Source of the DNA: an uncultured Candidatus Saccharibacteria bacterium
GTDB taxonomy: Bacteria; Patescibacteriota; Minisyncoccia; Phycocordibacterales; UBA918
DNA length: 64,000 nt
Direction: 5' to 3'
NCBI GenBank assembly: GCA_964353135.1
Contig: CAYGTV010000004.1
Location: 3,963 to 67,962 of the forward strand
Part shown: positions 1 through 64,000 of the stretch, piece by piece
Layout of the letters: every line of letters starts with the position of its first letter
Position numbering within the stretch: the stretch's first letter is position 1
Program-made: the position numbers and the translations under genes
Notes under the pieces: model-generated
What the model was told of the DNA's origin: nothing
What the model saw: only the letters and a program-made list of their open reading frames with translations
Databases searched by the model: none

Positions 1-2140
1 TGTCGTAGGGATTGTCTTTCTTGGGATCCTTGAGCGAGCGGAAGTCACCGGCGTGTGCGATATACGGTCCAAACTGACCGCTGTTGGCCACGATTGGTTC
101 ACCAGTTGCCGGGTGTTCTCCTAGTTCGCGGGGAAGGAGTAGGTATTTAACAGCTTCGTCTAGAGTCACATCTTCTGCTTTGACGTCTGCTGGCAGACTC
201 GCTCGACGGGGTTTTTCTTGTTTCTTGCCTTTTATTTTCTCTGGGATTTCGCCGAGTTGGACGTATGGTCCAAATTTCCCAGTCATCACAAATACTGACT
301 CACCAGTTTCTGGGTGGTTACCAATCGGTGCATCTGGTTTTGGAATAGTTCCATCAATTAAACGCGCACCAGTACAGTCAGGGAAGCGTGAACATGACAA
401 GAACGTTCCGTTTTTACCGAGCTTCTTTTCCATATCTGCTTTACATTCAGGGCAGGGGAATTCTTTCGGTCCAGGTCCTAGGGTAGTTAGTTTAGGTACG
501 TTTTCTTTGGCTGCAACTGCAGCGTGGAATGGTTTGTAGAACGTTTCGAGGGTTTTGACGTATTCCCGGTCACCACTGGCGATATCGTCGAGTTGGTCTT
601 CCATGGCACTAGTGAAATCATCACCGATGTAGTCCATAAAATGCTCTTCAAGGAAGGTTGACACCACGTCACCGGTGTCGGTAGGGATCAGGGTTCGGCC
701 TTCTTTTTCTACGTACCCGCGCGCAACAATAGTATTCATGATCGAAGCAAAGGTAGACGGTCGACCGATACCTCGTTTTTCGAGCTCCTTAATGAGGCCA
801 GCTTCACTGTAGCGGCTTGGCGGTTGAGTTTGTTTAGCTTCGATTTCGACCGAGGTACAAGTTAACTTGTCACCTTCGGCCAGTTTTGGTACCTCAGTGT
901 CTTCTCCTCGGGCGCGAGGGTCAACTTTCAACCACCCGTCAAACAATACGCGTGAACCATTGACTGCAAAGTCGGGGATGGTTTCAGTAGCGTCCACAAC
1001 GTTTGTTGAGAGTTTGGTTCGAAGTAGTGCTGCATCAGCCATTTGTGATGCGGTTGTACGCTGCCAGATGAGCTCGTAGAGCGCTTTTTGGTCGCCAGTG
1101 GCACCAGCACTCAGTTTAGTGAAATTGGTTGGCCGTACCGCTTCGTGGGCCTCCTGGGCATTTTTGCTCTTACTCTTATAAGATCGAACTTCTAGGTACT
1201 TGTCACCGTAGTTTTTCTTGACGTACGTGATGATTTGTTTTTGGGCTTGATCCGACAGGTTTGTGCTGTCGGTACGCATATAAGTAATGTGTCCCGCTTC
1301 GTAGAGTTTCTGCGCCGCCCCCATGGTCCGGGACGGAGAAAACCCCAGTCGGGTAGATGCAGTTTGCTGCATAGTCGAAGTAGTAAACGGTGGTTTTGGA
1401 CTTCGTTTAGCTTCGGTTTCTTTTAGTTTTGTGATTACCCAGTCGTGTTTTTCACCGACTTTCTTGATGCGGTCGGCTTCTTTTTCTTCACCTGGTTCTT
1501 CGACACAGGTAAACGGAATAGCCGTCTTGCTGTCTTTCAGGTTAGCGGTCAGGACAAAATAATCATCCGGAATAAACTTGCGGATCTCCCGTTCTCGCTC
1601 CATCACAATCCGTAGGGCAGGCGACTGTACTCGTCCGGCTGACAAACCATAGCGAACCTTTTTCCAGATGAGGCCAGAGAGGTCGTAGCCTACAAGACGA
1701 TCAAGCACCCGCCTTGCTTCCTGGGCTTCCTTCAGGTGCATGTCGATCTGGCGGGGATGTTCGATGGCTGCTTTGACTGCTTCTTCGGTGATTTCGTTAA
1801 ACGCCACTCGTTTGAGTTGTACGTCTGGTTTGCTTTCTTTGAGCAGTTCAGCTACGTGCCAAGCGATTGCTTCTCCTTCACGGTCGGGGTCGGCTGCGAG
1901 GATCACTTCGTCAGATTTGGCTGAAGCCGCTTGTAGACTTTCGATCACTTTGGCTTTCCCTGGACTGATGATATACCGGGGGACAAACCCAGCTTCAACG
2001 TCAACCGCGTCTTTGTTGGTTTTAGGCAAATCACGAACATGCCCAATACTGGACATTACTTTGTAGCCTTTTCCAAGGTATTTCTCGATAGTCTTGGCTT
2101 TAGCCGGAGACTCAACGATGACGAGGGTTTGTTTACTCAT
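1..2140 (-). CDS. topA: DNA topoisomerase I (C-terminus truncated by window edge)
   Basis: The reverse complement of the ATG at 2138-2140 translates MSKQTLVIVESPAKAKTIEKYLGKGYKVMSSIGHVRDLPK, the canonical TopA Toprim N-terminus. The ORF runs to the window edge. Confidence 0.9.
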   Translation of the reverse strand, partial: MSKQTLVIVESPAKAKTIEKYLGKGYKVMSSIGHVRDLPKTNKDAVDVEAGFVPRYIISPGKAKVIESLQAASAKSDEVILAADPDREGEAIAWHVAELLKESKPDVQLKRVAFNEITEEAVKAAIEHPRQIDMHLKEAQEARRVLDRLVGYDLSGLIWKKVRYGLSAGRVQSPALRIVMEREREIRKFIPDDYFVLTANLKDSKTAIPFTCVEEPGEEKEADRIKKVGEKHDWVITKLKETEAKRSPKPPFTTSTMQQTASTRLGFSPSRTMGAAQKLYEAGHITYMRTDSTNLSDQAQKQIITYVKKNYGDKYLEVRSYKSKSKNAQEAHEAVRPTNFTKLSAGATGDQKALYELIWQRTTASQMADAALLRTKLSTNVVDATETIPDFAVNGSRVLFDGWLKVDPRARGEDTEVPKLAEGDKLTCTSVEIEAKQTQPPSRYSEAGLIKELEKRGIGRPSTFASIMNTIVARGYVEKEGRTLIPTDTGDVVSTFLEEHFMDYIGDDFTSAMEDQLDDIASGDREYVKTLETFYKPFHAAVAAKENVPKLTTLGPGPKEFPCPECKADMEKKLGKNGTFLSCSRFPDCTGARLIDGTIPKPDAPIGNHPETGESVFVMTGKFGPYVQLGEIPEKIKGKKQEKPRRASLPADVKAEDVTLDEAVKYLLLPRELGEHPATGEPIVANSGQFGPYIAHAGDFRSLKDPKKDNPYD

Positions 2141-2160
2141 ATAGTGTAAATAGTAGCAGT

Positions 2161-2496
2161 ATGAATACTAGCATAGTTGAATTGTGTCAAGTTTATTTGA
2201 CATCTCTGATGATAGTGTGCAGAATGCAGCCAAGTTTCACAAGGGAGAAAACTATGGAAGAGAAATTTGCTGTTCATTCTACATCATCTGAATCTGAGAC
2301 GATTCTCTTTAATGCCTCAGCATTGTTAATCATTGGTGTTTTGTGTGGTCCAAGTGCCATCCAAAATATTTTCTGGGCTGTCGAACTACAGTCAGGTAAT
2401 GGTGCACTTGCTGCCACAGTGCTGGGTGGACTATCGCTGATGGTCGGGATTTTTTGTACGGTCCGTGCGGCGATCATGTTTGAAAAGTCGGGCTGA
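2161..2496 (+). CDS. hypothetical small membrane protein
   Basis: 111-aa ORF with hydrophobic segments (LLIIGVLCGP, GGLSLMVGIFC). No recognisable family. The start is uncertain; the internal MEEKF at about 2254 is an alternative. Confidence 0.3.
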   Translation: MNTSIVELCQVYLTSLMIVCRMQPSFTREKTMEEKFAVHSTSSESETILFNASALLIIGVLCGPSAIQNIFWAVELQSGNGALAATVLGGLSLMVGIFCTVRAAIMFEKSG

Positions 2497-2527
2497 TGCC
2501 TAGCTAGCCAGACCAAGTCACGTTAGT

Positions 2528-3403
2528 TTACCTACTAACACGGTACTTGCCACCCGCCTGCACAATCAAGCCACTCAGCTCCATCATCATGATGAGTTGG
2601 GTGGTTTTTGCTATATCCATGTTGAGGGTGCGGATGAGTTCATCGCGCTGCATGGGTTCGTGTAGGGCTTTTAGGATAGTTTGTTCATCTTCTGATAGTG
2701 ATGTCAGTGAGTCCATCAAAGTCGGCTGTCGTTCATTGGTAGTGTCTATACCAAGTACCTGTAGGATGTCAGTCGCGCAAGTCACCGGTGTCGCTCCTAG
2801 TTTCAAAAACTGATGAATGCCGTCATGCTGTTTGGAAAAAATACTGCCCGGGACGACGAGTAATTCACGATTGTAGTCAGCACATAGCCGGGCGGTGATC
2901 AAGGTACCACTTTTTTCAGCCGCTTCGACTAGTAAGGTTGCATGGCTGATGCCAGCTTGGATCCGGTTTCTCTGTGGAAATGACCACTTGGTTGCTTGAA
3001 AGGTGGGTTCAAACTCTGATAGCAAACATCCGCCAGCTTCGAGAATTCGCTGCGCAAGTTTTTTATGGCTAGCTGGGTACAGGACCGAATCATCAATCCC
3101 TCCGCCCGGGATCACTAGTGTATATAAATTATTCTTGAGAGCTGCTTCGTGTGCGAGGCTATCGATCCCGAGTGCGAGTCCAGACACAATCCCGACGTTA
3201 TATCCACGAAGACCATCGATCAGCTCATCAACACACTGTTTTCCATAGCTGGTGTACTTCCGGCTACCGACTACGGTGAGCAGCTTCATATCGTTCGGGG
3301 GTAATATTCCGCGGTAATTCAAAGATTGTGGCGGCTCTGGGATGTGTTTAAGCAGTTCTGGAATGGCATTTGATTCCAGCTTTGAAATCGGAAACGACGT
3401 CAT
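2528..3403 (-). CDS. dprA: DNA processing protein DprA/Smf
   Basis: 291 aa with DprA Rossmann-like motifs (VVGSRKYTSYGKQ, IVSGLALGIDSLAHEAAL, VIPGGGID) and a C-terminal winged-helix-like tail. It lies immediately upstream of topA on the same strand, the classic dprA-topA arrangement. Confidence 0.85.
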   Translation of the reverse strand: MTSFPISKLESNAIPELLKHIPEPPQSLNYRGILPPNDMKLLTVVGSRKYTSYGKQCVDELIDGLRGYNVGIVSGLALGIDSLAHEAALKNNLYTLVIPGGGIDDSVLYPASHKKLAQRILEAGGCLLSEFEPTFQATKWSFPQRNRIQAGISHATLLVEAAEKSGTLITARLCADYNRELLVVPGSIFSKQHDGIHQFLKLGATPVTCATDILQVLGIDTTNERQPTLMDSLTSLSEDEQTILKALHEPMQRDELIRTLNMDIAKTTQLIMMMELSGLIVQAGGKYRVSR

Positions 3404-3512
3404 TACTTTGATTTTATCACGAGGGGCTTTGACATTCTCAGTGAAATAGTTTTAGCTTGTCATCAGATCACTTTTGATCTGATGCGCAGCAAAAAATGAA
3501 AAGGGGAAGAGC

Positions 3513-4181
3513 ATGCGGTTTTTGATATGGGTGTTTACAATTGCAATATCGACAATGCCAGCACAGGCGTCTGAGTTGTCACAGTCATACGTGTCGTTTG
3601 GTCCAGGGTACAGTGCAGCGCAATTGTCGCTGGATGTTGGTTCTGCAGATGGCTCAGTCGAGGTGTTCTCAATCGATACAACCGGAGCGATCTTTGAGGT
3701 CTGTGCTGGCCGACAACAAGGATTGTGGCAGAGTCCATTTTCGGTCGGAGCTGAATTCTGCGGAGTTTTTGGTTCCGTATCGGGTACAGGTAGCTATACC
3801 TTGTCCGGAATGGATCAATCGGGGACCTTGCGGCTATCGGCAGAGACTGATCAGCGATATGCGCTGAGGTTGCTTGTTGGGGTTGCTCCGACAGACCAGT
3901 GGTCCGTCCATGCATACGCTGCCGCCAACGCAGCCAGGTTTAAACTCTCAGCTGAAATTCAGACTGAAGATGAACAGTTCTTTGATTCTTCTGAAGGTTG
4001 GGGTTTCGGCGCATCGGTTGGCCTGCGGTCTGTAAACCAGTTTCCAGGAGGACAATCCTTTGTCATCAGTCTCGACTACAGCTTGTACGAGGCAGAGCAA
4101 GATTTTCTCCTCGATGAAGAATTGTTTACTGCCAAAGCGCGTCAGCCGACGTTGTCTTTGATGGGAACGTATCGTTTCTAA
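3513..4181 (+). CDS. hypothetical secreted protein
   Basis: N-terminal signal peptide (MRFLIWVFTIAISTMPAQA). RBS-like GGGGAAGAG upstream. Followed by a strong rho-independent terminator. Confidence 0.55.
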   Translation: MRFLIWVFTIAISTMPAQASELSQSYVSFGPGYSAAQLSLDVGSADGSVEVFSIDTTGAIFEVCAGRQQGLWQSPFSVGAEFCGVFGSVSGTGSYTLSGMDQSGTLRLSAETDQRYALRLLVGVAPTDQWSVHAYAAANAARFKLSAEIQTEDEQFFDSSEGWGFGASVGLRSVNQFPGGQSFVISLDYSLYEAEQDFLLDEELFTAKARQPTLSLMGTYRF

Positions 4182-4197
4182 ATGGCGCAGTGAACTG

Positions 4198-4234
4198 AAA
4201 AAGCCGCTCCGGTTTTGGAGCGGCTTTTTGTTTA
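4198..4234 (+). terminator. rho-independent terminator
   Basis: aagccgctcc-ggtttt-ggagcggctt hairpin followed by TTTTTGTTT. Confidence 0.8.
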
Positions 4235-4369
4235 TAAAACAATGATTTCGTGTATACTTCTAGGCGACTTATTAGAAACCGTAGTGATGAGTCTTCGGCT
4301 AGCCGCCCTAGGAAATGGGCGTCTATCGAAGTAATTAAAATATAATCACTACGTTCATTATTTCACTTA

Positions 4370-5632
4370 ATGTTAGACATTAAATTCATCAGAGAAAATC
4401 TGGACATCGTCAAATTGGCGGCCACCAAGAAAAAAATTACCATTGACCTTGATCGGTTGGTGTCCGTTGATGATTCTCGTAAAGAAATAATGTCCCGAAT
4501 GGAGGAAAAGAAAGCCGAGCAAAATCGCGTCGGAGCGCAGATTGCCCAAGCCGAGGGTGATACCCAGCGAACTATCATGCTGGGTGACATGCAGGTGCTC
4601 AAGGCTGACATTCAAAAAGACGAGGAAGCGCTCAAACCAATCATGAAAGAGTGGCAAGCGTTGATGTTGCAGGTCCCGCAGGTGCCAGACATGACTGTTC
4701 CAGATGGTGACAGCGATGAGGATAATGAAGAGGTGAAAGTCTGGGGTGACAAGCCAACCTTTGATTTTGAGGCTAAAGACCACGTGGAGCTGATGCTCAA
4801 GCACAACATGGTTGATTTTGAGCGTGGTGCCAAGGTCCACGGCTTTCGTGGTTACTACTTAATGGGTGATGGTGCAAAACTGTCTTGGGCTATCTGGAAC
4901 TACGCCAACCAGTTTTTTATGAACAAAGGCTTCACTCCGATGATTCCTCCAACAATTGTGCGTAAAGCCAACCTGTATGGTACCGGTCACCTACCTAATG
5001 AAGCGGAGGACGTCTATAACACTCAGGATGATGATTACCTGATCGGTACTAGTGAAGTTTCAATCATGGGGTACTACAGTGACGAGGTGCTCGATCAGAG
5101 TGTGTTCCCAGTCAAATTCCTTGGCTTTTCACCATGTTACCGCCGAGAAGCTGGTAGTCACGGCAAAGACACTAAGGGGCTCATCCGCGTGCACGAGTTT
5201 TATAAACTAGAGCAAGTAGTGCTCTGTGAAGCATCACACCAGCGGAGCGTCGAGCTACACGAAGAAATCAACCGCAACACCGAGGAATTCATCGAGTCAC
5301 TCGGGATTCCGTATCATACGGTGCTTAACTGTGGCGGCGACCTAGGGCAAGGGCAGGTCAAGAAGTACGACGTAGAACTATGGGTGCCAGGGGAACAAAA
5401 ATACCGAGAAATTAGTTCTGCTTCATATTTTCATGACTTCCAGACTCGCCGGTTCAACATTCGCTACAAAGACGAAGCTGGAAAGATGCAATACGCTCAC
5501 TCACTCAATTGTACCGCGATCCCGACGCCACGGATCTTGGTGTCGCTGGTAGAAAATTTCCAACAAGCCGATGGAACAATTAAAATTCCTGACGTGCTAC
5601 AACCATTTTTTGGGAAGGAGGTCATTGGATAA
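4370..5632 (+). CDS. serS: seryl-tRNA synthetase
   Basis: 420 aa with an N-terminal coiled-coil arm (MLDIKFIRENLD...) and a class II aaRS core (FRREAGSHGKDTKGLIRVHEF motif 2-like, GTGHLP). Confidence 0.9.
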   Translation: MLDIKFIRENLDIVKLAATKKKITIDLDRLVSVDDSRKEIMSRMEEKKAEQNRVGAQIAQAEGDTQRTIMLGDMQVLKADIQKDEEALKPIMKEWQALMLQVPQVPDMTVPDGDSDEDNEEVKVWGDKPTFDFEAKDHVELMLKHNMVDFERGAKVHGFRGYYLMGDGAKLSWAIWNYANQFFMNKGFTPMIPPTIVRKANLYGTGHLPNEAEDVYNTQDDDYLIGTSEVSIMGYYSDEVLDQSVFPVKFLGFSPCYRREAGSHGKDTKGLIRVHEFYKLEQVVLCEASHQRSVELHEEINRNTEEFIESLGIPYHTVLNCGGDLGQGQVKKYDVELWVPGEQKYREISSASYFHDFQTRRFNIRYKDEAGKMQYAHSLNCTAIPTPRILVSLVENFQQADGTIKIPDVLQPFFGKEVIG

Positions 5633-5776
5633 AGACTGTACACAGAAGTCATAACACAGTATTTGTCTCGCTAATTCCCTCGGTTCGCTGCGCTCCCCTT
5701 CGGTGTCAGCTTCTGGGGCAGAAAAAGCTGACCGCTTGTCTGCAAAAAGTGTTATAAATTCTGCTACAATGGCGGC

Positions 5777-6661
5777 ATGCGACCAGAGACCAAGCAACTC
5801 CTGAAAAACATCCTGATTGGATTTGGGGTGTTTCTGTTAATTGGTTTAATTCTATACGGTGTCTGGCACGGGACTCGGGTGCAGGCTCTTACTATTAATG
5901 AGGTCGTTGTCACAGGTGGCGAGACGATCTCGCACCAGGTAGTTGCGAATGATGTTTCGCAGCTGCTCGAGGGTGAGTATGCACGGTTTATTCCGCGTCG
6001 GTTTGCTTGGACGTATCCTGAAAAGGAAATCATGAACAAGCTACAAGAAGTGGATCGGGTGAAAGACCCGGTGCTGGAGCGAGATGGCAAACAGTTGTTG
6101 GTCAGCTTGGCAGAATATGAGCCAGTAGCGCTGTGGTGTGACAGTTCTGCGTCAGAACGATGTGTATTTTTAGATACTGATGGCTATGGCTTCGCAGAAG
6201 CACCCAGCCTGATGGGTGGTGCGTTTGTGCGCTATGTCCAAATCGGCCAGTCAGCTAGAACAAATGAACCCTTCACAGTTACAGCGGATTTTCTCTTGCT
6301 GCGTGAATTAACTTCACTCCTGAAAGAATATGGCTGGCCGGTTGTGACGGTTGAATTTGATCAGGCTCGTGACGCGTTTGTATATTTGTCCGGTGGTGGA
6401 GAGCTAAAAATTACATTGCTCCAGACCCCAATAGAAACGATCGACAACCTGCAGACAATTTTGTCGACCGAACAATATAAACACTTGCAACCAGGTAATT
6501 TTGCCTACATTGATTTACGATTTGGCAACAAAGTGTTTGTAAATGAATTTGGAGTTATTGTTGATGAGGCACTAGAAACAGAAACCGCCACATCAAGTGA
6601 TGAGGTGCTTGAAACGTCAAACGCCGCACCATCTGGTGATGGCGCGGCGGCAGTAAACTAA
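5777..6661 (+). CDS. ftsQ: cell division protein FtsQ/DivIB-like (POTRA domain)
   Basis: N-terminal TM helix (ILIGFGVFLLIGLILYGVW) followed by a POTRA-like region (LTINEVVVTGGETISHQVV). Size and architecture match FtsQ. A TGCTACAAT box lies 6 nt upstream of the ATG. Confidence 0.6.
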   Translation: MRPETKQLLKNILIGFGVFLLIGLILYGVWHGTRVQALTINEVVVTGGETISHQVVANDVSQLLEGEYARFIPRRFAWTYPEKEIMNKLQEVDRVKDPVLERDGKQLLVSLAEYEPVALWCDSSASERCVFLDTDGYGFAEAPSLMGGAFVRYVQIGQSARTNEPFTVTADFLLLRELTSLLKEYGWPVVTVEFDQARDAFVYLSGGGELKITLLQTPIETIDNLQTILSTEQYKHLQPGNFAYIDLRFGNKVFVNEFGVIVDEALETETATSSDEVLETSNAAPSGDGAAAVN

Positions 6662-7092
6662 TGATCATGGACCCATGTTTGGTCGACTAGGCGGCCTGGC
6701 AGCATATGAGTCTCGATGCCTTCGAGACAAACTGCTAAAGGTAGCATCTTTTGGGGTGCATGCTCTTTGATTAGCATGTACACCCGTACACACAAGGCAT
6801 CGTGTGCGACTTCTTTGTCAAAAAGTAAACTGCCGGCAGCTGCAGCAGCTTTCTTTTTCTTGAAGCCGCAAACTTTCTTTAGGGTAGTCTCGCACACATG
6901 ACGAGCTTCTTCTTGTGTGTATGTCGCTGTGTCATCATGCTCGCGAAAAAAGTATTCGTTTGCAGGTTTGGTTCGAGAAAGTATGAGGAGACAATGATCA
7001 CCTTGATTAGTTCCTTCAACAGAGGGCCTTTCATCTGAGTTTCTGGCGCCGAGTTTGAGCATTGCCCACTCTTTATGAACTTCTTCTGGCAT
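6658..7092 (-). CDS. hypothetical protein with weak YbaK/ProX-deacylase-like segment
   Basis: 144 aa. The segment FFREHDD...EEARHVCETTLKKVCGF...KSLLFDKE loosely parallels the YbaK stretch HTYEHDP...GDEVVKKLGL...YKTLLV. The C-terminal GGxSP region is missing, so the call is tentative. Confidence 0.3.
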   Translation of the reverse strand: MPEEVHKEWAMLKLGARNSDERPSVEGTNQGDHCLLILSRTKPANEYFFREHDDTATYTQEEARHVCETTLKKVCGFKKKKAAAAAGSLLFDKEVAHDALCVRVYMLIKEHAPQKMLPLAVCLEGIETHMLPGRLVDQTWVHDH

Positions 7093-7155
7093 AACGGCTT
7101 CCTTTTTTCTTGCTCAGGTTGCGTTGTTTTCGTCTTCCGGTACAATGCCACAACT

Positions 7156-8235
7156 ATGAACTTCTGGCAACAGATCCCCAAACCAATGATGGTGGTAGCG
7201 CCGATGGCTGATGTCACCGATGCGCCTTTTCGGCGGATGATTGCTAAATACTCGGCTCACACTCGGGCTGACGGAACAGTTGGCGGACCTGACGTCATGT
7301 GGACGGAATTTGTGGCGGCCGATGGTCTGATGCGCGCTACGCCGGAAGGACGGGAAAAACTAATGGCTGATCTGATCTATGCTGAAGAAGAACGCCCAAT
7401 TGTGGCTCAGCTGTTTTCGAGTAACCCAGAATACATGGAAGCCGGAGCGAGGCTAGCAGCAGAACGGGGGTTTGATGGAGTTGATCTCAACATGGGTTGT
7501 CCATCTCAAACCATCGAGAAACAAGGCTGTGGAGCAGCAATGATAAAAAACCCGGCACACGCCAGGGAAGTGATCAGGGCTGCTAAACGTGGGGCTGGTG
7601 ATTTGCCGGTGTCTGTCAAAACTCGCTTGGGATACAACAAAGATGAAGTAGAAACCTGGATTCCAGAAATCTTGGCTGAAAACCCAGCAGTGCTGACAAT
7701 TCATGCTCGAACAAGAAAAGAAATGAGCAAGGTTCCAGCTAAATGGGATCGAGTTGCGCGGGTGGTAGAACTACGTGACAAACTGGGGAGTGAGACTTTG
7801 ATTATTGGAAACGGCGATGCTACCTCGCTAGCTGATGGACAGGAAAAAATTGCTGAGTCAGGTGCGGATGGGGTGATGTTCGGTCGAGCGTTGTTTGGGA
7901 ACCCATGGTTTTTCCACCCGACTAAACGTCTGCCATACAACCTCAAAGCACTTCCAACCAGTGGGGTAAATCGTGGTGACTTGATCGAAGAGGCTTTTGC
8001 AGAAGACGGAATTGAATTCATTTCACTTGAAGAGCGGCTGCGAGTGCTAGTTGAACATACGTATTTATTTGCCGAGCTGCTGCATTTTAAAAACTTTGCC
8101 ATTATGAAAAAGCACTACAAAGGCTACATCAATGGCTTTCCAGGCGCTGCACAGTTGCGCGCAAAGCTAATGGAGCAAAATACCCCAGAAGAAATCGAGC
8201 AAGTTGTACACACCTTTTTGCAGACCCAACCATAG
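7156..8235 (+). CDS. dus: tRNA-dihydrouridine synthase
   Basis: Dus TIM-barrel motifs (VVAPMADVTDAPFRRM, GVDLNMGCPSQTIEKQGCGAAM, VSVKTRLGY). The start is chosen at MNFWQQ, which has a TACAAT box 9 nt upstream. Confidence 0.85.
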   Translation: MNFWQQIPKPMMVVAPMADVTDAPFRRMIAKYSAHTRADGTVGGPDVMWTEFVAADGLMRATPEGREKLMADLIYAEEERPIVAQLFSSNPEYMEAGARLAAERGFDGVDLNMGCPSQTIEKQGCGAAMIKNPAHAREVIRAAKRGAGDLPVSVKTRLGYNKDEVETWIPEILAENPAVLTIHARTRKEMSKVPAKWDRVARVVELRDKLGSETLIIGNGDATSLADGQEKIAESGADGVMFGRALFGNPWFFHPTKRLPYNLKALPTSGVNRGDLIEEAFAEDGIEFISLEERLRVLVEHTYLFAELLHFKNFAIMKKHYKGYINGFPGAAQLRAKLMEQNTPEEIEQVVHTFLQTQP

Positions 8236-8263
8236 GGCCTCCGAGTGTTGTTACACTATAGGT

Positions 8264-8539
8264 ATGAATGAAATCCTTCACGCCAATGTGTTTTTTGTGA
8301 TTGCCAGCATCGCTACAGTCATATTCTGCATTGTCACTGTCCTAATCCTGTTCCATGTCCTCAAGTTGGTAAAAAGCGTTAGACGTATCGTCGAACGAAT
8401 CGAAGACGCAAGTGAGCAAGTGGCAGACGACATGGCTCATGCCCGCGAGATGTTTTATAATGGTGGTATGATTGCACGAGTGATGGGTTTCATGGCCGGG
8501 ACTCGGAAACGGACGCGGCGGACACGTAATGATGATTAA
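8264..8539 (+). CDS. hypothetical small membrane protein
   Basis: One TM helix (VFFVIASIATVIFCIVTVLILF) followed by a charged tail. Confidence 0.45.
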   Translation: MNEILHANVFFVIASIATVIFCIVTVLILFHVLKLVKSVRRIVERIEDASEQVADDMAHAREMFYNGGMIARVMGFMAGTRKRTRRTRNDD

Positions 8540-8561
8540 TTTATTTATTTAAATACTATTT

Positions 8562-9038
8562 ATGGCAACCAAGAAAAAAACAACAAAAAAGACTGAACTA
8601 TCTACTGAACAAAAAGTAGCAGCCGGAGTAGGTATTACTGCAGCTGCAGTAGCGGCCGCAGGTGCTTATTTCCTCTATGGTAGTGAATCAGCTGCAAAGA
8701 ATCGTAAAACTGTTAAAAGTTGGGCGCTAAAAGCTAAGGCAGAAGTGCTAGAAAAGCTTGAAGACGCCAAAGAAATGACAGCTGATGAGTACGAAGAATT
8801 GATTTCAGCTATAGCGGGAACGTACGCTGGTGTAAAGGGCGCAACTAAAAAAGACCTTAAAGAATTCGCTAGCGAAATGCAGGACCACTGGAAGGTGATT
8901 GAAAAAGCTGGAAAGAAAAAGAAAAATCAAGTTAAAAAAGCAGCCAAAAGTGTCACTGCTGCCGCCGCAAAAGGTGCAGCCAAAGGGGCAGCAAAAGGCG
9001 TAGCTAAAAAAGTGACTAAAAAAGCTTCAAAGAAATAA
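8562..9038 (+). CDS. Lys/Ala-rich basic protein (histone H1-like low-complexity tail)
   Basis: 158 aa with a KKKTTKK N-terminus and a C-terminal AAKGAAKGAAKGVAKKVTKKASKK repeat tail. A terminator follows. Confidence 0.55.
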   Translation: MATKKKTTKKTELSTEQKVAAGVGITAAAVAAAGAYFLYGSESAAKNRKTVKSWALKAKAEVLEKLEDAKEMTADEYEELISAIAGTYAGVKGATKKDLKEFASEMQDHWKVIEKAGKKKKNQVKKAAKSVTAAAAKGAAKGAAKGVAKKVTKKASKK

Positions 9039-9050
9039 ACAGGTTCAATA

Positions 9051-9088
9051 AAAGAGCCGGCAGCCCATGGGCTGCCGGCTCTTTTTGT
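9051..9088 (+). terminator. rho-independent terminator
   Basis: agagccggcagcc-catg-ggctgccggctct hairpin followed by TTTTGT. Confidence 0.8.
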
Positions 9089-9109
9089 ATCTGTTATACT
9101 AGTCCTACT

Positions 9110-10141
9110 ATGTCTACTACCACTGCTCTGTACCGCAAATACCGACCCGAATCATTTGCCGACGTCCGTGACCAAGATCATATTGTAAGTGTTCTAGAAG
9201 GAGCAATCAAAAAAGGCGAAATCCCACACGCATTGCTATTTACCGGCACCAGAGGAACCGGTAAGACGACCCTGGCTCGACTATTTGCGGCGGCAATCGG
9301 TACATCTGAAATGGATCTGTACGAGATTGATGCGGCGAGTAACCGTGGAATTGACGATATCCGTGAATTAAAAGAAGCGGTCCATACATTGCCGTACGAA
9401 TCAGAACAAAAGGTGTACATCATCGACGAGGTCCACATGCTCACCAAAGAAGCGTTTAACGCGCTCTTAAAGACCCTCGAAGAGCCGCCAGCGCACGTTG
9501 TGTTTATCCTAGCAACTACCGAAGTTGAAAAGCTGCTTGATACGATTTTGTCGCGATGTCAGGTGTTTACCATGCGGTCACCATCACGAGCAGTGCTGGC
9601 TGAAACTGTCACAGACGTGGCTAAAAAAGAAGGTTTCACCCTCAGTCCTGACGCTGCTGACCTGATCGCAGTGGCAGCCGATGGGTCGTTTCGTGATGCG
9701 CTTGGCGTAACGCAAAAAGTCATTATGGCCTCAGGAGACACTATTGGTGAGGCGGATGAAGTGGCCGCGATTATCGGCGCTCCCAAGGTCGCCACAATGC
9801 AGGCACTGGTCACAGGACTGCACGAGAAAAACGTCGATGCGGCTTTGAGTGCCATCGCAGCCGCAAGCGCTTCCCAGGTAGACATGAAACTATTTGCCCG
9901 AGTTCTGCTCGAACACATCCGAGCAGTGATGTTGGTTCGCAACCAGCCAGCTAAAAAGGCCGATATCCTGGCTAACTTTGGTGGGGAAACTGCGACCCTA
10001 CTCGAGTCAATTGCTAGTGGCGAGACCGCTATTAATTCACACCTACTCCTGCGCTTCTTGCAGGCAGCAGAGCAAATCCAGCACTCACCAGTCCCACACC
10101 TTCCACTAGAAATCGCTGTAATGGAGATGGGAGAGAAATAG
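9110..10141 (+). CDS. dnaX: DNA polymerase III gamma/tau-like clamp-loader subunit (short form)
   Basis: YRKYRPESFADVRDQDHIV, a Walker A motif (GTRGTGKTTLARL), a DEVHML Walker B motif and an SRC motif (LSRCQVF). At 343 aa it lacks the tau C-terminal domains. Confidence 0.75.
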   Translation: MSTTTALYRKYRPESFADVRDQDHIVSVLEGAIKKGEIPHALLFTGTRGTGKTTLARLFAAAIGTSEMDLYEIDAASNRGIDDIRELKEAVHTLPYESEQKVYIIDEVHMLTKEAFNALLKTLEEPPAHVVFILATTEVEKLLDTILSRCQVFTMRSPSRAVLAETVTDVAKKEGFTLSPDAADLIAVAADGSFRDALGVTQKVIMASGDTIGEADEVAAIIGAPKVATMQALVTGLHEKNVDAALSAIAAASASQVDMKLFARVLLEHIRAVMLVRNQPAKKADILANFGGETATLLESIASGETAINSHLLLRFLQAAEQIQHSPVPHLPLEIAVMEMGEK

Positions 10142-10142
10142 T

Positions 10143-10775
10143 ATGAAAAAGGTTTATTTGGTAAGACATGGTGAGACATCCTATAATCGTGATCATCTAG
10201 TCCAAGATGGTTCAACTACTTTGACTGAGTTAGGTCACAAACAGGCTGAATTAGTAGCAGAACGTTTACAGTCTATAGATTTTTCACACTTGATTGTTAG
10301 TGATTATGAACGAACTAAACAGACGGCACAGCCAACGATAGAAAGGAAATCTATCGAGGCAATTTATACCCCTTTATTTCGAGAGGTTCGTCGGCCTAGT
10401 AGATTTTTTCATACCTCAAGAAAAACAGATGAGTATCAGAACTTTATGAAATTGGAATTTGAAAATTTTGCTAGTAATCCTGAGTGGCATGATTCAGACG
10501 AAGAGAATTTTGTCGACGCTTCAACTCGTGCATTAGAAGCACTGCAATTTCTAAAAAACTTAGACGGTGATGTTGCTGTCATTAGCCATGGACATTTTAT
10601 TCGTCATATTGTTGCTCAGGTCGCAACAAATCTACAATTAGATGGTCCAACATGGAAAAAAATGTGTCGATCATTTTTTGCTGTAAATACCGGTATTACA
10701 ACACTAGAATACAGTGCATCTGAGGACCATTGGCACATTCTTACTTTTAACGACATCGCTCACTTCGCGGAATAA
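10143..10775 (+). CDS. histidine phosphatase family protein (phosphoglycerate-mutase-like)
   Basis: An RHGE motif (VRHGETSYN) plus ISHGHFIR. The start codon overlaps the dnaX stop. Confidence 0.8.
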   Translation: MKKVYLVRHGETSYNRDHLVQDGSTTLTELGHKQAELVAERLQSIDFSHLIVSDYERTKQTAQPTIERKSIEAIYTPLFREVRRPSRFFHTSRKTDEYQNFMKLEFENFASNPEWHDSDEENFVDASTRALEALQFLKNLDGDVAVISHGHFIRHIVAQVATNLQLDGPTWKKMCRSFFAVNTGITTLEYSASEDHWHILTFNDIAHFAE

Positions 10776-10777
10776 TT

Positions 10778-11389
10778 ATGAAAGTGATATTTGTTCGACA
10801 TGGCCAAACTGGTGAAAACGTGGTGCATCGCCACCAGCCAAACAACACGCCGTTGTCTATAGAAGGGCGACGGCAGGCTGTGATGGCCGGGGAACGTATC
10901 GCAGCGATCAATCCAACCCACATTGTCAGTAGTCCACTGGTGCGATCACTCCAGACCGCTAGTTTGATCGCCAATGAGTGTGACATGATTCCGAGTATTG
11001 ACTACTCACTAGTAGAACTAGAGCGTCCGCCAACTGTGACTGGATATGGCCATATGAGTAGCCGCTCGCTGTTTTTCTATCTGTGGTGGTACTCTAGTTT
11101 ATCGCGCAGTGGTGAGTCGTACAGCATGATCCGCCAGCGGATTGCGATTGCTCGACAGAACCTAGAGCGACTCCCAGCTGATGCAACCGTTGTGGTGGTG
11201 TCACACTCAGTGTTTATCAGCTTGTTTATTGCTCATGTCTGCCGGACACACATGCTGGGTCCAGTGGGGATTGTGCGGGCGTTTTTTATGCTTAAAAAGA
11301 TGCCTAATACCGGCATGACCGAGTATGAGGTGTCGGTAGCACAAGGTCTCTGTGGTTGGGTGAGGACTAATGACTTGAATCTAAGCTAG
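10778..11389 (+). CDS. histidine phosphatase family protein (tandem paralog)
   Basis: VRHGQTGEN and VSHSVFIS motifs. It lies immediately downstream of its paralog. Confidence 0.75.
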   Translation: MKVIFVRHGQTGENVVHRHQPNNTPLSIEGRRQAVMAGERIAAINPTHIVSSPLVRSLQTASLIANECDMIPSIDYSLVELERPPTVTGYGHMSSRSLFFYLWWYSSLSRSGESYSMIRQRIAIARQNLERLPADATVVVVSHSVFISLFIAHVCRTHMLGPVGIVRAFFMLKKMPNTGMTEYEVSVAQGLCGWVRTNDLNLS

Positions 11390-11485
11390 ATTCTGGCACT
11401 ATAGTGCCACCAGGGAAGAAAAGTGATGAAAGAGAAAAGACCTATTGCCCGATCATTTATGGTTAGGTGCACAGGTTACGATCAT

Positions 11486-11556
11486 TGCCCGATCGTCTAG
11501 TGGTAGGACTGCGGTTTCTGGTACCGTCAACCGGGGTTCGAGTCCCTGTCGGGCAG
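11486..11556 (+). tRNA. tRNA-Gln (anticodon CTG)
   Basis: Manual fold gives acceptor TGCCCGA/TCGGGCA, D-arm GTC..GAC, anticodon stem GCGGT/ACCGT with loop TTCTGGT (anticodon CTG), and T-arm CGGGG-TTCGAGT-CCCTG. The CCA is not encoded. Confidence 0.8.
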
Positions 11557-11800
11557 CAAGCGGCACGCCTCAAACACGCAAGTGTTTGAGGCGTTTGCCG
11601 TTGCTTGTTCCGACAGGGACTCGAAAAAAGCTTCTGGCGAAGCCGGAACGAAAAGCCTTTCGTTCCGCACAGAAGCGCCGGGGTCGAGGGAGTGAGATAG
11701 TTTCAAGTCCACAGGACGAAGAAACTATCCACGAGAGTGACCGAGTCCCTGTCGGGCAGCCAACTCGTGCATAGCACGAAGAGCGTTAATGTAACGCTTA
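11557..11800 (+). ncRNA. structured noncoding element containing tRNA-Gln 3'-end duplication and its inverse complement
   Basis: Hairpins at cgcctcaaacac-gcaa-gtgtttgaggcg, ggaacgaaa-agcc-tttcgttcc and gatagtttc...gaaactatc. The inverse complement of the T-arm (tccgacagggactcgaa) sits at 11609-11625. An 18-nt direct repeat of the tRNA 3' end (cgagtccctgtcgggcag) sits at 11742-11759. Confidence 0.45.
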
Positions 11801-11851
11801 TCTTATTTTGCATAGCTTAGCAAAAGTTATGAGAAGCTATATAATTAACAA

Positions 11852-12415
11852 ATGGAGATTTTATGCCAAGTTATTGAATTTATTTTAGGATACGACTTTC
11901 AGGTATCTTTCTGGTCAGGTATAGCCGTATCTGTAGTTGTTGGTTTTGTTGTGTATCAGTACACGGATGTCTTCAAATGTCCTAATCTGTTCTTTGTGGT
12001 AAAGCAAAACGGATCATACAGAGACACTATTCTTCTGACAGATGATGGAGAGTGCTACACAGCAAGATTTCAGTTTTCAATAAAAAATACTGGAAACAGG
12101 CCAGTAAAAAGTAACGAGGGTTATTGGCATTTATATTTAAAGGTAAATTCTCCTACGATGTTTTCCGCACCTGAAGAGGATAGTCACAGCAGGGGTGCTA
12201 TTGAAGGCACAATTTACCCTGGTTCTTTTTACGATATCAATTTAGTGTACGAGCTAAAAATTAAAAAAGAAGACTTGATGGGATCTGAAATACCATATTT
12301 TTTCAGTACTGATTACGGTCAGTATCCAAAAACTGCCGTGGTTAACCAAAATACTGGTAAGGTTCTTTTTAAGAGTATGGGCTACATCAAATTTGAATTA
12401 CCAGAAACGAAATAA
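11852..12415 (+). CDS. hypothetical membrane-anchored protein (AT-rich cassette)
   Basis: 187 aa with an N-terminal TM helix (IAVSVVVGFVVYQY) and a beta-rich C-terminal region. Its low GC contrasts with the flanks. Its stop overlaps the start of the next ORF (TAATTATG). Confidence 0.5.
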   Translation: MEILCQVIEFILGYDFQVSFWSGIAVSVVVGFVVYQYTDVFKCPNLFFVVKQNGSYRDTILLTDDGECYTARFQFSIKNTGNRPVKSNEGYWHLYLKVNSPTMFSAPEEDSHSRGAIEGTIYPGSFYDINLVYELKIKKEDLMGSEIPYFFSTDYGQYPKTAVVNQNTGKVLFKSMGYIKFELPETK

Positions 12416-12417
12416 TT

Positions 12418-12990
12418 ATGACCAGTCCTTTTGAGTTAATAAAAGATTCCACGCTCCAATTTATATTCCTCTTTTCCAATGCTGAAGGTTTCTATATAAG
12501 CGCTCGCAGAGCATTGGCTTACGGATGGGTGCCTGTAGGTTGTTCAAATGCCCATCAGTCACTAGAACTATACATAAAAGCTATTCTTAAACTAAACAAC
12601 GAGGAAGAAAGAGGTCATGACCTAGTTAAACTTTTAGAAAAGTACAGCGCTAGAGACCCGTATTTTGTTTCAATACTTAACGACGAACAAAAAGCTAAAT
12701 TCTTAAACCAATTATCAGAGGGTTATTTGACACACCGATACGGAGAGGCTGGGTCTAAATCAAATTCACAGGAAATCATATTCATACTAGATGAAATCGT
12801 CTTCAATTTGAGGAAAATCTATTTGAGAAACATTAAGTCTCCGTCAGATAAGATATATGTTCCTTTTAAACTTCAAGAGGAGTTTCTACTAAACAATCAT
12901 AAATTTACCTTTAGTGATTTAACCAAAAATCCAATGGCTCAAATTGGTCTACCAATTGATATGGAGTTGCCAGAGGGCTTTGATCAATAG
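12418..12990 (+). CDS. hypothetical protein, possible HEPN-like domain
   Basis: 190 aa. The segment AHQSLELYIKAILKLNNEEERGHDLVKLLEK matches the HEPN helix pattern a.qalEkalKAlL...HDLv.Ll. A THRYGEAG segment follows. No canonical Rx4-6H motif is confirmed. Confidence 0.45.
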   Translation: MTSPFELIKDSTLQFIFLFSNAEGFYISARRALAYGWVPVGCSNAHQSLELYIKAILKLNNEEERGHDLVKLLEKYSARDPYFVSILNDEQKAKFLNQLSEGYLTHRYGEAGSKSNSQEIIFILDEIVFNLRKIYLRNIKSPSDKIYVPFKLQEEFLLNNHKFTFSDLTKNPMAQIGLPIDMELPEGFDQ

Positions 12991-13380
12991 TATTTCTAGT
13001 TTTAATGTATTTAAATTTATCGACTGCACGAGACGCGTCGAAATTGATTCTGAAAATATACTAAAACCGTCAAGCAGGGCTTGGCCGTGTACTGTTCTAG
13101 CCCGAGACGGCCAGCAATATTTAAACAGTAGCTATAATGTTAATCATAGAGTATGAATAACAATCTAGTCATTATAGTGATGTTAATCCTCGGATTTATT
13201 TTAGGAGGTATTGGTATCTACGAACTATTCATAAAATAGTTCGAACATCTTTCTCTGGAGGTCCGACCTCTGGAGAAAGGAACACACAGTTTTCTCTCCT
13301 AAGATATAGTTACAACCTAAAACAGAAAATTCACTAATCAATGCGACTGGTCTGGCTGATTGTGAATAATTAATTTGAGA

Positions 13381-13417
13381 CTAATCCCGCAGAATGACCG
13401 TCATTCTGCGGGATTAG
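13381..13417. promoter_or_regulatory. 37-bp perfect palindrome upstream of tdk
   Basis: ctaatcccgcagaatgac-c-gtcattctgcgggattag. It lies about 70 bp upstream of the tdk start and downstream of the AT-rich cassette. Confidence 0.5.
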
Positions 13418-13488
13418 GCTGTTTAGGCCTTTATTTGCTACTCTTACATCAAGTCGTATTGGTAGGGTTGATTTGCTACAATACACTC

Positions 13489-14070
13489 ATGGCAAAACTC
13501 TATTTCTGTTACTCGGCGATGAACGCGGGGAAGTCGACCAATTTACTGCAGGTGGCTTATAACTATGGTGAGCAAAACATGGGTACGTACCTGCTGACCG
13601 CTGCACTGGATGATCGCTCTGGCCAGGCCGGTAACATTGCTTCGCGGATAGGGATTGAAAAAGAAGCGGCTACGTACCAGGCGGATACAGATTTATATAC
13701 AAAGCTAGTAGAGGAAGTAGATGCTGATATGGCTGCGGTTTTGATTGACGAGGCGCAGTGGTTGTCTGACGCCCAGGTGTGGCAATTGGCCAGGTTTGTC
13801 GATGTGAAAAAGATTCCGGTTATGTGTTATGGGATACGGACTGATTTCCAGGGCAAGCTATTTCCGGGCTCACAGGCGCTGCTCGCGATTGCGGACGAGC
13901 TACGCGAGATACGCACTATTTGTCACTGTGGGCGCAAGGCGACGATGGTACTGCGGCTGGACGCACAAGGAGAGGTATTAAAAGACGGTCCACAGAACTA
14001 CGTCGGTGGAAATGAGTCATACAAATCAGTCTGTCGTCGACACTGGCTGGAAGCGATGGGGGAGTTATAA
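13489..14070 (+). CDS. tdk: thymidine kinase
   Basis: MAKLYFCYSAMNAGKSTNLLQ P-loop, a C-terminal zinc ribbon (CHCGRKAT...CRRH) and a TGCTACAAT box 6 nt upstream of the ATG. The longer ORF starting at 13375 is an N-terminal artefact that crosses the palindrome. Confidence 0.85.
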   Translation: MAKLYFCYSAMNAGKSTNLLQVAYNYGEQNMGTYLLTAALDDRSGQAGNIASRIGIEKEAATYQADTDLYTKLVEEVDADMAAVLIDEAQWLSDAQVWQLARFVDVKKIPVMCYGIRTDFQGKLFPGSQALLAIADELREIRTICHCGRKATMVLRLDAQGEVLKDGPQNYVGGNESYKSVCRRHWLEAMGEL

Positions 14071-14122
14071 AAGAGAAGAGGCTGCCTGGGAAATTCCAGG
14101 CAGCCTCCTTTGCTTGATGTAC

Positions 14123-14560
14123 TTAGTCCATGCGAGTTTGAACCAGACCCATGTCGGACAGCATGTGGTTACAGAAGACACAGTTTGATGAGCCTTCGCA
14201 CCCACACCTGCTGTCGCCAGCAAATTTTGCGCGAAGTTGTGATTCGGTCATAGACCGATGTAGGGCGCGTTGCTTGGCTACTTTACGATCATTGTATGCC
14301 AGACTCCAGTCCTGCATATTTTGACCGAATTCTGCCAACCTGGTGGTCAGCCACGCCCAGAATATCTGTAGCGTCCCAGTCATCGTCTCTTCGGGATGCT
14401 GGAGACGTTGTGCCTGTGGTGCTGCGATCGGTGCCGGTGCTGTTTCTTGTGGTTCCGCTGCCTCAAATAGAGGGATTGGTTTTACTGCTGGATAGGCGCT
14501 AGTGCCTGAAAGAACGGTATTCATTACTTCGAGTTTCCTATTTTTCTTGGTTTGCTGCAA
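14123..14560 (-). CDS. hypothetical protein
   Basis: 145-aa ORF with no recognisable family. Confidence 0.4.
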   Translation of the reverse strand: MQQTKKNRKLEVMNTVLSGTSAYPAVKPIPLFEAAEPQETAPAPIAAPQAQRLQHPEETMTGTLQIFWAWLTTRLAEFGQNMQDWSLAYNDRKVAKQRALHRSMTESQLRAKFAGDSRCGCEGSSNCVFCNHMLSDMGLVQTRMD

Positions 14561-14649
14561 TTCCTTCGAAACGAAGGAAAGGAGACAATACGTGTTTAGT
14601 TGATCGGGGTCAACTAAACTGCTGTGGGTAGTGATTTAGGACACAGAAA

Positions 14650-14682
14650 TGCAAAATCGCCAGCAATTGCTGGCGATTTTGA
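14650..14682 (-). terminator. rho-independent terminator (for 14695-15126 minus-strand gene)
   Basis: aaatcgccagc-aatt-gctggcgattt hairpin. On the minus transcript it is followed by TTTTGCATTTC. Confidence 0.6.
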
Positions 14683-14694
14683 AGCGTCCTCAGT

Positions 14695-15126
14695 TTATCC
14701 CTTGCTGGCTTTGAAACAGTCAAGGCACTTGAGGTTGGCGTTGCCGCGCGGCTCAAAGGGGAGTGAGGTGATGGCTGCGCCACACCCGGAGCAAGACCAG
14801 TTCCCAGCTACTTTTGGTTTTGTCCCACTTGAGGCTGACCCCGCTGCAGCTGGTGCAGAATCCTCTAGTCCGGCAAAAGCGCCTTCATCAGGCATTGGTT
14901 CTGAGGCACTGCTGCCGTATTCATCAAAATCTGGAGCATCATCCATCGGTGGAGCTTCGCTAGCGGTCGCCATTTCTGGGATTGGTTGCTCGGCTTTTTC
15001 TGCGTCTTTGGTTTTTCCGTAGCAGGCGCGGCAGGTTAGTCCACTTTCACTTCGGGGTTGAAATGGGAGTTGGGTGATTGCTCCTCCACAACTACTGCAT
15101 TTCCAATTTCCTTCGTACATTGCCAT
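14695..15126 (-). CDS. tandem zinc-ribbon protein (internal duplication)
   Basis: Two copies of the motif GNWxCSxCGxAITxLPFxPRxxxxLxCxxC (residues about 6-36 and 110-140), separated by an acidic Ala/Pro-rich linker. Confidence 0.6.
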   Translation of the reverse strand: MAMYEGNWKCSSCGGAITQLPFQPRSESGLTCRACYGKTKDAEKAEQPIPEMATASEAPPMDDAPDFDEYGSSASEPMPDEGAFAGLEDSAPAAAGSASSGTKPKVAGNWSCSGCGAAITSLPFEPRGNANLKCLDCFKASKG

Positions 15127-15188
15127 ATTGATTCACGGTTATTCGTTTAGTGTTTTCTAGTATACATCATGGATGAAGGCTGCCCAAA

Positions 15189-15461
15189 ATGACAAAATTT
15201 GGTATAGTGACACTAATGAAAGAAACCTGTCACATGTGCCTGGTTCTGCTCGAGGTAGAGCATGCAGAGCGAGAGCATTCCGATTACTGTAATTACTGTT
15301 ACCAGAACGGGCAGATTGTATATAAAAAAGACGATATTCACGACTTCCGTCGACGGTATTTTGATAAAATGTACGCCGAAGGTTCCAACGAATTTGTGGC
15401 CCGATTTCACACCCTTTTGATCGGGTCCGCTCCTTACTGGAAAGAAAAACGAGGTCTATAA
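15189..15461 (+). CDS. small putative zinc-binding protein
   Basis: CHMC...CNYC four-cysteine arrangement. An alternative start is MKETCHMC at 15216. Confidence 0.4.
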   Translation: MTKFGIVTLMKETCHMCLVLLEVEHAEREHSDYCNYCYQNGQIVYKKDDIHDFRRRYFDKMYAEGSNEFVARFHTLLIGSAPYWKEKRGL

Positions 15462-15464
15462 TTT

Positions 15465-16469
15465 ATGATACAAGGCCGAGTAATCGAAGTTCAGCGAGTG
15501 CATATTACAGTTGCTCTACCTGACCAAACGGTATTAGCCACTGTGCGTGGTGAATTTCATGCCTCAGGTGACTACCCAAAAGTCGGGGACTGGGTACATG
15601 TCAGCCTAGTTGACTCAAGTGAAGAAGCCCAGGCTGTTATCGAAGAGATTCTTCCGCGTGAGACAACTATCGAACGTCTGGATCAAGAAACCCTCCAGCC
15701 ACAGATTCTGGTTACAAACGTAAACCTCATTTTTATCGTCATGGGACTAGATGGTGATTTCAACATCAGTCGCCTAGAGCGCTACTTGGCGCTCGCCAAC
15801 CAGAGCCATATTGCACCTGTGGTAGTACTAAACAAGGCCGATATGGCCGAAGATCTGGACGCTCAGGTGCAGCAAGTGTTGTCAGTCGCGTCTGAACATC
15901 CTGTAATTGTTACCACAGCCACTACTGGCGAAGGGCTCGAAGCGATTGCTATGCATATTAAACCTGACACAACCGCGGTGTTGCTTGGTTCATCTGGTGC
16001 AGGAAAGTCGACTATTACTAATTGGCTACTGGGTAGGGATGCTCAGGAGGTGAATGATGTAAGGGAAGATGATAGTCGTGGCAGACATACAACAACTACC
16101 AGACAGTTGTTTACCTTACCTCAGGGTGGTTATCTGATCGATACCCCGGGAATGCGTGAACTGAGTTTGGCTGATAGTGAGACCCTTGAGCAGGATCATT
16201 TGATAGAACGGATTGAGTCGCTGGCTTCTGAGTGTCGATTTTCAAATTGTGATCACGAGAAAAGCGATGGGTGTGCAGTGCTGGCAGCTATTGAAGATGG
16301 AGAGATCGATGAGCGGTCGCTTGATAACTACTACAAATTAATGCGCGAACGATCTTGGCTGCAGGATAAGACTGCCGGAAACAAAAGTCGCTACAAAGAA
16401 CAGACTAAAAAACGTAGCGAACAAGCTAGAGCAGCAGTTAATCGGAAACGTTTGGCCAGAGGCCGGTAG
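15465..16469 (+). CDS. rsgA: ribosome small-subunit-dependent GTPase A
   Basis: Circularly permuted GTPase order (VLNKADM, then GSSGAGKSTITNWL, then DTPGMRE) and a C-terminal zinc finger (CRFSNCDHEKSDGCAV). Confidence 0.85.
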   Translation: MIQGRVIEVQRVHITVALPDQTVLATVRGEFHASGDYPKVGDWVHVSLVDSSEEAQAVIEEILPRETTIERLDQETLQPQILVTNVNLIFIVMGLDGDFNISRLERYLALANQSHIAPVVVLNKADMAEDLDAQVQQVLSVASEHPVIVTTATTGEGLEAIAMHIKPDTTAVLLGSSGAGKSTITNWLLGRDAQEVNDVREDDSRGRHTTTTRQLFTLPQGGYLIDTPGMRELSLADSETLEQDHLIERIESLASECRFSNCDHEKSDGCAVLAAIEDGEIDERSLDNYYKLMRERSWLQDKTAGNKSRYKEQTKKRSEQARAAVNRKRLARGR

Positions 16470-16501
16470 GGCGTGTATACTAGAGACGTAATTTTATTGA
16501 T

Positions 16502-17254
16502 ATGAACGAACATCCACAACAACCAATGATTGTCGTTGCGACACAACCACTCTGGAAAGACTTACTCGTACCAGCCTCAATCGTGATTGCTGGAATTGCG
16601 ATCGGGCTAGGTTTGTTTATGAGTGGTGGCACAGCTACGCCGGCTCAAATCGCCGGACAACCAGCGCCAGCAGCTGAGCAAGAAGTAGATCGAACTGACC
16701 AAGTTGCTGAAGTAACAGAGGCAGATCACCGCAAGGGGCCAGTTGACGCACCAATTACCATTGTTGAATACTCTGACTTTGATTGTCCGTTTTGTAGTCG
16801 ATTCCATGACTCTATGAATGCACTGGTTGCAGCAAACGATGATGTGGCCTGGGTGTACCGACACTTCCCGCTAGAACAGCTTCATCCACAGGCAGAGGGA
16901 GTAGCCCTAGCGTCAGAGTGTGTGGCAGATATTGCCGGTCAATCAGCCTTTTGGAGCTTTACAGACGGCTACTTTGCCGCTCGGGGAGCACGAGATGCAA
17001 CGCCACACGATGTACTGGTGCCACGTTTAGCAAACGCAGCTGGGGTAACTACCGCCAGTCTGCAAGAATGCCTTACTAGTGGTCGAATGCAGGCCAATGT
17101 TCAGGCTGATATCGACAATGCTATTGCTACGGGTGGACGAGGTACGCCATGGAGTATCTTGATTGGACCAACCGGTAAAACCTACCCAATCAATGGAGCA
17201 CTTCCAGAGGCAGCGATTCAGCAAGTCATTCAACTAGCACGAGACGAAGCATAG
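16502..17254 (+). CDS. DsbA-family thiol:disulfide oxidoreductase
   Basis: N-terminal TM helix and a thioredoxin CPFC active site (VEYSDFDCPFCSRFH). Confidence 0.8.
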   Translation: MNEHPQQPMIVVATQPLWKDLLVPASIVIAGIAIGLGLFMSGGTATPAQIAGQPAPAAEQEVDRTDQVAEVTEADHRKGPVDAPITIVEYSDFDCPFCSRFHDSMNALVAANDDVAWVYRHFPLEQLHPQAEGVALASECVADIAGQSAFWSFTDGYFAARGARDATPHDVLVPRLANAAGVTTASLQECLTSGRMQANVQADIDNAIATGGRGTPWSILIGPTGKTYPINGALPEAAIQQVIQLARDEA

Positions 17255-17267
17255 TCTAGTTTTGATA

Positions 17268-17300
17268 CAAAAAAGCGGACCTATGGGTCCGCTTTTTTGT
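17268..17300. terminator. bidirectional rho-independent terminator
   Basis: aaaaaagcggacc-tatg-ggtccgcttttttg, placed between convergent genes. Confidence 0.8.
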
Positions 17301-17310
17301 ATTTGGTTAG

Positions 17311-18321
17311 TTAGTTTGAACCGTAGACCTGCTCCAACTTTTCTTTATGTTCTTCGTAGGTTTGTGAACAATAGTAGTCACGTGATCGACTGTGGAAATA
17401 AAAGATACAGTCACTAGCAATGGGATTAAGGGCTGCTACGATCGCCTCGACTGAAGGGTTGGCGATTGGCTGCGGTGGCAAGCCTTTGTTTTGATAGGTA
17501 TTAAATTCGGAATCAATAAATTTGTCTGCCGGGCGCACTGCTGGCCACCAGTTTGGTTCATACGGATTATCAGCCCGAGCGAATTGTAGGCTGGCATCAA
17601 GCTGTAAAGGCATATCGATAAACAATCGATTCCAAATGACGCCTGAAATTTCTCGCATGTTTTGAAAATCACTGGCTTCACGCTCGATAAGCGATGCAAT
17701 AATGAGTGCGTCAGAGAGTGGAACCGTCTCCTCAATTTCTTCTGTATACCTATCCAGCACTGAGTCAGAGAACTCTCGCTCTAGCACCATCATGATGTCT
17801 TCTGGGGACGCTTTGTGGTGAGTGATGTATTGCCCTGGAGGAATAGTTCCTTGGTCAAAATTAAAGGTGTTATCGGTCATGTAGTTGTTAAACGCAACCC
17901 GTTGGCTGGCATCCCAGTGTAGTACATCGCCAATGTTCTCGGTTATTTCTTCGGTGCGTTCCCCAGGCCAAATTACAATAATCCGACTCACTGGGGAGGC
18001 CAGCATTTGAAAGCCGGTATTGGTTTGTAGACGCGCAGTTATCCTCGACCACCACGAGTTTGACTGAAAGTCAGTCTTGGCCAGATATTGCTCGTAGAAA
18101 TCTTCTACTATGAGTTGCTCTGTAATCGTTGCATTTTTAGGGTCAACTCCAATTGGGAAAGGTTCAATGTTGGTGTCGGCAGCCGTCTGAGTTTGGATGG
18201 CAAAATTGTAACTGGCTTGCTGGCTTTGCAATACTACAAGTAGGCTTGCAGCCACTCCAATGCAAACCGACAAGCCGCCAAACAAGCTAATTTTTTTGAC
18301 TATGGAAGTCCCGTATGACAT
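17311..18321 (-). CDS. mltG: endolytic murein transglycosylase MltG (YceG family)
   Basis: N-terminal TM helix and a YceG C-terminal signature (IASLIEREA...NTYQNKGLPPQPIANPSVEAIVAALNP...FYFHS...YCSQTYEEH). Confidence 0.8.
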   Translation of the reverse strand: MSYGTSIVKKISLFGGLSVCIGVAASLLVVLQSQQASYNFAIQTQTAADTNIEPFPIGVDPKNATITEQLIVEDFYEQYLAKTDFQSNSWWSRITARLQTNTGFQMLASPVSRIIVIWPGERTEEITENIGDVLHWDASQRVAFNNYMTDNTFNFDQGTIPPGQYITHHKASPEDIMMVLEREFSDSVLDRYTEEIEETVPLSDALIIASLIEREASDFQNMREISGVIWNRLFIDMPLQLDASLQFARADNPYEPNWWPAVRPADKFIDSEFNTYQNKGLPPQPIANPSVEAIVAALNPIASDCIFYFHSRSRDYYCSQTYEEHKEKLEQVYGSN

Positions 18322-18370
18322 GAGTACTAGTATGCCATGAAATGTACTGTGTGGGTGATATACTGGGTAT

Positions 18371-19000
18371 ATGAAAACTGTAGGAATACTAGCTTTTGGA
18401 GCTTTACTGGTTGTAGCTTTTGGTTACTTTACTATCTTTGGTGGGCCACCAAGTGCACCTATTGAACCAGCAGCAACTGATACTGACATCATTGCAGAAC
18501 AGGTAAGCACTGATCCAGACTCGATTGAACGTGACCAGTTTGCTGGGTCTGGTAGTATCCGCTCCTTGTATAGCCGCGGTGATTCAATCGAGTGTCAGAT
18601 TACCTATATTCCCAACCCACTCGAAGCAGAAATTAGCGGCAATATTTTCATGGCAGACGGGCGAGTGCGCGGAGACTTTGTAGTCCCAGCACCAGACCTC
18701 AATGGTCAGACAGTAGCTTCTATTATCTATGATCAGCCAACCCTCTACATCTGGTCGGAAATAGACGGTGAAACGTTTGGGGTAAAGCAAGTTCAAAATA
18801 GCTTTGCTGGCCTAGGGGACACAGCAGCAGCGATCGATTATGACACCGAGGTACAGTATGACTGTCTGACGTGGCCTCGGGTCGACCAGACTATCTTTCA
18901 ACCACCAACCAATGTTTTGTTTAGCGACGTAGCAGAAATAAACGCCAACATGGAGTTTGGGACGTTGTTTGAAGATGAAAATGGAGAACTGCCGCTCTAG
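18371..19000 (+). CDS. hypothetical membrane-anchored/secreted protein
   Basis: N-terminal TM or signal sequence (ILAFGALLVVAFGYFTIF). No recognisable family. Confidence 0.5.
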   Translation: MKTVGILAFGALLVVAFGYFTIFGGPPSAPIEPAATDTDIIAEQVSTDPDSIERDQFAGSGSIRSLYSRGDSIECQITYIPNPLEAEISGNIFMADGRVRGDFVVPAPDLNGQTVASIIYDQPTLYIWSEIDGETFGVKQVQNSFAGLGDTAAAIDYDTEVQYDCLTWPRVDQTIFQPPTNVLFSDVAEINANMEFGTLFEDENGELPL

Positions 19001-19353
19001 ATTCGACCATTTACCAAGACAAACACAACAATCACGAAAAATATAGCGGCTGTGAGCACTGCCCCGGCTGCCATGTCTTTACTCTTACCGATCATGTCAT
19101 TTTGTTCTGGGTGGATACGGTCCAATGCAGCCTCAAAGGCCGAATTTTGCAGTTCGGTGATCAACATGAGGGTGTATGCCAATAGGACAAACAAAACCTC
19201 CCATTGCGCCAGTGGTTGTAGGTAAAACAGTATTCCAATCACGATTACCCCGATAAAGTAAAACTGGGTACGATAGCTACGGTCGTTAGACAAGGCGTAC
19301 ATGATGCCACGAATCGGGTGTGAGAATTTTGTTGCTATCTTTTTCATTACCAC
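18997..19353 (-). CDS. dgkA: diacylglycerol kinase / undecaprenol kinase family
   Basis: 118 aa with three TM segments and the ELQNSAFEAALDRIH...DMAAGAVL DgkA motif. Confidence 0.8.
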   Translation of the reverse strand: MVMKKIATKFSHPIRGIMYALSNDRSYRTQFYFIGVIVIGILFYLQPLAQWEVLFVLLAYTLMLITELQNSAFEAALDRIHPEQNDMIGKSKDMAAGAVLTAAIFFVIVVFVLVNGRI

Positions 19354-19368
19354 TAGTGTACCAGATTG

Positions 19369-20112
19369 CTAGCTGACCTTGTTGTAGTCTTTTTCGGCGT
19401 AGATTGAGATAGTTCGACGTCGGGCCGCTTTTCCTTTACTGACGTGTTTGTGTGAGCGATAGACCTTGCGGACGATAAACTTTTCTTCGAGGAATTCCAC
19501 CAACTCTGCCTCGGTGTAGACGTGTTCTGCTACTCCCATAACTGGGTGAATATAACTACCTTCTTCGGGTCCAGGGTTATCTTTGATCAAGCGCTCGGTG
19601 TGGAGGTCTTTGTCACGCAAGAATGTTTTCATAAACAAGAATCCGCCTGGCTGCATGATTCGGTACAGCTCGTCGCGCAGGTTGATACGACCCTCCTCAT
19701 CTAAAAAGTGGGATGCCATCATGTCGAGCACCAGTGACTGGGATTCATCAGGAACCGGCAGAGGGGAACCAGCGCTACCTACAAAATAGTGAATGTCTTT
19801 TCCTTTACTTTCACCTTTGGCTTGGGCAATAGCGGCACTCGAGATGTCGACTCCAGCGCCTTTCATGTTGAATTCATTGGCGAGGTAAATGAGGTTTCGG
19901 CCGTTTCCGCAACCAGCATCAAAGGCACTCGCGCCTTGGGCCAACACATCACCACGTCCAAACCGGATCACCCAGCGGGTGAATTTAGTAAGGTCACCAC
20001 TTTCGTTCAATGAAAGCTTGAGGTATTCCGGGTTTGTGTACTCACGATCCCAAAAAGTAGCGCCGTGCACTTTGCGTTTCTTTTTCTTTACAAAATTAGG
20101 TTTCCGCGCCAT
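19369..20112 (-). CDS. class I SAM-dependent methyltransferase
   Basis: Motif I (FDAGCGNGRNLIYLA) and a Rossmann fold. The start is chosen at MARKPNF (20110-20112) rather than at the longer ORF that overlaps the upstream gene. Confidence 0.7.
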   Translation of the reverse strand: MARKPNFVKKKKRKVHGATFWDREYTNPEYLKLSLNESGDLTKFTRWVIRFGRGDVLAQGASAFDAGCGNGRNLIYLANEFNMKGAGVDISSAAIAQAKGESKGKDIHYFVGSAGSPLPVPDESQSLVLDMMASHFLDEEGRINLRDELYRIMQPGGFLFMKTFLRDKDLHTERLIKDNPGPEEGSYIHPVMGVAEHVYTEAELVEFLEEKFIVRKVYRSHKHVSKGKAARRRTISIYAEKDYNKVS

Positions 20113-20143
20113 AGAGGTAGTGATTAGAACACTATAATGACTT

Positions 20144-20701
20144 TTATTCAAGTATTTTATTGAATATTTCTAAAAATAGCTCATCTCCTTGTTGTTGGTT
20201 GCGGTGGTGCTCTGGGTGAAATTGTAGTCCGTATATTGGCTTCTGCCTGTGTTTAAAAGCCGCAATTGCATGGTCAGAGTACGCTAAAGCAATTAGGTCT
20301 GTTCCTAAATTGCTTACTCCGACTCCATGATTTTCATATACGTCGATTGTCTTACCATTAAAAACTGGCGAGTTTTCTGTGAAATTAATTTTAATGGTCC
20401 CAGTGTGCTGCTTATCGAGATTGAAAAGTTCAGAATTAAATGCATGAGCAATGAGTTCATGACCTAGGCAGATACCAATCATTGGCTTTGTTGTCCTTCT
20501 GATCAGCTGTAATTCAGCTACAAATAACTCATCGTTACCGATGACTGGGTATTTACTGCTGCCAGACAAAACAAGGCAACCATAATCATCTGTATTTTGT
20601 TGATGTATCTCACTAAAATTGATCAACTCGACATCTCCGGGAATTAGGTCTTTTAGTTTTTTTGTCAGGGTTGACCCGTTGTCGATTAGTAAAGTTTTCA
20701 T
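20144..20701 (-). CDS. class I glutamine amidotransferase domain protein (standalone)
   Basis: Catalytic triad context (GICLGHE and LQFHPE). 185 aa, AT-rich. Confidence 0.75.
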   Translation of the reverse strand: MKTLLIDNGSTLTKKLKDLIPGDVELINFSEIHQQNTDDYGCLVLSGSSKYPVIGNDELFVAELQLIRRTTKPMIGICLGHELIAHAFNSELFNLDKQHTGTIKINFTENSPVFNGKTIDVYENHGVGVSNLGTDLIALAYSDHAIAAFKHRQKPIYGLQFHPEHHRNQQQGDELFLEIFNKILE

Positions 20702-20702
20702 A

Positions 20703-23381
20703 CTAATACTTCACCAAAAATACGTTAGCAAAAGCTTTGAGGATTTCTACGATGATTACTTGTAATACAAGCCAACCTGCTACGAACAGTAGCCAGTTGG
20801 TTGGTAGGGAGACGATGTCAAATTGAGTCTGGAAAAATGGTAAGTACAGGGTAAGAATCATAAGGGATGATCCGACAACAAATCCGATGTTGAGGAGTTT
20901 GTTTTGCAAGAAGTTGTAGCGCCAGATTGGGCGGGATAGATCAAGGAACGAGTACGCAATCAGTAGGGTGTAGAAACCAAATGAAGTAAATAGCACAGTG
21001 CGGGCGATTTGTTCGCTGACTCCTTGTCCGAGCATGACAAGGTAGAGCGCTAGAAGAAGTCCTGAAATCACAGTTCCAACCCCAATGGTAAGGAACATAA
21101 CGCGTGGGTCAAACAGCGTTTTTCCGGTCGCGTCAGTCTCACGCATCAGTTGGCGATCAAAGGCAAAGGCGATGGCTGGGATACTGCCGGTAAAGAGGTT
21201 GACCCAGATGATCTGTACAGCGGTCAGTGGAAGTGCGACTCCGGCTATGATGGCCCCACCGACGAGCACTAGCTCATCCAGAGCGTTACTCATTAGGTAC
21301 ACAAATACTTTTTTGATGTTAGATAACACTTGTTTGCCTTCTTCGATGGTGGCCACGATTGTGCCAAAATTGTCGTCGAGTAGTACGAGGTCAGCGACAC
21401 TTTTAGCCACATCAGTCCCACTACCAACGGCGATACCAATGTTAGCTGCTTTGAGTGACGGGGCGTCGTTGACGCCGTCACCAGTCATCGCGACGATCTC
21501 GCCTCGCTTTTGATGCAACTTCACAATCCGTAGTTTATCTTTGGGAGTAACGCGGGCAAATATATGGATTGTATCTAGTAGTTCAGTTAGTTCTTCGTCT
21601 GTCATCAGGGCGACCTGGGTACCGGTCAATACATTTTGCTCAGTCACATCAAGTCCGGCTTGTTTAGCGATCGCCAATGCTGTTCCTGGTAAATCGCCCG
21701 TGGCCATAATTACTCTGGTACCAAATTCACCAATTTTCTCTAGTGCAGCTGGGACTTCGGGTCGAATTGGATCGTAAAAACTAAGGATGCCTAGGAACGT
21801 AATGTTCCGCACATCATCAATAGTGATTCCATCATCGCCAGTGCGCGGAGTCAGTAGAGCGATCCCAAGGATTCTTCGCCCCGCGTCACTGTGAGCATGC
21901 ACAGACTGGAGCAAGCGTTCTTTTTCTGGTTCAGATAGTGTCGCTCTCTTGATGAGTACGTCTGGGGCACCGAGAACCACGTGCGGGTCATCAAACTGGC
22001 TGAGGTGTGCTGGTAGGTACCGACTAGGAATCCTGGTGACCGAGAACTTGTATTTAGAAGAAAAAGGAATCCGGATGGCGATCGTGCTACGATCAGATGC
22101 AGTTTGAACGATACCTAGTTTCGCTGCTGCTTTGACAATGTTACCCTCGAGGTCATCCCCACCAATATGCCAATCCTGAGGCGAATCTTCTGGGTTATCA
22201 ATCAGCACATCACATGAACAACGGGCTAGTTGTAGGTAGGCCTTTTGCTCATCATTGTATGGTTCGGTTTGTACCTGGGGGGCGAAATTATCGGCCAGTA
22301 GCTGGGTTGTGCTATCGATGTCTTTGAGCTGCATGTCAGCCTGCGTCAGGGTGCCAGTTTTGTCAGTGATGATAAGGGTGGTTGACCCCAGGGTTTCAGA
22401 TGCTGTTAGGTTGCGGATGATTCCGTTACGCTTGGCGATACGCTCTACTCCAATGGCGAGGATAGCGGTTAGTCCAATCGGGAGAGCCTCTGGTACGGAT
22501 CCAACCAGTACAGCGATCGATAGTAGTAGCATTTCATGGAAATCTTGCCCACTGTTAATTCCGATGAAAAACACGGCGGTAACTAGGATGGACGTCACAA
22601 TAATAATTATCCAGGTTAGTTTACCGAGCGCTTTTTGGAGGGGTGTTTGCTCTGACTCAGTAGCTTGGACCAGTTGTGATAGTTTTCCAATTTCAGTGTT
22701 GCTTCCGGTAGCGGTCACCAGTGCATAGCCTGATCCGCCAAGCGCCAGTGTGCCTGCATACACCATATTAGTTCGATCAGCGAGTGCTGCTTCAATTGTC
22801 AGTCGTCCTGGATCTTTTTCTACTGGAAGTGATTCCCCCGTGAGAATGGCCTCGTCAACGGTAAAGTTTAGTTCACGAATGATCCGAGCATCGGCGGTGA
22901 TTCTACTACCATCGGTTATATGGATCAGATCACCTGGGACCAGCTGTGTCGCGTCAATTTCGATTTCTTGGCCATTTCTGATAACCCGGGTGCGTTCGGT
23001 TATATATGATCGGAGGTTGGCAATAGCTTTCTCTGCCTTGTACTCTTGGATAAAACCGAGCACAGCGTTGACGATGACGGCAAAACTAATGATGGATGCA
23101 TCGAGCCATTCCTGCAAACTAGCTGTCAAAACAATTGCCGCGCATAAAATGAGGATAAGTGGACTGATGAACTGGTGGATTAAAATAGTCGCAATTGATT
23201 TGCCTTCAGCTTCAGCAAATTCATTTGTACCGGCAAGTTTGCGCACAGTGGCCGCGGTCGTATTGGTCAATCCCTTGTCTGAAGAGGTTTTTAATTCAGT
23301 TGCTAAGGCATCAATATCCTTTGTCCACGGGATAGAAACCATCGGGTATTTGTCCATATAATATGATTGTAGCAACATCAC
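20703..23381 (-). CDS. P-type cation-transporting ATPase (type II, Ca2+/Mg2+-like)
   Basis: DKTGTLT phosphorylation motif (ITDKTGTLTQ), MTGDGVNDAPSLKAANIGIAVG and TGES. 892 aa with 10 predicted TM segments. Confidence 0.9.
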   Translation of the reverse strand: MMLLQSYYMDKYPMVSIPWTKDIDALATELKTSSDKGLTNTTAATVRKLAGTNEFAEAEGKSIATILIHQFISPLILILCAAIVLTASLQEWLDASIISFAVIVNAVLGFIQEYKAEKAIANLRSYITERTRVIRNGQEIEIDATQLVPGDLIHITDGSRITADARIIRELNFTVDEAILTGESLPVEKDPGRLTIEAALADRTNMVYAGTLALGGSGYALVTATGSNTEIGKLSQLVQATESEQTPLQKALGKLTWIIIIVTSILVTAVFFIGINSGQDFHEMLLLSIAVLVGSVPEALPIGLTAILAIGVERIAKRNGIIRNLTASETLGSTTLIITDKTGTLTQADMQLKDIDSTTQLLADNFAPQVQTEPYNDEQKAYLQLARCSCDVLIDNPEDSPQDWHIGGDDLEGNIVKAAAKLGIVQTASDRSTIAIRIPFSSKYKFSVTRIPSRYLPAHLSQFDDPHVVLGAPDVLIKRATLSEPEKERLLQSVHAHSDAGRRILGIALLTPRTGDDGITIDDVRNITFLGILSFYDPIRPEVPAALEKIGEFGTRVIMATGDLPGTALAIAKQAGLDVTEQNVLTGTQVALMTDEELTELLDTIHIFARVTPKDKLRIVKLHQKRGEIVAMTGDGVNDAPSLKAANIGIAVGSGTDVAKSVADLVLLDDNFGTIVATIEEGKQVLSNIKKVFVYLMSNALDELVLVGGAIIAGVALPLTAVQIIWVNLFTGSIPAIAFAFDRQLMRETDATGKTLFDPRVMFLTIGVGTVISGLLLALYLVMLGQGVSEQIARTVLFTSFGFYTLLIAYSFLDLSRPIWRYNFLQNKLLNIGFVVGSSLMILTLYLPFFQTQFDIVSLPTNWLLFVAGWLVLQVIIVEILKAFANVFLVKY

Positions 23382-23426
23382 TGCAGTATCGCGTCGGTTT
23401 TATACCTATGATACAATCGAGAACAT

Positions 23427-24122
23427 ATGAAAAATTCATGGCTTATTTTCGGAGGAATTATTGTTTTGCTATTTGTTGGTGCATTTTATATCGCCAGTAC
23501 AGCCGGTGAAGCGAACAATGAAGGGATTGAAGAGATGACACACATCAAAGGTAACCCTGACGCCGAGGTGGTGCTGGTTGAATACAGCGATTTCCAGTGT
23601 CCAGCGTGTCAGGCAATGTACCCGGTGGTGGCAGGTTTACTTGCAGAATATGGTGATCAATTACGATTTGAATACCGACATTTTCCAATTGAACGAATTC
23701 ATCCATACGCAGTCCAGGCAGCAGTAGCAGCTGAAGCAGCGGGTCAGCAAGGTAAGTTTTACGAATTCCATGATGCGCTATTTGATAACCAGCAAACCTG
23801 GGGGCAGAGTCCAGCACCAACTGCATTCTTTCAACAATATGCACAAGAGCTTGAGCTAGACATGGACACATTCCGTCGGCATTCAAATGCGAGTGTTTTA
23901 CGTGACAAGGTTCGTGGACAGCAGCAGCAGGGGTTGGCAGAGGGTGTGACTGGAACTCCAACCATGTTCCTTAATGGTGAACGAATGGTATACGCCACTT
24001 ATGATGAGTTCATCGCTCAAGTGGCAGCTGCAATCGATCCAAGTCTAGCTCCACAACCAGAATCTGAAGATCCAACCGTGGTAGGAGAAACAGCTGGCGA
24101 GCCTGTTCGGTTTGGGATTTAA
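23427..24122 (+). CDS. DsbA-family thiol:disulfide oxidoreductase (second paralog)
   Basis: N-terminal TM helix and a VEYSDFQCPACQ active site. Confidence 0.8.
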   Translation: MKNSWLIFGGIIVLLFVGAFYIASTAGEANNEGIEEMTHIKGNPDAEVVLVEYSDFQCPACQAMYPVVAGLLAEYGDQLRFEYRHFPIERIHPYAVQAAVAAEAAGQQGKFYEFHDALFDNQQTWGQSPAPTAFFQQYAQELELDMDTFRRHSNASVLRDKVRGQQQQGLAEGVTGTPTMFLNGERMVYATYDEFIAQVAAAIDPSLAPQPESEDPTVVGETAGEPVRFGI

Positions 24123-24128
24123 TTACCT

Positions 24129-25382
24129 ATGAAGAATGTCAATGTTGTTTCCGTCACAGGAACAAAAGGGAAAACAACAGTGGTAAATGTACTAGCTGAC
24201 CTTTTAAAAGCGCTTACTAACAAGAAGACTTTGCATGTTACGACCGTAGGTCATTTTGTAGATGGTGAGCAGCAATCAAGTGCGGCAGATTCTTATGCTA
24301 CATGGGGATTGGTGCCAACTGTGTGTCCAGGTAGATATTTGCACGAGTTTTATGGTGCAAAAGAGCCAGGTTTGGCAGTTCTAGAAGCCGCCTTAGGTAG
24401 TAGTGGTTTGCCTGGTTTAGGTTATCAGCGGCATAACATCGGCGTCTTTTTAAACGTATTTTCAGACCACATTAGTGCAACTGGACGGATTAAGACTCAG
24501 GCAGATATTGTTTTGGCTAAAAAATTTGTTTTTACTCATATACGGCCTGGTGGGTGGGCTGTTATAAATGGTGATGATGAACTTGTAATGCAGGCTCGCA
24601 CCTACATTAAAAAGGATGTTCAGCAGATTGTGTTTGGCATTGATTACGATACGAGTGATATCACAGTACCGGTGGTGACGGTGAAACACAATACGGTCGT
24701 GTATGTCCAGATTGGTGGTGATGAGGTTGAAGTTGTTGACCTCGGCGATGTGGTGTGGACTTTTGGTGGCCGGTACCAACCGTCGGTGTATAACTTGTTA
24801 GCTGTGGTGGCATCTATAGTTGCCTATCATGATGGTGTGGTCCCGGATGAACTAGGGCGTCTACTTAGCCAGACACGGCTGGATCCATATGGCGGACGTT
24901 TAACTTTAATGAAAAATAACCAGGGAGTACACGTGATAGCAGATTATGCTCATGAAGAAAAATCTTTAAATGCAGTTGCAGAATTAGCACGACACTACAC
25001 GGCTGGTGACGGAAAAGTCATTGGGGTGTTGCGGCTTGCGTACGATAGAACTGAAAAACATATCCAGGAAACCGCGACTAGTATTGCAGATTCATACGAT
25101 ACTTTCGTTATTTACGACAAGATCGACGGCTATTACCGACAGCCAAATAAAAAGCTGCTTAGTAAAAAGTTTACCCAAGAAGTAGGAAAGATAGCCACTA
25201 GCTTTAGTGATGCTCTGCGATTGTCTGGTAGAAAAGTGGAGTGTATCTATAGAGAGGACCAGGCAATTGCAAGAGCTGCCGAAATAGCTCAGCCAGGTGA
25301 TGTAGTGGTTCACATTGTGAACGACGACATAGAAAGATCTATTAATTGGATCAAAGATTCATTTCAAGCTGACTTTATTTAA
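24129..25382 (+). CDS. Mur-ligase-family protein (central/C-terminal domains only; CphA M-domain/PgsB-like)
   Basis: P-loop VTGTKGKTTV and NVFSDHI (Mur ligase DxH-like). No MurC-F N-terminal domain. 417 aa. Confidence 0.7.
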   Translation: MKNVNVVSVTGTKGKTTVVNVLADLLKALTNKKTLHVTTVGHFVDGEQQSSAADSYATWGLVPTVCPGRYLHEFYGAKEPGLAVLEAALGSSGLPGLGYQRHNIGVFLNVFSDHISATGRIKTQADIVLAKKFVFTHIRPGGWAVINGDDELVMQARTYIKKDVQQIVFGIDYDTSDITVPVVTVKHNTVVYVQIGGDEVEVVDLGDVVWTFGGRYQPSVYNLLAVVASIVAYHDGVVPDELGRLLSQTRLDPYGGRLTLMKNNQGVHVIADYAHEEKSLNAVAELARHYTAGDGKVIGVLRLAYDRTEKHIQETATSIADSYDTFVIYDKIDGYYRQPNKKLLSKKFTQEVGKIATSFSDALRLSGRKVECIYREDQAIARAAEIAQPGDVVVHIVNDDIERSINWIKDSFQADFI

Positions 25383-26328
25383 AGTAGCTGTTTATAATCT
25401 CTTCACCAATCTTCGTTACGATATCTGCTCTTTTATACTTTTCTTTGATGTACATATAGCCAGGATTAGCATTGATTTCTATTATTTTGTACGACCGAAG
25501 GTCACTAAACGCTCCCTCAATAAATACATCAATACCAACTGCTCCAGTGTTGAGTTTCTTGGCTAACGTCAGCGCCCACTTCCTGACACCAGACGGGATA
25601 TTTGTATGATCCGCAACGAAATCATGTGAACCCTTTCTGGTGATGTGGTAGGGTATCTTGAATCCCTTGGTAAGGATAGATTTATTGTTTAGCTTGTGTT
25701 GGTGTAGGTTTTGTGTAAAAAACGCAAGATCTTTATCTTTAGAAATTTGTTTAAATAACTGTTCTGCTGTACTTTGCCCGTCGCCGACAATTGAAGGGAA
25801 CTCCTTTGAGTGCATAAACATAACTTTGTTATTGATCACAAGAATCCTATATTCTATCTGCATCACAATCTCTTGCAGCATAAAGTTGACTTTGGTTGAG
25901 TGTAGTTTACGCACGATTCGCTGTAGCTGCTTATCGTTGGTTATTACCTCGATTCCTTTTCCCTTTAGGCCTGATTCTGGCTTTATGAGGCAGGGATAGT
26001 GGATATTTTTTACCAATGTGTGGCTGACATCGTCAGCACTAGGGTAGTTTAGTGTGGTTATATCAATACTACGGATAGTGTTGTAACCTAGCTGCTGCAA
26101 AATATAATTTGATTGAATTTTGCTGTGGGTTAATACGGCAAACCATCTTGTTGTGTCAGGGTAGAAGCCAATGTTGTTTCCGTTTAATAAACAAAACTTT
26201 TTACCGGCAGTAATTTTCAGCATTTTCTTTTCTGCTCCACCAAGTAATAGCTCAGTTGAAAATCCACTGCGCAAAGCCGCCTGTTTAATTGGGTGTAAAT
26301 GTGATTTTGAACTAATTGTATATTTCAT
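25375..26328 (-). CDS. ATP-grasp ligase (RimK-like)
   Basis: ATP-grasp signature near the C-terminus (KIIEINANPGYMYI) and glycine-rich GLKGKGIEV. It is convergent with the Mur-ligase gene and overlaps it by 8 bp. Confidence 0.7.
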   Translation of the reverse strand: MKYTISSKSHLHPIKQAALRSGFSTELLLGGAEKKMLKITAGKKFCLLNGNNIGFYPDTTRWFAVLTHSKIQSNYILQQLGYNTIRSIDITTLNYPSADDVSHTLVKNIHYPCLIKPESGLKGKGIEVITNDKQLQRIVRKLHSTKVNFMLQEIVMQIEYRILVINNKVMFMHSKEFPSIVGDGQSTAEQLFKQISKDKDLAFFTQNLHQHKLNNKSILTKGFKIPYHITRKGSHDFVADHTNIPSGVRKWALTLAKKLNTGAVGIDVFIEGAFSDLRSYKIIEINANPGYMYIKEKYKRADIVTKIGEEIINSYFK

Positions 26329-26491
26329 AGTAAGAAAAGTTTATAACAGAAATGACGGGTTTCTTGTCAAGTGTTGTATTTTATAAGTTGTGTTGTTAAG
26401 TGTTGATTTGGGTTGGTTTTAGGGTATGCTTTCATGTTGCACGAAGGCAAATGAGGCGTTGACTGCATGAGAATGGCATTTATTTTTAAGA

Positions 26492-27853
26492 TTGTCTATG
26501 ACACTAAGTAAAGAAAAAAAGAAGAATATTCTGTTGTATGTAATGGCGCTACCAGCCGGCACCATTGAGGCGGTCAAAGAATATGAAAGAATATTTGATG
26601 AGCCTATCCGGGTCATGCTATTGCGTGACTCGCGGGTTCGCGATCTTAAAAACAGTCTTTCTAGAAAAGGGCTAGATTTTGCACTGACGTGTGATTTTTC
26701 TAAACCTGAGAAAATTGCAGAAACACTCTTGCCGTATCAAGACCAACTACTAGCTGTGAGTTGTCGGCAGGAGCAAGCATTGGCACGATTTGCTCAAGTG
26801 ATACCCCATGTACCGTACTTACGGACTCCGAGTACCGAGTCCTTACGTTGGGCGAGTGACAAGTATGAAATGCGTCGTCGCTTTAGTGTGATTGATAAAA
26901 CTCTTAATCCAAAATTCACTAGGATTAAAAATAATTCACATATAGAGCGCGAACGTGTCATCAAAAAGGTTGGGTTCCCAATGATCGTAAAGCCTGCCAG
27001 TATGGTTGCGAGTCTATATGTGACGATTTGCTACCACGAGGACGAACTAGAAAAAGCCGTGCGGACAATCTCAAGGCGTTTGAATGCCGCTTATAAAAGA
27101 GACAATCGTCTGGAGGTTCCAAAGATTATTGCCGAAGAGCATATGGAAGGACACCAGTACTCAATTGATTCGTACGTAAACTCGCGCGGAGGTATCACTC
27201 ATTGTCCACTAGTAAGGCAGAAAACAGCTAGGGAAATTGGGCATGATGATTTCTATACCTACCTACAAACCACCCCTACTGCACTAAAGAAGAATACTGT
27301 TCAGGCTGCAGAAACTGCCGCACAAAACGCTATCCATGCTCTAGGTTTGCGTAGTACTATCACCCACACAGAATTAATGAAAATTGACGACGAGTGGAAG
27401 GTGATTGAAATCGGAGCTCGAATGGGAGGATTTCGGCATGTGCTGCATAAACTAAGCTGCGACATAAATCACTCGCTGAATGACATTTTGGTCAGGGTCC
27501 CAAAAAAACCTATTGTTCCCAAAAAATGTAAAGGTTTTGCTTGTGCCATGAAGTGGTTTGCTGAAAAAGAAGGTCAGATAATTGAGATGAAGGGAATTAA
27601 AAAGATCGAGGAGCTGGAATCGTTCAATAGCATTACCCTTAATAAAAAGCTTGGCGACAAAGCTATATTTGCCCGTAACGGGGGACGCTCAGTGTTTAAT
27701 TTGTTCATGTATAATTCTGATCGGTCAAAACTACTGGCAGATATTCGTCGGGTTGAGCAACTGGTAGAAGTAAAAGTTGCTACGCGCGGAACAGCTAAAA
27801 AGTCCGTCGTTGCTAAAAAAATAACCAAGAAAGTGACAAAAGCGAAGAAATAA
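26492..27853 (+). CDS. ATP-grasp domain protein with basic C-terminal tail
   Basis: PMIVKPASMVAS, EEHMEGHQYSIDSY and VIEIGARMGG ATP-grasp motifs. The Lys-rich tail is TRGTAKKSVVAKKITKKVTKAKK. Confidence 0.7.
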   Translation: MSMTLSKEKKKNILLYVMALPAGTIEAVKEYERIFDEPIRVMLLRDSRVRDLKNSLSRKGLDFALTCDFSKPEKIAETLLPYQDQLLAVSCRQEQALARFAQVIPHVPYLRTPSTESLRWASDKYEMRRRFSVIDKTLNPKFTRIKNNSHIERERVIKKVGFPMIVKPASMVASLYVTICYHEDELEKAVRTISRRLNAAYKRDNRLEVPKIIAEEHMEGHQYSIDSYVNSRGGITHCPLVRQKTAREIGHDDFYTYLQTTPTALKKNTVQAAETAAQNAIHALGLRSTITHTELMKIDDEWKVIEIGARMGGFRHVLHKLSCDINHSLNDILVRVPKKPIVPKKCKGFACAMKWFAEKEGQIIEMKGIKKIEELESFNSITLNKKLGDKAIFARNGGRSVFNLFMYNSDRSKLLADIRRVEQLVEVKVATRGTAKKSVVAKKITKKVTKAKK

Positions 27854-27915
27854 CGGTGTAGCAAAGTGGGGAGGCCGGCCGGGTAAAACTGGTCGGCCTT
27901 TGGTATGATAGAGCT

Positions 27916-28665
27916 ATGTTTCGTACTCGTGATTTTATTTTGTTGTTTTCGGCAATCATGTTCTTGGTGATGGCGATTGGTACGACCCTAATTAATCAAA
28001 AATGGTCATCGGATGATACAGCCTTTGTGCTTGTTGAGACCGAGAATAGTACAGAATATATAGCGATGGTTGCCTCAAGCGAAGAAATCAATAGAGCGGA
28101 AAAAGTTGCGCAAATGCGCTCAAAAATATCTCAACAGACGTTGCTAACAAATGAGGTTGCACAAGAGGCTGTCGAAGATGTGATTGATGATGATGCTCCG
28201 ACGTCCAGTCCGGAAGTCACGACTGAATCAGCAGCTGTTTTGTGTCCTTCGTATCGACCATATACTAGTTTTTGGGATGCGAGGGACCTAACCTTAATGG
28301 AAAGTGAGGGTGCCCGCATCTTGTCTCGGGGCGAAATTAGTCCTACGTCTATTCCTGAACTAGTCCTACAATTACCGGTACGGACTGTACCAAGCGGTAA
28401 TCCGAGCTGTTTATCGTCTGATGTGATTGGAATTGCTAACGATGGCTCATTGATCCGTAACGATGAAGTGGCGCTATATGGTATCTTTTCGGCCGATGCT
28501 CTCATCGGCTATGCACTTGATGGATTCCCAATCTATGGTAGCGGCAATGGTGCTGGTGACGCTTGTGGTGGGGTGACCACTCCATCCGGTTACCGATACG
28601 AGCTGTCGTCTGAGCGAGACACCATGATCAACTGCTTTGCCGCTGCCCCGGTCTTACTTCCTTAA
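27916..28665 (+). CDS. hypothetical membrane-anchored protein
   Basis: N-terminal TM helix (FILLFSAIMFLVMAIGTTLI) and a Cys-containing extracytoplasmic domain. Confidence 0.5.
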   Translation: MFRTRDFILLFSAIMFLVMAIGTTLINQKWSSDDTAFVLVETENSTEYIAMVASSEEINRAEKVAQMRSKISQQTLLTNEVAQEAVEDVIDDDAPTSSPEVTTESAAVLCPSYRPYTSFWDARDLTLMESEGARILSRGEISPTSIPELVLQLPVRTVPSGNPSCLSSDVIGIANDGSLIRNDEVALYGIFSADALIGYALDGFPIYGSGNGAGDACGGVTTPSGYRYELSSERDTMINCFAAAPVLLP

Positions 28666-28675
28666 CTGACTTTCT

Positions 28676-29404
28676 ATGGCTACCCTGATTTTTGATATTG
28701 AAACGACAGGAAAAAACTGGGACGATATTCCAGAGTCTACCCAGTATGCTCTTACTAAATGGATTGGCCAGCTACCAATTAGTGATGCTGAAAAAGAACG
28801 TCTGAGTGAGGAGGCGCAAGAAAAGTTAGGACTCTCTCCGTTTACGGGCGAAGTGATTTCACTGGCGATGTACGACCTCGAGCGAAAACAAGGGGTGGTG
28901 TATTTTGTAGCTGATGATTCTGTGCTGGATTACTCGGATGGAGGTTGGAAGTACAAAGTAAGAACAGAAAAAGAAATGTTAGAAGACTTTTGGGAATCAG
29001 CACGGAGCTATAACGTGTTTGTAACCTTTAATGGTCGGTCGTTTGATATACCGTTTCTTATTCATCGCTCGTTAATTCTGGGTGTACGACCGTCAATAGA
29101 GTTATCTGGTCAACGGTATGTCAACCGACAAACTTCTCCATATCATGTTGACTTACTCGATGAGTTTTCATTTTATGGTGCAATGCAACGTCGCCCGTCA
29201 CTGCAGTTATTGTGCAATTCATACGGTATTACCTATACCAAAGAAGGAATGGGCGGAGAAGACGTGACAGAATTCTTTACCAAAAAGAAATACCGCGATA
29301 TCGCCGAGAAAAACGCCGCTGACGTCGTGGCTACCACTGAGCTGTTTGAGAAATGGAAAGTAAACCTCGCACCAGCAACGTTCATTAATGGGGTTGAATT
29401 TTAG
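28676..29404 (+). CDS. RNase H-like 3'-5' exonuclease (DnaQ/PolB-exo-like, YprB-type)
   Basis: Exo I motif (LIFDIETTG) and FNGRSFDIPFL. Confidence 0.65.
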   Translation: MATLIFDIETTGKNWDDIPESTQYALTKWIGQLPISDAEKERLSEEAQEKLGLSPFTGEVISLAMYDLERKQGVVYFVADDSVLDYSDGGWKYKVRTEKEMLEDFWESARSYNVFVTFNGRSFDIPFLIHRSLILGVRPSIELSGQRYVNRQTSPYHVDLLDEFSFYGAMQRRPSLQLLCNSYGITYTKEGMGGEDVTEFFTKKKYRDIAEKNAADVVATTELFEKWKVNLAPATFINGVEF

Positions 29405-29421
29405 TCTGGTATAATTTTTGT

Positions 29422-30153
29422 ATGAAAAATTACTTTACCCTTGGTTTGATACTAATCGTTCTTCCAGCACTCAGTTTTCTTTACTATACATACACAATTG
29501 CCGAGCCGGTTGATCGAGTATTTTTGTCAATTTCAACATTCTTATACTCTATCTTTACTGGGTTCTTTATCTCGAGGCAGGCCAGTCGGTTTAACAAAGT
29601 GCGCGAAACTGTGACCAAATTTGACGGTCTGATGTCAAACATCTACCGAACCAGTGGTCATATTTCAGCGAAACTGCAACAAGAAATCGGTGAGGTGATC
29701 AAAGCACACTACGAAAAAATATTTGCCACCAAGCAGTGGAACTATCACTTTGAGCATAAATCGGTCACACTGTCATCCATCCATGCTTTGTTAGACGAAC
29801 ATATTGAAGAAAAGGAAGTCACTAAATTATCTAATCAATCAATTGGCGCTATCGTCAAAGGGCTGGCGACCGCTCAAGATGTCCGTAAATCAATGCTGGC
29901 GCTGAACCGTGAACGAGTCCCGTCAGAGCAATGGATACTGATTCTATTCTTTGTGGCTATGCTTGTTGCGACAGTCAGCGTTATGCCATCGGTTGGTGTG
30001 TTGCTACCATCTATTCTCAAAGCCGCTTTTGTAATATCTGTTCTGTCGGTGATGTTCATTCTCTACCGTCTCAATAATTTAGAATTCACCGAAGATTTAA
30101 TGGGTGCCGAATCAGCCAAAGACGTGATCGATATCATCGACGGAAATAAATAA
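29422..30153 (+). CDS. hypothetical integral membrane protein (2+2 TM, DUF4239-like architecture)
   Basis: Two N-terminal and two C-terminal TM helices around a soluble middle region. Confidence 0.5.
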   Translation: MKNYFTLGLILIVLPALSFLYYTYTIAEPVDRVFLSISTFLYSIFTGFFISRQASRFNKVRETVTKFDGLMSNIYRTSGHISAKLQQEIGEVIKAHYEKIFATKQWNYHFEHKSVTLSSIHALLDEHIEEKEVTKLSNQSIGAIVKGLATAQDVRKSMLALNRERVPSEQWILILFFVAMLVATVSVMPSVGVLLPSILKAAFVISVLSVMFILYRLNNLEFTEDLMGAESAKDVIDIIDGNK

Positions 30154-30157
30154 GCTT

Positions 30158-30571
30158 ATGCAAAAACGTGTCTCACTCTTGGCGTCCTTGATACATAGGC
30201 CGCGCTTTCGGATGATTTTGGTAGGTGGCTTTAGTTTATTAGCTTCATACGGAGTCTTTCTTAGTTTACTGATGCTTAACGTACACTATCTAATAGCTTC
30301 GGTAGCAAACTTTCTAACATACATGTGCTTAAATTTTGTTTTAAACAAAAGGTGGGCATTCAAAAGTAGTGGTAATACTAAAAAACAGGCGGTTGCACAC
30401 TTCAGTTTACATGTAGGAAATCAATTTTTCATAATGGTTGGATTGTTTGTACTAGTAGAGCTAGTATCGCTCAATGCTGCTTGGGCACAGGTCTGTATGC
30501 AAGTTCTAGCAGCACTCACGGTATTTATTGTAACGCCTATTATCTTTACTGATAAAACAAGATTACTCTAA
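30158..30571 (+). CDS. GtrA-family membrane protein
   Basis: 137 aa with four TM segments and a GtrA-like pattern (KRWAFK). Confidence 0.65.
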   Translation: MQKRVSLLASLIHRPRFRMILVGGFSLLASYGVFLSLLMLNVHYLIASVANFLTYMCLNFVLNKRWAFKSSGNTKKQAVAHFSLHVGNQFFIMVGLFVLVELVSLNAAWAQVCMQVLAALTVFIVTPIIFTDKTRLL

Positions 30572-30603
30572 TGTTACTCTGATCATTTTGATATACTTTA
30601 CCT

Positions 30604-31818
30604 ATGAAACGAGATTTTCCAGAGGGTTTTTATTGGGGAGCCGCAACTGCTTCCTATCAGGTCGAAGGGGGAATCGATAACTGCGACTGGGCCGAGGCAT
30701 CTCGTCAGGGTCGGGTGCCGGTATGTGGGCGAGCGTGTGATCACTACAACCGCTATGAGGCTGATTTTGATATTGCGAAGGAGCTGGGTCATACCGCACA
30801 TCGTTTCTCCATTGAATGGGCACGAATCGAGCCAGAAGAAAGGCAGTTTGATCACGAAGAGATACAGCACTATAGAAACGTAATTCAAGCACTCAAAGAT
30901 CGCAATATGGAGCCAGTTCTCACTCTCTGGCATTTTACTCTTCCAATTTGGTTTTCAGAATCCGGTGGATTTGAAAGATCAGATGCTTATGAAGTCTTTG
31001 GACGATACGTTGAGTTTGTAGTTCGTGAATTAGGTGGTGAAGTTACACATATTACAACCATGAATGAACCTAATGTGTATGCGACACAGGGTTATATAAA
31101 TGGTGAATGGGCACCATTCATTGTCAGCACTAAACCATGGCAACGTAGCTACGGCGGACAAACTATCAGTAAAAGATCTAAACTTTTTGGTTTTATTAGC
31201 TATCTCAAGGTGATGAAACAGTTGGTGAAGTCACATAATCATGCGTACACAATAATAAAAGAGCATGCGCCACACGCTCAGGTCAGCTTTGTTAAACATG
31301 TTCATGTATATTTGTCTCCGAAAGGTATACTGAATAAACTAAGAGCAAAACTAAGTGACTACTATCAAAATCACCGCTTTACTAAGCAGACGATTGATCA
31401 TGTCGACGAGATCGGAATCAACTACTACCAGGCTTCGCAATTTGGTATTGAAGTAACGCCAAAAAAAACCGATATGGGATGGTATTTTGTACCTGAACAT
31501 ATCTATGACGCTCTTATGATGATGTCAAAGTATGGAAAGCCTATGTTCGTGTCTGAGGCAGGTATTGCGGACTATGATGACTCTGATCGGGCTGAGTACA
31601 TCACCAAGCAAGTTGAGGGAGTGAGGCGAGCAATCGCAGACGGAGCCGACGTGCGAGGGCACCTGTACTGGTCGCTGATGGATAACTACGAATGGGCACT
31701 TGGCTGTGAGAAGCAGTTTGGTTTAATCAAGATCAACTACGACACCCTTGAACGAGAAATCCGTCCTAGCGCCTGGGTGTATAAAGAACTGATTGAGAAG
31801 TACTCCAAGGTACAATAA
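30604..31818 (+). CDS. glycoside hydrolase family 1 (beta-glucosidase-like)
   Basis: FPEGFYWGAATASYQVEGG N-terminal signature, ITTMNEPNV (acid/base region) and a nucleophile region (VSEAGIADYDD). Confidence 0.8.
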   Translation: MKRDFPEGFYWGAATASYQVEGGIDNCDWAEASRQGRVPVCGRACDHYNRYEADFDIAKELGHTAHRFSIEWARIEPEERQFDHEEIQHYRNVIQALKDRNMEPVLTLWHFTLPIWFSESGGFERSDAYEVFGRYVEFVVRELGGEVTHITTMNEPNVYATQGYINGEWAPFIVSTKPWQRSYGGQTISKRSKLFGFISYLKVMKQLVKSHNHAYTIIKEHAPHAQVSFVKHVHVYLSPKGILNKLRAKLSDYYQNHRFTKQTIDHVDEIGINYYQASQFGIEVTPKKTDMGWYFVPEHIYDALMMMSKYGKPMFVSEAGIADYDDSDRAEYITKQVEGVRRAIADGADVRGHLYWSLMDNYEWALGCEKQFGLIKINYDTLEREIRPSAWVYKELIEKYSKVQ

Positions 31819-31824
31819 TCAGTA

Positions 31825-32757
31825 ATGAGTTGGATCTTACTTGCGACCATTGGTCAGTTTTTCAATGCTGTCGTAGCTATTGTCGACAAATATATAGTGT
31901 CAGATGAAAATGCTCTGCCGCGACCGTTTGTATACGCGTTTTATTCATGTCTCTTAACTGGAGGTTGGGCACTCATTTACTTTGCCGGGCTGATCCCAGG
32001 TTTGTCTGATCTAGGTGCTCCTTCTTTTGCAAACATTCAGACACCTACCTTGGTAGTAGTCGCCATGGCCTTTTTAGCGGCATATACATTTTTCATGGCG
32101 CTGGTGTCGATGTTTGATGCGCTGAAGCATGCTGATGCGAGTAATGTCATGCCAATTATCGGATCAGTATCTGCTTTATCTGCGTTTGCCATGAGCTACA
32201 TGTTCCTCGATCCAGCACACTCACCAAATTTCATTTGGGGAATTGTAATCTTGGCAACCGGAACATTGCTGGTGGCACAAACTTTGCCAAAAGTCGATGT
32301 GATTTTGCATGTGTTTCACTCTGGCCTTTTCTTTGGGTTGCATGCCATCACCATGAAAGGGTTGTTTCTAGAAACCAGTTTTGACGATGGGTTTTTTTGG
32401 TCTCGGGTAGCGTTCGTGCTGTTTGCCTTGTCACTTTTATTGGTTCCAGCGTACCTAGAAAAAATCCGTGAGCAGACCAAAGAAACTAGTAAGAAGACTG
32501 GTGGGATTGTTTTGGTAACAAAAATTCTAGCTGGAATTGCTGCGTTTTTACTTCTAAAAGCGACAGACATGGGGGAAGTCTCGGTCGTTCAGGCTCTCGA
32601 TGGTCTTAAATTTGTCTTTATTTTAATCATCAGTATTCTCTGTGCACAGTGGTTGCCTGATAGTGCGACTGATCGGGATACCAGGCCTGGTACGTTCTTC
32701 CGTAAGTTGTTGTTTGTGATTGTTATTATGGTTGGATTTGTCATGCTGTTCGCGTGA
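31825..32757 (+). CDS. polytopic membrane protein (DMT/EamA-like, uncertain)
   Basis: About 9-10 TM segments. The N-terminal AIVDKYIVS resembles an EamA repeat. Confidence 0.45.
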   Translation: MSWILLATIGQFFNAVVAIVDKYIVSDENALPRPFVYAFYSCLLTGGWALIYFAGLIPGLSDLGAPSFANIQTPTLVVVAMAFLAAYTFFMALVSMFDALKHADASNVMPIIGSVSALSAFAMSYMFLDPAHSPNFIWGIVILATGTLLVAQTLPKVDVILHVFHSGLFFGLHAITMKGLFLETSFDDGFFWSRVAFVLFALSLLLVPAYLEKIREQTKETSKKTGGIVLVTKILAGIAAFLLLKATDMGEVSVVQALDGLKFVFILIISILCAQWLPDSATDRDTRPGTFFRKLLFVIVIMVGFVMLFA

Positions 32758-32769
32758 TAATATAAAAGT

Positions 32770-33789
32770 ATGTGGAAGAAAGTTCTTATCGGTACTTTAA
32801 TTATTGCGCTATTGCTTGGATTTGCCGTCTTTTTGTTGGCGCAAAAAGATAAGCCGGAAGAAATCGTGTATGGTATGTCATTTAATACCCCTTACGCGCG
32901 TGAGCTGGGGCTGGAGTGGAACGAGGCATACGATGCCATCCTGGACGAATTGGGTGTCAGACACTTACGCTTGGCGGCCCACTGGCCGATGGTTGAACCG
33001 ATCCCAAATATTTACAATTTTGAAGAGCTTGATTACCAAATAGAGCGGGCTGAGGAAGTAGGCGCAGAAGTAGTGTTGGCTGTCGGGCGCCGTCTGCCAC
33101 GCTGGCCAGAGTGTCACACTCCTAATTGGGCTGATTCCCTAACAATTGCGGAGCGTAATTCAGCCCAGCTACGCTATATGGAAGCGGTTGTAAATCGCTA
33201 TAAGGATAGTCCAGCAGTGAAGGTGTGGCAGGTGGAAAACGAACCCTTTTTAGCGGTATTTGCGTTTGATCATTGTGGTGAGCTGGATACTGAGTTCCTC
33301 GACCGAGAAATAAAGTTGGTACGCCAGCTTGATCCAACACGTCCGATTTTGGTAACAGATAGTGGAAATTTGGGGTTGTGGCATGGTGCGTACACACGCG
33401 GGGATATGTTTGGCACCAGTGTGTACGTGCATTTTTGGAACCCTGAACTAGGGCAATTCCGGACCTGGCTACCGCCGTGGTTTTATCGTGCCAAAGACAA
33501 CCTGATGAGGGTGTTATTTGGTGACAAAGAAACAGTTCTAATTGAATTGTCTGCCGAACCTTGGCTAGTTGCACCAATTGTAGATGTACCGATTGATGTC
33601 CAATTTACACGGATGAATTTACAAAAATTTGAAGACATCCTGGGATATGCAGAGGGGACACATTATGAGAAGCAGTACCTATGGGGAGCAGAGTGGTGGT
33701 ACTGGTTGCATTTGCAGGACCGTCCAGAAATGTGGGAGCGCGGAAAAAAGTTGTTCCCCGAGGCACAAACCACTGAAACTGCTGAATGA
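32770..33789 (+). CDS. membrane-anchored glycoside hydrolase (GH5-like TIM barrel)
   Basis: N-terminal TM helix, WQVENEPF (NEP acid/base motif) and a clan GH-A-like layout. Confidence 0.55.
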   Translation: MWKKVLIGTLIIALLLGFAVFLLAQKDKPEEIVYGMSFNTPYARELGLEWNEAYDAILDELGVRHLRLAAHWPMVEPIPNIYNFEELDYQIERAEEVGAEVVLAVGRRLPRWPECHTPNWADSLTIAERNSAQLRYMEAVVNRYKDSPAVKVWQVENEPFLAVFAFDHCGELDTEFLDREIKLVRQLDPTRPILVTDSGNLGLWHGAYTRGDMFGTSVYVHFWNPELGQFRTWLPPWFYRAKDNLMRVLFGDKETVLIELSAEPWLVAPIVDVPIDVQFTRMNLQKFEDILGYAEGTHYEKQYLWGAEWWYWLHLQDRPEMWERGKKLFPEAQTTETAE

Positions 33790-33809
33790 ATCGTATATAC
33801 TAGAGTTAT

Positions 33810-34112
33810 ATGGAACGCAATCCAAAAAAAATCATTAATGCTTCACTAGACATTGTAGACTCGGTGCAGGAGGTGTTAACCGAAGTCGAAAATGGGATGG
33901 AGCAGCGACTGGCTCCAGTGCGCAAAAACTTGATAGAGCGTTTCCCAGTTTTATTTATGTTGGTTACTACTGCGGGCTTTGTTTTGGTTCTGTTTTCAAT
34001 GGAAGCTATATTTGCCAACTGGTTCCTCCTCCAGAATTATCCTTGGGTCACCCTCACAATTGGGATTGGAATACTAGTTGCAACTGGTACCCTGTATAAG
34101 AAATTGTCCTAA
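33810..34112 (+). CDS. hypothetical small membrane protein
   Basis: Two TM segments (FPVLFMLVTTAGFVLVLF and TLTIGIGILVATG). Confidence 0.45.
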   Translation: MERNPKKIINASLDIVDSVQEVLTEVENGMEQRLAPVRKNLIERFPVLFMLVTTAGFVLVLFSMEAIFANWFLLQNYPWVTLTIGIGILVATGTLYKKLS

Positions 34113-34121
34113 CTAGTATCT

Positions 34122-34304
34122 ATGAAAGATTTTTTTCGATTTGCATTTAGCTTTCTCTACACCCGCAATTGGCACACTGGACGTAAAGAGCTGTCTCAGT
34201 CTCGGATGGTGATTTTTGGTTGTGGAGTAGTTTTTTTAGTGGTCTCACTTATCGCTATTGGATTTCTGCAGGCGCCAGTGGAGGCAGTCATTCCAGCTCG
34301 ATAG
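34122..34304 (+). CDS. hypothetical small membrane protein
   Basis: 60 aa with one TM segment (VIFGCGVVFLVVSLIAIGFL). Confidence 0.3.
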   Translation: MKDFFRFAFSFLYTRNWHTGRKELSQSRMVIFGCGVVFLVVSLIAIGFLQAPVEAVIPAR

Positions 34305-34351
34305 CGTGGTAGTATGTAGCTATTAGACATTTGTTGTAATTACTATTTTAT

Positions 34352-35458
34352 ATGGCTGTCCCTAAACCTTTTCTTGCTGCTTTTGTCCTGTTTTTTCTTA
34401 CAGTCACTGTTGTTCAGGCGAACGTTGTTGTAAGAACGGCAGATCAACTAGAGGTGGCAGAAGGAGATATCGTTGACGGGGAGCTGATTGCTGTTGGATT
34501 ACCAGTAGTACTCTCAAACAATGTAGCCGAAGACGCTACCCTCATCGGAAATCGGGTGACTGTAAATGGTCAAGTTGGTATGGACCTGCTCGCCGCCGGC
34601 TTTTTCGTAGATGTTAATCAACCCGTCCAAGACGATGTCCGGATAATCGGAGGAGAAATCACTCTTTCTAGTGACATTGCAGGAGATGTGCTTATTTTTG
34701 GCGGTGCCGTTGATATTCTTTCAACCGCCAGTATTACAGGTGATGTAATCGTGTATGGTGGAACGGTTTCAATCGCTGGAACTGTAGAGGGTGACGTCGT
34801 TGGGTCGATAGAGGAGCTGCATATCAACGGCTCTATCGGTGGTGGGGTAGATGTAACTGTAACCAGTCTTTCTTTGGGTGACCAAGCTGTGATTGCAGGT
34901 GGGGTCGAGTATGTCAGCTATAACCTAATTGCGACATCGCTAAACGCCACAGTGCAGGGAGATACTGTGCGCAGTGATCCACCAACGTTACAAGATTCGG
35001 GCTGGATGCAAATGACACTCGTGACTTTTTTGGTTGCTCTATTTACTGCTTTGGTTTGGTACTTATGTTCGCGCAAAACTCTCATGGTTGTGGTACGACA
35101 AACCAACATGCACCTACTGCGAAGTGCATTCATTGGTTTTTTGACTCCAGTGGTTCTCTTGATCGTGATAGTGGTCCTGTTTATAAGTCAGATTGGTGTG
35201 TACGTCGCGTTTGTTGGCTTGTTTGGCTTGATTACTCTTATGCTCTTGGCCGGTGCTGCTGCTCCTGCGATCGTGGGACATTTGCTGATTCAGGCAATTC
35301 AGCACCCACCAATGGATGGCCCATTGCCGATAGTGTTCGGTGTCCTAGTGCTCACCCTGTGTATGTTTGTACCAGTTGTTGGAATACTTCTGGTTGTAAC
35401 AGCAGCTGTGCTAGCGTTTGGTGGACTGCTCGAATCGCTATTTAAGGCTAATCGTTAA
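34352..35458 (+). CDS. bactofilin-like beta-helical repeat protein fused to C-terminal multi-pass membrane domain
   Basis: Signal/TM N-terminus and repeated GDV.I.GG.V motifs (GDVLIFGGAVDI, GDVIVYGGTVSI, GDVVGSIEELHI), followed by about 4 TM helices. Confidence 0.55.
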   Translation: MAVPKPFLAAFVLFFLTVTVVQANVVVRTADQLEVAEGDIVDGELIAVGLPVVLSNNVAEDATLIGNRVTVNGQVGMDLLAAGFFVDVNQPVQDDVRIIGGEITLSSDIAGDVLIFGGAVDILSTASITGDVIVYGGTVSIAGTVEGDVVGSIEELHINGSIGGGVDVTVTSLSLGDQAVIAGGVEYVSYNLIATSLNATVQGDTVRSDPPTLQDSGWMQMTLVTFLVALFTALVWYLCSRKTLMVVVRQTNMHLLRSAFIGFLTPVVLLIVIVVLFISQIGVYVAFVGLFGLITLMLLAGAAAPAIVGHLLIQAIQHPPMDGPLPIVFGVLVLTLCMFVPVVGILLVVTAAVLAFGGLLESLFKANR

Positions 35459-36041
35459 TATGTGGGGACCTTCGTTTCTATCAGTGCTACATGATTTGTG
35501 GCTCTTTTGCACTGGTCAGGCTATTGCTGTAGAGCCCACTCCAGCGTCAAATCAAATGGGTCCTAGCTATAGTCGCGATATCGTCACACCAGTGATTCTA
35601 AAAAAAGTCCGCTTGAATCCAGGAGTGTTCTATGTAGCCACAAATCCAGACACTATCCAAATCCGGAGTCGTCTTGGCGCTTACGATTCTCATATCATTT
35701 CCTCTGGACCACTAACTGAGTATGAGTGGCTTCTGTACAGTTTGCAGGATAAACATCTGGCTGTACCACTATTAGCGTTACGCCTGACCCCGCTGGGTCG
35801 CTGGCACACAACTCTCAAGGGACAGCCAAGTGTGAGTATCGGTGTGACACCGTACACTGATGCCTTGATGGAATGGAGAGAAGGTGAAGTAGATCGGATT
35901 GGTTGGGTCCATGAGGTGTCACCAGATGAATCAATCGTACTAGGTGAATTAGGCACAAGCGAGCCTGGTCTATATCAATCGCGTTCATTACAACGTTCAC
36001 AGTGGTTAGAGTTACGTCCAGTGTTTACCTCGTTTGTTTGA
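35418..36041 (+). CDS. hypothetical protein
   Basis: 207-aa ORF. The first 40 nt overlap the previous gene; an alternative start is MWGPSF at 35460. Confidence 0.4.
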   Translation: MVDCSNRYLRLIVNMWGPSFLSVLHDLWLFCTGQAIAVEPTPASNQMGPSYSRDIVTPVILKKVRLNPGVFYVATNPDTIQIRSRLGAYDSHIISSGPLTEYEWLLYSLQDKHLAVPLLALRLTPLGRWHTTLKGQPSVSIGVTPYTDALMEWREGEVDRIGWVHEVSPDESIVLGELGTSEPGLYQSRSLQRSQWLELRPVFTSFV

Positions 36042-36061
36042 TATTTGATACAATAGTATAT

Positions 36062-36751
36062 ATGCAAAAACCAGTAGCATTCTTTGACGTAGACGGCACA
36101 CTATTCCGCTCCAGTTTACTGATCGAGTTGGTCGAAGAACTGGTGCGTGAAGGAATTTTCCCTAGTGATGCGCAAACTGGCTATGCCCGATCGCATGCCG
36201 CCTGGCTGGCTCGAGAGGGAGCCTATGATGCGTACATCGACGCCGTAATTCAAACTTTTCTAACTCATATTAAAGGCGTACACTATGGGCAACTAGCAGA
36301 CATTGGTAGGCGGGTAGTGGCTCTCAAGAGTAAACGTGTGTATACATTTACTCGTGATTACGTCCAGGAATTAAAAGCGGATGGATATATAGTGATCGCG
36401 ATTTCTCAGTCTCCTAAAACTGTCCTCGATGAATTTTGTCGGCAGTATGGCTTTGACAAGGTCTACGGACGGATGTATGAAATTGGCCCCAGTGACTGTT
36501 TTACCGGTGAAGTGACAGATGAGCATTTGATTTCAAACAAGGCGAACATTGTAAATCGAGTGTTTGAACGCCATCTTGAGCTAACTCGGGAAGGTTCAAT
36601 CGCGGTAGGTGACACCGATGGTGATATTCCACTGCTTGAGAGTGTCGATCGACCGATCTGCTTTAATCCCAACCGGGCGCTACTTGATCACGCTAAAAGT
36701 CAGGGATGGGAAGTGGTTGTGGAGCGAAAGGACGTCATCTACAAACTGTAG
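36062..36751 (+). CDS. HAD-superfamily hydrolase (subfamily IB, phosphoserine-phosphatase-like)
   Basis: Motif I (FFDVDGTLF) and motif IV (GDTDGDIP). A TGATACAAT box lies 7 nt upstream of the ATG. Confidence 0.75.
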   Translation: MQKPVAFFDVDGTLFRSSLLIELVEELVREGIFPSDAQTGYARSHAAWLAREGAYDAYIDAVIQTFLTHIKGVHYGQLADIGRRVVALKSKRVYTFTRDYVQELKADGYIVIAISQSPKTVLDEFCRQYGFDKVYGRMYEIGPSDCFTGEVTDEHLISNKANIVNRVFERHLELTREGSIAVGDTDGDIPLLESVDRPICFNPNRALLDHAKSQGWEVVVERKDVIYKL

Positions 36752-36799
36752 TTGACGACATCTTATTTATTTTGTATTTTAAGTAAGTCTTTCGGGACT

Positions 36800-37235
36800 A
36801 TAGACATAAACGCGCTCATATACACGGATCGGACCCGGGGGCGGTACCCGGCGACTCCACCAAATTTCCATGAACTACTGTTCAGGCATCAGGGGTCGAA
36901 ATAGGATCGACGAACGTTTAAAAGGGTTAGCTTTGTCTCGGTGAGTCACCACCGTTATCGGTACAAATTTGACAAATGCAGATGAAAATCTTGCTGATGT
37001 GCCGCATCCGGCGTTTTTGCCGGCTGGTGCACAGGGTTCCGCAGCTTTTGCTTAAGGATCCGTCACTTTAAGCCCTTAGGTTTTGCAGCCTGAGGCGGGG
37101 TCCGAGGGTACCTGGCAACAGAAACCCTCATTTAGTTATTTAGCTTTAGAGATCAGCCTGGTGCGGCTGTTGTCAGAGGGAGTAGCGTGCCCTCATCAAT
37201 GTCAGATTGCCACTCGCGTGATCTGACATTTTTCG
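36800..37235 (+). ncRNA. ssrA: tmRNA (ssrA), apparently circularly permuted two-piece form
   Basis: T-arm/acceptor-3'-CCA (GGACCCGGG-GGCGGTA-CCCGG-CGACTCC-A-CCA) ends at 36862 and is followed by a 29-nt spacer. The 5' half GGGGTCGAAATAGGATCGACG begins at 36892 (compare E. coli GGGGCTGATTCTGGATTCGACG). The acceptor stem GGGGUCG/CGACUCC includes the G3:U70 Ala identity pair. A tag ORF starts at GCA 36978 (ADENLADVPHPAFLPAGAQGSAAFA, stop 37053-37055). A terminator hairpin sits at 37201-37235. The 5' boundary is uncertain. Confidence 0.75.
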
Positions 37236-37248
37236 TTATTATATAGAT

Positions 37249-37470
37249 ATGAAAAAGAAATTAACTCGAAATACAGAAGACAAATTGATTGCTGGCGTCA
37301 TGTCAGGTTTGGCTGATTATTTTGACCAAGATGTGGTTTTGTTCCGTTTACTTGGGGCAGCAGCTTTTGTGTTTACTGGGTTTGCACCGTTTGGGATTTT
37401 GTACATCTTTGCCTGGGTGATTATTCCTGAAAAGGGAGCGACTGATCCAGAATATACCGTGGTTGACTAG
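37249..37470 (+). CDS. PspC-domain membrane protein
   Basis: LTRNTEDKLIAGVMSGLADYF...LFRLL...YIFAWVIIP matches the PspC domain consensus. Confidence 0.75.
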   Translation: MKKKLTRNTEDKLIAGVMSGLADYFDQDVVLFRLLGAAAFVFTGFAPFGILYIFAWVIIPEKGATDPEYTVVD

Positions 37471-37471
37471 T

Positions 37472-38845
37472 ATGGTCGACGAACGTCGCGTACAACTAAA
37501 AAACGATAGAGAAGCTGGATATGGTCCGGTTGTATATGTGATGGCTCGTGAGCAGCGGGTGGATGACAACTGGGCGCTGCTGTACGCCCAGGAACAGGCC
37601 GTAGAGCGCGGTGTGTCTCTATGTGTACTGTTTGCCTTGGGTCCCATGTTTTGTAGCGGTACAGCGCGTCACAACGCCTGGATGCTGGCTTCGCTGCAAG
37701 AGGTCCAGTCAAACCTAGAGAAGCACAACATTCCTTTTTTTATAGAGATCGGTGAATGGAAAGATGTTATTCCTGCATTTGTAGACCGGCATGATGTGGG
37801 TGAATTAGTGTTTGATTTTAATCCGCTCCAGCCAGTGCGAGGTTGGCGAGATCAGGTTACGGCACAAGTGAATTGCAAAGTGGTCGAGGCGGATGCTCGC
37901 AACATTATTCCAGTCTGGGAAGCGAGTGATAAACTCGAATTTGCCGCTCATACTATTCGCAAGAAAATCCACCGTCGATTAGGTGAATTTTTGACAGATT
38001 TTCCAAATGTTAAAAAACAAAAAGTTGACTGGTTGGGCGAGGTGTCAAAGATTGATTGGGATGCTGTGGTTTCGTATCGACAGTTTGAGGTTGATGCTCC
38101 TGTACCAGATACATTCACACCTGGATCTGACGCAGCACAAGCCATGCTGCAGGATTTCATCGGTAATCGATTAGTTGGCTACAACGAACGACGTAATGAT
38201 CCAAATGAAGATGGGGTTTCTCACCTCTCTCCATATTTACGCTGGGGCAATATTTCTGCCCAGCGAGTTGCTCTAGAGGTAAAACGTCTGACCGGTATTC
38301 CAACCGAAGACAAAGAAGCTTTTTTGGAAGAGTTGATTGTTCGCCGTGAACTGACCGATAATTATGTCTACTATAATCCAGACTATAATCAGGTAGGTGG
38401 AGCGCACGCATGGGCCCAAAAGACCATCAGAGCGCACGAAAGTGACAAACGTGAGTATATCTACACGTTAGAACAATTTGAGCAGGCACAGACTCATGAT
38501 GACCTCTGGAACGCTGCTCAGATTCAGATGGTGCAAGGGGGTAAGATGCATGGGTACTTGCGGATGTACTGGGCAAAAAAGATCCTCGAGTGGACACCGG
38601 ACGCGCAAACTGCTATCGATACAGCCTTAACGCTTAATGATCGCTATAACCTTGATGGGCGCGATTCAAACGGGGTTGTGGGTGTAATGTGGTCTATCTG
38701 TGGGGTGCACGATCGAGCGTGGACCGAACGAGACGTGTTTGGAAAAATCCGCTATATGAATTACAACGGATGTAAACGAAAGTTTGATGTCCCCGCGTTT
38801 GTAGCGAAATATACCGTTGATCAAGAATCGATGTTTAATGACTAA
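37472..38845 (+). CDS. phr: class II CPD deoxyribodipyrimidine photolyase
   Basis: N-terminal RVQLKN...GPVVYVMAREQRVDDNWALLYAQ (class II photolyase signature) and a C-terminal FAD-binding region (GKMHGYLRMYWAKKILEW). Confidence 0.8.
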   Translation: MVDERRVQLKNDREAGYGPVVYVMAREQRVDDNWALLYAQEQAVERGVSLCVLFALGPMFCSGTARHNAWMLASLQEVQSNLEKHNIPFFIEIGEWKDVIPAFVDRHDVGELVFDFNPLQPVRGWRDQVTAQVNCKVVEADARNIIPVWEASDKLEFAAHTIRKKIHRRLGEFLTDFPNVKKQKVDWLGEVSKIDWDAVVSYRQFEVDAPVPDTFTPGSDAAQAMLQDFIGNRLVGYNERRNDPNEDGVSHLSPYLRWGNISAQRVALEVKRLTGIPTEDKEAFLEELIVRRELTDNYVYYNPDYNQVGGAHAWAQKTIRAHESDKREYIYTLEQFEQAQTHDDLWNAAQIQMVQGGKMHGYLRMYWAKKILEWTPDAQTAIDTALTLNDRYNLDGRDSNGVVGVMWSICGVHDRAWTERDVFGKIRYMNYNGCKRKFDVPAFVAKYTVDQESMFND

Positions 38846-39650
38846 ACAAGAACAGGAGTTTCAAACCTTCGTACTAGATTGGTATGAAAAGTGTGGCCGC
38901 CATGATTTGCCGTGGCGACAAACACATGATCCGTACTGCGTGCTGGTGTCGGAACTTATGTTACAGCAGACACAGGTAGTGCGAGTCATTCCAAAGTACG
39001 AAGCTTTTATTAAAAAATATCCAACTGCGCAAAAACTAGCCAAGGCAAGTCTTGGTGATGTGTTGCGTATGTGGCAGGGATTGGGTTACAACCGTCGAGC
39101 AAAATTTTTACTCCAGTGTGCTCAAGAAATTACCTTAAGTCATAAAGGGAAATTCCCGACAGAATATACTGACTTATTGAAACTGCCAGGAATTGGCCCT
39201 TATACAGCAGCAGCTATCTGCGCATTTGCATACAATCAGCCGATCGAACTAGTAGAAACAAATGTAAGGCAGGTCTATATTCACCATTTTTTCGGGCGGG
39301 TAGAAGAAGTGACTGATGTCCAGATTCTAGAGAAAGTACGCCGTACACTACCTGCCGATCATTCACGCGAGTGGTACGCTTCCCTGATGGACTACGGTAG
39401 TCATTTAAAAGCCTGTAATGGCAATAACACCAGGAAGATAAAGGGGTATACCAAACAATCCCAGTTCAAAGGTAGTGACAGGGAAGTAAGGGCAGCGATT
39501 GTGCGAGCTTTGACTAAACAACCTTTAACTAAAACAGAGCTGTGGAAAGAATTAGATCGCTACGACCAAGCGAAAATCCAACCCCAGCTAGATATATTGT
39601 TGGCTGAAGAGATGGTGGGTGAAAAGAAAGGGAGTTATCGTTTACCTTAA
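38838..39650 (+). CDS. mutY: HhH-GPD adenine DNA glycosylase (MutY-like, lacks NUDIX C-terminal domain)
   Basis: DLPWRQTHDPYCVLVSELMLQQTQV and LPGIGPYTAAAI (HhH-GPD motifs). 277 aa. The start overlaps the photolyase stop. Confidence 0.65.
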   Translation: MTKQEQEFQTFVLDWYEKCGRHDLPWRQTHDPYCVLVSELMLQQTQVVRVIPKYEAFIKKYPTAQKLAKASLGDVLRMWQGLGYNRRAKFLLQCAQEITLSHKGKFPTEYTDLLKLPGIGPYTAAAICAFAYNQPIELVETNVRQVYIHHFFGRVEEVTDVQILEKVRRTLPADHSREWYASLMDYGSHLKACNGNNTRKIKGYTKQSQFKGSDREVRAAIVRALTKQPLTKTELWKELDRYDQAKIQPQLDILLAEEMVGEKKGSYRLP

Positions 39651-40856
39651 TTATTTCGTATCCTCAATATACAGCGTGCAAAACATCGCTGGCACCATCA
39701 GGAGAGCAAACACAACAAACAAAAAATGAAACGGGATATAGAGTAGAGCCAAACTGGCGATAACAGCACCAAGAACGTATGCCAGTGGCCGAGTTAGGCG
39801 GAAGAAACTGATGATCTGTGCATCCGATGATTTGGTTTGTTTAAAGAAGTACGACTCAGTTGTTACCTCAACCAGGGCCGCACCTACCCGGGTAGTAAAC
39901 ATGATGATTGACCAAACCAGTACGCTGGCAACTGTCACAAAAGACATCCACGAGGTGGCGATGATAATAATGAGAAAGCCAAAGCCCATCATTTCCTTTT
40001 CACCAATGTACCGGTCAGCAATGATTCCAATTGGGTACTCAAATAGCACGTAAGCTAACTGAGCAAAGAACATGATAATCCCAAACTCAGCCCAGCTGAG
40101 TCCAATACGGCTCGTAAGATAGAGTGGTGTATATACCACCATCATCATAAAAAACATCTGGAGCAAAAACCCCGCAATAAACACACTACGAATATTCACA
40201 TTTGCCCAAAAGGTGTTAATAGCTGAGAACAAATCAATTTCGCCATACTCTGGGTCGGAAAAGTCCTTAAAGAAAAATAGCAATATAATTAATACCGGGA
40301 TCAAGGTTGCCGCACTAACTAAATATGCATTGGTAAAATCTGATCCGTCTGTACTGATTAGTAGCCCACTAATCAATGGCGAGCAGGCCCCAACTAGACT
40401 GGCAAGCGTGAGTAGTAAACCACGACTAGAGCCGGTCCCACTTTCGTCATTCCCGATGCGTTCCTCCATAAACACATCTAGGTTAAATATAATCAGCGGT
40501 ACAGTTATGAGGTGTACGATAAACAACGGTATGGCGACTTCAAGCGTGGTGGCAAACGACATCCCTAGTACGGCCGCAAAGTTTGCACACAGTAGTCCAA
40601 CGGTTAGTTTAAAGTTGCCAACCTTCTTCAGTACTCGCGAAATGAATAAAAAGACCAAAACACTTAGGGCTGATCCAACTGTGTAGATGGTTCCTACACT
40701 CGCAGTGTCTATGAATTGCTCAAGAAACGATGAGTTGATGTATGCAACGACAAAGGTGTGAAATACCAAGAGCAAAACCGCGGCATAGACCGGGATGAGT
40801 TTCCGTTTAGGGTTACGGCGAAGGACAACGCTGTGGGAGGCTTTGGGCATATTCAT
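39651..40856 (-). CDS. MFS transporter
   Basis: About 12 TM segments. The start is chosen at MNMPKAS. Confidence 0.7.
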   Translation of the reverse strand: MNMPKASHSVVLRRNPKRKLIPVYAAVLLLVFHTFVVAYINSSFLEQFIDTASVGTIYTVGSALSVLVFLFISRVLKKVGNFKLTVGLLCANFAAVLGMSFATTLEVAIPLFIVHLITVPLIIFNLDVFMEERIGNDESGTGSSRGLLLTLASLVGACSPLISGLLISTDGSDFTNAYLVSAATLIPVLIILLFFFKDFSDPEYGEIDLFSAINTFWANVNIRSVFIAGFLLQMFFMMMVVYTPLYLTSRIGLSWAEFGIIMFFAQLAYVLFEYPIGIIADRYIGEKEMMGFGFLIIIIATSWMSFVTVASVLVWSIIMFTTRVGAALVEVTTESYFFKQTKSSDAQIISFFRLTRPLAYVLGAVIASLALLYIPFHFLFVVFALLMVPAMFCTLYIEDTK

Positions 40857-40919
40857 ACAGTATAAGCCGCCCGGGACGTAGTCCCGGGCGGCTGTACACA
40901 TTGCTTCACTATGCTTGGA

Positions 40920-42971
40920 TTAAATACCGATTAAAACCGGGATTACCATTGGGTTCTTGGATGTCTTTTGCATCAAGAATCCGGAAAGTTTGTTAGTGAC
41001 TTCTTCTTTGGCAATTTCTAAGTCAATTGGATGTTGGCCGTTTGTGCACTGTTCGATTGTTCGTTTTACGAGTACTCGTGCCTCTGATAGCAACTGCTGA
41101 TTCTCTCGCAAATACACGAATCCTCGTGAGATGATGTCTGGAGATTTTCGAAGCTTCCCAGTCTTACTGTTTACGGTGGCAATCACCACAAACATTCCAT
41201 CTTCGGACAGGCTCTTTCGATCACGTAGGACTACTTCTTGACGAGTTCCGACGGTAAATCCATCTACCATAAGTTGGTCGTTAGGGATTGTCATCGATAG
41301 TCTGGTCAGTTCCTCACCGTTTTTGATGTCGATGATGGTTCCGGTATCAGGCACAATCACGTTATCAGCCGGGAAGCCGTTTTCAACCGCTGCGTACTTG
41401 TGAGCCTTCAAGAATGCATGGTGTCCGTGAACCGGGATCAGGAATTTTGGTTTGACGGCTTTATGCACCCAAACGAGTTCTCCAGCGTTTCCGTGACCAG
41501 ACGCGTGAACGTGTGATCCTTGGAAGTTGGTAATTCGTACGTTCATACGTGAAATGTTGTCTCGTAGTTTTTGAACAGAAATTTCGTTTCCAGGGATAAC
41601 TGATGATGAGAGCACAATAGTGTCTCGCTCAGTTAGAGTGATGAACTTGTGTTTGTTGGTTGCCATTCGCATCAACGCGGCAAACTCTTCTCCTTGGGCG
41701 CCAGTTGAAAGGACGATGATCTTGTCAGACGGGTAGTCTTTGATGTCGTGTCCTTGGATAAATGTCTTTGGATCAACTTCGATCAATTTTGCTTTGATAG
41801 CAATTTCGACGTTAGTTTTCATACTTCGTCCTTCAAGGATCACTTTTTTACCAGTTTCTTCACACACTTTGATCACACTGATGAGACGGTCAAACTGTGA
41901 CGCAAATGTCCCAATGATCAGACGACCCGTGGCGTTACGGATGATTTCTTCTAGCGTTTCAAACACGCGGGACTCAGAAGCAGAGAAACCAGCTCGTTCA
42001 GCGTTAGTCGAGTCACATAGTAGAGCGAGGTTGTTGTTGAGTCCTACCTTTTCCCATGATGATCGTTCTTCGACAACCACTTCACCGTCTTCGTGGACTA
42101 GCTTGATGTCACCAGTCACAACCACGTCACCGTGTTTAGTTTCAACTCCGATACCCATAGCGTCAGGGATTGAGTGAGTAACTGGGAAGGTCTTGATTCG
42201 TGTTTTTCCAACCGTGAACGCTTCACCTTCTTTGATTACGTTCATAGTCACTGGTTCCATTTGTGGGAACTCCTCCTGTCGCTTGAGGATCATCAGTGAG
42301 GTTAAGTATTGGGTGTAGATTGGCGGGTTGCCAATTCGCTCCATAATAAATGGAATTCCTCCGATATGGTCGAGGTGACCGTGAGTCACAACTAGGGCGC
42401 GAATTTTATGCTTTCGTTCTTCTAGGTACTGGGTGTTTGGCAGGATGTAGTTGATCCCAGGGGCATTTGATTCTTCGGATACAAACTGGAAACCAGCGTC
42501 GACAACGATGATGTCGTCTTTGGTTTCGATTATGTTCATGTTTCGACCGATTTCTTCAACACCAGAGACGGTGATGATTCGAACTGTGTCTTCGTCAGTG
42601 ATTTCTGGAATTTTTCCGCCATGAGCCTCGCCCGCACCTAGTCGGTGCGTTAGGGCAGGAGCTTTGTCTGATCGCCTTTGCTGAGGTCGGCGTCCCTTTC
42701 CTCGCTGAGGTCGTCCTCCACCAGTTGGTGCACCACCACGCTGAGGTCCCCGTCCTTGTGGTCGAGTCCGTGGTCCACCAGTTGGACGTCCGCCACCCGG
42801 ACGCTGTGAACTACCACGTGTACCACGTGGTCGAGCAGGAGCAGCACTGGCCTGCGGTGCTGGTCGTTCAGCCGCTTTTGGGTTTGAACCATCACGATTT
42901 CCAAATGGGCGTCGCGTTCGCCTTGGCTTGTCAGCGTTACTGTTTGTTTGAGTATTGTTTGTTTCGTTCAT
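40920..42971 (-). CDS. rnj: ribonuclease J with Arg/Gly/Pro-rich N-terminal extension
   Basis: Metallo-beta-lactamase HxHxDH motif (VVTHGHLDHIGG), beta-CASP and C-terminal domains. About 110 N-terminal residues are low-complexity R/G/P/Q-rich. Confidence 0.85.
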   Translation of the reverse strand: MNETNNTQTNSNADKPRRTRRPFGNRDGSNPKAAERPAPQASAAPARPRGTRGSSQRPGGGRPTGGPRTRPQGRGPQRGGAPTGGGRPQRGKGRRPQQRRSDKAPALTHRLGAGEAHGGKIPEITDEDTVRIITVSGVEEIGRNMNIIETKDDIIVVDAGFQFVSEESNAPGINYILPNTQYLEERKHKIRALVVTHGHLDHIGGIPFIMERIGNPPIYTQYLTSLMILKRQEEFPQMEPVTMNVIKEGEAFTVGKTRIKTFPVTHSIPDAMGIGVETKHGDVVVTGDIKLVHEDGEVVVEERSSWEKVGLNNNLALLCDSTNAERAGFSASESRVFETLEEIIRNATGRLIIGTFASQFDRLISVIKVCEETGKKVILEGRSMKTNVEIAIKAKLIEVDPKTFIQGHDIKDYPSDKIIVLSTGAQGEEFAALMRMATNKHKFITLTERDTIVLSSSVIPGNEISVQKLRDNISRMNVRITNFQGSHVHASGHGNAGELVWVHKAVKPKFLIPVHGHHAFLKAHKYAAVENGFPADNVIVPDTGTIIDIKNGEELTRLSMTIPNDQLMVDGFTVGTRQEVVLRDRKSLSEDGMFVVIATVNSKTGKLRKSPDIISRGFVYLRENQQLLSEARVLVKRTIEQCTNGQHPIDLEIAKEEVTNKLSGFLMQKTSKNPMVIPVLIGI

Positions 42972-43012
42972 GTTTACTTGTTTAATTAATTACGTTGTTC
43001 GCAATATGAAAA

Positions 43013-44755
43013 TTATTGAGTTGCTTCTACCTCTGTTCTAAAAAATGGCCATAGCGCTCTTGTGTCTGTGTTCCAGAGGGCAATGTTGCTAAATCGGTCT
43101 GATGGGCGAGAAATTTGGTTCATCGGTGCAGTCCTAATGTCAGGAGTCACGATGTACACATTGGTCGGCTGGAACAAAAAGATTGCTGGTCGTTCGGCTG
43201 TGATAACTGCTAGAGCGCTGTCGGTCGCTTTGTTTCGGTCAGCTTGCACCTGGCTGACTCGGGCGGTCTCAAGGAAATCATCCACAGTTAAATTGGCGTA
43301 CTGGGTGATATTCAAGCCAGGATCGTTTTGTTGTGACGAGTGCCAAAAAGGGAAGAGATCGCGCGATCTACTGATGTCTAGTCCAAACAGCAAGACATTA
43401 AAATCTCGTGGTCGAATGACGGATTGGACTAGGTCTGTTTGCTCGTATTGCTCTGTCAAAACTGTAACCCCGAGCTCGCGCCAGCTAGCAGTCACTGCTT
43501 CCAAGGTTGATTCTAGAGTAGGGTTGTTAGCTGTACGGATTGTAACCGTAAGTGGTACAACCGAATCGTCAATTTCTTTCTCCCAGGTTCCGATTGTGTT
43601 ACGTGTCCAGTCGGCTTCTTCTAGTAGTGAACGAGCGGCAGCGAACCGCTGTTCCTGTGATTCTGTACCCTGGAGATTGACTTCTTCTGATTCTACCGTA
43701 GTTGTCGAGGTTGCGGTAGACGCTAGGCTGGGGATGCCGCTACCGCTGAGAGCCTGGTCGATGATTGCTTGCCGATCCAGTACCAGTTCGAGGGCTTCTC
43801 GCACTGCTGCGTCTCGTAGTGCAACGGATCGGTTTTGGTTAAAAAATAGCCCAAACGTTCTCGGTAGCGGAGTGTTGATTACGTTGAAATCAGTCGTGTC
43901 CACTTCTGTCAGAAGTTCGGCTGGAATGTAGGCAGTAGCATCGATATCACCAGCCTCTAGTGCCGCGATCAGCGACGCTTCGGTCGCAAAGAACTGCAAG
44001 GTGATAGTCTCAATTAGTGGTGACTGGTAGTGGTTTGCTGCAGCAGTCAGGCTGTATGCTTCGACGGTTCCGCTACGTGAAAATTTAGCTTCGCTAACCA
44101 TGTAGGGACCACTTCCAATAGGAGTAGTATTGAACTCACTAAATGGTACTTGCTCAATCGGGACAGTTCGCCAGATGTGCGCTGGCAATATTCCTAACGT
44201 AAAGTTTTCAATAAATGGTGCGTATGGTTCTGAAAGCGACACTAGTAGTGACTGTTCATCAACTACTTCCACAACTACTTCGTTCCAGTTTCCACGCAAG
44301 GGACTTTTCAGGTCAGCATTTTGAGCCAGGTCAATGGTAAATAGGACATCGTTAGCGGTTAGTTGTACACCATCATGGAAAAAAACATCAGTGCGTAGAT
44401 TGATCGTATAGGTTGTACCGTCGTCAGACACAACGACAGATTCAGCAATATCAGTAACCAGGTTTCCTTCGGGATCGATTTTCATCAAACCACTATAGAC
44501 AAGGGCTGTGATGTCCTGATCGGCTCGGGTTAGGGCTAGCACTGGGTTAGCAAACCGAGGGGTGCCCAGGATCCCTTCGGTTAACTCACCTCCAGCTGAT
44601 ACACCAGGTACAGAAACGATCTGATTGGCAACCAAGAGCGTCCAGATGAGTGCTGCAACCGTAATAGCTAGTAATATTCGCAAAAACCACCGATCGCTAG
44701 TTTTAGCGTTTTCGATCACGTTAACGATGTTTGTAACAGAGAAAAAGCGGGTCAT
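43013..44755 (-). CDS. ABC transporter substrate-binding protein, family 5 (oligopeptide/dipeptide-type)
   Basis: 580 aa with an N-terminal TM anchor and an SBP_bac_5-like region (VLALTRADQDITALVYSGLMKIDPEGNLVTDIAES). No permease or ATPase genes are adjacent. Confidence 0.7.
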   Translation of the reverse strand: MTRFFSVTNIVNVIENAKTSDRWFLRILLAITVAALIWTLLVANQIVSVPGVSAGGELTEGILGTPRFANPVLALTRADQDITALVYSGLMKIDPEGNLVTDIAESVVVSDDGTTYTINLRTDVFFHDGVQLTANDVLFTIDLAQNADLKSPLRGNWNEVVVEVVDEQSLLVSLSEPYAPFIENFTLGILPAHIWRTVPIEQVPFSEFNTTPIGSGPYMVSEAKFSRSGTVEAYSLTAAANHYQSPLIETITLQFFATEASLIAALEAGDIDATAYIPAELLTEVDTTDFNVINTPLPRTFGLFFNQNRSVALRDAAVREALELVLDRQAIIDQALSGSGIPSLASTATSTTTVESEEVNLQGTESQEQRFAAARSLLEEADWTRNTIGTWEKEIDDSVVPLTVTIRTANNPTLESTLEAVTASWRELGVTVLTEQYEQTDLVQSVIRPRDFNVLLFGLDISRSRDLFPFWHSSQQNDPGLNITQYANLTVDDFLETARVSQVQADRNKATDSALAVITAERPAIFLFQPTNVYIVTPDIRTAPMNQISRPSDRFSNIALWNTDTRALWPFFRTEVEATQ

Positions 44756-44809
44756 GTAGTTCAGGCGTGCACGCTAGTGCTAGCACGTGTTATACAAATT
44801 ATTCGACGA

Positions 44810-45049
44810 CTAGAGCAGTACGTTCAAAAACGTAGAGAACACAAAGAGAATTGACACTCCGATAGAAAATCGAAAGAGGAATTCTTCTGCACCACGTCGC
44901 TTGTTGAACGCTGAGCTAAAGTTGTCTCCACCAAAAGCGCCACCTAGGCTTGATCCTCGCTGTTGTAGGAGAATTGCTGTGACGAGTAGGATGGAGAGAA
45001 TAATCTGAATGTAGGGCAGTACGTTGAGTACCGTTTCAATAAGATTCAT
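44810..45049 (-). CDS. secG: preprotein translocase subunit SecG
   Basis: 79 aa with ILLQQRGSSLGGAFGG and two TM helices. Confidence 0.8.
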   Translation of the reverse strand: MNLIETVLNVLPYIQIILSILLVTAILLQQRGSSLGGAFGGDNFSSAFNKRRGAEEFLFRFSIGVSILFVFSTFLNVLL

Positions 45050-45280
45050 GTGGCCAGAAGTGTATCAGAAGGTGAAATGGTTGGCAATAGAAAACGGCGA
45101 GACTCATGGCCCTGCCGTTACAACCCTGCAGAAGGAACAGTAAACGGTCCCAGCATCACGCATCAGCCAGAGAAGTTTGATTTTGCTGCTGACACGCACC
45201 CTGACCACAGCCCTACGAACGTAGCGGAACGAGTGTTAGGGTTGGTGTTTATAAAATAGTTTATATTTTAAATTATTGCA

Positions 45281-45320
45281 ATATAAAAGCCGCCAGGAGA
45301 GTGTCTCTCCAGGCGGCTTC
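45281..45320 (-). terminator. rho-independent terminator for 45358-45684 gene
   Basis: gccgcc..gagag-tgt-ctctc..ggcggc hairpin. On the minus transcript it is followed by TTTTATATT. Confidence 0.55.
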
Positions 45321-45357
45321 GCATGTTTAGATTGATTCTGAACTCACATAACTTGCG

Positions 45358-45684
45358 CTAGGTAAGAACTTGGTCAGTCCTTGCTTCACACAACATTGCG
45401 CATGCGATTGATCCAAAGAACGTTCCAGTCAGCAATCCGCTGAGTAAATCACCCGCAATCCCTGCTGGAATCCCAGTCGGTGCTGGCCAGATGATTCCGG
45501 CCAGCAGTCCTATGGCTATGATTACACCCATCAGTACCAATGCATAATTGCGTGTTAGCGCAAAAGCGTCCGGTTGTACGTTCAGATCTGGTCTGTGTTG
45601 TTGATCTTCATCGGTTGCGGCTCCAAACATCGGTCCAAAGAGCCCAATCAAAAAGAAAACAAAACAAAAAGCACTAAATGTCAT
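45358..45684 (-). CDS. hypothetical small membrane protein
   Basis: 108 aa with three hydrophobic segments and a terminator downstream. Confidence 0.5.
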   Translation of the reverse strand: MTFSAFCFVFFLIGLFGPMFGAATDEDQQHRPDLNVQPDAFALTRNYALVLMGVIIAIGLLAGIIWPAPTGIPAGIAGDLLSGLLTGTFFGSIACAMLCEARTDQVLT

Positions 45685-45852
45685 TACTCTATTCTCCTGT
45701 TGTGGACTGAAGGATAGTGATACATTGTTGCAAAAATTGCAAACCCTCGCACCTACTATATAATGTGTTCGCGACGGAGGTAATCGACGGGTTTTTGCAG
45801 TCGCAACTGAACAAATCGTTATTTATTGTAATTTTTCTAAGTATTTATACCT

Positions 45853-46176
45853 ATGTCAGACAAAAGTCCGATCAAACCATTGGGTGATCGAGTAATCGTC
45901 CGCCCACTTACCGACGAAGAATTAGGAACCGTATCAACTAGCGGGATTATCATTCCTGATACTGCCAAGAAAGAAAAACCAGAACAAGGAATCGTGATTG
46001 CAGCCGGACCAGGGAAATGGAACGAAGACGGCGACGCCCGGATTGCGATGGATGTACAAGAAGGAGATCGAGTAGTATTTTCAAAATACGGTTTTGATGA
46101 ACTCAAGATTGACGGAGCAGAGTACTATATCGTTGCCGAATCAAGTGTATTAGGAATCCTCAGTTCAGAGAAGTAA
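45853..46176 (+). CDS. groES: co-chaperonin GroES
   Basis: IKPLGDRVIVRPL...GIIIPDTAKEKPEQG. Confidence 0.9.
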   Translation: MSDKSPIKPLGDRVIVRPLTDEELGTVSTSGIIIPDTAKKEKPEQGIVIAAGPGKWNEDGDARIAMDVQEGDRVVFSKYGFDELKIDGAEYYIVAESSVLGILSSEK

Positions 46177-46198
46177 TTACTAACTAAAACTATTTAAT

Positions 46199-47860
46199 AT
46201 GAGTAAGGAAGTAATTTTTGGAGAAGACGTTAAGAAAAAGCTAAAAAAGGGAATCGATACCGTGGCAGACGCGGTGAAAGTCACGCTTGGACCAAGAGGT
46301 CGCAACGTGCTGCTGGACAAAGGCTACGGTGGACCGATGATCACCAATGACGGTGTATCAATCGCCAAAGACATCACTCTCAAAGACAAGTTTGAAAACA
46401 TGGGAGCGGAAATCATCAAAGAAGTCGCTAACAAAACTAATGAACTAGCTGGAGACGGAACGACAACCGCCACGGTACTGACCCAAGCACTGGTTCACGA
46501 AGGTCTCAAGCAAACCACTATGGGTGTTAACGCCATGGCGGTCCGAACTGGGATGGAGCACGCAGCGGTTGATGTGGTGGCTGCTCTCAAAGACATGTCG
46601 ACCCCGATTACCAACGTAGATGAGATCAAACAGGTAGCTACAATCTCGGCTGAAAATGCTGAGCTAGGTGAGAAAATTGCTGAAACTATCGACAAGGTAG
46701 GGAAAGACGGTGTGGTAACCGTGGAAGAGTCACAGTCATTTGGGATTGAAACTGAATTCACTGAAGGAATGCAGTTCGACAAAGGTTACGTGTCGCCATA
46801 TATGGTAACCAATCCAGAACGGATGGAATCTGAATTCAAAGATGCTCACATTCTTCTCACTGACAAGAAAATCACCGGCGTACAGGAAATCCTGCCACTG
46901 CTTGAAAAAATTGCTGCTACTGGCAAGAAAGAGCTGGTCATTATCGCAGATGATGTCGAAGGTGAAGCGTTGGCAACATTTGTTGTGAATAAACTAAAAG
47001 GTGGTTTTAGTGTGTTAGCAATCAAAGCTCCAGGATATGGCGACCGAAAGAAAGAAATCCTGGCTGATATCGCAATCACCACCGGTGGAACAGTTATTTC
47101 AGAAGATCTGGGACTTAAACTAGAAACAGTTGAGCTAGCACAGCTCGGGAAAGCAGATCGAGTGGTTGCAACCAAGGATAATACTACAATTGTTGGTGGT
47201 GGCGGAACAAAAGCAGAAATTGCGGATCGAGTAAAAGCACTTAAATCTCAGCTCAGTAGCGCTTCGAGTAAATATGATAAGGAAAAGCTGTCAGAACGAA
47301 TCGCTAAACTATCAGGCGGAGTAGCTGTGATCCGAGTTGGAGCTGCGACTGAAACTGAAATGAAGTACCTCAAACTGAAAATCGAGGATGCGGTAAACGC
47401 TACCAAGGCCGCAATTGAAGAGGGAATTGTACCCGGAGGAGGAACTTCACTCGCGCTTGCTTCAGGCATCGTGGGTGCTGCAATGGAGAAAAAGAAACTT
47501 GGTCGTGAAGAAATGATTGGTTACAGTATTGTCCTGACTGCACTGATGGCACCACTGAAACAAATTGCTGACAACACCGGGATTCTTGACGGATCGGTGG
47601 TAGCTCAGAAACTGATTGATGCGGTCAAAGCAGACCCAAAGAGTAAGATGGGCTATGACGCAGCCAAAGGAGAGATGGTCGAAAATATGATCAAAGCGGG
47701 GATTATCGACCCAGTAAAGGTTGAGCGTTCTGCAGTGCAGCACGCTGTATCTGCCGCAGCGATCCTGCTCACAACAGAATGTGCAATCGCCGACGAACCA
47801 GAAGAAGGTGGCGGAATGCCAGACATGTCCGGCATGGGCGGTATGGGAGGAATGATGTAG
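46199..47860 (+). CDS. groEL: chaperonin GroEL
   Basis: [11 protein letters not shown] motif and a C-terminal GGM repeat ([16 protein letters not shown]). Confidence 0.95.
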
Positions 47861-47880
47861 TCCTGCTTCGTTAGCTAAGT

Positions 47881-47915
47881 AAAAAGCAGCACCATGTGGT
47901 GCCGCTTTTTGTTAC
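47881..47915. terminator. bidirectional terminator after groEL
   Basis: aaaaagcagcacca-tg-tggtgccgctttttg. Confidence 0.7.
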
Positions 47916-48265
47916 AGCTCATCTCGTCTCCATAGTCTGTATCCGATCCCGTATTCACTAACAATTATCTTTCGAGCTAGCGATTGGTCGTTGGTTAACT
48001 TCCTACGTATTCGTTTGAGGTGTTCGTCTACTATCTGATGCCGTCCATCCCAGTGTGTTTCCATAGCGGATACAATAGTGTCTTTTGATCTGATTTGCTG
48101 TGGCGCTTGTAACAAAAGATACATCAACCTGAATTCCACCCTGGTTAAATGAATCTCTTGTCCACAAAAGAAAAATCGGTTCCTTCCGGGATGAATAAAA
48201 AGACCCAGGTACAATAACGGTCGAGGCCCTTTCGCTTTTCTTGAAGTGCAAACATTCATGTTCAT
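47912..48265 (-). CDS. standalone OmpR/PhoB-type winged-helix DNA-binding protein (no receiver domain)
   Basis: The trans_reg_C pattern is complete (HLTRVEFRLMYLLLQ...RIRRKL...SEYGIGYRL), but there is only a short N-terminal region. Confidence 0.6.
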   Translation of the reverse strand: MNMNVCTSRKAKGPRPLLYLGLFIHPGRNRFFFCGQEIHLTRVEFRLMYLLLQAPQQIRSKDTIVSAMETHWDGRHQIVDEHLKRIRRKLTNDQSLARKIIVSEYGIGYRLWRRDEL

Positions 48266-48367
48266 ATGATGCTTTCCTCATGCAAAGAACTCTCATTATT
48301 ATGACATGATGAAACTTCCTTTTGCACATTGTTTTGAAATTAAAAAGGCGGCCGAGCGGTCGCCTTT

Positions 48368-48595
48368 TCATTCCTCTAGTTTAATAACCATTGTGTCATC
48401 AGCTATCCATGCTGACTCATCGTCTAAAACTTGTCCTGAGCCTGAGAAGTCTTCTTTCATAGCATTGACTGCCCTCCCAGGACGATTTTTGAAAGGTTCT
48501 TCTTTGATCCATATTTCATCAAGATAGCCAAACCTTTCCCCTTCGGCAATTGATCCAAACGGGACGCGTCTGCCGAACGTGAGTAGCGTACCCAT
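48368..48595 (-). CDS. hypothetical protein
   Basis: 75-aa acidic ORF. Confidence 0.35.
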   Translation of the reverse strand: MGTLLTFGRRVPFGSIAEGERFGYLDEIWIKEEPFKNRPGRAVNAMKEDFSGSGQVLDDESAWIADDTMVIKLEE

Positions 48596-48695
48596 GTTTA
48601 CCTCCGTACGTTTGCAGTCAAAGATTACCGTACTAAAATACCATCCGTCAAGGTTTTGTGGTAAAATATTATCACTTAAAAAGTAATATTTTTTT

Positions 48696-49292
48696 ATGTT
48701 TGGATTAGGAATTGGGGTGGTAGTGTTGATTGGACTGGCAGTAGTACTGTTCTTTTACGGTGTCTACGCGTACAACATGTTTGTGCGACTTACCCAGCGT
48801 ACAAAAGAAGCGTGGGCAGATATTGACGTACAACTAAAGCGTCGCTATGACCTGATCCCAAACTTGATTGAAACCGTAAAAGGATACGCTGCGCATGAAC
48901 GGGAAACTTTTGACGCAGTAACAGCAGCCCGAGCAAACGCAACTGCAACGCACGTTGACCCGAGCAATATCACCCCAGAACAAATCAAAGCCATGGCCGG
49001 AGCCGAGGCTGCGCTTGGTGGAGCAATTGGTAACCTATTGGCTATCGCCGAAGCATACCCAGACCTCAAAGCTAGTCAAAACTTTAGTGAACTACAAACT
49101 GAACTGACTGATACAGAAAACAAAATCCAGGCAGCACGCCGTTTCTACAACACCAACGTACGGGATCTATTGATTGCCTTGCAGTCATTCCCAAGCAATA
49201 TCATTGGAAATGCATTCAACTTTACCCCGATGGAGTACTTTGAACTACCAGAAAACAGTGTTGAACGAGAGGTGGTAAAGGTGGACTTCTAG
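48696..49292 (+). CDS. lemA: LemA family protein
   Basis: N-terminal TM helix followed by YNMFVRLTQRTKEAWADIDVQLKRRYDLIPNLIETVKGYAAHE, the LemA consensus. Confidence 0.85.
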   Translation: MFGLGIGVVVLIGLAVVLFFYGVYAYNMFVRLTQRTKEAWADIDVQLKRRYDLIPNLIETVKGYAAHERETFDAVTAARANATATHVDPSNITPEQIKAMAGAEAALGGAIGNLLAIAEAYPDLKASQNFSELQTELTDTENKIQAARRFYNTNVRDLLIALQSFPSNIIGNAFNFTPMEYFELPENSVEREVVKVDF

Positions 49293-49304
49293 TTTAACTA
49301 GAGT

Positions 49305-50204
49305 ATGTCAACGGGTAATTTATATACACATCAATCAGCCAATATATTCAAAACCTATCTTTTGATGGGGTCTTTCTTATTGATGGTGATCGCCATTGGC
49401 TATGCGGCGGCGTGGTACATGGGGAATCCAGCGATTTTGTATGTTGCCGTGGCGTTTGCACTAGGGATGAATGTCTATAGTTACTGGGCGTCAGATAAAC
49501 TAGTATTACGGATGACAAACGCCGTCCCAGCCGACCCGACTCAACACCGCAACTTGATCAATATCGTTGAAAACCTATCGATCACTGCTGGTTTACCGAT
49601 GCCTAAGGTCTACGTGGTACACGACCCGGCGCCCAACGCCTTTGCCACTGGTCGTAACCCAGAGCATGCCGTGGTGGCGGCTACCACTGGTTTGCTCACG
49701 ATACTGGATCGAAATGAGTTGGAGGGGGTGATGGCACACGAACTAGCGCACGTTGGAAATCGTGACATGCTGGTGATGACAGTCGCGGTGGTCCTGGCCG
49801 GCTTTATTGCTATTTTGGCAGACTTCCTGACCCGGTCGCTGATGTTTGGTGGTGGCAACCGAGACCGCCACCCAGCCTTTTTGATTGTCGGTATCGCTGG
49901 GATTATATTGGCGCCGATCGCTGCTCAGCTGATGCAAATGGCTGTCTCACGGCGGCGCGAATACCTGGCTGACGCCACGGGTGCGCTTTTGACTCGCTAC
50001 CCAGAAGGACTAGCCTCGGCTCTAGAGAAAATCAGCGGTGCCAACATCCCGATGCAAAAAGCCTCACACGCCACCGCGCACTTGTTTATCTCTGATCCTT
50101 TTTCCGGTGAAAAGCAGGGGATTATGCAGAAAATCAGCACCATGTTCCATACGCACCCTCCAGCTGGTGAGCGTATCGCTCGGTTACGGGGGATGAATAT
50201 ATAA
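49305..50204 (+). CDS. htpX: M48 zinc metalloprotease HtpX-like
   Basis: HEXXH (MAHELAHVGNRD), four TM segments and the typical lemA-htpX pairing. Confidence 0.85.
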   Translation: MSTGNLYTHQSANIFKTYLLMGSFLLMVIAIGYAAAWYMGNPAILYVAVAFALGMNVYSYWASDKLVLRMTNAVPADPTQHRNLINIVENLSITAGLPMPKVYVVHDPAPNAFATGRNPEHAVVAATTGLLTILDRNELEGVMAHELAHVGNRDMLVMTVAVVLAGFIAILADFLTRSLMFGGGNRDRHPAFLIVGIAGIILAPIAAQLMQMAVSRRREYLADATGALLTRYPEGLASALEKISGANIPMQKASHATAHLFISDPFSGEKQGIMQKISTMFHTHPPAGERIARLRGMNI

Positions 50205-50212
50205 CATGCTGT

Positions 50213-50608
50213 ATGAAATTCTACATCGCGGGGAAATTTGAAGAAGTTAATCAGATACACGCACTGTTCGATCGTGTGCGTCAGCTGGGACATGAAATTT
50301 CCTACGATTGGACAACTCATATAAAAAGCAAGCCATATACTGAGCACGTCGATCGTATTCGTGGCTATGCCGAAAATGAATTACGGGCAATCTTGGATTC
50401 TGATGTGTTTGTATATCTCACCCATGAACGTGGCACTACACTACATATGGAATACGGTGCTGCGTTGGCCAAAAAAAGACTCGGAGGCGAAACAAAAATT
50501 TATGTAGTAGGTGAGCATAATACTCGATCTCCTTGGTACTTTAATCCACTTGTAACAAGAGTAGCTTCGGTAGACGAAGTTTTTATTGATCTAGGACTAG
50601 AAATTTAA
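50213..50608 (+). CDS. nucleoside 2-deoxyribosyltransferase-like protein
   Basis: N-terminal FYIAGKF (compare the NDT consensus YLAGP.F) and a Rossmann-like 131-aa fold. Confidence 0.45.
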   Translation: MKFYIAGKFEEVNQIHALFDRVRQLGHEISYDWTTHIKSKPYTEHVDRIRGYAENELRAILDSDVFVYLTHERGTTLHMEYGAALAKKRLGGETKIYVVGEHNTRSPWYFNPLVTRVASVDEVFIDLGLEI

Positions 50609-50611
50609 AAT

Positions 50612-51349
50612 ATGAATGAAGGTATAGAAAAACAATCTACCCCAGAAAGAGAGAGGGCACTAAAAGAAAGCGTATTAAGACTTGTTGATGAGATTCGAAA
50701 GGCAAATATACTTGTTCCACAAACATATGGTTCAGTTCGTGTGGCCGGAGCACTCAGTTTTCTTAAAGAAACCAGTACAGAGTACGACTTTACTCCGCAA
50801 GACCTAATAAATGGATATAATGCCCAGAGTAATGAGATTGATCGGATGTTGACCGAACAAATGCATGCAGCACACCGTCCTTTTAACATCAAACCAGAGG
50901 CATTTGCTGGTAAAAACGAAACAGAGGTTGTTCAGCGGATACATGATTTGTTGGGTCACCATTTAGATGTTGCACTGACTGCGACTGGTGATGCTCTTCT
51001 ACAGGCTGATGAGATGATCCCTGATGGCTATGAAGGCACCAGTCAAGATTTTACAATTAGTTTGATGCAGCCAATTTACGATGCTTTGTACCATGTCGAT
51101 ATGCGAGAAGCAATCCGAGATTACCGGAAAGATATTGCTGAGGATCGGGTTAGTAGAGAAGAATTCGCTGAAGAGCTGACTGCCATGTGGCTTCAAATCT
51201 ATATCAACTTGCTTGAAGAGCGAGGATTGATGCCTGATGATCCAAAACAACGTGAGTCGTTGGGTACGCTTTTTGAAATTGTGACTGATTCATCTGCCAG
51301 GGTCATGTCAGATGATCTAGATCAGTATATAGCGCAATTAGACGACTAG
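50612..51349 (+). CDS. hypothetical protein
   Basis: 245-aa acidic soluble ORF with no recognisable family. Confidence 0.5.
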   Translation: MNEGIEKQSTPERERALKESVLRLVDEIRKANILVPQTYGSVRVAGALSFLKETSTEYDFTPQDLINGYNAQSNEIDRMLTEQMHAAHRPFNIKPEAFAGKNETEVVQRIHDLLGHHLDVALTATGDALLQADEMIPDGYEGTSQDFTISLMQPIYDALYHVDMREAIRDYRKDIAEDRVSREEFAEELTAMWLQIYINLLEERGLMPDDPKQRESLGTLFEIVTDSSARVMSDDLDQYIAQLDD

Positions 51350-51359
51350 AATTGATTGC

Positions 51360-51398
51360 AGAAGGCCGCCTCAAAGGGCGGCCTGTCTAATTTTTGTC
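51360..51398. terminator. bidirectional rho-independent terminator
   Basis: aggccgcc-tcaaag-ggcggcct followed by AATTTTTGT. Confidence 0.75.
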
Positions 51399-51404
51399 TT
51401 CACG

Positions 51405-51920
51405 TTATATTTGTGCTGCAACCCAGAGGCCTACGGTATTTATCTGTATATGTAGTAGGAGACACATCAACAACGCGGTTAACCAGTTGTTTCGCTTGAG
51501 GAAATAATATCCAAACCAAAAAAGGATCAATCCACCGGTGCCAGGTATCAAGATCGCTCCCGCATTCATTCCATGAAGTGATCCAAAGATAATTGAAGAA
51601 GTGAGTGCGATGACCCAGATATAAGCAATCCGAGGTGTAAACCAGCTTATAAAGGCAAAAGGAATTCCCCGGAAAAGCAGTTCTTCAATAACCACCACCT
51701 TCAGGACTAAGAGATAGAACTGGCGGTCAATAGTTATTCCATTGCCGACGGCTTCTGAAACAGCATTGATTGGTAGTCCAGCATTGAACTGAATCAATAT
51801 CTGATAACTCAAAAAGCTACACAGAATATAGAAAAAATAACACAGCTGGAGAAGAGCGAAGTCTTTTAGAAAACGCATAGGGATACTCCTTCTGTTGCGC
51901 GTCTGGAAGTTTTGTATCAT
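51405..51920 (-). CDS. CPBP-family intramembrane glutamic endopeptidase (CAAX protease/Abi)
   Basis: EELLFRG motif 1, FGSLHG motif 2 and multiple TM segments. Confidence 0.75.
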   Translation of the reverse strand: MIQNFQTRNRRSIPMRFLKDFALLQLCYFFYILCSFLSYQILIQFNAGLPINAVSEAVGNGITIDRQFYLLVLKVVVIEELLFRGIPFAFISWFTPRIAYIWVIALTSSIIFGSLHGMNAGAILIPGTGGLILFWFGYYFLKRNNWLTALLMCLLLHIQINTVGLWVAAQI

Positions 51921-51961
51921 GTATAAGAATGCTCTGCAAATATGCTATAAATATTGATCCT

Positions 51962-52048
51962 GGAGAGATGGCAGAGTGGTCGATCGCGCATCCTTGGAAA
52001 GGATGTATACGTGAAAACGTATCGGGGGTTCGAATCCCCCTCTCTCCG
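51962..52048 (+). tRNA. tRNA-Ser (anticodon GGA)
   Basis: Acceptor GGAGAGA/TCTCTCC, anticodon stem-loop CATCC-TTGGAAA-GGATG, a long variable arm (TATACGTGAAAACGTATC) and T-arm GGGGG-TTCGAAT-CCCCC. The CCA is not encoded. Confidence 0.8.
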
Positions 52049-52104
52049 CTCAGTATATAAGTGAATCCTGTCTTCTCCGGAGATTTGCTTGTTATACTAT
52101 TGAT

Positions 52105-52623
52105 ATGAAAAAACAGGACTTGCTAAACATTCTTTTTACCTTTGTGGTTGGGCTAGTGGTCGGCGTGTATATGTTTTTTGCTGGATTTGCGCCAACTACA
52201 GCGGTGATTGAAGATACTGTGCAAGAGATCGGTCTGACATTGATAGTGACAGGTGAAGCCTATGGTGGGTGTGATCGCGCTGGAACGTGTCCTTCGTTTA
52301 ACATTGCTGATAATGGCAACTATCGTTATTCGTATACACCTCGTGGTGCTACCGCCCAGGTGCTACGTGAGGGGTCGCTACCGCTAGCAATTCAGCAGGA
52401 TTTGAAACGCTACGCGACGGCTGTTGCACTAGAGAAATTTAGTGAGCCAGTTGATCCAGTCATGTGTGAATCGTTTGTGGACGGGATTGATGTTCGGTAT
52501 ATCATCGAACTAGAAGATGAAGTATATGAATTGGACTCTTGTGGAACTAACGTCGACGCTGACACTAAATTGTGGGAGACACTGGCTGGATTGTGGTACT
52601 ACTTTGATGGTTCGCAGCGGTAG
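52105..52623 (+). CDS. hypothetical membrane-anchored protein (4 Cys)
   Basis: N-terminal TM helix and an extracytoplasmic Cys-containing domain. Confidence 0.5.
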   Translation: MKKQDLLNILFTFVVGLVVGVYMFFAGFAPTTAVIEDTVQEIGLTLIVTGEAYGGCDRAGTCPSFNIADNGNYRYSYTPRGATAQVLREGSLPLAIQQDLKRYATAVALEKFSEPVDPVMCESFVDGIDVRYIIELEDEVYELDSCGTNVDADTKLWETLAGLWYYFDGSQR

Positions 52624-52765
52624 ATTTGCTTGAATATTTGGTTTTGTGTTTCGTAGTTTGAAAGGGGGTTTTAGGTAGGTCGTAGTAATAGAGGTAGCAG
52701 TCATTATGGCTGGTGCACTAGCTAGATCTTACAAAAAACTGAAATTTGAAACACTATAGAAGTAT

Positions 52766-53398
52766 ATGAAAACAACATCTAAATCATTGTTTGTTGCAGT
52801 AGCTGCGTTTGCGGTCACAGCTTCAGGCGTGCATGCATTTGGTAGCACTGAACTACTAACCAGAGCCGGACTAAGTGATGAACAGGTAGTGGCGGTCCAA
52901 GAAGCACAAGAGCTGAAGGTGATGGGAGATATGAAAGGTGCCAAAGAAGTACTTGAATCAGCCGGAGTTACCAAACAGACGATGCAACAAATCAGAGAGG
53001 TTGCAAAAGAGGCAAAACGGGCAGTACACGCCGCAGTAGAAGCAAATGACTACGACGCATTTGTGGTGGCAGTAGCGGACTCACCACTGGCAGACGTGAT
53101 TACCTCTGAAGCTGAATTTGAGCAGTTTGTAGAAGCGCACGAACTACGAGCGTCTGGTGACAAGGATGGAGCGAAAGAGCTGCTAGAAAGTCTGGGCGTA
53201 GATACAAAAAAGCATGGTAAGAAACATGGCGGGCACAAAGGGTTGCGAACACACGCTCACGCTCACGAGTTGCTTACAAACGAGCAGCGTGAAGCATTGC
53301 AGGTAGCCCACAAAGCAAACGACAAAGAGGCTGTTCGAGCGATATTTGCTGAGGTTGGAATTGACCTGCCGCACAAAGGAAGTTCACGGAGTCGGTAA
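52766..53398 (+). CDS. secreted repeat protein with His-rich segment
   Basis: Signal peptide (FVAVAAFAVTASGVHA), three copies of an about 35-aa helical repeat (xxEQxxAxQEAxELKxxGDxxGAKExLES.GV) and HGKKHGGHKGLRTHAHAHE. A terminator follows. Confidence 0.55.
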   Translation: MKTTSKSLFVAVAAFAVTASGVHAFGSTELLTRAGLSDEQVVAVQEAQELKVMGDMKGAKEVLESAGVTKQTMQQIREVAKEAKRAVHAAVEANDYDAFVVAVADSPLADVITSEAEFEQFVEAHELRASGDKDGAKELLESLGVDTKKHGKKHGGHKGLRTHAHAHELLTNEQREALQVAHKANDKEAVRAIFAEVGIDLPHKGSSRSR

Positions 53399-53416
53399 GG
53401 TTTATTGTCTAGAGTG

Positions 53417-53452
53417 TAAACGGCGGCACCATAGGTGCTGCCGTTTTGTTTG
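53417..53452 (+). terminator. rho-independent terminator
   Basis: aaacggcggcacc-atag-gtgctgccgtttt followed by GTTTGT. Confidence 0.8.
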
Positions 53453-53471
53453 TGTATAATGGAGTGACTAT

Positions 53472-54119
53472 ATGCGTATACTACTCGCTGCGATCATTAT
53501 TGTGCTTCCTAACCTAGCTCAGGCTTTTGTTGTGGTCGAAACTGACATCAGTCGACCGTATGAGGTGTTCCCGATTGAAAGTGCACTACCGATTGAGACT
53601 GGGTACCTGGGCACGCTTGATAACTACCCAGTTATGTACGAAGTCCACTCAGAAGAACCATTTACCTTTACAGCCCAGCTGCAACAGCCAGCTAGTCGAC
53701 CAGCTGAGCCACTATCGCTACTACTGATCCGACGCAACGACCGAGGTGGCGGAGTGACTGAAATTGCCCGGCAAACTATCAATCCAGCTGACTGGATGCG
53801 AGAGCGCGATAGTTTGGTCGGGATGACATTTCTAACGGCAGACTTGCTCGAGGTAGATGTTGAACCAGGAACCTACCGCCTAGAGGTCAGCAGTCCCAAC
53901 AACCTCGCTCAGTATCTACTGACAGTCGGCGATGAAGAGCAGGATACCGGGTACGTTGAGCAGTTGGGCTATATCCGCCAGACCCAGTCGTATTTTGGGT
54001 ATGGTTTCTTTACCATGTTGCGCTCGTCGCTGGTGTACTACCCAATTGGGATTTTGCTTCTCCTGGGGGCGATTTTCCAAACCTGGCGGTTTGCCAGTAA
54101 ACGACGGAGTAATGCTTAA
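53472..54119 (+). CDS. hypothetical secreted protein with C-terminal TM anchor
   Basis: Signal peptide (LLAAIIIVLPNLAQA) and a C-terminal TM segment (YYPIGILLLLGAIF) followed by RFASKRR. Confidence 0.5.
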   Translation: MRILLAAIIIVLPNLAQAFVVVETDISRPYEVFPIESALPIETGYLGTLDNYPVMYEVHSEEPFTFTAQLQQPASRPAEPLSLLLIRRNDRGGGVTEIARQTINPADWMRERDSLVGMTFLTADLLEVDVEPGTYRLEVSSPNNLAQYLLTVGDEEQDTGYVEQLGYIRQTQSYFGYGFFTMLRSSLVYYPIGILLLLGAIFQTWRFASKRRSNA

Positions 54120-54312
54120 AGCAATCATTATCGTAGCGTTTGCGGTTGGTTTGTTCTATTTCGGTGCCACAATTCTCGAACCTGGTAGTGATTTCGATGA
54201 AGTGGTGAAGGGCTGGTTTTGGTGATTGACCAAATCGCCTTAACAAGGCATACTGTGCCCGTTATTCCCGCTTGGGTGCGGGACTTTTATTTTCACTCAA
54301 TTTATCTTATTT

Positions 54313-56100
54313 ATGTCACAAGAAATCCGTAACATCGCTATTATCGCCCACGTAGACCATGGGAAAACCACTCTGACCGACGGTCTGATGGAATTTACCG
54401 GTGACCGTATTGGTGATGCTTCAATGGACAACAACGCCATCGAGCAAGAACGCGGGATCACTATCTACGCGAAAAACACCTCTGTGACGTACAAAGACAC
54501 CAAAATCAACATCGTGGACACTCCTGGTCACGCCGACTTTGGATCAGAAGTAGAGCGAGTGCTGCGAAGTATCGACAGTGTGTTGCTTGTCGTGGACGCG
54601 CAGGAGGGGCCAATGCCACAAACCCGGTTCGTGCTGAAAAAGTCACTGGAACTAGGCCTCAAGCCAATCGTGATCATCAACAAGATCGACAAACCAGCCG
54701 CTGATCCTGACAAATGTGAGGAACAGGTACTGGAACTCTTTCTAGAACTAGGAGCTGACGACGAGCAGTCTGATTTTGAAGTGGTATACGCCATCGGGCG
54801 AGACGGAAAGGCAAAACGAAAACTAGAAGATGAGATGGTAGACCTTTCACCAGTACTAGACTGTATCCTTGAAACTGTACCAGCAGCTAAAGGGTATGCA
54901 GAAGGCGACGCCCTACGCGCACAGGTATTTAACCTTGGGTACGACAACTTCCTCGGGCGACTAGCGGTTGCGCGTATCTACGAAGGAATGGTAAAGAAAG
55001 GGCAGTCACTTTTCATCAAAATGGAAGGTTCTGACGAGGTGAAAAAAGGGAAGGTAGTCAAAATGTCTGGCTACAAAGGTGTATCACAGGTGGAGCTTGA
55101 CGAAGCGTTTGCTGGAGACATCGTTCTGATTGCTGGACTTGAAGACATCAATATTGGTGAGACACTGACAGACAACGAAGCGGCAGAACCACTGACAGCC
55201 ATCCACGTTGATGAGCCAACCATCGGTATGCAGTTCTTGGTGAACTCTTCACCGTTTGCTGGACGAGAAGGAAAATACGTAACTTCACGACAAATCGCGG
55301 AACGACTAGAAAAAGAGCTAGAAATTAACGTTGGACTACAGGTTGAATTTAGTGGGGACGTGATGGAAGTATACGGACGTGGAGAAATGCACATCGCGGT
55401 GTTGCTCGAAAACATGCGACGAGAAGGGTACGAATTATCAGTGTCACAGCCACAGGTAATCGTCAAAGAAATTGACGGTGTGAAATCAGAACCGTTTGAA
55501 GAAGTAACGATCGACATCCCAGGAGAATTCCAAGGACCCGTGATCGAACGACTCTCAAACCGTGGATTCATCATGCAAAACATGATCACACATGGTGACC
55601 AGGTGCGACTTCTATTTGAAGGACCAACTCGAGGGCTACTCGGATACAAAAACCAATTTGTGGTAGACACCAAGGGTGAAGGAATCCTCGCTTCACAAGT
55701 GATCGGTTTCCGACCATACGCTGGTGAAATCAAGAAACGAAAGGCTGGATCAATGATCTCGATGGCATCAGGAAAAGCGCTTGGCTTCTCACTGGCCAAC
55801 CTACAAACACGAGGAGAAATGTACATCGAAGCTGGAACTGAAGTCTACGAAGGAATGGTAGTTGGAAACACCAGTAAGGGGGAAGAAATGATGGTAAACC
55901 CAACTAAAGGAAAGCAGCTGACCAACATGCGATCATCAGGTAACGACGAAGCGATCAACCTGATCAATCCAAAAGTCATCTCAATTGAAACCGGACTAGA
56001 AATCATGGCTGAAGATGAATATCTAGAAGTCTGCCCAGTATCAGTTCGACTTCGAAAGAAGTATCTGAAGGAAAGCGAACGAAAGAACGCCCCTAAATAG
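54313..56100 (+). CDS. typA: translational GTPase TypA/BipA
   Basis: IRNIAIIAHVDHGKTTLTD, DTPGHADF and NKIDK G-motifs. 595 aa with the BipA C-terminal domain. Confidence 0.9.
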   Translation: MSQEIRNIAIIAHVDHGKTTLTDGLMEFTGDRIGDASMDNNAIEQERGITIYAKNTSVTYKDTKINIVDTPGHADFGSEVERVLRSIDSVLLVVDAQEGPMPQTRFVLKKSLELGLKPIVIINKIDKPAADPDKCEEQVLELFLELGADDEQSDFEVVYAIGRDGKAKRKLEDEMVDLSPVLDCILETVPAAKGYAEGDALRAQVFNLGYDNFLGRLAVARIYEGMVKKGQSLFIKMEGSDEVKKGKVVKMSGYKGVSQVELDEAFAGDIVLIAGLEDINIGETLTDNEAAEPLTAIHVDEPTIGMQFLVNSSPFAGREGKYVTSRQIAERLEKELEINVGLQVEFSGDVMEVYGRGEMHIAVLLENMRREGYELSVSQPQVIVKEIDGVKSEPFEEVTIDIPGEFQGPVIERLSNRGFIMQNMITHGDQVRLLFEGPTRGLLGYKNQFVVDTKGEGILASQVIGFRPYAGEIKKRKAGSMISMASGKALGFSLANLQTRGEMYIEAGTEVYEGMVVGNTSKGEEMMVNPTKGKQLTNMRSSGNDEAINLINPKVISIETGLEIMAEDEYLEVCPVSVRLRKKYLKESERKNAPK

Positions 56101-56111
56101 TAGATAACAAA

Positions 56112-56142
56112 AAGAAAAGCCCGCAAGGGCTTTTCTTTTTTG
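56112..56142 (+). terminator. rho-independent terminator
   Basis: aaaagccc-gcaa-gggctttt followed by CTTTTTTG. Confidence 0.8.
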
Positions 56143-56189
56143 CAGCGACGCGTTACAGTTTATGTGATCCATAGAAAGGGGAGTACACA

Positions 56190-56372
56190 ATGTCTTCATG
56201 GGGTAAATCATACGCCGATCGTAAGCGTTCCTTAAGGCGCATTCGACAATCAGCGAAAAATCATCGAATTCGCAAAATTCAGACTATCGCTGCAAACCTA
56301 CAGCGACATGATAAGAATCACCCAAACACTGCCGGAATATATAGTAGAATCGAAGCCCGTCGGAAATTCTAG
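56190..56372 (+). CDS. small basic protein (possible ribosome-associated; S20-like N-terminal pattern, uncertain)
   Basis: 60 aa, very basic (KRSLRRIRQSAKNHRIRKIQ). It has its own RBS (AAAGGGGAG) and a downstream terminator hairpin at 56400-56443. Confidence 0.45.
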   Translation: MSSWGKSYADRKRSLRRIRQSAKNHRIRKIQTIAANLQRHDKNHPNTAGIYSRIEARRKF

Positions 56373-56461
56373 CTTCTCAAGCAGTGCAATTACGCAATAG
56401 CGGGCCGGAATCGACAGGGGTCGATTCCGGCCCTTGTTTATTAATTTGCTATACTCAACTC

Positions 56462-57190
56462 ATGAATTGGTTTCTTTGGGTACTGGTAGGGATTGGAATT
56501 ATTGGAACTGTATTGTTTATGACTGGCTGGTGGCGGTATGGCTTGACTGGGTATTTGATCGCTCGGGTGACACCGTATGAACAGCTGGGTGGTGGAGCTG
56601 GGTCGATTTTGTTTGTTGGCGATAGTACTGGATACGGAACTGGAGCGAGTCGGTCAGATGAGTCAGTGGCTGGGCGTCTGGGTAATGACTATACCTGGTA
56701 CACAATCACTAACAACAGCTCTAACGGACGTACAATCGCTGGTGCACAAGAGGTAGTTGATGGTTTGAGCGTAGATGATCGATACAACTTAATCGTCTTT
56801 CAAATTGGTGCCAACGACATGTTGGGCGGAGCGTCAGCCACTGAAACTGTACAGCGGATGCAGAGCTTGATTGAATCTGCTCGTCTGTACGCTAACAACA
56901 TCATTGTGCTTACCTGCGGAAACCTCGGTGGACCAATGATTTTCCAGGGCAAGGATGGTACAAAGCTGACCAACACCTCACGATCTTACGATGATCTAAT
57001 GATAGAAATGGTGCGTCAATTCCAGGGCGTCTCGTTTGTGCCACTGTTCAATGAGCCGGAGTATGACCCATTTCTCGCAGAGCCACGTAAGCACACTGCT
57101 ATCGATGGTCTGCATCCAACCAGCGCTGGCTATGGTATTTGGTACAGCAAAGCCAAGCCGTATTTTGACGCTGTTTTAGAGCAACAGTAA
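56462..57190 (+). CDS. SGNH/GDSL hydrolase family protein
   Basis: N-terminal TM helix, block I (ILFVGDSTGYG), block III (VFQIGANDM) and DGLHPT (block V). The start is set at MNWFLW, because the longer ORF crosses the upstream terminator. Confidence 0.7.
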   Translation: MNWFLWVLVGIGIIGTVLFMTGWWRYGLTGYLIARVTPYEQLGGGAGSILFVGDSTGYGTGASRSDESVAGRLGNDYTWYTITNNSSNGRTIAGAQEVVDGLSVDDRYNLIVFQIGANDMLGGASATETVQRMQSLIESARLYANNIIVLTCGNLGGPMIFQGKDGTKLTNTSRSYDDLMIEMVRQFQGVSFVPLFNEPEYDPFLAEPRKHTAIDGLHPTSAGYGIWYSKAKPYFDAVLEQQ

Positions 57191-57237
57191 ACATTAATAA
57201 TTAAAAACGGCGCCTATGGCAAGGCACCGTTTACAAT

Positions 57238-57573
57238 TTATTGACCGTTCCAAATATAATCAGGTTCACCTTCTCCAGTAGGAAAAAAACTCACCTTCCT
57301 CCAAAATGGAGTCGCGTCGTCTGCCACTCCTTCAGCAATGAGCCGCAGTTGCGTGTCGCGACTCCATTCTTTAAAAGCTTTCACAACACATGTTCCAACC
57401 TGTAGGTGTTTGTTGCAGGGATCAAAAGACTGTAGCCATTTGATCACAGCAGCATCGTGGATCAGTTTATAATTTACTACAAAAAGTGGTGTTTCAATTA
57501 CATTGAATGTTTGAGTTGGTGTAATTGTTGCTGGAAATCCCGTGTATTTTTCCATATAGGTATCTAGTGACAT
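57238..57573 (-). CDS. hypothetical protein
   Basis: 111-aa ORF with no recognisable family. Confidence 0.4.
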   Translation of the reverse strand: MSLDTYMEKYTGFPATITPTQTFNVIETPLFVVNYKLIHDAAVIKWLQSFDPCNKHLQVGTCVVKAFKEWSRDTQLRLIAEGVADDATPFWRKVSFFPTGEGEPDYIWNGQ

Positions 57574-57768
57574 AAGAACTCCTCCGTCAGCTTGGTTGAT
57601 GATGCCAGATATGTAATAAAAAATAAAGTTTATTTAAATGATTCGCTGTATTCATTTATTCAAATCGATTATTGTTTTTGTTTAGCTCTCTGCTACACGA
57701 AAGCCGAGCCGTAATATGACGCTGTTCTAGAGCAGCGCTAGCAGGTGAAACTACAAAGGCCGAGATCA

Positions 57769-58155
57769 TTACAATCTCGGCCTTCTTAGGTTTATGTTCC
57801 ACCAGACTCCACTCTTCCCAATAACACAAAATCCACGACGTTTCCAATATCCGACTGCTTCTGGTAGAACGTCGTGAAGCATGATTGATCCATAACCATG
57901 TGTCTGAGATACATGCTTGAGCGAGTTGATAATATCACTCCCTATTCCATTTCGCTGAATTTGAGGTCTAACAAAAAGCCGTTTTATCATGATGCCGTCC
58001 GGCTGCCACGCTACCTCTAGTTCAAATGGACGGCTGCAGTCATCATACTTTTCTTTTTTGTAGAGAAGATTGGTTTCGTTGATGTGGTCTGGCTGACAGT
58101 CAGCAAAAGTTAGTCTGTTTGTTGCTTGATAAAGCAAACTTGGAAATTCTCTCAT
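57769..58155 (-). CDS. GNAT family N-acetyltransferase
   Basis: Motif A (RPQIQRNGIGSDII) and a YWKRRGF C-terminal region. Confidence 0.65.
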   Translation of the reverse strand: MREFPSLLYQATNRLTFADCQPDHINETNLLYKKEKYDDCSRPFELEVAWQPDGIMIKRLFVRPQIQRNGIGSDIINSLKHVSQTHGYGSIMLHDVLPEAVGYWKRRGFCVIGKSGVWWNINLRRPRL

Positions 58156-58288
58156 TTTGATGTTCCTGAACTGAAGGGACTGAATTTTGTAGTTTAGAGT
58201 ACGACTTTAATATTAAAATGCAAGGTTTTTATCAATAAAGCTAGAAAATGAGTTAGTTTACTGTATACTGTGCCTTTATATATTTATA

Positions 58289-59245
58289 ATGGATTACCTC
58301 ATACCCCTAGCCTTAGTGTTACTTTCTGGATTATTTTCCGGGTTAACGCTAGGGCTCCTCTCACTTGATTCACAATCACTGCGGCGCCGTGCAAAACACG
58401 GTGACGCTGACGCAGCTATCATTTACCCAGTTCGCCTTAAGGGTAACTTGCTACTCACTACTTTGCTGCTTGGAAACGTGGCGGTCAACACGACGTTGTC
58501 GATTTTTCTGACAAACGTTGCCTCTGGTGTAGTCGCTGGGTTGTTGGCGACTACTCTTATCGTTCTCTTTGGAGAAATCATTCCACAGGCAGTTATTTCT
58601 CGTTACGCATTGTGGTTTGGTGCGCGAACCATCTGGTTTACTAAACTGGCACTATTTCTAGCGTATCCAATCGCGTGGCCGATTGCTAAACTGCTCGATA
58701 AAGCCCTGGGCTCAGAGCTGCCTACGACCTATTCGCATAAAGAGCTGATGGATATTATCTCTGAACACGAGGACTCGGAACACAGTCCAATCGACGGGGA
58801 TGAGGAGCGAATCATGCATGGCGCCTTGCAGTTTTCACACCGTCAGGTCCAAGAAGTGATGACTCCAGCAGCACAGGTTGTGTCCTATGACGAAAACGCG
58901 ACTCTAAACGATCAGATGCTGGCAGAAATTAATGACCATGGCTACTCACGTTTGCCGGTGTATAGCGGGGAAGAGTCAAACGTAGTTGGGATTATGTACG
59001 TCAAAGACCTCATCATCGAAAAAGACGACGTTAAAATCAAACACACCGAATCAGCTTTTGATAATGAGTATCTAACGGTACAAAGTACGGCCTTGCTCGA
59101 CACAGTGTTGGGGCGGATGTTGAAGTCCAAGCAACACTTGGCAATTGTAAAAAACCGTAACAAGCAGTTTGTCGGTGTGATTTCACTCGAAGACATCATC
59201 GAAGAAATTATCCAGCAAGAAATCGAGGATGAGGATGATGTCTAG
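58289..59245 (+). CDS. CNNM/CorC-HlyC family protein (DUF21 TM domain + CBS pair)
   Basis: An N-terminal four-TM DUF21 domain (LSGLFSGLTLGLLSLD), a tandem CBS domain and an acidic C-terminus. Confidence 0.75.
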   Translation: MDYLIPLALVLLSGLFSGLTLGLLSLDSQSLRRRAKHGDADAAIIYPVRLKGNLLLTTLLLGNVAVNTTLSIFLTNVASGVVAGLLATTLIVLFGEIIPQAVISRYALWFGARTIWFTKLALFLAYPIAWPIAKLLDKALGSELPTTYSHKELMDIISEHEDSEHSPIDGDEERIMHGALQFSHRQVQEVMTPAAQVVSYDENATLNDQMLAEINDHGYSRLPVYSGEESNVVGIMYVKDLIIEKDDVKIKHTESAFDNEYLTVQSTALLDTVLGRMLKSKQHLAIVKNRNKQFVGVISLEDIIEEIIQQEIEDEDDV

Positions 59246-59271
59246 CTGATTTACTACGCTAATATGGATAC

Positions 59272-59808
59272 GTGGTAGACTGGAGTATGAAACTATTCGG
59301 TCTACTGTCGTTGGTACTGGCGTTATCTGTATCTATTTGGATATATAACAATAGCGTTACATATATTGGGACGGGAGATGACACTTCGCTTGAACAGCAA
59401 GGTATACCAGATATCCTAGAGTCAGCCCAAACCGCCGCTGATCAACTGGGCACATCAGGACGTCAGGTTACTATCTACGATGGTATCTCGGTACCAGTCA
59501 ACAGTACGCTGGTCGATCTCTCTGGCCGCGGTTTGAGTGGATCACTGAAAGCTGAAATTCGCCTGCTTAGTAACCTACGGACGCTCGACCTGAGTAACAA
59601 CAACTTTACCGGCCTACCAGCCGAAGTTGGTCAGCTGACAAGTCTCGAAAATATCAATCTGTCCAATAATCCACTGACTGGATTACCAAATGAACTAGCG
59701 AATCTTACCAATCTGAAAACTCTCGATTTACTAGGCACGCAGTATTCAGAGCAGGATCTAGCAATAATCGAAGCTGGTCTGCCAGCTACTACAGTGATAT
59801 TGAAGTAG
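59272..59808 (+). CDS. leucine-rich repeat protein (membrane-anchored)
   Basis: N-terminal TM helix and about four LRRs (LSNLRTLDLSNNNFTGLP, LTSLENINLSNNPLTGLP, LTNLKTLDLLG). Confidence 0.65.
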   Translation: MVDWSMKLFGLLSLVLALSVSIWIYNNSVTYIGTGDDTSLEQQGIPDILESAQTAADQLGTSGRQVTIYDGISVPVNSTLVDLSGRGLSGSLKAEIRLLSNLRTLDLSNNNFTGLPAEVGQLTSLENINLSNNPLTGLPNELANLTNLKTLDLLGTQYSEQDLAIIEAGLPATTVILK

Positions 59809-59871
59809 ATATTTTAAAATGCTGTTTGCTGTGCTAAGTTAAGGTCAGAGTTCATAGTTAGGGAGGCTGAC

Positions 59872-60408
59872 ATGGCACATCTCAAGAAAAGACACCGCGA
59901 TGCAATTAAAAACCTCAGTGCAGAAATTTTTATCGCTTGCTTTTGCGCACACAACAACATCCCGTCTGACGGGCAAAGGCGTGGCCCAAAAAAGTCTGAC
60001 CCGGTAAAGAAGATTTGGTTTGGCTATATGCATTCCGATGGTATCGGAGATCACTCCTTTGCTGGCGGTTTTCCTGAAATCAAACCCGCCAAACGCCCTG
60101 ACTGGTATGACGTCCAGGTTGTCGGCATTGGCAATGGCTATAAAGCATTTTCTGTTGTATTTGAGGTCTATGCAAGGGATGCTTCATTGCAGTTGGACGA
60201 TACTCATGAATCAAACGTAAACTTTGCTTCATGGGACATTAGTGACAAATACGAATACTCAAATACTCCGCGTATTACACAGCAGCTTTACAAGGTCTCG
60301 CTTTATCCAATACTCGCTGTTCTAGTCGAGGTGATTCCTCCAGCTAAGGACCAAGAGGCTGACGAACTTGTTGGCTTTCATCTGAAAAAGACAGGACGAC
60401 TGCTGTGA
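59872..60408 (+). CDS. hypothetical protein
   Basis: 178-aa ORF followed by a terminator at 60421-60452. Confidence 0.45.
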   Translation: MAHLKKRHRDAIKNLSAEIFIACFCAHNNIPSDGQRRGPKKSDPVKKIWFGYMHSDGIGDHSFAGGFPEIKPAKRPDWYDVQVVGIGNGYKAFSVVFEVYARDASLQLDDTHESNVNFASWDISDKYEYSNTPRITQQLYKVSLYPILAVLVEVIPPAKDQEADELVGFHLKKTGRLL

Positions 60409-60420
60409 TTGTTTTTTGTT

Positions 60421-60452
60421 TAAAGGGCCGCAATTCATGCGGCCCTTTTGAT
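60421..60452 (+). terminator. rho-independent terminator
   Basis: aaagggccgc-aattcat-gcggccctttt followed by GAT. Confidence 0.7.
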
Positions 60453-60463
60453 ATACTAATTAC

Positions 60464-60652
60464 ATGAAAACAATTACGTGTCTTGATTGTGAAGAGCAGT
60501 TTAGCGGGAATCTGCCAGAGGAAGTGATGGAGTCTATGATGATACATTACATGGAGGATCATCATGACTTGCTTGACCCAGAGGCCGAAGAACCTCGAGA
60601 CGGCTGGTTTGTTGAGTTTAATGAACGCTGGGATACTGCTCTAGAAGAGTAA
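60464..60652 (+). CDS. small acidic protein (DUF1059-like metal-binding pattern, uncertain)
   Basis: 62 aa with a CxxC motif (CLDCEEQF) and a His cluster (HYMEDHH). Confidence 0.4.
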   Translation: MKTITCLDCEEQFSGNLPEEVMESMMIHYMEDHHDLLDPEAEEPRDGWFVEFNERWDTALEE

Positions 60653-60682
60653 GATCCACTATCCTCACACGTCATCTGCTAT

Positions 60683-61279
60683 ATGTATATGAAACAAATA
60701 TCATTATTTTTACTATTGTTAGTATTGGTCAGTATAGCGCTGCCGCAGTCAGCGGCAGCTCTGAGTTGTCTTGATCCAGCGAGCTCAATTGAGTACTACA
60801 TTAGCGAAGAGCAAAACACCATTTTTACTGCAACAGCAGGAGATACCGTTGAGCACATAACCCAAAAAGCCAGCACCGACGGTGATCCAAATATGCAGTA
60901 CAACGCTGGTTATGTCGGTCAGTTCGTCACAGTTTCAGAAGTGTACAAAGGAAGCTCTGAAGCGCAGAAGTGGGTCTATTACAATGTAAACGGCACCTGG
61001 GGCTATATGTGTACCAATCAACCTCCAGCCGTTGGAGCTACCGCTTTGTACGTAGTAAACAATGGTACTGGTACTTTTGATTTGCCAACCGTAGTGCAAG
61101 TATTTGAGGTCGACTCTGAGTATGCAAAGCAACTGTTGGCTGGTTTGACTGATAGTGAAGGGTATCTACAAGAAACTACTGCAGATAATTGGAAAGAAGA
61201 CCTCGGTCAGACACTAAGAGAGATGGTAACTATTCTGCGAATCAAGCTAGCTGAATGGCGATTTTGGGGTAGTCAGTAG
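60683..61279 (+). CDS. hypothetical secreted protein
   Basis: Signal peptide (ISLFLLLLVLVSIALPQSAAA). Confidence 0.5.
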   Translation: MYMKQISLFLLLLVLVSIALPQSAAALSCLDPASSIEYYISEEQNTIFTATAGDTVEHITQKASTDGDPNMQYNAGYVGQFVTVSEVYKGSSEAQKWVYYNVNGTWGYMCTNQPPAVGATALYVVNNGTGTFDLPTVVQVFEVDSEYAKQLLAGLTDSEGYLQETTADNWKEDLGQTLREMVTILRIKLAEWRFWGSQ

Positions 61280-61281
61280 GT

Positions 61282-62424
61282 ATGGCTATAAAAGCTGAAC
61301 CGACATTCTCTCTCAAGGATCACCTGTTTAACGAAGCGAAAGTTCGGCTTATAGCGGACGAAATTGCTTGTGTGTATCCAGCGTTTCAAACCAAGGTATT
61401 TGTAGCCACGGTTACTAAAAAGTTTCCGGAGCTTGAACTGATGGAGCGATTATATTGGATCCGGGATTGTCTGCGAGACTTTTTGCCAGAAGACTATCAG
61501 ACAGCAGCAACGATTCTAGTGGAATCACTGCCAGCCCCGTGTGACCCGACTCTGACCGACGATGATTTTGGTGATTTTATCTATGGCCCGTACGGAGCAT
61601 TTGTTGCGGAATACGGTTGCACTAAACAAGATGTACAGTTCTCAATCCGTGCGTTGCACGAAATGACCAAGCGTTTTTCCGTCGAATTTCCAATCCGCAC
61701 GTTTATCAATGCGTTTCCAAAAGAAACAATGGATTTTTTATTGGGCTGTACTACAGACAAGCATTACCATGTCAGGCGTTTGGCTAGCGAGGGAACCAGA
61801 CCAAAACTACCTTGGGCCAAGAAAATAACTATTTTTCACACTGACCCGCTTCCAATCCTTGATTTGTTACATAGCGATCCAACTCGCTATGTCACTCGAT
61901 CGGTTGCCAACCACCTCAATGACATTGCAAAAATTGACCCAGATGTAGTGATAACAACCCTTAAGCGATGGCAACAGTCAGGCAAGCAAAGCGACGCAGA
62001 GATGAGGTTTATCACCAGACACAGTTTGCGCACACTGGAAAAACAAGGGCACACCCAAGCGCTCAAAATGCTTGGTTATAGTAAACCGGAAATACAGCTT
62101 GAAAATATAAAAATCCACACCAACGAGGTGACAATTGGTAACGCGCTTCAATTCAGTTTTTCAGTTACCTCTACCGCCCACAAACCACAAACTCTGCTGA
62201 TTGATTATCACCTTTACTTTCAAAAGAAAGCCGGGGAGTTGGCGCCAAAAACGTTCAAGATAGCTAAAACGAGCATTAATCCAGGTGAAACGCTCAGTTT
62301 CTCTAAACAACAGCCGTTACGTCCGATGACTACCAGAGTCCTATATCCAGGTAAGCATGAGGTAGAATTACAGATCAATGGTACTACCTACCCGCGAAAG
62401 AAATTTATCCTCACTGCGTCATAA
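61282..62424 (+). CDS. DNA alkylation repair enzyme (AlkD/AlkC-like HEAT repeats) with about 130-aa C-terminal extension
   Basis: YHVRRLASEGTRPKLPW and DPTRYVTRSVANHLND. The last roughly 130 residues (beta-rich) are not part of the canonical AlkD fold. Confidence 0.65.
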   Translation: MAIKAEPTFSLKDHLFNEAKVRLIADEIACVYPAFQTKVFVATVTKKFPELELMERLYWIRDCLRDFLPEDYQTAATILVESLPAPCDPTLTDDDFGDFIYGPYGAFVAEYGCTKQDVQFSIRALHEMTKRFSVEFPIRTFINAFPKETMDFLLGCTTDKHYHVRRLASEGTRPKLPWAKKITIFHTDPLPILDLLHSDPTRYVTRSVANHLNDIAKIDPDVVITTLKRWQQSGKQSDAEMRFITRHSLRTLEKQGHTQALKMLGYSKPEIQLENIKIHTNEVTIGNALQFSFSVTSTAHKPQTLLIDYHLYFQKKAGELAPKTFKIAKTSINPGETLSFSKQQPLRPMTTRVLYPGKHEVELQINGTTYPRKKFILTAS

Positions 62425-62431
62425 AAACTAT

Positions 62432-63427
62432 ATGAAATATATTACCCTCTTGTTTATCGCCGTACTTCCAATTACTACCTTTGCTAGTCATAATGATCGC
62501 GAACGTGCCCCTATGGGGGGCGACGCCGTCGATTCGTTTGCTATACCGGTTCTGTTTGCTTTGGACATTGACCAAGTTACACCAGATTTTGGTGCCCCTC
62601 GTGGTGGTGGTACTCGTACTCACGAAGGACAAGACTTTATAGCACCAAAAGGTACTCCGATTGTCTCACCGACTAAGGCTATAGTAACCAGTAAGGGGAC
62701 AGGTTCAAGTGCCGGTAAATACGTATACACGGCTAACCCTGGTGGTGAATCATTTCGTTACATGCACCTAGATGAGATTGCTGACATTGATGTTGGTGAC
62801 AGGCTGTCAGTTGGTGATTACATCGGTACTGTCGGTGACACTGGAAATGCACCAGAAGGTGTCTATCACTTACACTTTGAAACCCTTGATGAAGATCGGA
62901 CCCCAATTGACCCATACCCACGGATTACTGATGAATTTACGCTAGAAGACCAAATCGAGTTTCTCGATGATGTCTTTTCAAAACGTCGAGACGATGACAA
63001 ATACGCCACGTTTTTAGTTGAAACGTTTCCAGATGTATTCAGGCAAGCACTGGCAGAAGATATCGATTTACCTCGGGCAATTGATCGTGCGTTAGAAGGT
63101 ACTGATATAGCAGAATCGATCAATGAATTGGAATCAGTTCAAAAACTGATTGAATCTATTCCATCTTTGTTGCCAATTGAAATTAAGACCGGTGATAGTG
63201 GAGCAACCGTTGCTCTGTTGCAAATTTATCTTATTTACGGTTCAGAAGGACCGGCGCGCGACCAATTAGCGGCTGCTGGCCCAACTGGATACTACGGTTC
63301 GATTACAGCTGCAGCGGTAGAAGAGTTGCAGGATGAAGAGCGGATAAGTGAATCAGGTGTCTATGACACAAAAACGCATCTAGTGTTTGCTGACCGTACA
63401 ATTGAGCGTTTGAACCTAGGTTTATAG
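62432..63427 (+). CDS. M23 family metallopeptidase with C-terminal peptidoglycan-binding-like domain
   Basis: Signal peptide, HEGQDF...GDTGNAPEGVYHLHFE (the M23 HxxxD / HxH pattern) and a C-terminal PG_binding_1-like segment (GDSGATVALLQIYLI). Confidence 0.75.
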   Translation: MKYITLLFIAVLPITTFASHNDRERAPMGGDAVDSFAIPVLFALDIDQVTPDFGAPRGGGTRTHEGQDFIAPKGTPIVSPTKAIVTSKGTGSSAGKYVYTANPGGESFRYMHLDEIADIDVGDRLSVGDYIGTVGDTGNAPEGVYHLHFETLDEDRTPIDPYPRITDEFTLEDQIEFLDDVFSKRRDDDKYATFLVETFPDVFRQALAEDIDLPRAIDRALEGTDIAESINELESVQKLIESIPSLLPIEIKTGDSGATVALLQIYLIYGSEGPARDQLAAAGPTGYYGSITAAAVEELQDEERISESGVYDTKTHLVFADRTIERLNLGL

Positions 63428-63475
63428 TGATGAAACAAACAATACCCCCTAGATTTCTCCAGGAGGTATTCACAA

Positions 63476-63844
63476 TTAAGGCAGATCTAGCACTTGGCAT
63501 TGAGTAGCCAAAAAGTGCTTTTGGGCCTTGGCATACGCTGCACGTACAGCAAACCCTCGATCATACGCCCGTGTTGCAAAGCTGTCAGGCGTAGCTTCAG
63601 CACAATATAGTGCAATCAAATTCATATCAATTGGACCGCTACGATAATATTGACGCGGATTGATGTCTTGGCAGGTTGGGCACTGTTCCAGTGCTTTATC
63701 CAATGCTTCGGTTTCAGATGCAGCTTGCGCATAACCAATTTCACCAGCTGGGCTAATCACAACGGCGTGATGACTTTGCGCCTCCGCAACGCTCGTGAAA
63801 AGCAGGCTGTAAAACAGCACGATCAGCAGATTTCGAACGTTCAT
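63476..63844 (-). CDS. hypothetical secreted protein (4 Cys; DUF4189-like pattern)
   Basis: Signal peptide (LLIVLFYSLLFTSVAEA) and a CPTC...C...C arrangement. Confidence 0.45.
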   Translation of the reverse strand: MNVRNLLIVLFYSLLFTSVAEAQSHHAVVISPAGEIGYAQAASETEALDKALEQCPTCQDINPRQYYRSGPIDMNLIALYCAEATPDSFATRAYDRGFAVRAAYAKAQKHFLATQCQVLDLP

Positions 63845-64000
63845 TAGATGACTCCGATTCAAATTACGATTACTACAGTTTACAAAATATTATAGAAACA
63901 GTTGTTTGTAAAGTTTTTTTATTTTACCTCGAGCTGTTTGAGGAAGTCCTTGAGTTCAGCTGGTTCTAGTTTTCGATACTGGTTAGGTTTCAGCTTACCG

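Follow-up and report, generated by a model that had tools for sequence, protein, structure and literature searches.

Three adjoining ligase genes

The window analysed here, a stretch of 64,000 nucleotides in total, originates from an uncultured CPR bacterium with a small genome, in which three adjoining genes, denoted A, B and C, encode ATP-dependent amide-bond enzymes (Table 1). All three open reading frames are located where an earlier note on this DNA had placed them, with coordinates that match the ORF list, and the claimed convergent overlap of A and B was recovered base by base. The second ATP-grasp gene, C, is likewise divergently placed as proposed, B and C pointing away from each other. 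Promoter-like hexamers are found on both strands of the intergenic region between B and C, at a frequency that is not above that of shuffled sequence, and promoter and terminator scans at the locus gave no informative signal.

Table 1. Features of the A-B-C locus and its surroundings, with positions given in the window.
Feature	Position	Strand	Description	Basis or remark
Gene A, standalone Mur-type (CphA-M-like) ligase	24129..25382	+	417 aa, central and C-terminal domains only	
Gene B, standalone ATP-grasp ligase, CphA-G/GshF group	25375..26328	-	317 aa, without Asp-recognition elements	
Gene C, L-amino-acid-ligase-type ATP-grasp	26492..27853	+	453 aa, variable Lys-rich C-terminal tail	
A/B overlap	25375..25382		8 bp, convergent 3' ends, both stop codons included	ORF coordinates and direct sequence reading
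B-C divergent intergenic region	26329..26491		163 bp, GC 0.35	Presumably both promoters inside
DsbA-like gene	23427..24122	+	Upstream edge of variable slot, non-ligase context	Pfam Thioredoxin_4, DSBA
GATase, class I	20144-20701		PF00117, 80.5 bits	Not adjacent

The block had also been described as AT-rich, and hence as possibly acquired. This holds only to a modest degree: GC is 0.432 in A, 0.382 in B and 0.427 in C, compared with 0.457 in the whole window, and GC3 is unremarkable. AT-richness is a weak argument for acquisition of A and C. Only B and the GATase (GC 0.38) are compositional outliers. Gain and loss are better supported by presence and absence of the genes in syntenic relatives than by composition. 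An alternative that draws on these properties holds that A, B and C are unrelated neighbours with independent substrates, brought together merely by a hot spot next to C that tolerates insertions, in a strongly syntenic genome: the deviating composition of B and the GATase suggests separate insertions, A and B are convergent at this locus and hence not co-transcribed, and the uninformative scans fit such an arrangement as well.

A Mur-type ligase lacking the N-terminal domain

The product of gene A is recognized by the Pfam models Mur_ligase_M (PF08245, 62.6 bits) and Mur_ligase_C (PF02875, 52.7 bits), both over their cutoffs, and displays the P-loop VTGTKGKTT and the motif NVFSDH. The N-terminal domain of MurC-F, which binds the UDP-MurNAc substrate, has no space in A, as the P-loop strand begins already at residue 4 and the stop codon of the DsbA-like gene is located 6 bp before the ATG. 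In NCBIfam and PDB searches, A aligns from residues 2-6 onward to MurE from approximately residues 101-117, depending on the model. Pfam and the start position consequently agree with the original proposal of a protein composed of Mur central and C-terminal domains without the MurC-F N-domain.

The suspected resemblance to the M domain of cyanophycin synthetase (CphA) was recovered by family models, PDB sequences and fold search alike. Among NCBIfam models, positions 478-860 of TIGR02068 (cyanophycin synthetase) scored 152 bits, against 87 bits for MurE, and phmmer against the PDB returned 76 bits for the CphA M domain and 34 for MurE, with residues 488-874 of TeCphA1 as the best match. Using an AF2 model of A (pLDDT 95.8), the top Foldseek matches were CphA1 M domains, with a TMq of 0.79 versus approximately 0.7 for MurE. 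All mapped catalytic, ATP and Mg residues of the CphA1 M domain (PDB 7LG5, 7WAC) are conserved: K15, T16, T39, E86, D113, H114, N222, R257 and H275 of A correspond to K499, T500, T522, E558, D585, H586, N696, R731 and H748. In a tree, A was sister to CphA-M in only 83 of 200 bootstraps, a weak grouping. The acidic patch of CphA is replaced in A by a motif of its own, YDKIDGYxR, which also stands in place of DNPR. As judged from sequence and predicted structure, the CphA M domain is the closest known relative of A, ahead of MurE. Standalone proteins of the A type, of approximately 420 aa, form a large family, and A is a member of a widespread, uncharacterised group of Mur-type ligases that work without a nucleotide-sugar handle.

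MurE and other Mur ligases share with A the central ATPase and C-terminal domains, the P-loop, the DH motif and, as predicted from sequence, the acyl-phosphate mechanism; A is however devoid of the UDP-MurNAc-binding domain and of DNPR, and is located outside a mur/dcw cluster. Several specific identities were rejected, namely a MurE equivalog (best MurE model 87 bits, cutoff 373), FolC/FPGS (TIGR01499 25.4 bits, cutoff 162.65) and MurT (Mur_ligase_C present, DUF1727 absent). PgsB/CapB, to which A had been likened, was also discarded, with no such model among 22 NCBIfam and 2 Pfam matches, and neither pgsC nor pgsA is found beside A. The earlier note was right in not assigning a canonical MurT/GatD pair: A lacks DUF1727 and the only GATase in the window is not of the CobB/CobQ type of GatD but a class I, GuaA-like enzyme 3.4 kb away, which is absent from syntenic relatives.

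Genes B and C in relation to cyanophycin synthetase

B had been considered RimK-like, and it is indeed an ATP-grasp protein that contains the motif KIIEINANPGY. The match to RimK is however partial, with 33 bits for Pfam RimK at residues 238-309 only, and an identity as RimK was rejected as Rimk_N is absent and TIGR00768 (RimK) reached 39.5 bits, below the cutoff of 143.4. The best matches of B are to CphA G-domain positions 240-448 (64.6 bits with TIGR02068), and CphA and GshF were placed above RimK in the fold search. Aligned with CphA G, B keeps the ATP/Mg ligands K116, R161, D267, E284 and N286, and sequence and fold together indicate that it belongs to the CphA-G/GshF ATP-grasp group. Approximately 50 cluster representatives of the B family, all of approximately 320 aa, were found at E<1e-30.

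TeCphA1 cannot add Asp without His267 of the P-loop, the G-omega insert, the loop with Asn394 and Ser396, and Arg458 (PMC9427784). In B, the catalytic His267 has been lost, with K122 instead (K or D across the B family), the G-omega insert is deleted, the Asp-binding NLSxGG loop (Asn394/Ser396) is changed to RKGS and Arg458 to Met. A control protein, L016_337, retains all CphA G signatures that are missing from B. With all of these elements missing, B was also rejected as the equivalent of an Asp-adding G domain.

The product of gene C matches Pfam ATP-grasp_4 (PF13535, 70.5 bits) and corresponds to the larger ATP-grasp previously pointed out, with VIEIGARMGG and a Lys-rich tail (KKSVVAKKITKKVTKAKK). 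Residues upstream of the database start M18 are conserved among its homologs, favouring the long start. Its best PDB matches are among L-amino acid ligases (BacD/YwfE, BL00235, RizA/RizB), which likewise are ATP-grasp_4 proteins: BL00235 was detected with an E of 8e-11, and BacD with 57 bits using a family profile. On these grounds, C is classified by sequence as an L-amino-acid-ligase-type ATP-grasp. Known enzymes of this kind are sporadic and belong to secondary metabolism, whereas C is conserved across a whole CPR class (65-81% identical across Paceibacteria), with many invariant Cys and His residues and a basic tail that set it apart. C was present in all syntenic loci examined. To regard it as an 'extra' ATP-grasp was wrong: the partner that stays constant is C rather than B, and C is a conserved core gene.

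CphA1 is a single N-G-M three-domain polypeptide, in which an ATP-grasp (G) is joined to a Mur-type ligase (M). The same pairing is seen here, and the best matches of B include the G domain, however the ligase parts are encoded as separate genes, as originally noted, with A and B on opposite strands, no N domain is present and the constant partner is the L-amino-acid-ligase-type C. G and M of CphA1 always occur together, in contrast to A and B, which are individually dispensable. It is conceivable, yet in our judgement very improbable, that the locus specifies a genuine split cyanophycin synthetase, where B extends poly-Asp and A adds Arg in trans, resulting in a storage polymer. Such a reading is encouraged by the best database matches of A and B, by the ability of CphA1 domains to complement in trans (PMC9262961), and by a Saccharibacterium (L016) with a standalone G domain, complete in all CphA signatures, approximately 2 kb from an A ortholog. 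Furthermore, JGI pipelines label hundreds of CPR proteins of approximately 420 aa, homologs of A, 'cyanophycin synthetase', and MAG papers mention the enzyme or cyanophycin synthesis in CPR genomes from genome annotation alone. Nonetheless, A and B (152 and 64.6 bits) are far under the TIGR02068 family cutoff of 850, B lacks the Asp-addition elements, and YDKIDGYxR in A replaces the acidic patch. Neither the window nor any of 80+ related loci contained a homolog of the CphA N-domain, and phmmer with the enzymes of two genuine cphA operons revealed no cyanophycinase or isoaspartyl peptidase in these sequences. Moreover, close relatives with A only, B only or neither cannot be reconciled with a polymerase in which G and M steps must alternate. 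A, B and C probably build or tailor some other peptide or peptide tail instead of canonical Asp/Arg cyanophycin. If the CPR annotations rest on A-like proteins, the inferences on nitrogen storage that MAG studies draw from them overreach, as such proteins represent half of CphA only; here the partner B is also without the Asp-adding machinery.

A variable slot beside C and a possible common product

Syntenic relatives share the conserved block DsbA-[slot]-C-YHYH-Exo, with the order DsbA-[slot]-C maintained in L083, L085, L088-L091, L094, L097, L101, L104 and L106. The slot upstream of C is empty, or occupied by A, B, A and B, a C-paralog with B, RimK-like ligases, or a MATCAP-like carboxypeptidase. 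A is present without B in three loci (L083, L089 and L092) and B without A in four (L088, L107, L081 and L093), while C is accompanied by neither in L090, L091 and L097, indicating that C has a function independent of both. Some occupants, of approximately 250 aa, have no recognisable function; nearly all identifiable neighbours inserted beside C make or cut amide bonds. In the co-occurrence check suggested earlier, the three genes recur together in shuffled orders and differing genomic contexts, as A> <B C> in the window, <B A> C> in L085/86 and C> A> <B in L019, and the A>C adjacency is also found in the unrelated context of L001.

The independent occurrence of A and B, and of C alone, again agrees with unrelated neighbours at a hot spot, and small CPR genomes can retain conserved synteny between genes that are not functionally coupled. 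We nevertheless judge this alternative unlikely: among the slot occupants that can be identified, most act on amide bonds, and they represent at least five families, with one Mur-type ligase, a MATCAP-like peptidase and ATP-grasps of three kinds, which a neutral hot spot explains poorly, and adjacency of A to C and to ATP-grasp genes recurs across unrelated contexts and phyla, often as overlapping same-strand genes.

In other CPR lineages, A adjoins RimK/RimB or other ATP-grasp genes. Among 28 loci with A, 21 carry an ATP-grasp gene at most two genes away; the count rises to 23 when L002, where the contig ends just past a RimB-like gene, and L016, with ATP-grasp genes just beyond two genes, are included. 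Same-strand gene pairs overlap at the A loci L011, L012 and L017, which suggests that they are translated together. In Saccharibacteria, a RimB-like gene directly follows A, in the string A-RimB-like-RimK, and a MATCAP-like protein with HExxxH is encoded in L016, where 9 bp separate it from A downstream, as well as in L098, where it fills the slot. RimB is known to trim the poly-Glu tails that RimK makes (PMC11957791).

The contexts of A are otherwise heterogeneous, and a substrate in the cell envelope would match them just as well. A class A PBP follows A in L012, and in L018 a similar large gene, from the cluster of this PBP, is encoded two genes after A. In L015 and L020, A is flanked by glycosyltransferases and a polysaccharide deacetylase. 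A, either alone or together with B and C, could add amino acids to stem peptides or cross-bridges of peptidoglycan, or to carboxylates on a different glycopolymer of the envelope, the lineage-variable ligase set yielding a wall chemistry that varies likewise. The placement of A within the MurE/CphA-M group is in line with such tailoring, as are YceG/MltG, a DAGK-type kinase and an M23/PG-binding peptidase in the window. Wall decorations typically vary between strains, and D-amino-acid cross-bridges of Gram-positive walls are formed by ATP-grasp ligases (PMC2922099). Nevertheless, the PBP and glycosyltransferase adjacencies are confined to two plus two loci, mur, fem and ddl genes are not adjacent, the UDP-MurNAc-binding domain and DNPR are missing from A, and the commonest partners are RimK and RimB, a cytoplasmic protein/peptide system, and MATCAP-like carboxypeptidases, rendering an envelope role rather improbable.

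We favor, tentatively and at somewhat less than an even chance, a modular cassette of separate ATP-dependent carboxylate-amine ligases that act on one peptide product. Enzyme classes, intact catalytic residues, linked genes and a slot of varying content are what is observed; that the substrate is shared, how the steps follow one another, whether the product is branched and what it consists of are matters of inference. C, the conserved core enzyme, would make the primary alpha-peptide bond or bonds. A would then phosphorylate a carboxylate of this product, which by analogy with CphA-M would most likely be located in a side chain or at a terminus, and attach an amino acid there, and B, with its remodelled substrate loop, may add a further residue, A and B serving as optional, lineage-variable tailoring modules. 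A short peptide or poly-amino-acid, possibly with branches, would result, which could be free or extend the C-terminus of a protein as a tail. In related genomes, such ligases are paired with trimming peptidases (RimB-like and MATCAP-like).

A more far-reaching version of this cassette, which we deem doubtful, is that CPR harbour unrecognised trans-acting systems similar to cyanophycin synthetase, where A forms isopeptide bonds that join amino acids to the carboxylates in the side chains of an alpha-linked backbone, itself made by interchangeable ATP-grasps (C, B, or RimK elsewhere), yielding a new branched poly-amino-acid or branched protein tails, for example on ribosomal protein S6. The A/B/C system might even reflect an ancestral condition from before the parts of cyanophycin synthetase were fused. 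If A does decorate an ATP-grasp-made backbone in trans, this would constitute a new route to branched poly-amino-acids and bear on the origin of cyanophycin synthetase by fusion. Both aspects are of interest to the engineering of biopolymers and to the physiology of Patescibacteria, a poorly understood group. As the A family is consistently paired with ATP-grasp ligases and with peptidases that trim tails, its chemistry is readily testable.

Two known systems likewise combine an ATP-grasp ligase with a peptidase. One is RimK-RimB, which provides ribosomal protein S6 with poly-alpha-glutamate tails and trims them; RimK-like genes take the slot of A beside C in Paceibacteria, while RimK and RimB genes are both missing from the window, where the RimK match of B is partial. 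We know of no Mur-type ligase in the described Rim systems. The other is the eukaryotic cycle of tubulin tyrosination and detyrosination, with TTL and a MATCAP/DUF1704 HExxxH metallocarboxypeptidase, a likeness by analogy only, the peptidase being missing from the window and present beside A in L016 and beside C in L098.

The Mur-type ligase A and its homologs

The three neighbouring ligase genes, the Mur-type A and the ATP-grasp genes B and C, are intact and lie exactly where the earlier note had placed them. According to Pfam, the Mur-ligase central and C-terminal domains constitute the whole domain content of A. As its P-loop strand starts at residue 4, and 6 bp separate the end of the upstream DsbA-like gene from its ATG, the N-terminal MurC-F-type domain is truly absent, in agreement with the earlier claim.

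Coordinates of features in the window and in related loci of other genomes (L numbers)
Feature	Locus	Position	Strand	Size	Remarks
A	Window	24129-25382	+	417 aa	PF08245, 62.6 bits; PF02875, 52.7 bits
B	Window	25375-26328	-	317 aa	ATP-grasp protein
C	Window	26492-27853	+	453 aa	ATP-grasp_4, 70.5 bits; Lys-rich tail
Class I glutamine amidotransferase	Window	20144-20701	-		Standalone, not adjacent to A, B or C
DsbA-like paralog	Window	16502-17254			Thioredoxin fold; N-terminal membrane anchor
DsbA-like paralog	Window	23427-24122			Thioredoxin fold; N-terminal membrane anchor
Slot gene	L096	6137-6883	-	~250 aa	Directly upstream of C
Slot gene	L113	848-1609	-	~250 aa	Directly upstream of C
Slot gene, tandem	L111	5416-6153	-	~250 aa	Directly upstream of C
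Slot gene, tandem	L111	6150-6947	-	~250 aa	Directly upstream of C
c15	L087	6844-7989			Directly upstream of A
c15	L008	6916-7980			Directly upstream of A
c15	L017	3986-5056			Directly upstream of A
Ligase string	L016	6586-13686			JAUMYN010000001.1
Tandem A paralogs	L013	7860-10432			Directly after polA
Tandem A paralogs	L014	7860-10426			Directly after polA
Class A PBP	L012	9260-11815			Immediately downstream of A

Cyanophycin synthetase (CphA) was the top curated-family match of A (152 bits; model positions 478-860 of 862, equivalent to the M domain), followed by MurE at 87 bits, with both scores far under the family cutoffs. Among solved structures, residues 488-874 of TeCphA1 gave the best sequence match (E 2e-20), while MurE-like PDB chains reached E 1e-7 or worse. 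Congruently, an AlphaFold model built from 120 homologs (pLDDT 95.8) retrieved CphA1 M domains first (TMq 0.79, E about 4e-27) and MurE next (TMq about 0.7), so that the suggested likeness to the CphA M domain holds at the level of family profile, sequence and structure. The M-domain residues required for catalysis in CphA, as given by Miyakawa et al. (PMC9427784) and Sharon et al. (PMC9262961), were then compared, and all those mapped are kept in A (K499 as K15, T500 as T16, T522 as T39, E558 as E86, D585/H586 as D113/H114, N696 as N222, R731 as R257 and H748 as H275), most of them being invariant across the A family. Thus, A is a Mur-type ligase, predicted to be active, which is related to both the CphA M domain and MurE and would work alike. 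The amine substrate is not readable from the sequence, as a family-specific YDKIDG[YV]xR motif replaces the DNPR of MurE and the acidic stretch of CphA.

In membership tests, A fell outside CphA1, MurC-F, MurT, FolC and PgsB, and its assignment as MurT/GatD, FolC, PgsB/CapB or bona fide MurE was rejected. In a neighbour-joining tree built from A, CphA-M and MurE sequences, CphA-M came out as sister to the A family with MurE apart (83 of 200 bootstraps), a weak indication of such a relationship. The ligase system may also be informative on how cyanophycin synthetase arose. Hundreds of standalone homologs of ~420 aa (45-56% identity) are present in Parcubacteria, Saccharibacteria and other Patescibacteria. 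In L013 and L014, from MAGs labelled Gammaproteobacteria, a pair of A paralogs of about 424 and 423 aa lies in tandem; they share roughly 33-38% identity with A of the window and have no ATP-grasp neighbour. This may represent a two-step variant using Mur-type ligases only.

The ATP-grasp enzymes B and C and the cyanophycin reading

The 8-bp convergent overlap of A and B, in which both stop codons lie, was verified base by base. The best family match of B is the ATP-grasp (G) domain part of CphA (positions 240-448, 64.6 bits), with GshAB, RimK and Ddl behind, CphA1 and CphA2 are the top PDB matches, and the model of B (pLDDT 79.6, moderate confidence) is closer to the GshF ATP-grasp module and the CphA1/CphA2 G domains than to RimK/Ddl. 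The B family was then compared by alignment with two genuine CphA1, whose genes lie in plasmid-borne operons together with isoaspartyl peptidase and cyanophycinase, and with the standalone G-like protein of the Saccharibacterium locus L016. The ATP and Mg ligands are kept in B (K116, R161, D267, E284 and N286). Missing are His267, the catalytic residue of the P-loop, for which the B family has Lys or Asp; the G-omega insert of roughly 16 residues ('PRRGxGH..TRI'); the NLSxGG loop that binds Asp (Asn394/Ser396); and Arg458. All are retained in the L016 protein, and all are necessary for Asp addition as judged by mutagenesis (PMC9427784). Thus, judged from these residues, B is a ligase of the CphA-G ATP-grasp group but no Asp-adding G domain; the likeness to CphA G stands, the equivalence does not. 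B fell outside the CphA G domain and RimK in membership tests, and bona fide RimK, bona fide Ddl and the CphA G domain were all rejected as its identity.

A word-seeded search returned four close homologs of B, and an exhaustive profile search showed the family proper to be small (about 50 cluster representatives at E<1e-30, all ~320 aa). Remoter matches hold two or three tandem ATP-grasp domains, some with a terminal acylphosphatase domain, and none has a Mur-ligase domain. Five of these (P0279, P0301, P0303, P0315 and P0377; 750-1170 aa) combine 2-3 tandem RimK-like ATP-grasp domains with a C-terminal acylphosphatase, an unusual architecture that suggests iterative ligation with acyl-phosphate proofreading.

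The earlier note had described CphA-like parts encoded as separate genes. A polymerase in which A and B alternate as the M and G modules could not tolerate the loss of either partner, yet A without B and B without A both occur in close relatives. Moreover, no homolog of the CphA N domain, no cyanophycinase and no isoaspartyl peptidase was found in the window or related loci, the latter two genes flanking genuine cphA in the operons examined. Together with the lost Asp machinery of B, this makes a true split CphA, with A and B producing canonical cyanophycin, highly improbable. Locus L016, from a Saccharibacteria MAG, is a better candidate for a genuine split enzyme than the window: its string opens with a MATCAP-like protein (466 aa) and an A ortholog, followed by a minus-strand gene of 164 aa, an ATP-grasp of 335 aa, the 337-aa G-like protein, RimB-like and RimK, the G-like protein carrying all CphA G signatures (KPxxANHGRG, PRRGEGH insert, NLSRGG and APGIRMH).

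Many of the ~420-aa A homologs are named 'cyanophycin synthetase' by JGI pipelines, and in MAG papers CPR genomes are credited, solely on the basis of annotation, with a cyanophycin synthetase or with making cyanophycin; for proteins like A, our data question this widely propagated annotation. Full-text literature searches returned no paper on free-standing CphA-M-like ligases as a family or on their pairing with ATP-grasp enzymes, and nothing relevant on split CphA, CphA3 or a Mur ligase with RimK, the 'CphA3' matches being an Aeromonas beta-lactamase.

C, the larger ATP-grasp protein with a Lys-rich tail, is divergent from B as previously described, with 163 bp between them. Its best matches are L-amino-acid ligases (BL00235, E 8e-11, and BacD, the latter with 57 bits using the family profile), and C fits the Lal-type ATP-grasp class. 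It is 65-81% identical across Paceibacteria, Kaiserbacteria and Nomurabacteria (more than 1,000 matches), a very strong conservation not shared by A and B, and a basic tail of variable length is common among the homologs. The database gene call begins at M18 and gives 436 aa. As the 'KNIIxYV' stretch ahead of this position is conserved in homologs, a longer start (TTG 26492 or ATG 26498) is more likely. Unusually many Cys/His positions are invariant in the C family alignment (C67, C91, C180, H182, H237, C238, H292, H319, C323, H327 and C346), and may form a metal or redox site.

The variable slot beside C and the neighbours of A

In the lineage of the window, a fixed block runs methyltransferase, P-type ATPase, DsbA, slot, C, and then YHYH-like, PolB-exonuclease-like, GH1, EamA and GH42-like genes, the slot between DsbA and C being its sole variable part. 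Its contents identify C as the constant gene and A and B as optional, and nearly all identifiable inserts are predicted to make or cut amide bonds.

Slot contents in syntenic loci
Content	Loci
Empty	L090, L091, L097
A only	L083/84, L089, L092
B only	L088 (closest relative; C 81% identical), L107
B and A	Window, L085/86
411-aa C paralog and B	L081, L093, L104, L115
RimK-like ligases	L082, L094, L101, L106, L119
MATCAP/DUF1704-family peptidase	L098
~250-aa genes, no detectable homology	L096, L111, L113

For the family of ~250-aa slot proteins, searches of Pfam, NCBIfam and PDB were negative; it may represent a further component of the ligase system that has escaped recognition. The second of the two DsbA-like paralogs, which lie 6 kb apart in the window, always forms the upstream edge of the slot in related genomes.

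Independent enzymes sharing a common insertion hot spot could also populate such a slot, a reading we regard as unlikely. A precedes C in L001, in a quite different context, and L019 shows the arrangement C->A-><-B, which argues that the linkage is more than inherited synteny; with L085/86, the recurrence of A, B and C together elsewhere is confirmed. Furthermore, an ATP-grasp gene is found within two genes of the A ortholog in 21 of 28 loci, or 23 when counting L002, where the contig ends just past a RimB-like gene, and L016, with ATP-grasp genes just beyond two genes. Same-strand gene overlaps are frequent (L011, L012 and L017).

A recurrent Saccharibacteria string reads c15->A->RimB-like->RimK->DUF192, and in some loci RimB and RimK are fused. 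RimB, a retropepsin-like endopeptidase, shortens the poly-glutamate tails that RimK makes and stimulates RimK poly-α-glutamate synthesis (PMC11957791). In L016, A lies 9 bp downstream of the MATCAP-like gene, whose product and the L098 slot protein are homologs (BLASTP 2e-5), both having HExxxH followed by an EG motif. The conserved c15 protein (354-381 aa) was considered as an ATP-grasp by eye (KPxxG..G, EE, ExN), unconfirmed by Pfam, NCBIfam or PDB and with a non-significant probability of 4% in hhalign against the B family.

The main hint of a cell-wall role comes from L012, where a class A PBP (transglycosylase and transpeptidase domains confirmed by Pfam) directly follows A, and from L018, where the second gene downstream of A, behind an ATP-grasp, is a similar large one (885 aa) from the cluster of that PBP; in L015 and L020, A is flanked by glycosyltransferases and a deacetylase. 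Tailing of the cell envelope by A is nevertheless quite improbable, considering that A lacks the UDP-MurNAc-binding domain and that RimK/RimB dominate among its partners.

A possible ligase cassette and its surroundings

While the classes of the enzymes, their intact active sites, the linkage and the modularity are observed, we infer a common substrate, the step order, branching and the product. As the most plausible reading, we tentatively propose a modular amide-ligase cassette in which A, B and C act on one peptide product. The conserved Lal-type C would form the primary α-peptide bond(s), whereafter A would activate a carboxylate of this product as an acyl phosphate and add an amino acid. 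Judging from CphA-M and from the lack of a nucleotide-binding domain in A, this carboxylate would most likely be a peptide side-chain or terminal one. B would attach another residue, and the accessory ligase set would vary by lineage, with trimming peptidases added in related genomes. The product could be a peptide or poly-amino-acid that is short and perhaps branched, either free or on a protein C-terminus, the latter following the same logic as RimK/RimB and TTL/MATCAP. The cassette would define a testable multi-ligase system in Patescibacteria.

The block had also been described as AT-rich and possibly acquired. GC is modestly lower than in the window (0.457), at 0.432 for A, 0.382 for B and 0.427 for C; third-position GC is unremarkable in all three, and acquisition of A and C on grounds of base composition was thus rejected. 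A promoter and terminator scan of 23300-28000 performed no better than shuffled sequence. The remaining window holds ordinary CPR housekeeping genes (DprA, SerRS, Dus, DnaX, RsgA, RNase J, GroEL and BipA) and gives no indication of mobile elements. The class I glutamine amidotransferase is, as the earlier note stated, nearby yet separate from the ligases, and hence no MurT/GatD pair is formed. It is GuaA-N-like (91 bits, under cutoff), also matches the gamma-glutamyl hydrolase family (Peptidase_C26, 32.8 bits) and has a GC as low as that of B (0.38). None of the syntenic relatives examined carries it between the methyltransferase and ATPase, so it represents an insertion specific to the lineage, and it is conceivable that it hydrolyses gamma-glutamyl or isopeptide bonds.

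Follow-up and report, generated by a model that had tools for sequence, protein, structure and literature searches.

A complete alphaproteobacterial-type two-piece tmRNA gene, probably acquired by horizontal transfer, in a chromosome segment of Patescibacteria

The forward strand of the 64,000-nucleotide stretch of DNA analysed here (hereafter the window) carries a complete ssrA gene in circularly permuted (two-piece) form and of alphaproteobacterial type. As a component of the translation apparatus, tmRNA is near-universal and in most cases passed on vertically, and its three permuted lineages, in Alphaproteobacteria, some Betaproteobacteria and some Cyanobacteria, are treated as clade markers; the prototype of the alpha type is the ssrA of Caulobacter crescentus. 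Flanking genes and synteny indicate that the window is a segment of a Patescibacteria (CPR) chromosome and not alphaproteobacterial, betaproteobacterial or cyanobacterial. Very probably, a marine or aquatic lineage of Patescibacteria (Paceibacteria) gained the gene horizontally, as a minimal and functional cassette of ~460 bp that runs from promoter to 3′ end between the genes for a HAD hydrolase and PspC.

A two-piece permuted ssrA had been proposed at this locus in a sequence-only reading, and both ARAGORN and the Rfam permuted models, the tools named there, bear this out. ARAGORN called a permuted tmRNA ('tmRNA*') at 36770-37146 with the tag ADENLADVPHPAFLPAGAQGSAAFA. Using cmscan, the locus matched the full length of RF01849 (alpha_tmRNA, model positions 1-355) with 237.9 bits (E 8.8e-68, gathering score 50) and RF04321 (tmRNA_permuted) with 122.9 bits (gathering score 47). 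The T-arm, the acceptor 3′ strand and the CCA all lie 5′ of the mature GGGG end and the tag reading frame. As had been claimed, there is no T-arm or CCA downstream of the tag, be it by sequence, ARAGORN or Rfam, so that the order is not that of a standard one-piece tmRNA (RF00023). All of the alpha-specific signatures are there and aligned to the consensus (the GGCGGUA T-loop, the 5′ leader hairpin, the long inter-piece helices and the 3′ block with its CCUGGCAACAGAA loop), and they are invariant or compensated across an alignment of 24 sequences. The T-loop had been described as non-canonical. However, GGCGGUA is the normal alpha-type loop: it is the same as in the alpha_tmRNA consensus (GGCgGUA) and does not vary among the 24 aligned alpha-type genes. 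Agreement between this many features is far beyond chance.

The gene begins with a sigma-70-type promoter at 36752-36780 (-35 TTGACG, 17-nt spacer, -10 TATTTT; promoter scan), whose -35 box starts 1 nt past the HAD stop codon and whose region aligns to positions 1-39 of RF01849. The acceptor piece, or 5′ RNA, occupies 36787-36862, as supported by cmscan matches to RF01849 and RF04321, the sequence and RNAalifold pairs; its 5′ end is placed at 36787 on the presumption that transcription starts according to the promoter position. It comprises the leader hairpin GUCU-UUCG-GGAC (36787-36798), the 5′ strands of the inter-piece helices (36802-36831), the T-arm (36835-36851, with CCGGG at 36835-36839 and CCCGG at 36847-36851), the acceptor 3′ strand CGACUCC (36852-36858), the discriminator A (36859) and the encoded CCA (36860-36862). 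An intervening sequence of 29 nt separates the CCA from GGGG (36863-36891) and, judging from the biology of the family, would be excised from the precursor. In most Rhodobacterales-type genes the homologous spacer measures 22-26 nt, and its sequence is not conserved.

The coding piece, or 3′ RNA, extends over 36892-37132 (positions 148-355 of RF01849 in cmscan, with the consensus fold and pair counts), although the transcript may continue as far as the terminator. Its acceptor 5′ strand GGGGUCG (36892-36898) pairs perfectly with CGACUCC and includes G3:U70, as the earlier reading had it. The 3′ strands of the inter-piece helices (36911-36938) and the PK1 region (36939-36970) are followed by the tag reading frame at 36978-37055, which ARAGORN resolves as a GCA resume codon at 36978, 25 codons encoding ADENLADVPHPAFLPAGAQGSAAFA and a UAA stop at 37053-37055; both resume and stop codons line up with those of the RF01849 consensus. 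Downstream is the 3′ pseudoknot/hairpin block (37067-37130) with the hairpin GAGGGU...ACCCUC. The T-arm, acceptor strands, CCA, 29-nt gap, GGGG end and GCA codon were thus all found where they had first been noticed. The intrinsic terminator that had been suggested was also recovered by a terminator scan, as a 13-bp stem and T-run at 37198-37235. The tRNA-like domain is intact, with a 7-bp acceptor stem, a 5-bp T stem, the discriminator A and the CCA.

Compared with the Rhodobacterales (roseobacter) variant of the alpha two-piece tmRNA (RF01849), the gene agrees in its permuted order and promoter layout, in the leader hairpin, inter-piece helices and T-loop, in a 7-bp acceptor stem that contains G3:U70 and an encoded CCA, and in a short intervening sequence, the GCA resume codon and the 3′ block carrying the CCUGGCAACAGAA loop. 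It differs in its Patescibacteria host, in being 22-30% diverged from the nearest sampled genes on a long branch, in its lower G+C, in a remodelled helix-5 pairing and in its tag. With the standard one-piece tmRNA (RF00023) it shares a presumed alanyl-tmRNA/SmpB route of trans-translation, the logic of the tRNA-like domain, G3:U70 and the design of a resume codon plus tag; unlike that form it is permuted, lacks a T-arm and CCA at the 3′ terminus, carries another T-loop and has the pseudoknot set only in part.

The tag is 25 aa long instead of 12-13 aa because of an in-frame insertion of 42 nt (14 codons) at 37000-37041. Insert columns in both cmscan and the multiple alignment delimit this insertion, which sets the gene apart from every other alpha-type gene aligned and is able to form an imperfect hairpin (…CCGGC GUUUUU GCCGG…). 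A dispersed repeat was considered as its source and rejected, no second copy being found within the window. The tag ends in AFA, as opposed to the usual LAA or VAA. The earlier reading had likened its first residues to the ANDEN start of the E. coli tag; the resemblance is there, but it is less informative than derivation from a Rhodobacterales-type tag region plus the 42-nt insertion, which is what the alignment indicates.

A second, diverged alpha_tmRNA copy (249.3 bits) was found in a distant relative from Tara Oceans (L041), directly upstream of pspC. Its tag, ANSNRAPEAAALAA, clearly derives from ANDNRAPxAxAA. The TTGAC box and an AT-rich -10 are kept in this copy as well, and its intervening sequence is 114 nt. 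The base at -2 of the resume codon is changed in both CPR copies.

Alignment of these copies with 22 alpha-type genes and a consensus fold (RNAalifold, with pair counts) showed that 64/73 consensus pairs are canonical in the window copy and 67/73 in the L041 copy, with 5 and 10 double compensatory changes, respectively. Acceptor pair 5:68 (G-C to U-A) and three 3′-hairpin pairs are among those that changed in this way. The tRNA-like domain and the inter-piece helices keep all 31 of their pairs, and the 3′ hairpin is kept too. Broken pairs are limited to the tag region, and the nine in the window copy lie around the tag and helix 5. Changes seen only in the window copy number 18 in 190 otherwise conserved columns. 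Taken together, these patterns point to a core structure held under selection during fast evolution after transfer, seen in the long branches and in the reshaping of tag and helix 5, and the window gene is apparently functional. The AFA end and the nine broken pairs could nevertheless reflect a decaying tag function.

The assignment of the window to the Patescibacteria rests on genes around the locus. The gene for RNase J lies 4 kb away, and the genome collection contains 366 relatives of it; the top match is 94% identical, and the best 80 are almost all labelled Patescibacteria, Paceibacteria or Parcubacteria. About 45 of those loci have the order RNJ-MFS-MutY-Phr-PspC-HAD in common with the window, and the genes that flank the tmRNA are syntenic with about 50 Patescibacteria (Paceibacteria/Parcubacteria) genomes. 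Homologues of the HAD protein are named Paceibacteria, Parcubacteria or Nomurabacteria, and the window otherwise contains housekeeping genes of a chromosome. The RF01849 family name implies an alphaproteobacterial host, whereas the flanks and synteny here are those of Patescibacteria/Paceibacteria, which agrees with the earlier expectation of an unusual genome context. Supplementary Table 2 of PMC11915505 gives 5,252 of 5,275 Patescibacteria tmRNAs, from 6,765 genomes, as standard, 15 as permuted (alpha) and 5 as permuted (beta), so that the one-piece form makes up ~99.6% of those catalogued. The two-piece gene could be redundant if a native standard ssrA lies elsewhere in the genome, beyond the 64 kb covered here. 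A tblastn search with E. coli SmpB gave no match for smpB within the 64-kb window or in 80 related loci.

The boundaries of the acquired DNA can be seen by comparison with relatives. Upstream is the native CPR gene for a HAD-IB family hydrolase (36062-36751, forward strand, 229 aa, NCBIfam TIGR01490), and downstream that for a PspC-domain membrane protein (37249-37470, forward strand, 73 aa, from the ORF list, with Pfam PF04024 found on orthologues). The spacer between them is 496 bp in the window versus 27-46 bp in four related loci (L001, L203, L204, L206), of which the last three encode HAD proteins 84-90% identical to that of the window. A base-level comparison with these four loci revealed that the L203 spacer aligns to ~37214-37248 of the window, and both junctions are therefore native CPR sequence. 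The HAD-side junction in the window rests on one contig. By this comparison and blastn/tblastn synteny the inserted DNA covers 36754-37213 (~460 bp), and the 3′ arm and T-run of the terminator (~37214-37235) belong to the native CPR spacer, with homologous sequence between HAD and pspC in relatives without the tmRNA. None of the closest relatives has a tmRNA at this locus, which is a variable intergenic hotspot. The enlarged HAD-pspC spacers of four further loci (L009, L023, L031, L042) gave no Rfam match to a cryptic tmRNA, and contain protein ORFs instead, e.g. XRE-HTH genes. A 173-bp spacer in very close relatives (L327-L329) was tried as a tmRNA remnant and dismissed, as its alignment score equalled the shuffle mean and it had no Rfam signal; an ARAGORN 'tmRNA' in L068 overlaps tRNA-Ser and is a false positive.

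The gene appears most similar to those of Rhodobacterales (roseobacter group). In a panel picked solely by the universal alpha core (the first reference panel had been picked with a motif from the CPR copies), both CPR copies show 70-78% identity to tmRNAs of the Rhodobacterales type, against ≤62% for the remaining alpha-type genes, among the matches listed. With the motif common to both copies, at least 120 genes were retrieved from metagenomes; their tags read ANDNRAP[VM]A[LMV]AA, and none had a CPR context among the matches listed. Flanking the best-matching locus among these (L174) is a fumarase that shares 88-91% identity with proteins from Loktanella, Yoonia and Paracoccaceae, and in parts the coding piece reaches ~94% identity with a Loktanella/Yoonia-like gene. 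Searching the literature for the Rhodobacterales tag strings gave no result, hence the assignment of donor type rests on this fumarase. Among the matches listed, the nearest donor-type gene is only ~77% identical to the window copy, suggesting either an old transfer or an actual donor that is unsampled. The terminal branches are long (0.18 versus a median of 0.054) and the G+C of the window gene is 0.515 versus a median of 0.552.

Alpha-type two-piece ssrA genes are carried by phages, as described in PMC9004378 for the OM43 phage Melnitz and pelagimyophages, where they are SAR11-like and mostly marine. The cases described there are a precedent for an alpha-type ssrA outside the Alphaproteobacteria after lateral movement, but they are SAR11-like and lie in phage genomes, whereas the window gene is Rhodobacterales-like and chromosomal. 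The window gene had no BLAST match in 50,697 phage records, and the lineage motif had no match in IMG/VR. The universal alpha core was found in at least 120 IMG/VR contigs, which were of other alpha types or Rhodobacterales-type; among the matches listed, none had a CPR-like flank. Carriage by a phage, prophage or genomic island thus found no support, and the insert is ~460 bp between conserved chromosomal genes with no integrase, phage or mobile-element genes adjacent.

How often CPR lineages acquired the gene was approached through its two copies. In a neighbour-joining tree they were sisters in 45/200 bootstraps, the other CPR copy was the nearest sequence in 0/1000, and the nearest reference types differ between them. 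They share 3 derived bases versus ~0.5 expected. There may have been one acquisition or two, the cassette having perhaps passed between CPR lineages or been captured twice at the same intergenic hotspot. Across the alpha-type genes compared, a non-exhaustive set, the data point towards both copies being nested inside the Rhodobacterales.

Function can be modelled on the alpha-type tmRNA of Caulobacter (Keiler et al. 2000, as cited in PMC9004378 and PMC11915505). A single precursor would be transcribed from near 36787, RNase P would cleave 5′ of G36892, and 3′ trimming would bare the encoded CCA at 36862 and release the 29-nt intervening sequence. Given the permuted gene order, the mature RNA would have to be two base-paired pieces, here an acceptor piece of ~76 nt and a coding piece of at least ~240 nt, presumably held together by the 7-bp acceptor stem and the helices 36802-36831/36911-36938. 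AlaRS would charge the RNA via G3:U70, and the charged RNA, with SmpB and EF-Tu, would enter stalled ribosomes. Translation would then resume at GCA 36978, with ADENLADVPHPAFLPAGAQGSAAFA appended for proteolysis.

Three other explanations have to be set against horizontal gain of a functional gene. It is conceivable, if unlikely, that the acquired ssrA is on its way to becoming a pseudogene, the cell depending instead on a native one-piece tmRNA elsewhere in the genome. The broken helix-5 and tag pairs, the long and atypical tag with its AFA end, the long terminal branches, the lack of a tmRNA at the HAD-pspC locus in any closest relative and the rule of standard tmRNA in Patescibacteria would all fit such decay. 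However, the 31/31 tRNA-like and inter-piece pairs and the 3′ hairpin are kept, several by double compensatory changes, the insertion preserves the frame, the resume and stop codons sit on the family consensus, and the promoter and terminator are intact. Moreover, a count of 18 window-only changes across 190 otherwise conserved columns is a long way from neutral decay, given the saturation of neighbouring genes. Much less probable is an assembly or binning artefact, in which a piece of a Rhodobacterales ssrA was fused into a CPR contig. A few permuted genes from other phyla appear in the 2025 tmRNA database, and these are put down by its authors to possible misbinning (PMC11915505); moreover, one of the CPR RNase J contigs (L022) is labelled Rhodobacter, meaning that CPR and Rhodobacter co-occur in samples, and the window junction is supported by one contig. 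Binning, though, is irrelevant to the window gene because it is contig-internal, with syntenic CPR genes on both sides. The native spacer resumes at the right boundary of the ~460-bp insert, so a chimera would require two precise joins. The gene is also at least 22% diverged from each sampled alphaproteobacterial gene, with lower G+C, and a second, independently assembled CPR contig (L041) has the gene at the same pspC-proximal position.

We consider it equally improbable that permutation arose independently, or was inherited vertically from ancient times, within the Patescibacteria, making a fourth two-piece lineage that resembles the alpha type. Permutation has arisen at least three times separately, in the alpha, the beta and the cyano lineage, according to PMC11915505 and PMC9004378, and the locus is common to two CPR species with the slight excess of shared derived bases given above. 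Against this stand the match to the alpha-specific model over its full length (leader hairpin, T-loop and 3′ pseudoknot block included), the ~94% identity of coding-piece parts to a Loktanella/Yoonia-like gene, and the L041 tag, whose sequence points to descent from ANDNRAPxAxAA. One-piece genes also overwhelmingly prevail in the phylum, and ~50 closer relatives have no tmRNA at the HAD-pspC locus.

Horizontal gain of a working gene therefore remains the preferred reading, and the locus provides contig-internal, base-resolved evidence for at least one real cross-phylum case of a permuted tmRNA, with a second copy in another CPR species. Annotators should not throw out such matches as contamination. 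The locus points to the cross-phylum transfer of a core translation component, gives a hint of gene flow from roseobacters to marine CPR bacteria, and offers a natural experiment on the compatibility of a tmRNA with heterologous SmpB, AlaRS and RNase P. More tentatively, the CPR lineage may have swapped its native one-piece tmRNA for a xenologous two-piece tmRNA of the roseobacter group, which would since have become co-adapted with an SmpB, AlaRS, RNase P and ribosome that are foreign to it, with the cassette then passed between CPR lineages or captured twice; such co-adaptation is suggested by the fast evolution, the changed -2 base in both CPR copies and the remodelled tag. The roseobacter-group donor was possibly the physical host, or a close neighbour, of the presumed episymbiont. 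If replacement did occur, the tmRNA-SmpB system would be interchangeable across phyla in nature, and ssrA could mark contact between CPR bacteria and their hosts.

A HAD hydrolase gene (36062-36751) and pspC (37249-37470) flank a tmRNA gene whose two pieces are encoded in permuted order. A sigma-70-like promoter (TTGACG-17-TATTTT, 36752-36780, +), located by consensus scan, precedes a small hairpin (36787-36798, +) that is the first element of the gene; the 5′ strands of the long helices lie between this hairpin and the T-arm (CCGGG/GGCGGUA/CCCGG, 36835-36851, +). The acceptor 3′ strand CGACUCC (36852-36858, +) follows, with the discriminator A and a CCA ending at 36862, and then, after a 29 nt spacer, GGGGUCG (36892-36898, +), which forms a fully paired stem with CGACUCC, G3:U70 included. 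An A-rich stretch precedes the tag frame ADENLADVPHPAFLPAGAQGSAAFA, whose 25 codons run from GCA at 36978 to UAA at 37053-37055 (+). Beyond the UAA lies a G+C-rich structured block and then a hairpin and T-run terminator (37198-37235, +, consensus scan). ARAGORN called a permuted tmRNA at 36770-37146 with an identical tag, and the Rfam model RF01849 (alpha_tmRNA) matched 36748-37132 over model positions 1-355 (237.9 bits, gathering threshold 50, E = 8.8e-68); RF04321 (tmRNA_permuted) scored 122.9 bits. The sequence-only reading had proposed a two-piece ssrA with this layout, naming ARAGORN and the permuted Rfam models as checks; both were positive, and layout and interpretation stand. Its one misjudgement was to call the T-loop non-canonical: GGCGGUA is the alpha-type consensus, invariant in 24/24 aligned alpha-type genes. 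The RNA itself is a member of a well-known family.

The host, judged from its genes, is a bacterium of the candidate phyla radiation (CPR, Patescibacteria) and neither an alpha- or betaproteobacterium nor a cyanobacterium. The RNase J gene 4 kb downstream of the tmRNA has 366 relatives in the genome collection, and the best 80 of these come nearly all from MAGs labelled Patescibacteria, Paceibacteria, Parcubacteria, Nomurabacteria or Kaiserbacteria, the top match being L001 (94% identity). The order RNase J, MFS, MutY-like, class II photolyase, PspC, HAD hydrolase and two further ORFs is kept in approximately 45 of these loci. HAD homologues are named, for example, Candidatus Paceibacteria or Nomurabacteria, and the remaining genes of the window are ordinary chromosomal ones (SerRS, Dus, DnaX/HolB-like, thymidine kinase, RsgA, GroEL, HtpX, BipA, DprA, P-type ATPase). 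The G+C content of the window is 42-49%, its genes, including most long ORFs, lie mostly on the + strand, and GC skew stays positive throughout the 4-kb bins of 1-64000, consistent with the leading strand of one replichore. Nothing in the composition of this interval points to a larger foreign island surrounding the tmRNA. The RNase J (40920-42971, -) carries an Arg/Pro/Gly-rich, low-complexity N-terminal extension of ~120 aa before the beta-CASP core, its NCBIfam match beginning at residue 130, and two neighbouring paralogous histidine-phosphatase (His_Phos_1) genes (10143-11389, +) immediately precede tRNA-Gln(CTG). A 2.3-kb contig (L022, CAYXXQ010000477.1), deposited under the MAG label 'uncultured Rhodobacter sp.', encodes an RNase J of CPR type with 80% identity to that of the window; the contig has probably been misbinned, but it shows that CPR bacteria of this kind and Rhodobacterales co-occur in samples.

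The genome context is, as the sequence-only reading had held, unusual. Patescibacteria tmRNAs in 6,765 genomes comprise 5,252 standard, 15 'permuted (alpha)' and 5 'permuted (beta)' genes (PMC11915505, Suppl. Table 2), and Pseudomonadota contribute 21,950 alpha-type genes (PMC11915505). Permuted genes fall in three main clades, and the authors warn that cross-phylum cases are possibly MAG misbinning (PMC11915505). A literature search found no paper discussing permuted tmRNA in Patescibacteria. Misbinning has no bearing on a feature internal to a contig, and a chimeric assembly would require two precise joins 460 bp apart. L001 aligns unbroken with both flanks (HAD, 36044-36741; pspC onward, 37248-45090), its HAD-to-pspC gap being ~46 bp vs ~506 bp in the window.

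The HAD-pspC spacer (window 36752-37248) was compared across L001, L009, L023, L031, L042, L201-L206 and L327-L329, among them relatives with 84-90% identical HAD proteins taken from independent assemblies. Spacers of 41, 27 and 32 bp were found in L203, L204 and L206, respectively. Elsewhere the spacer holds an XRE-type HTH gene (XRE/HTH_3; L201/L202 and L205), an unrelated non-coding insert of 135 nt that contains a GCCTAG...CTAGGC hairpin (L327-L329) or, in other family members, a 275-aa ORF or small unknown ORFs. Many genomes leave it empty (27-46 bp), and two have the tmRNA in it. Within this Paceibacteria family, small cargo has clearly landed in the spacer repeatedly. At base level, window ~37214-37248 corresponds by homology to the L203 spacer, TAG-TTTCATTCGCATGATTTGTACTTTTTCGTTATGATAGAGGT-ATG; the foreign segment is therefore ~36754-37213, starting at the -35 box just past the HAD stop codon, and the 3′ arm and T-run of the terminator are native spacer sequence. 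ARAGORN, Rfam and BLAST found no tmRNA in the matching region of other relatives, L041 excepted. A one-piece 'tmRNA' called by ARAGORN in L068 (3666-4173, -) is a false positive without Rfam-type evidence, its 3′ end being a tRNA-Ser(GGA) gene.

L041 is a Tara Oceans MAG contig (RNase J 75% identical) with a second alpha_tmRNA match (249.3 bits, tag ANSNRAPEAAALAA) directly upstream of its own pspC. Both copies retain the promoter -35 TTGAC and an AT-rich -10. The intervening sequence of L041 (11279-11392, -) is 114 nt, vs 29 nt in the window and 22-26 nt in most Rhodobacterales-type genes.

A motif common to both CPR copies, GGATCGAC-N-AACG-NN-TAAA-NN-GGTTAGCTTT, matched at least 120 metagenome loci, all of those listed having 42-70% G+C and none having HAD/pspC or other window-like genes. 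Those listed carry permuted tmRNAs with tags ANDNRAP[VM]A[LMV]AA, from which the L041 tag evidently derives. The best match to the window among them, L174, adjoins a class II fumarase 88-91% identical to those of Loktanella, Yoonia and other Paracoccaceae/Rhodobacterales, and differs from the window at only ~5/78 positions over the acceptor stem, inter-piece helices and PK1 region. Since this panel had been chosen with a CPR-derived motif, a second was built from the universal alpha core GGACCCGGGGGCGGTACCCGGCGNCTCCACCA in IMG/VR. In this panel both CPR genes show 70-78% identity to the Rhodobacterales-type genes L174, L108, L223 and L264, and no more than 62% to any other alpha-type gene among the matches listed. 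These identities, the fumarase flank, the near-identical core and the L041 tag point to the roseobacter group or a close relative as the most likely donor, the nearest sampled gene being only ~77% identical overall. The IMG/VR set (L207-L326) comprises more than 120 viral-classed contigs with the invariant alpha-type T-arm/acceptor core. These are probably sites where a prophage or island joins ssrA, or else ssrA genes carried by phages; L249, a low-GC contig among them, has the tag ADENLALAA, resembling the first six residues of the window tag.

The two copies may share a single origin, or have spread between CPR bacteria, as their identical pspC-proximal position would suggest. Moreover, they share three derived bases at otherwise conserved columns (~0.5 expected) and group as sisters by neighbour joining, albeit in only 45/200 bootstraps and in a setting prone to long-branch attraction. 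One shared base, at -2 of the resume codon (window 36976), is A (AAAUGCA) vs U (AAUUGCA) in at least 90% of Rhodobacterales-type genes; the region before the resume codon guides frame selection with SmpB, and the A could be adaptive or inherited. Independent captures are favoured by other observations: some Rhodobacterales gene is always nearer to each copy than the other CPR copy (0/1000 bootstraps), covarying PK1 states match different reference types, and all closer relatives of the window lack the gene, their intact short spacers looking ancestral. A double capture is less implausible given that the spacer is a recurrent landing site.

Consensus folding of both CPR genes together with 22 diverse Rhodobacterales-type genes predicted 73 pairs, 22 with compensatory changes. 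Canonical pairing is kept at 64/73 in the window and 67/73 in L041 (references 69-73), and all broken pairs lie within the tag/helix-5 segment. Five pairs are double-compensated in the window and ten in L041; those of the window are acceptor 5:68 (G-C to U-A), one in the pseudoknot stem and another three in the 3′ hairpin, where GAGGGU/ACCCUC replaces GCAGGC/GCCUGC. The window tag carries a hairpin-capable 42-nt insertion that keeps the frame and has no other copy in the window, and the resume and stop codons of the tag align to those of the RF01849 consensus. Both CPR copies have long terminal branches (0.18 vs median 0.054), and the window copy has a lower G+C (0.515 vs 0.552). The pattern is that of a tmRNA which structural selection has preserved as it adapts to a new cellular background, rather than that of a relic in decay, although the remodelling of the tag region makes it somewhat doubtful how efficiently it tags.

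The expected steps are modelled on the alpha-type tmRNA that Keiler and colleagues reportedly characterised in 2000. A single precursor would be transcribed from the promoter at 36752-36780, RNase P would cut before G36892, 3′ trimming would expose the CCA at 36862, and the 29-nt spacer would be lost. The two RNAs would be held by the acceptor stem and helices 36802-36831/36911-36938, G3:U70 would be recognised by AlaRS, and SmpB and EF-Tu would bring the RNA to stalled ribosomes, translation resuming at GCA 36978. No smpB lies within the 64-kb window. Alpha-type two-piece ssrA is carried by marine phages (PMC9004378). The window gene had no match among 50,697 phage records and has no phage or integrase genes as neighbours; the inserted DNA is the gene alone. 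The window also encodes dprA (2528-3403, -; DNA_processg_A and DprA_WH domains), a natural-transformation component, which is compatible, as a suggestion only, with uptake of the cassette by natural transformation. Taken together, these data give good support to something new, an alpha-type permuted tmRNA residing in a Patescibacteria chromosome after cross-phylum transfer and apparently functional there; a related lineage supplies another such case.
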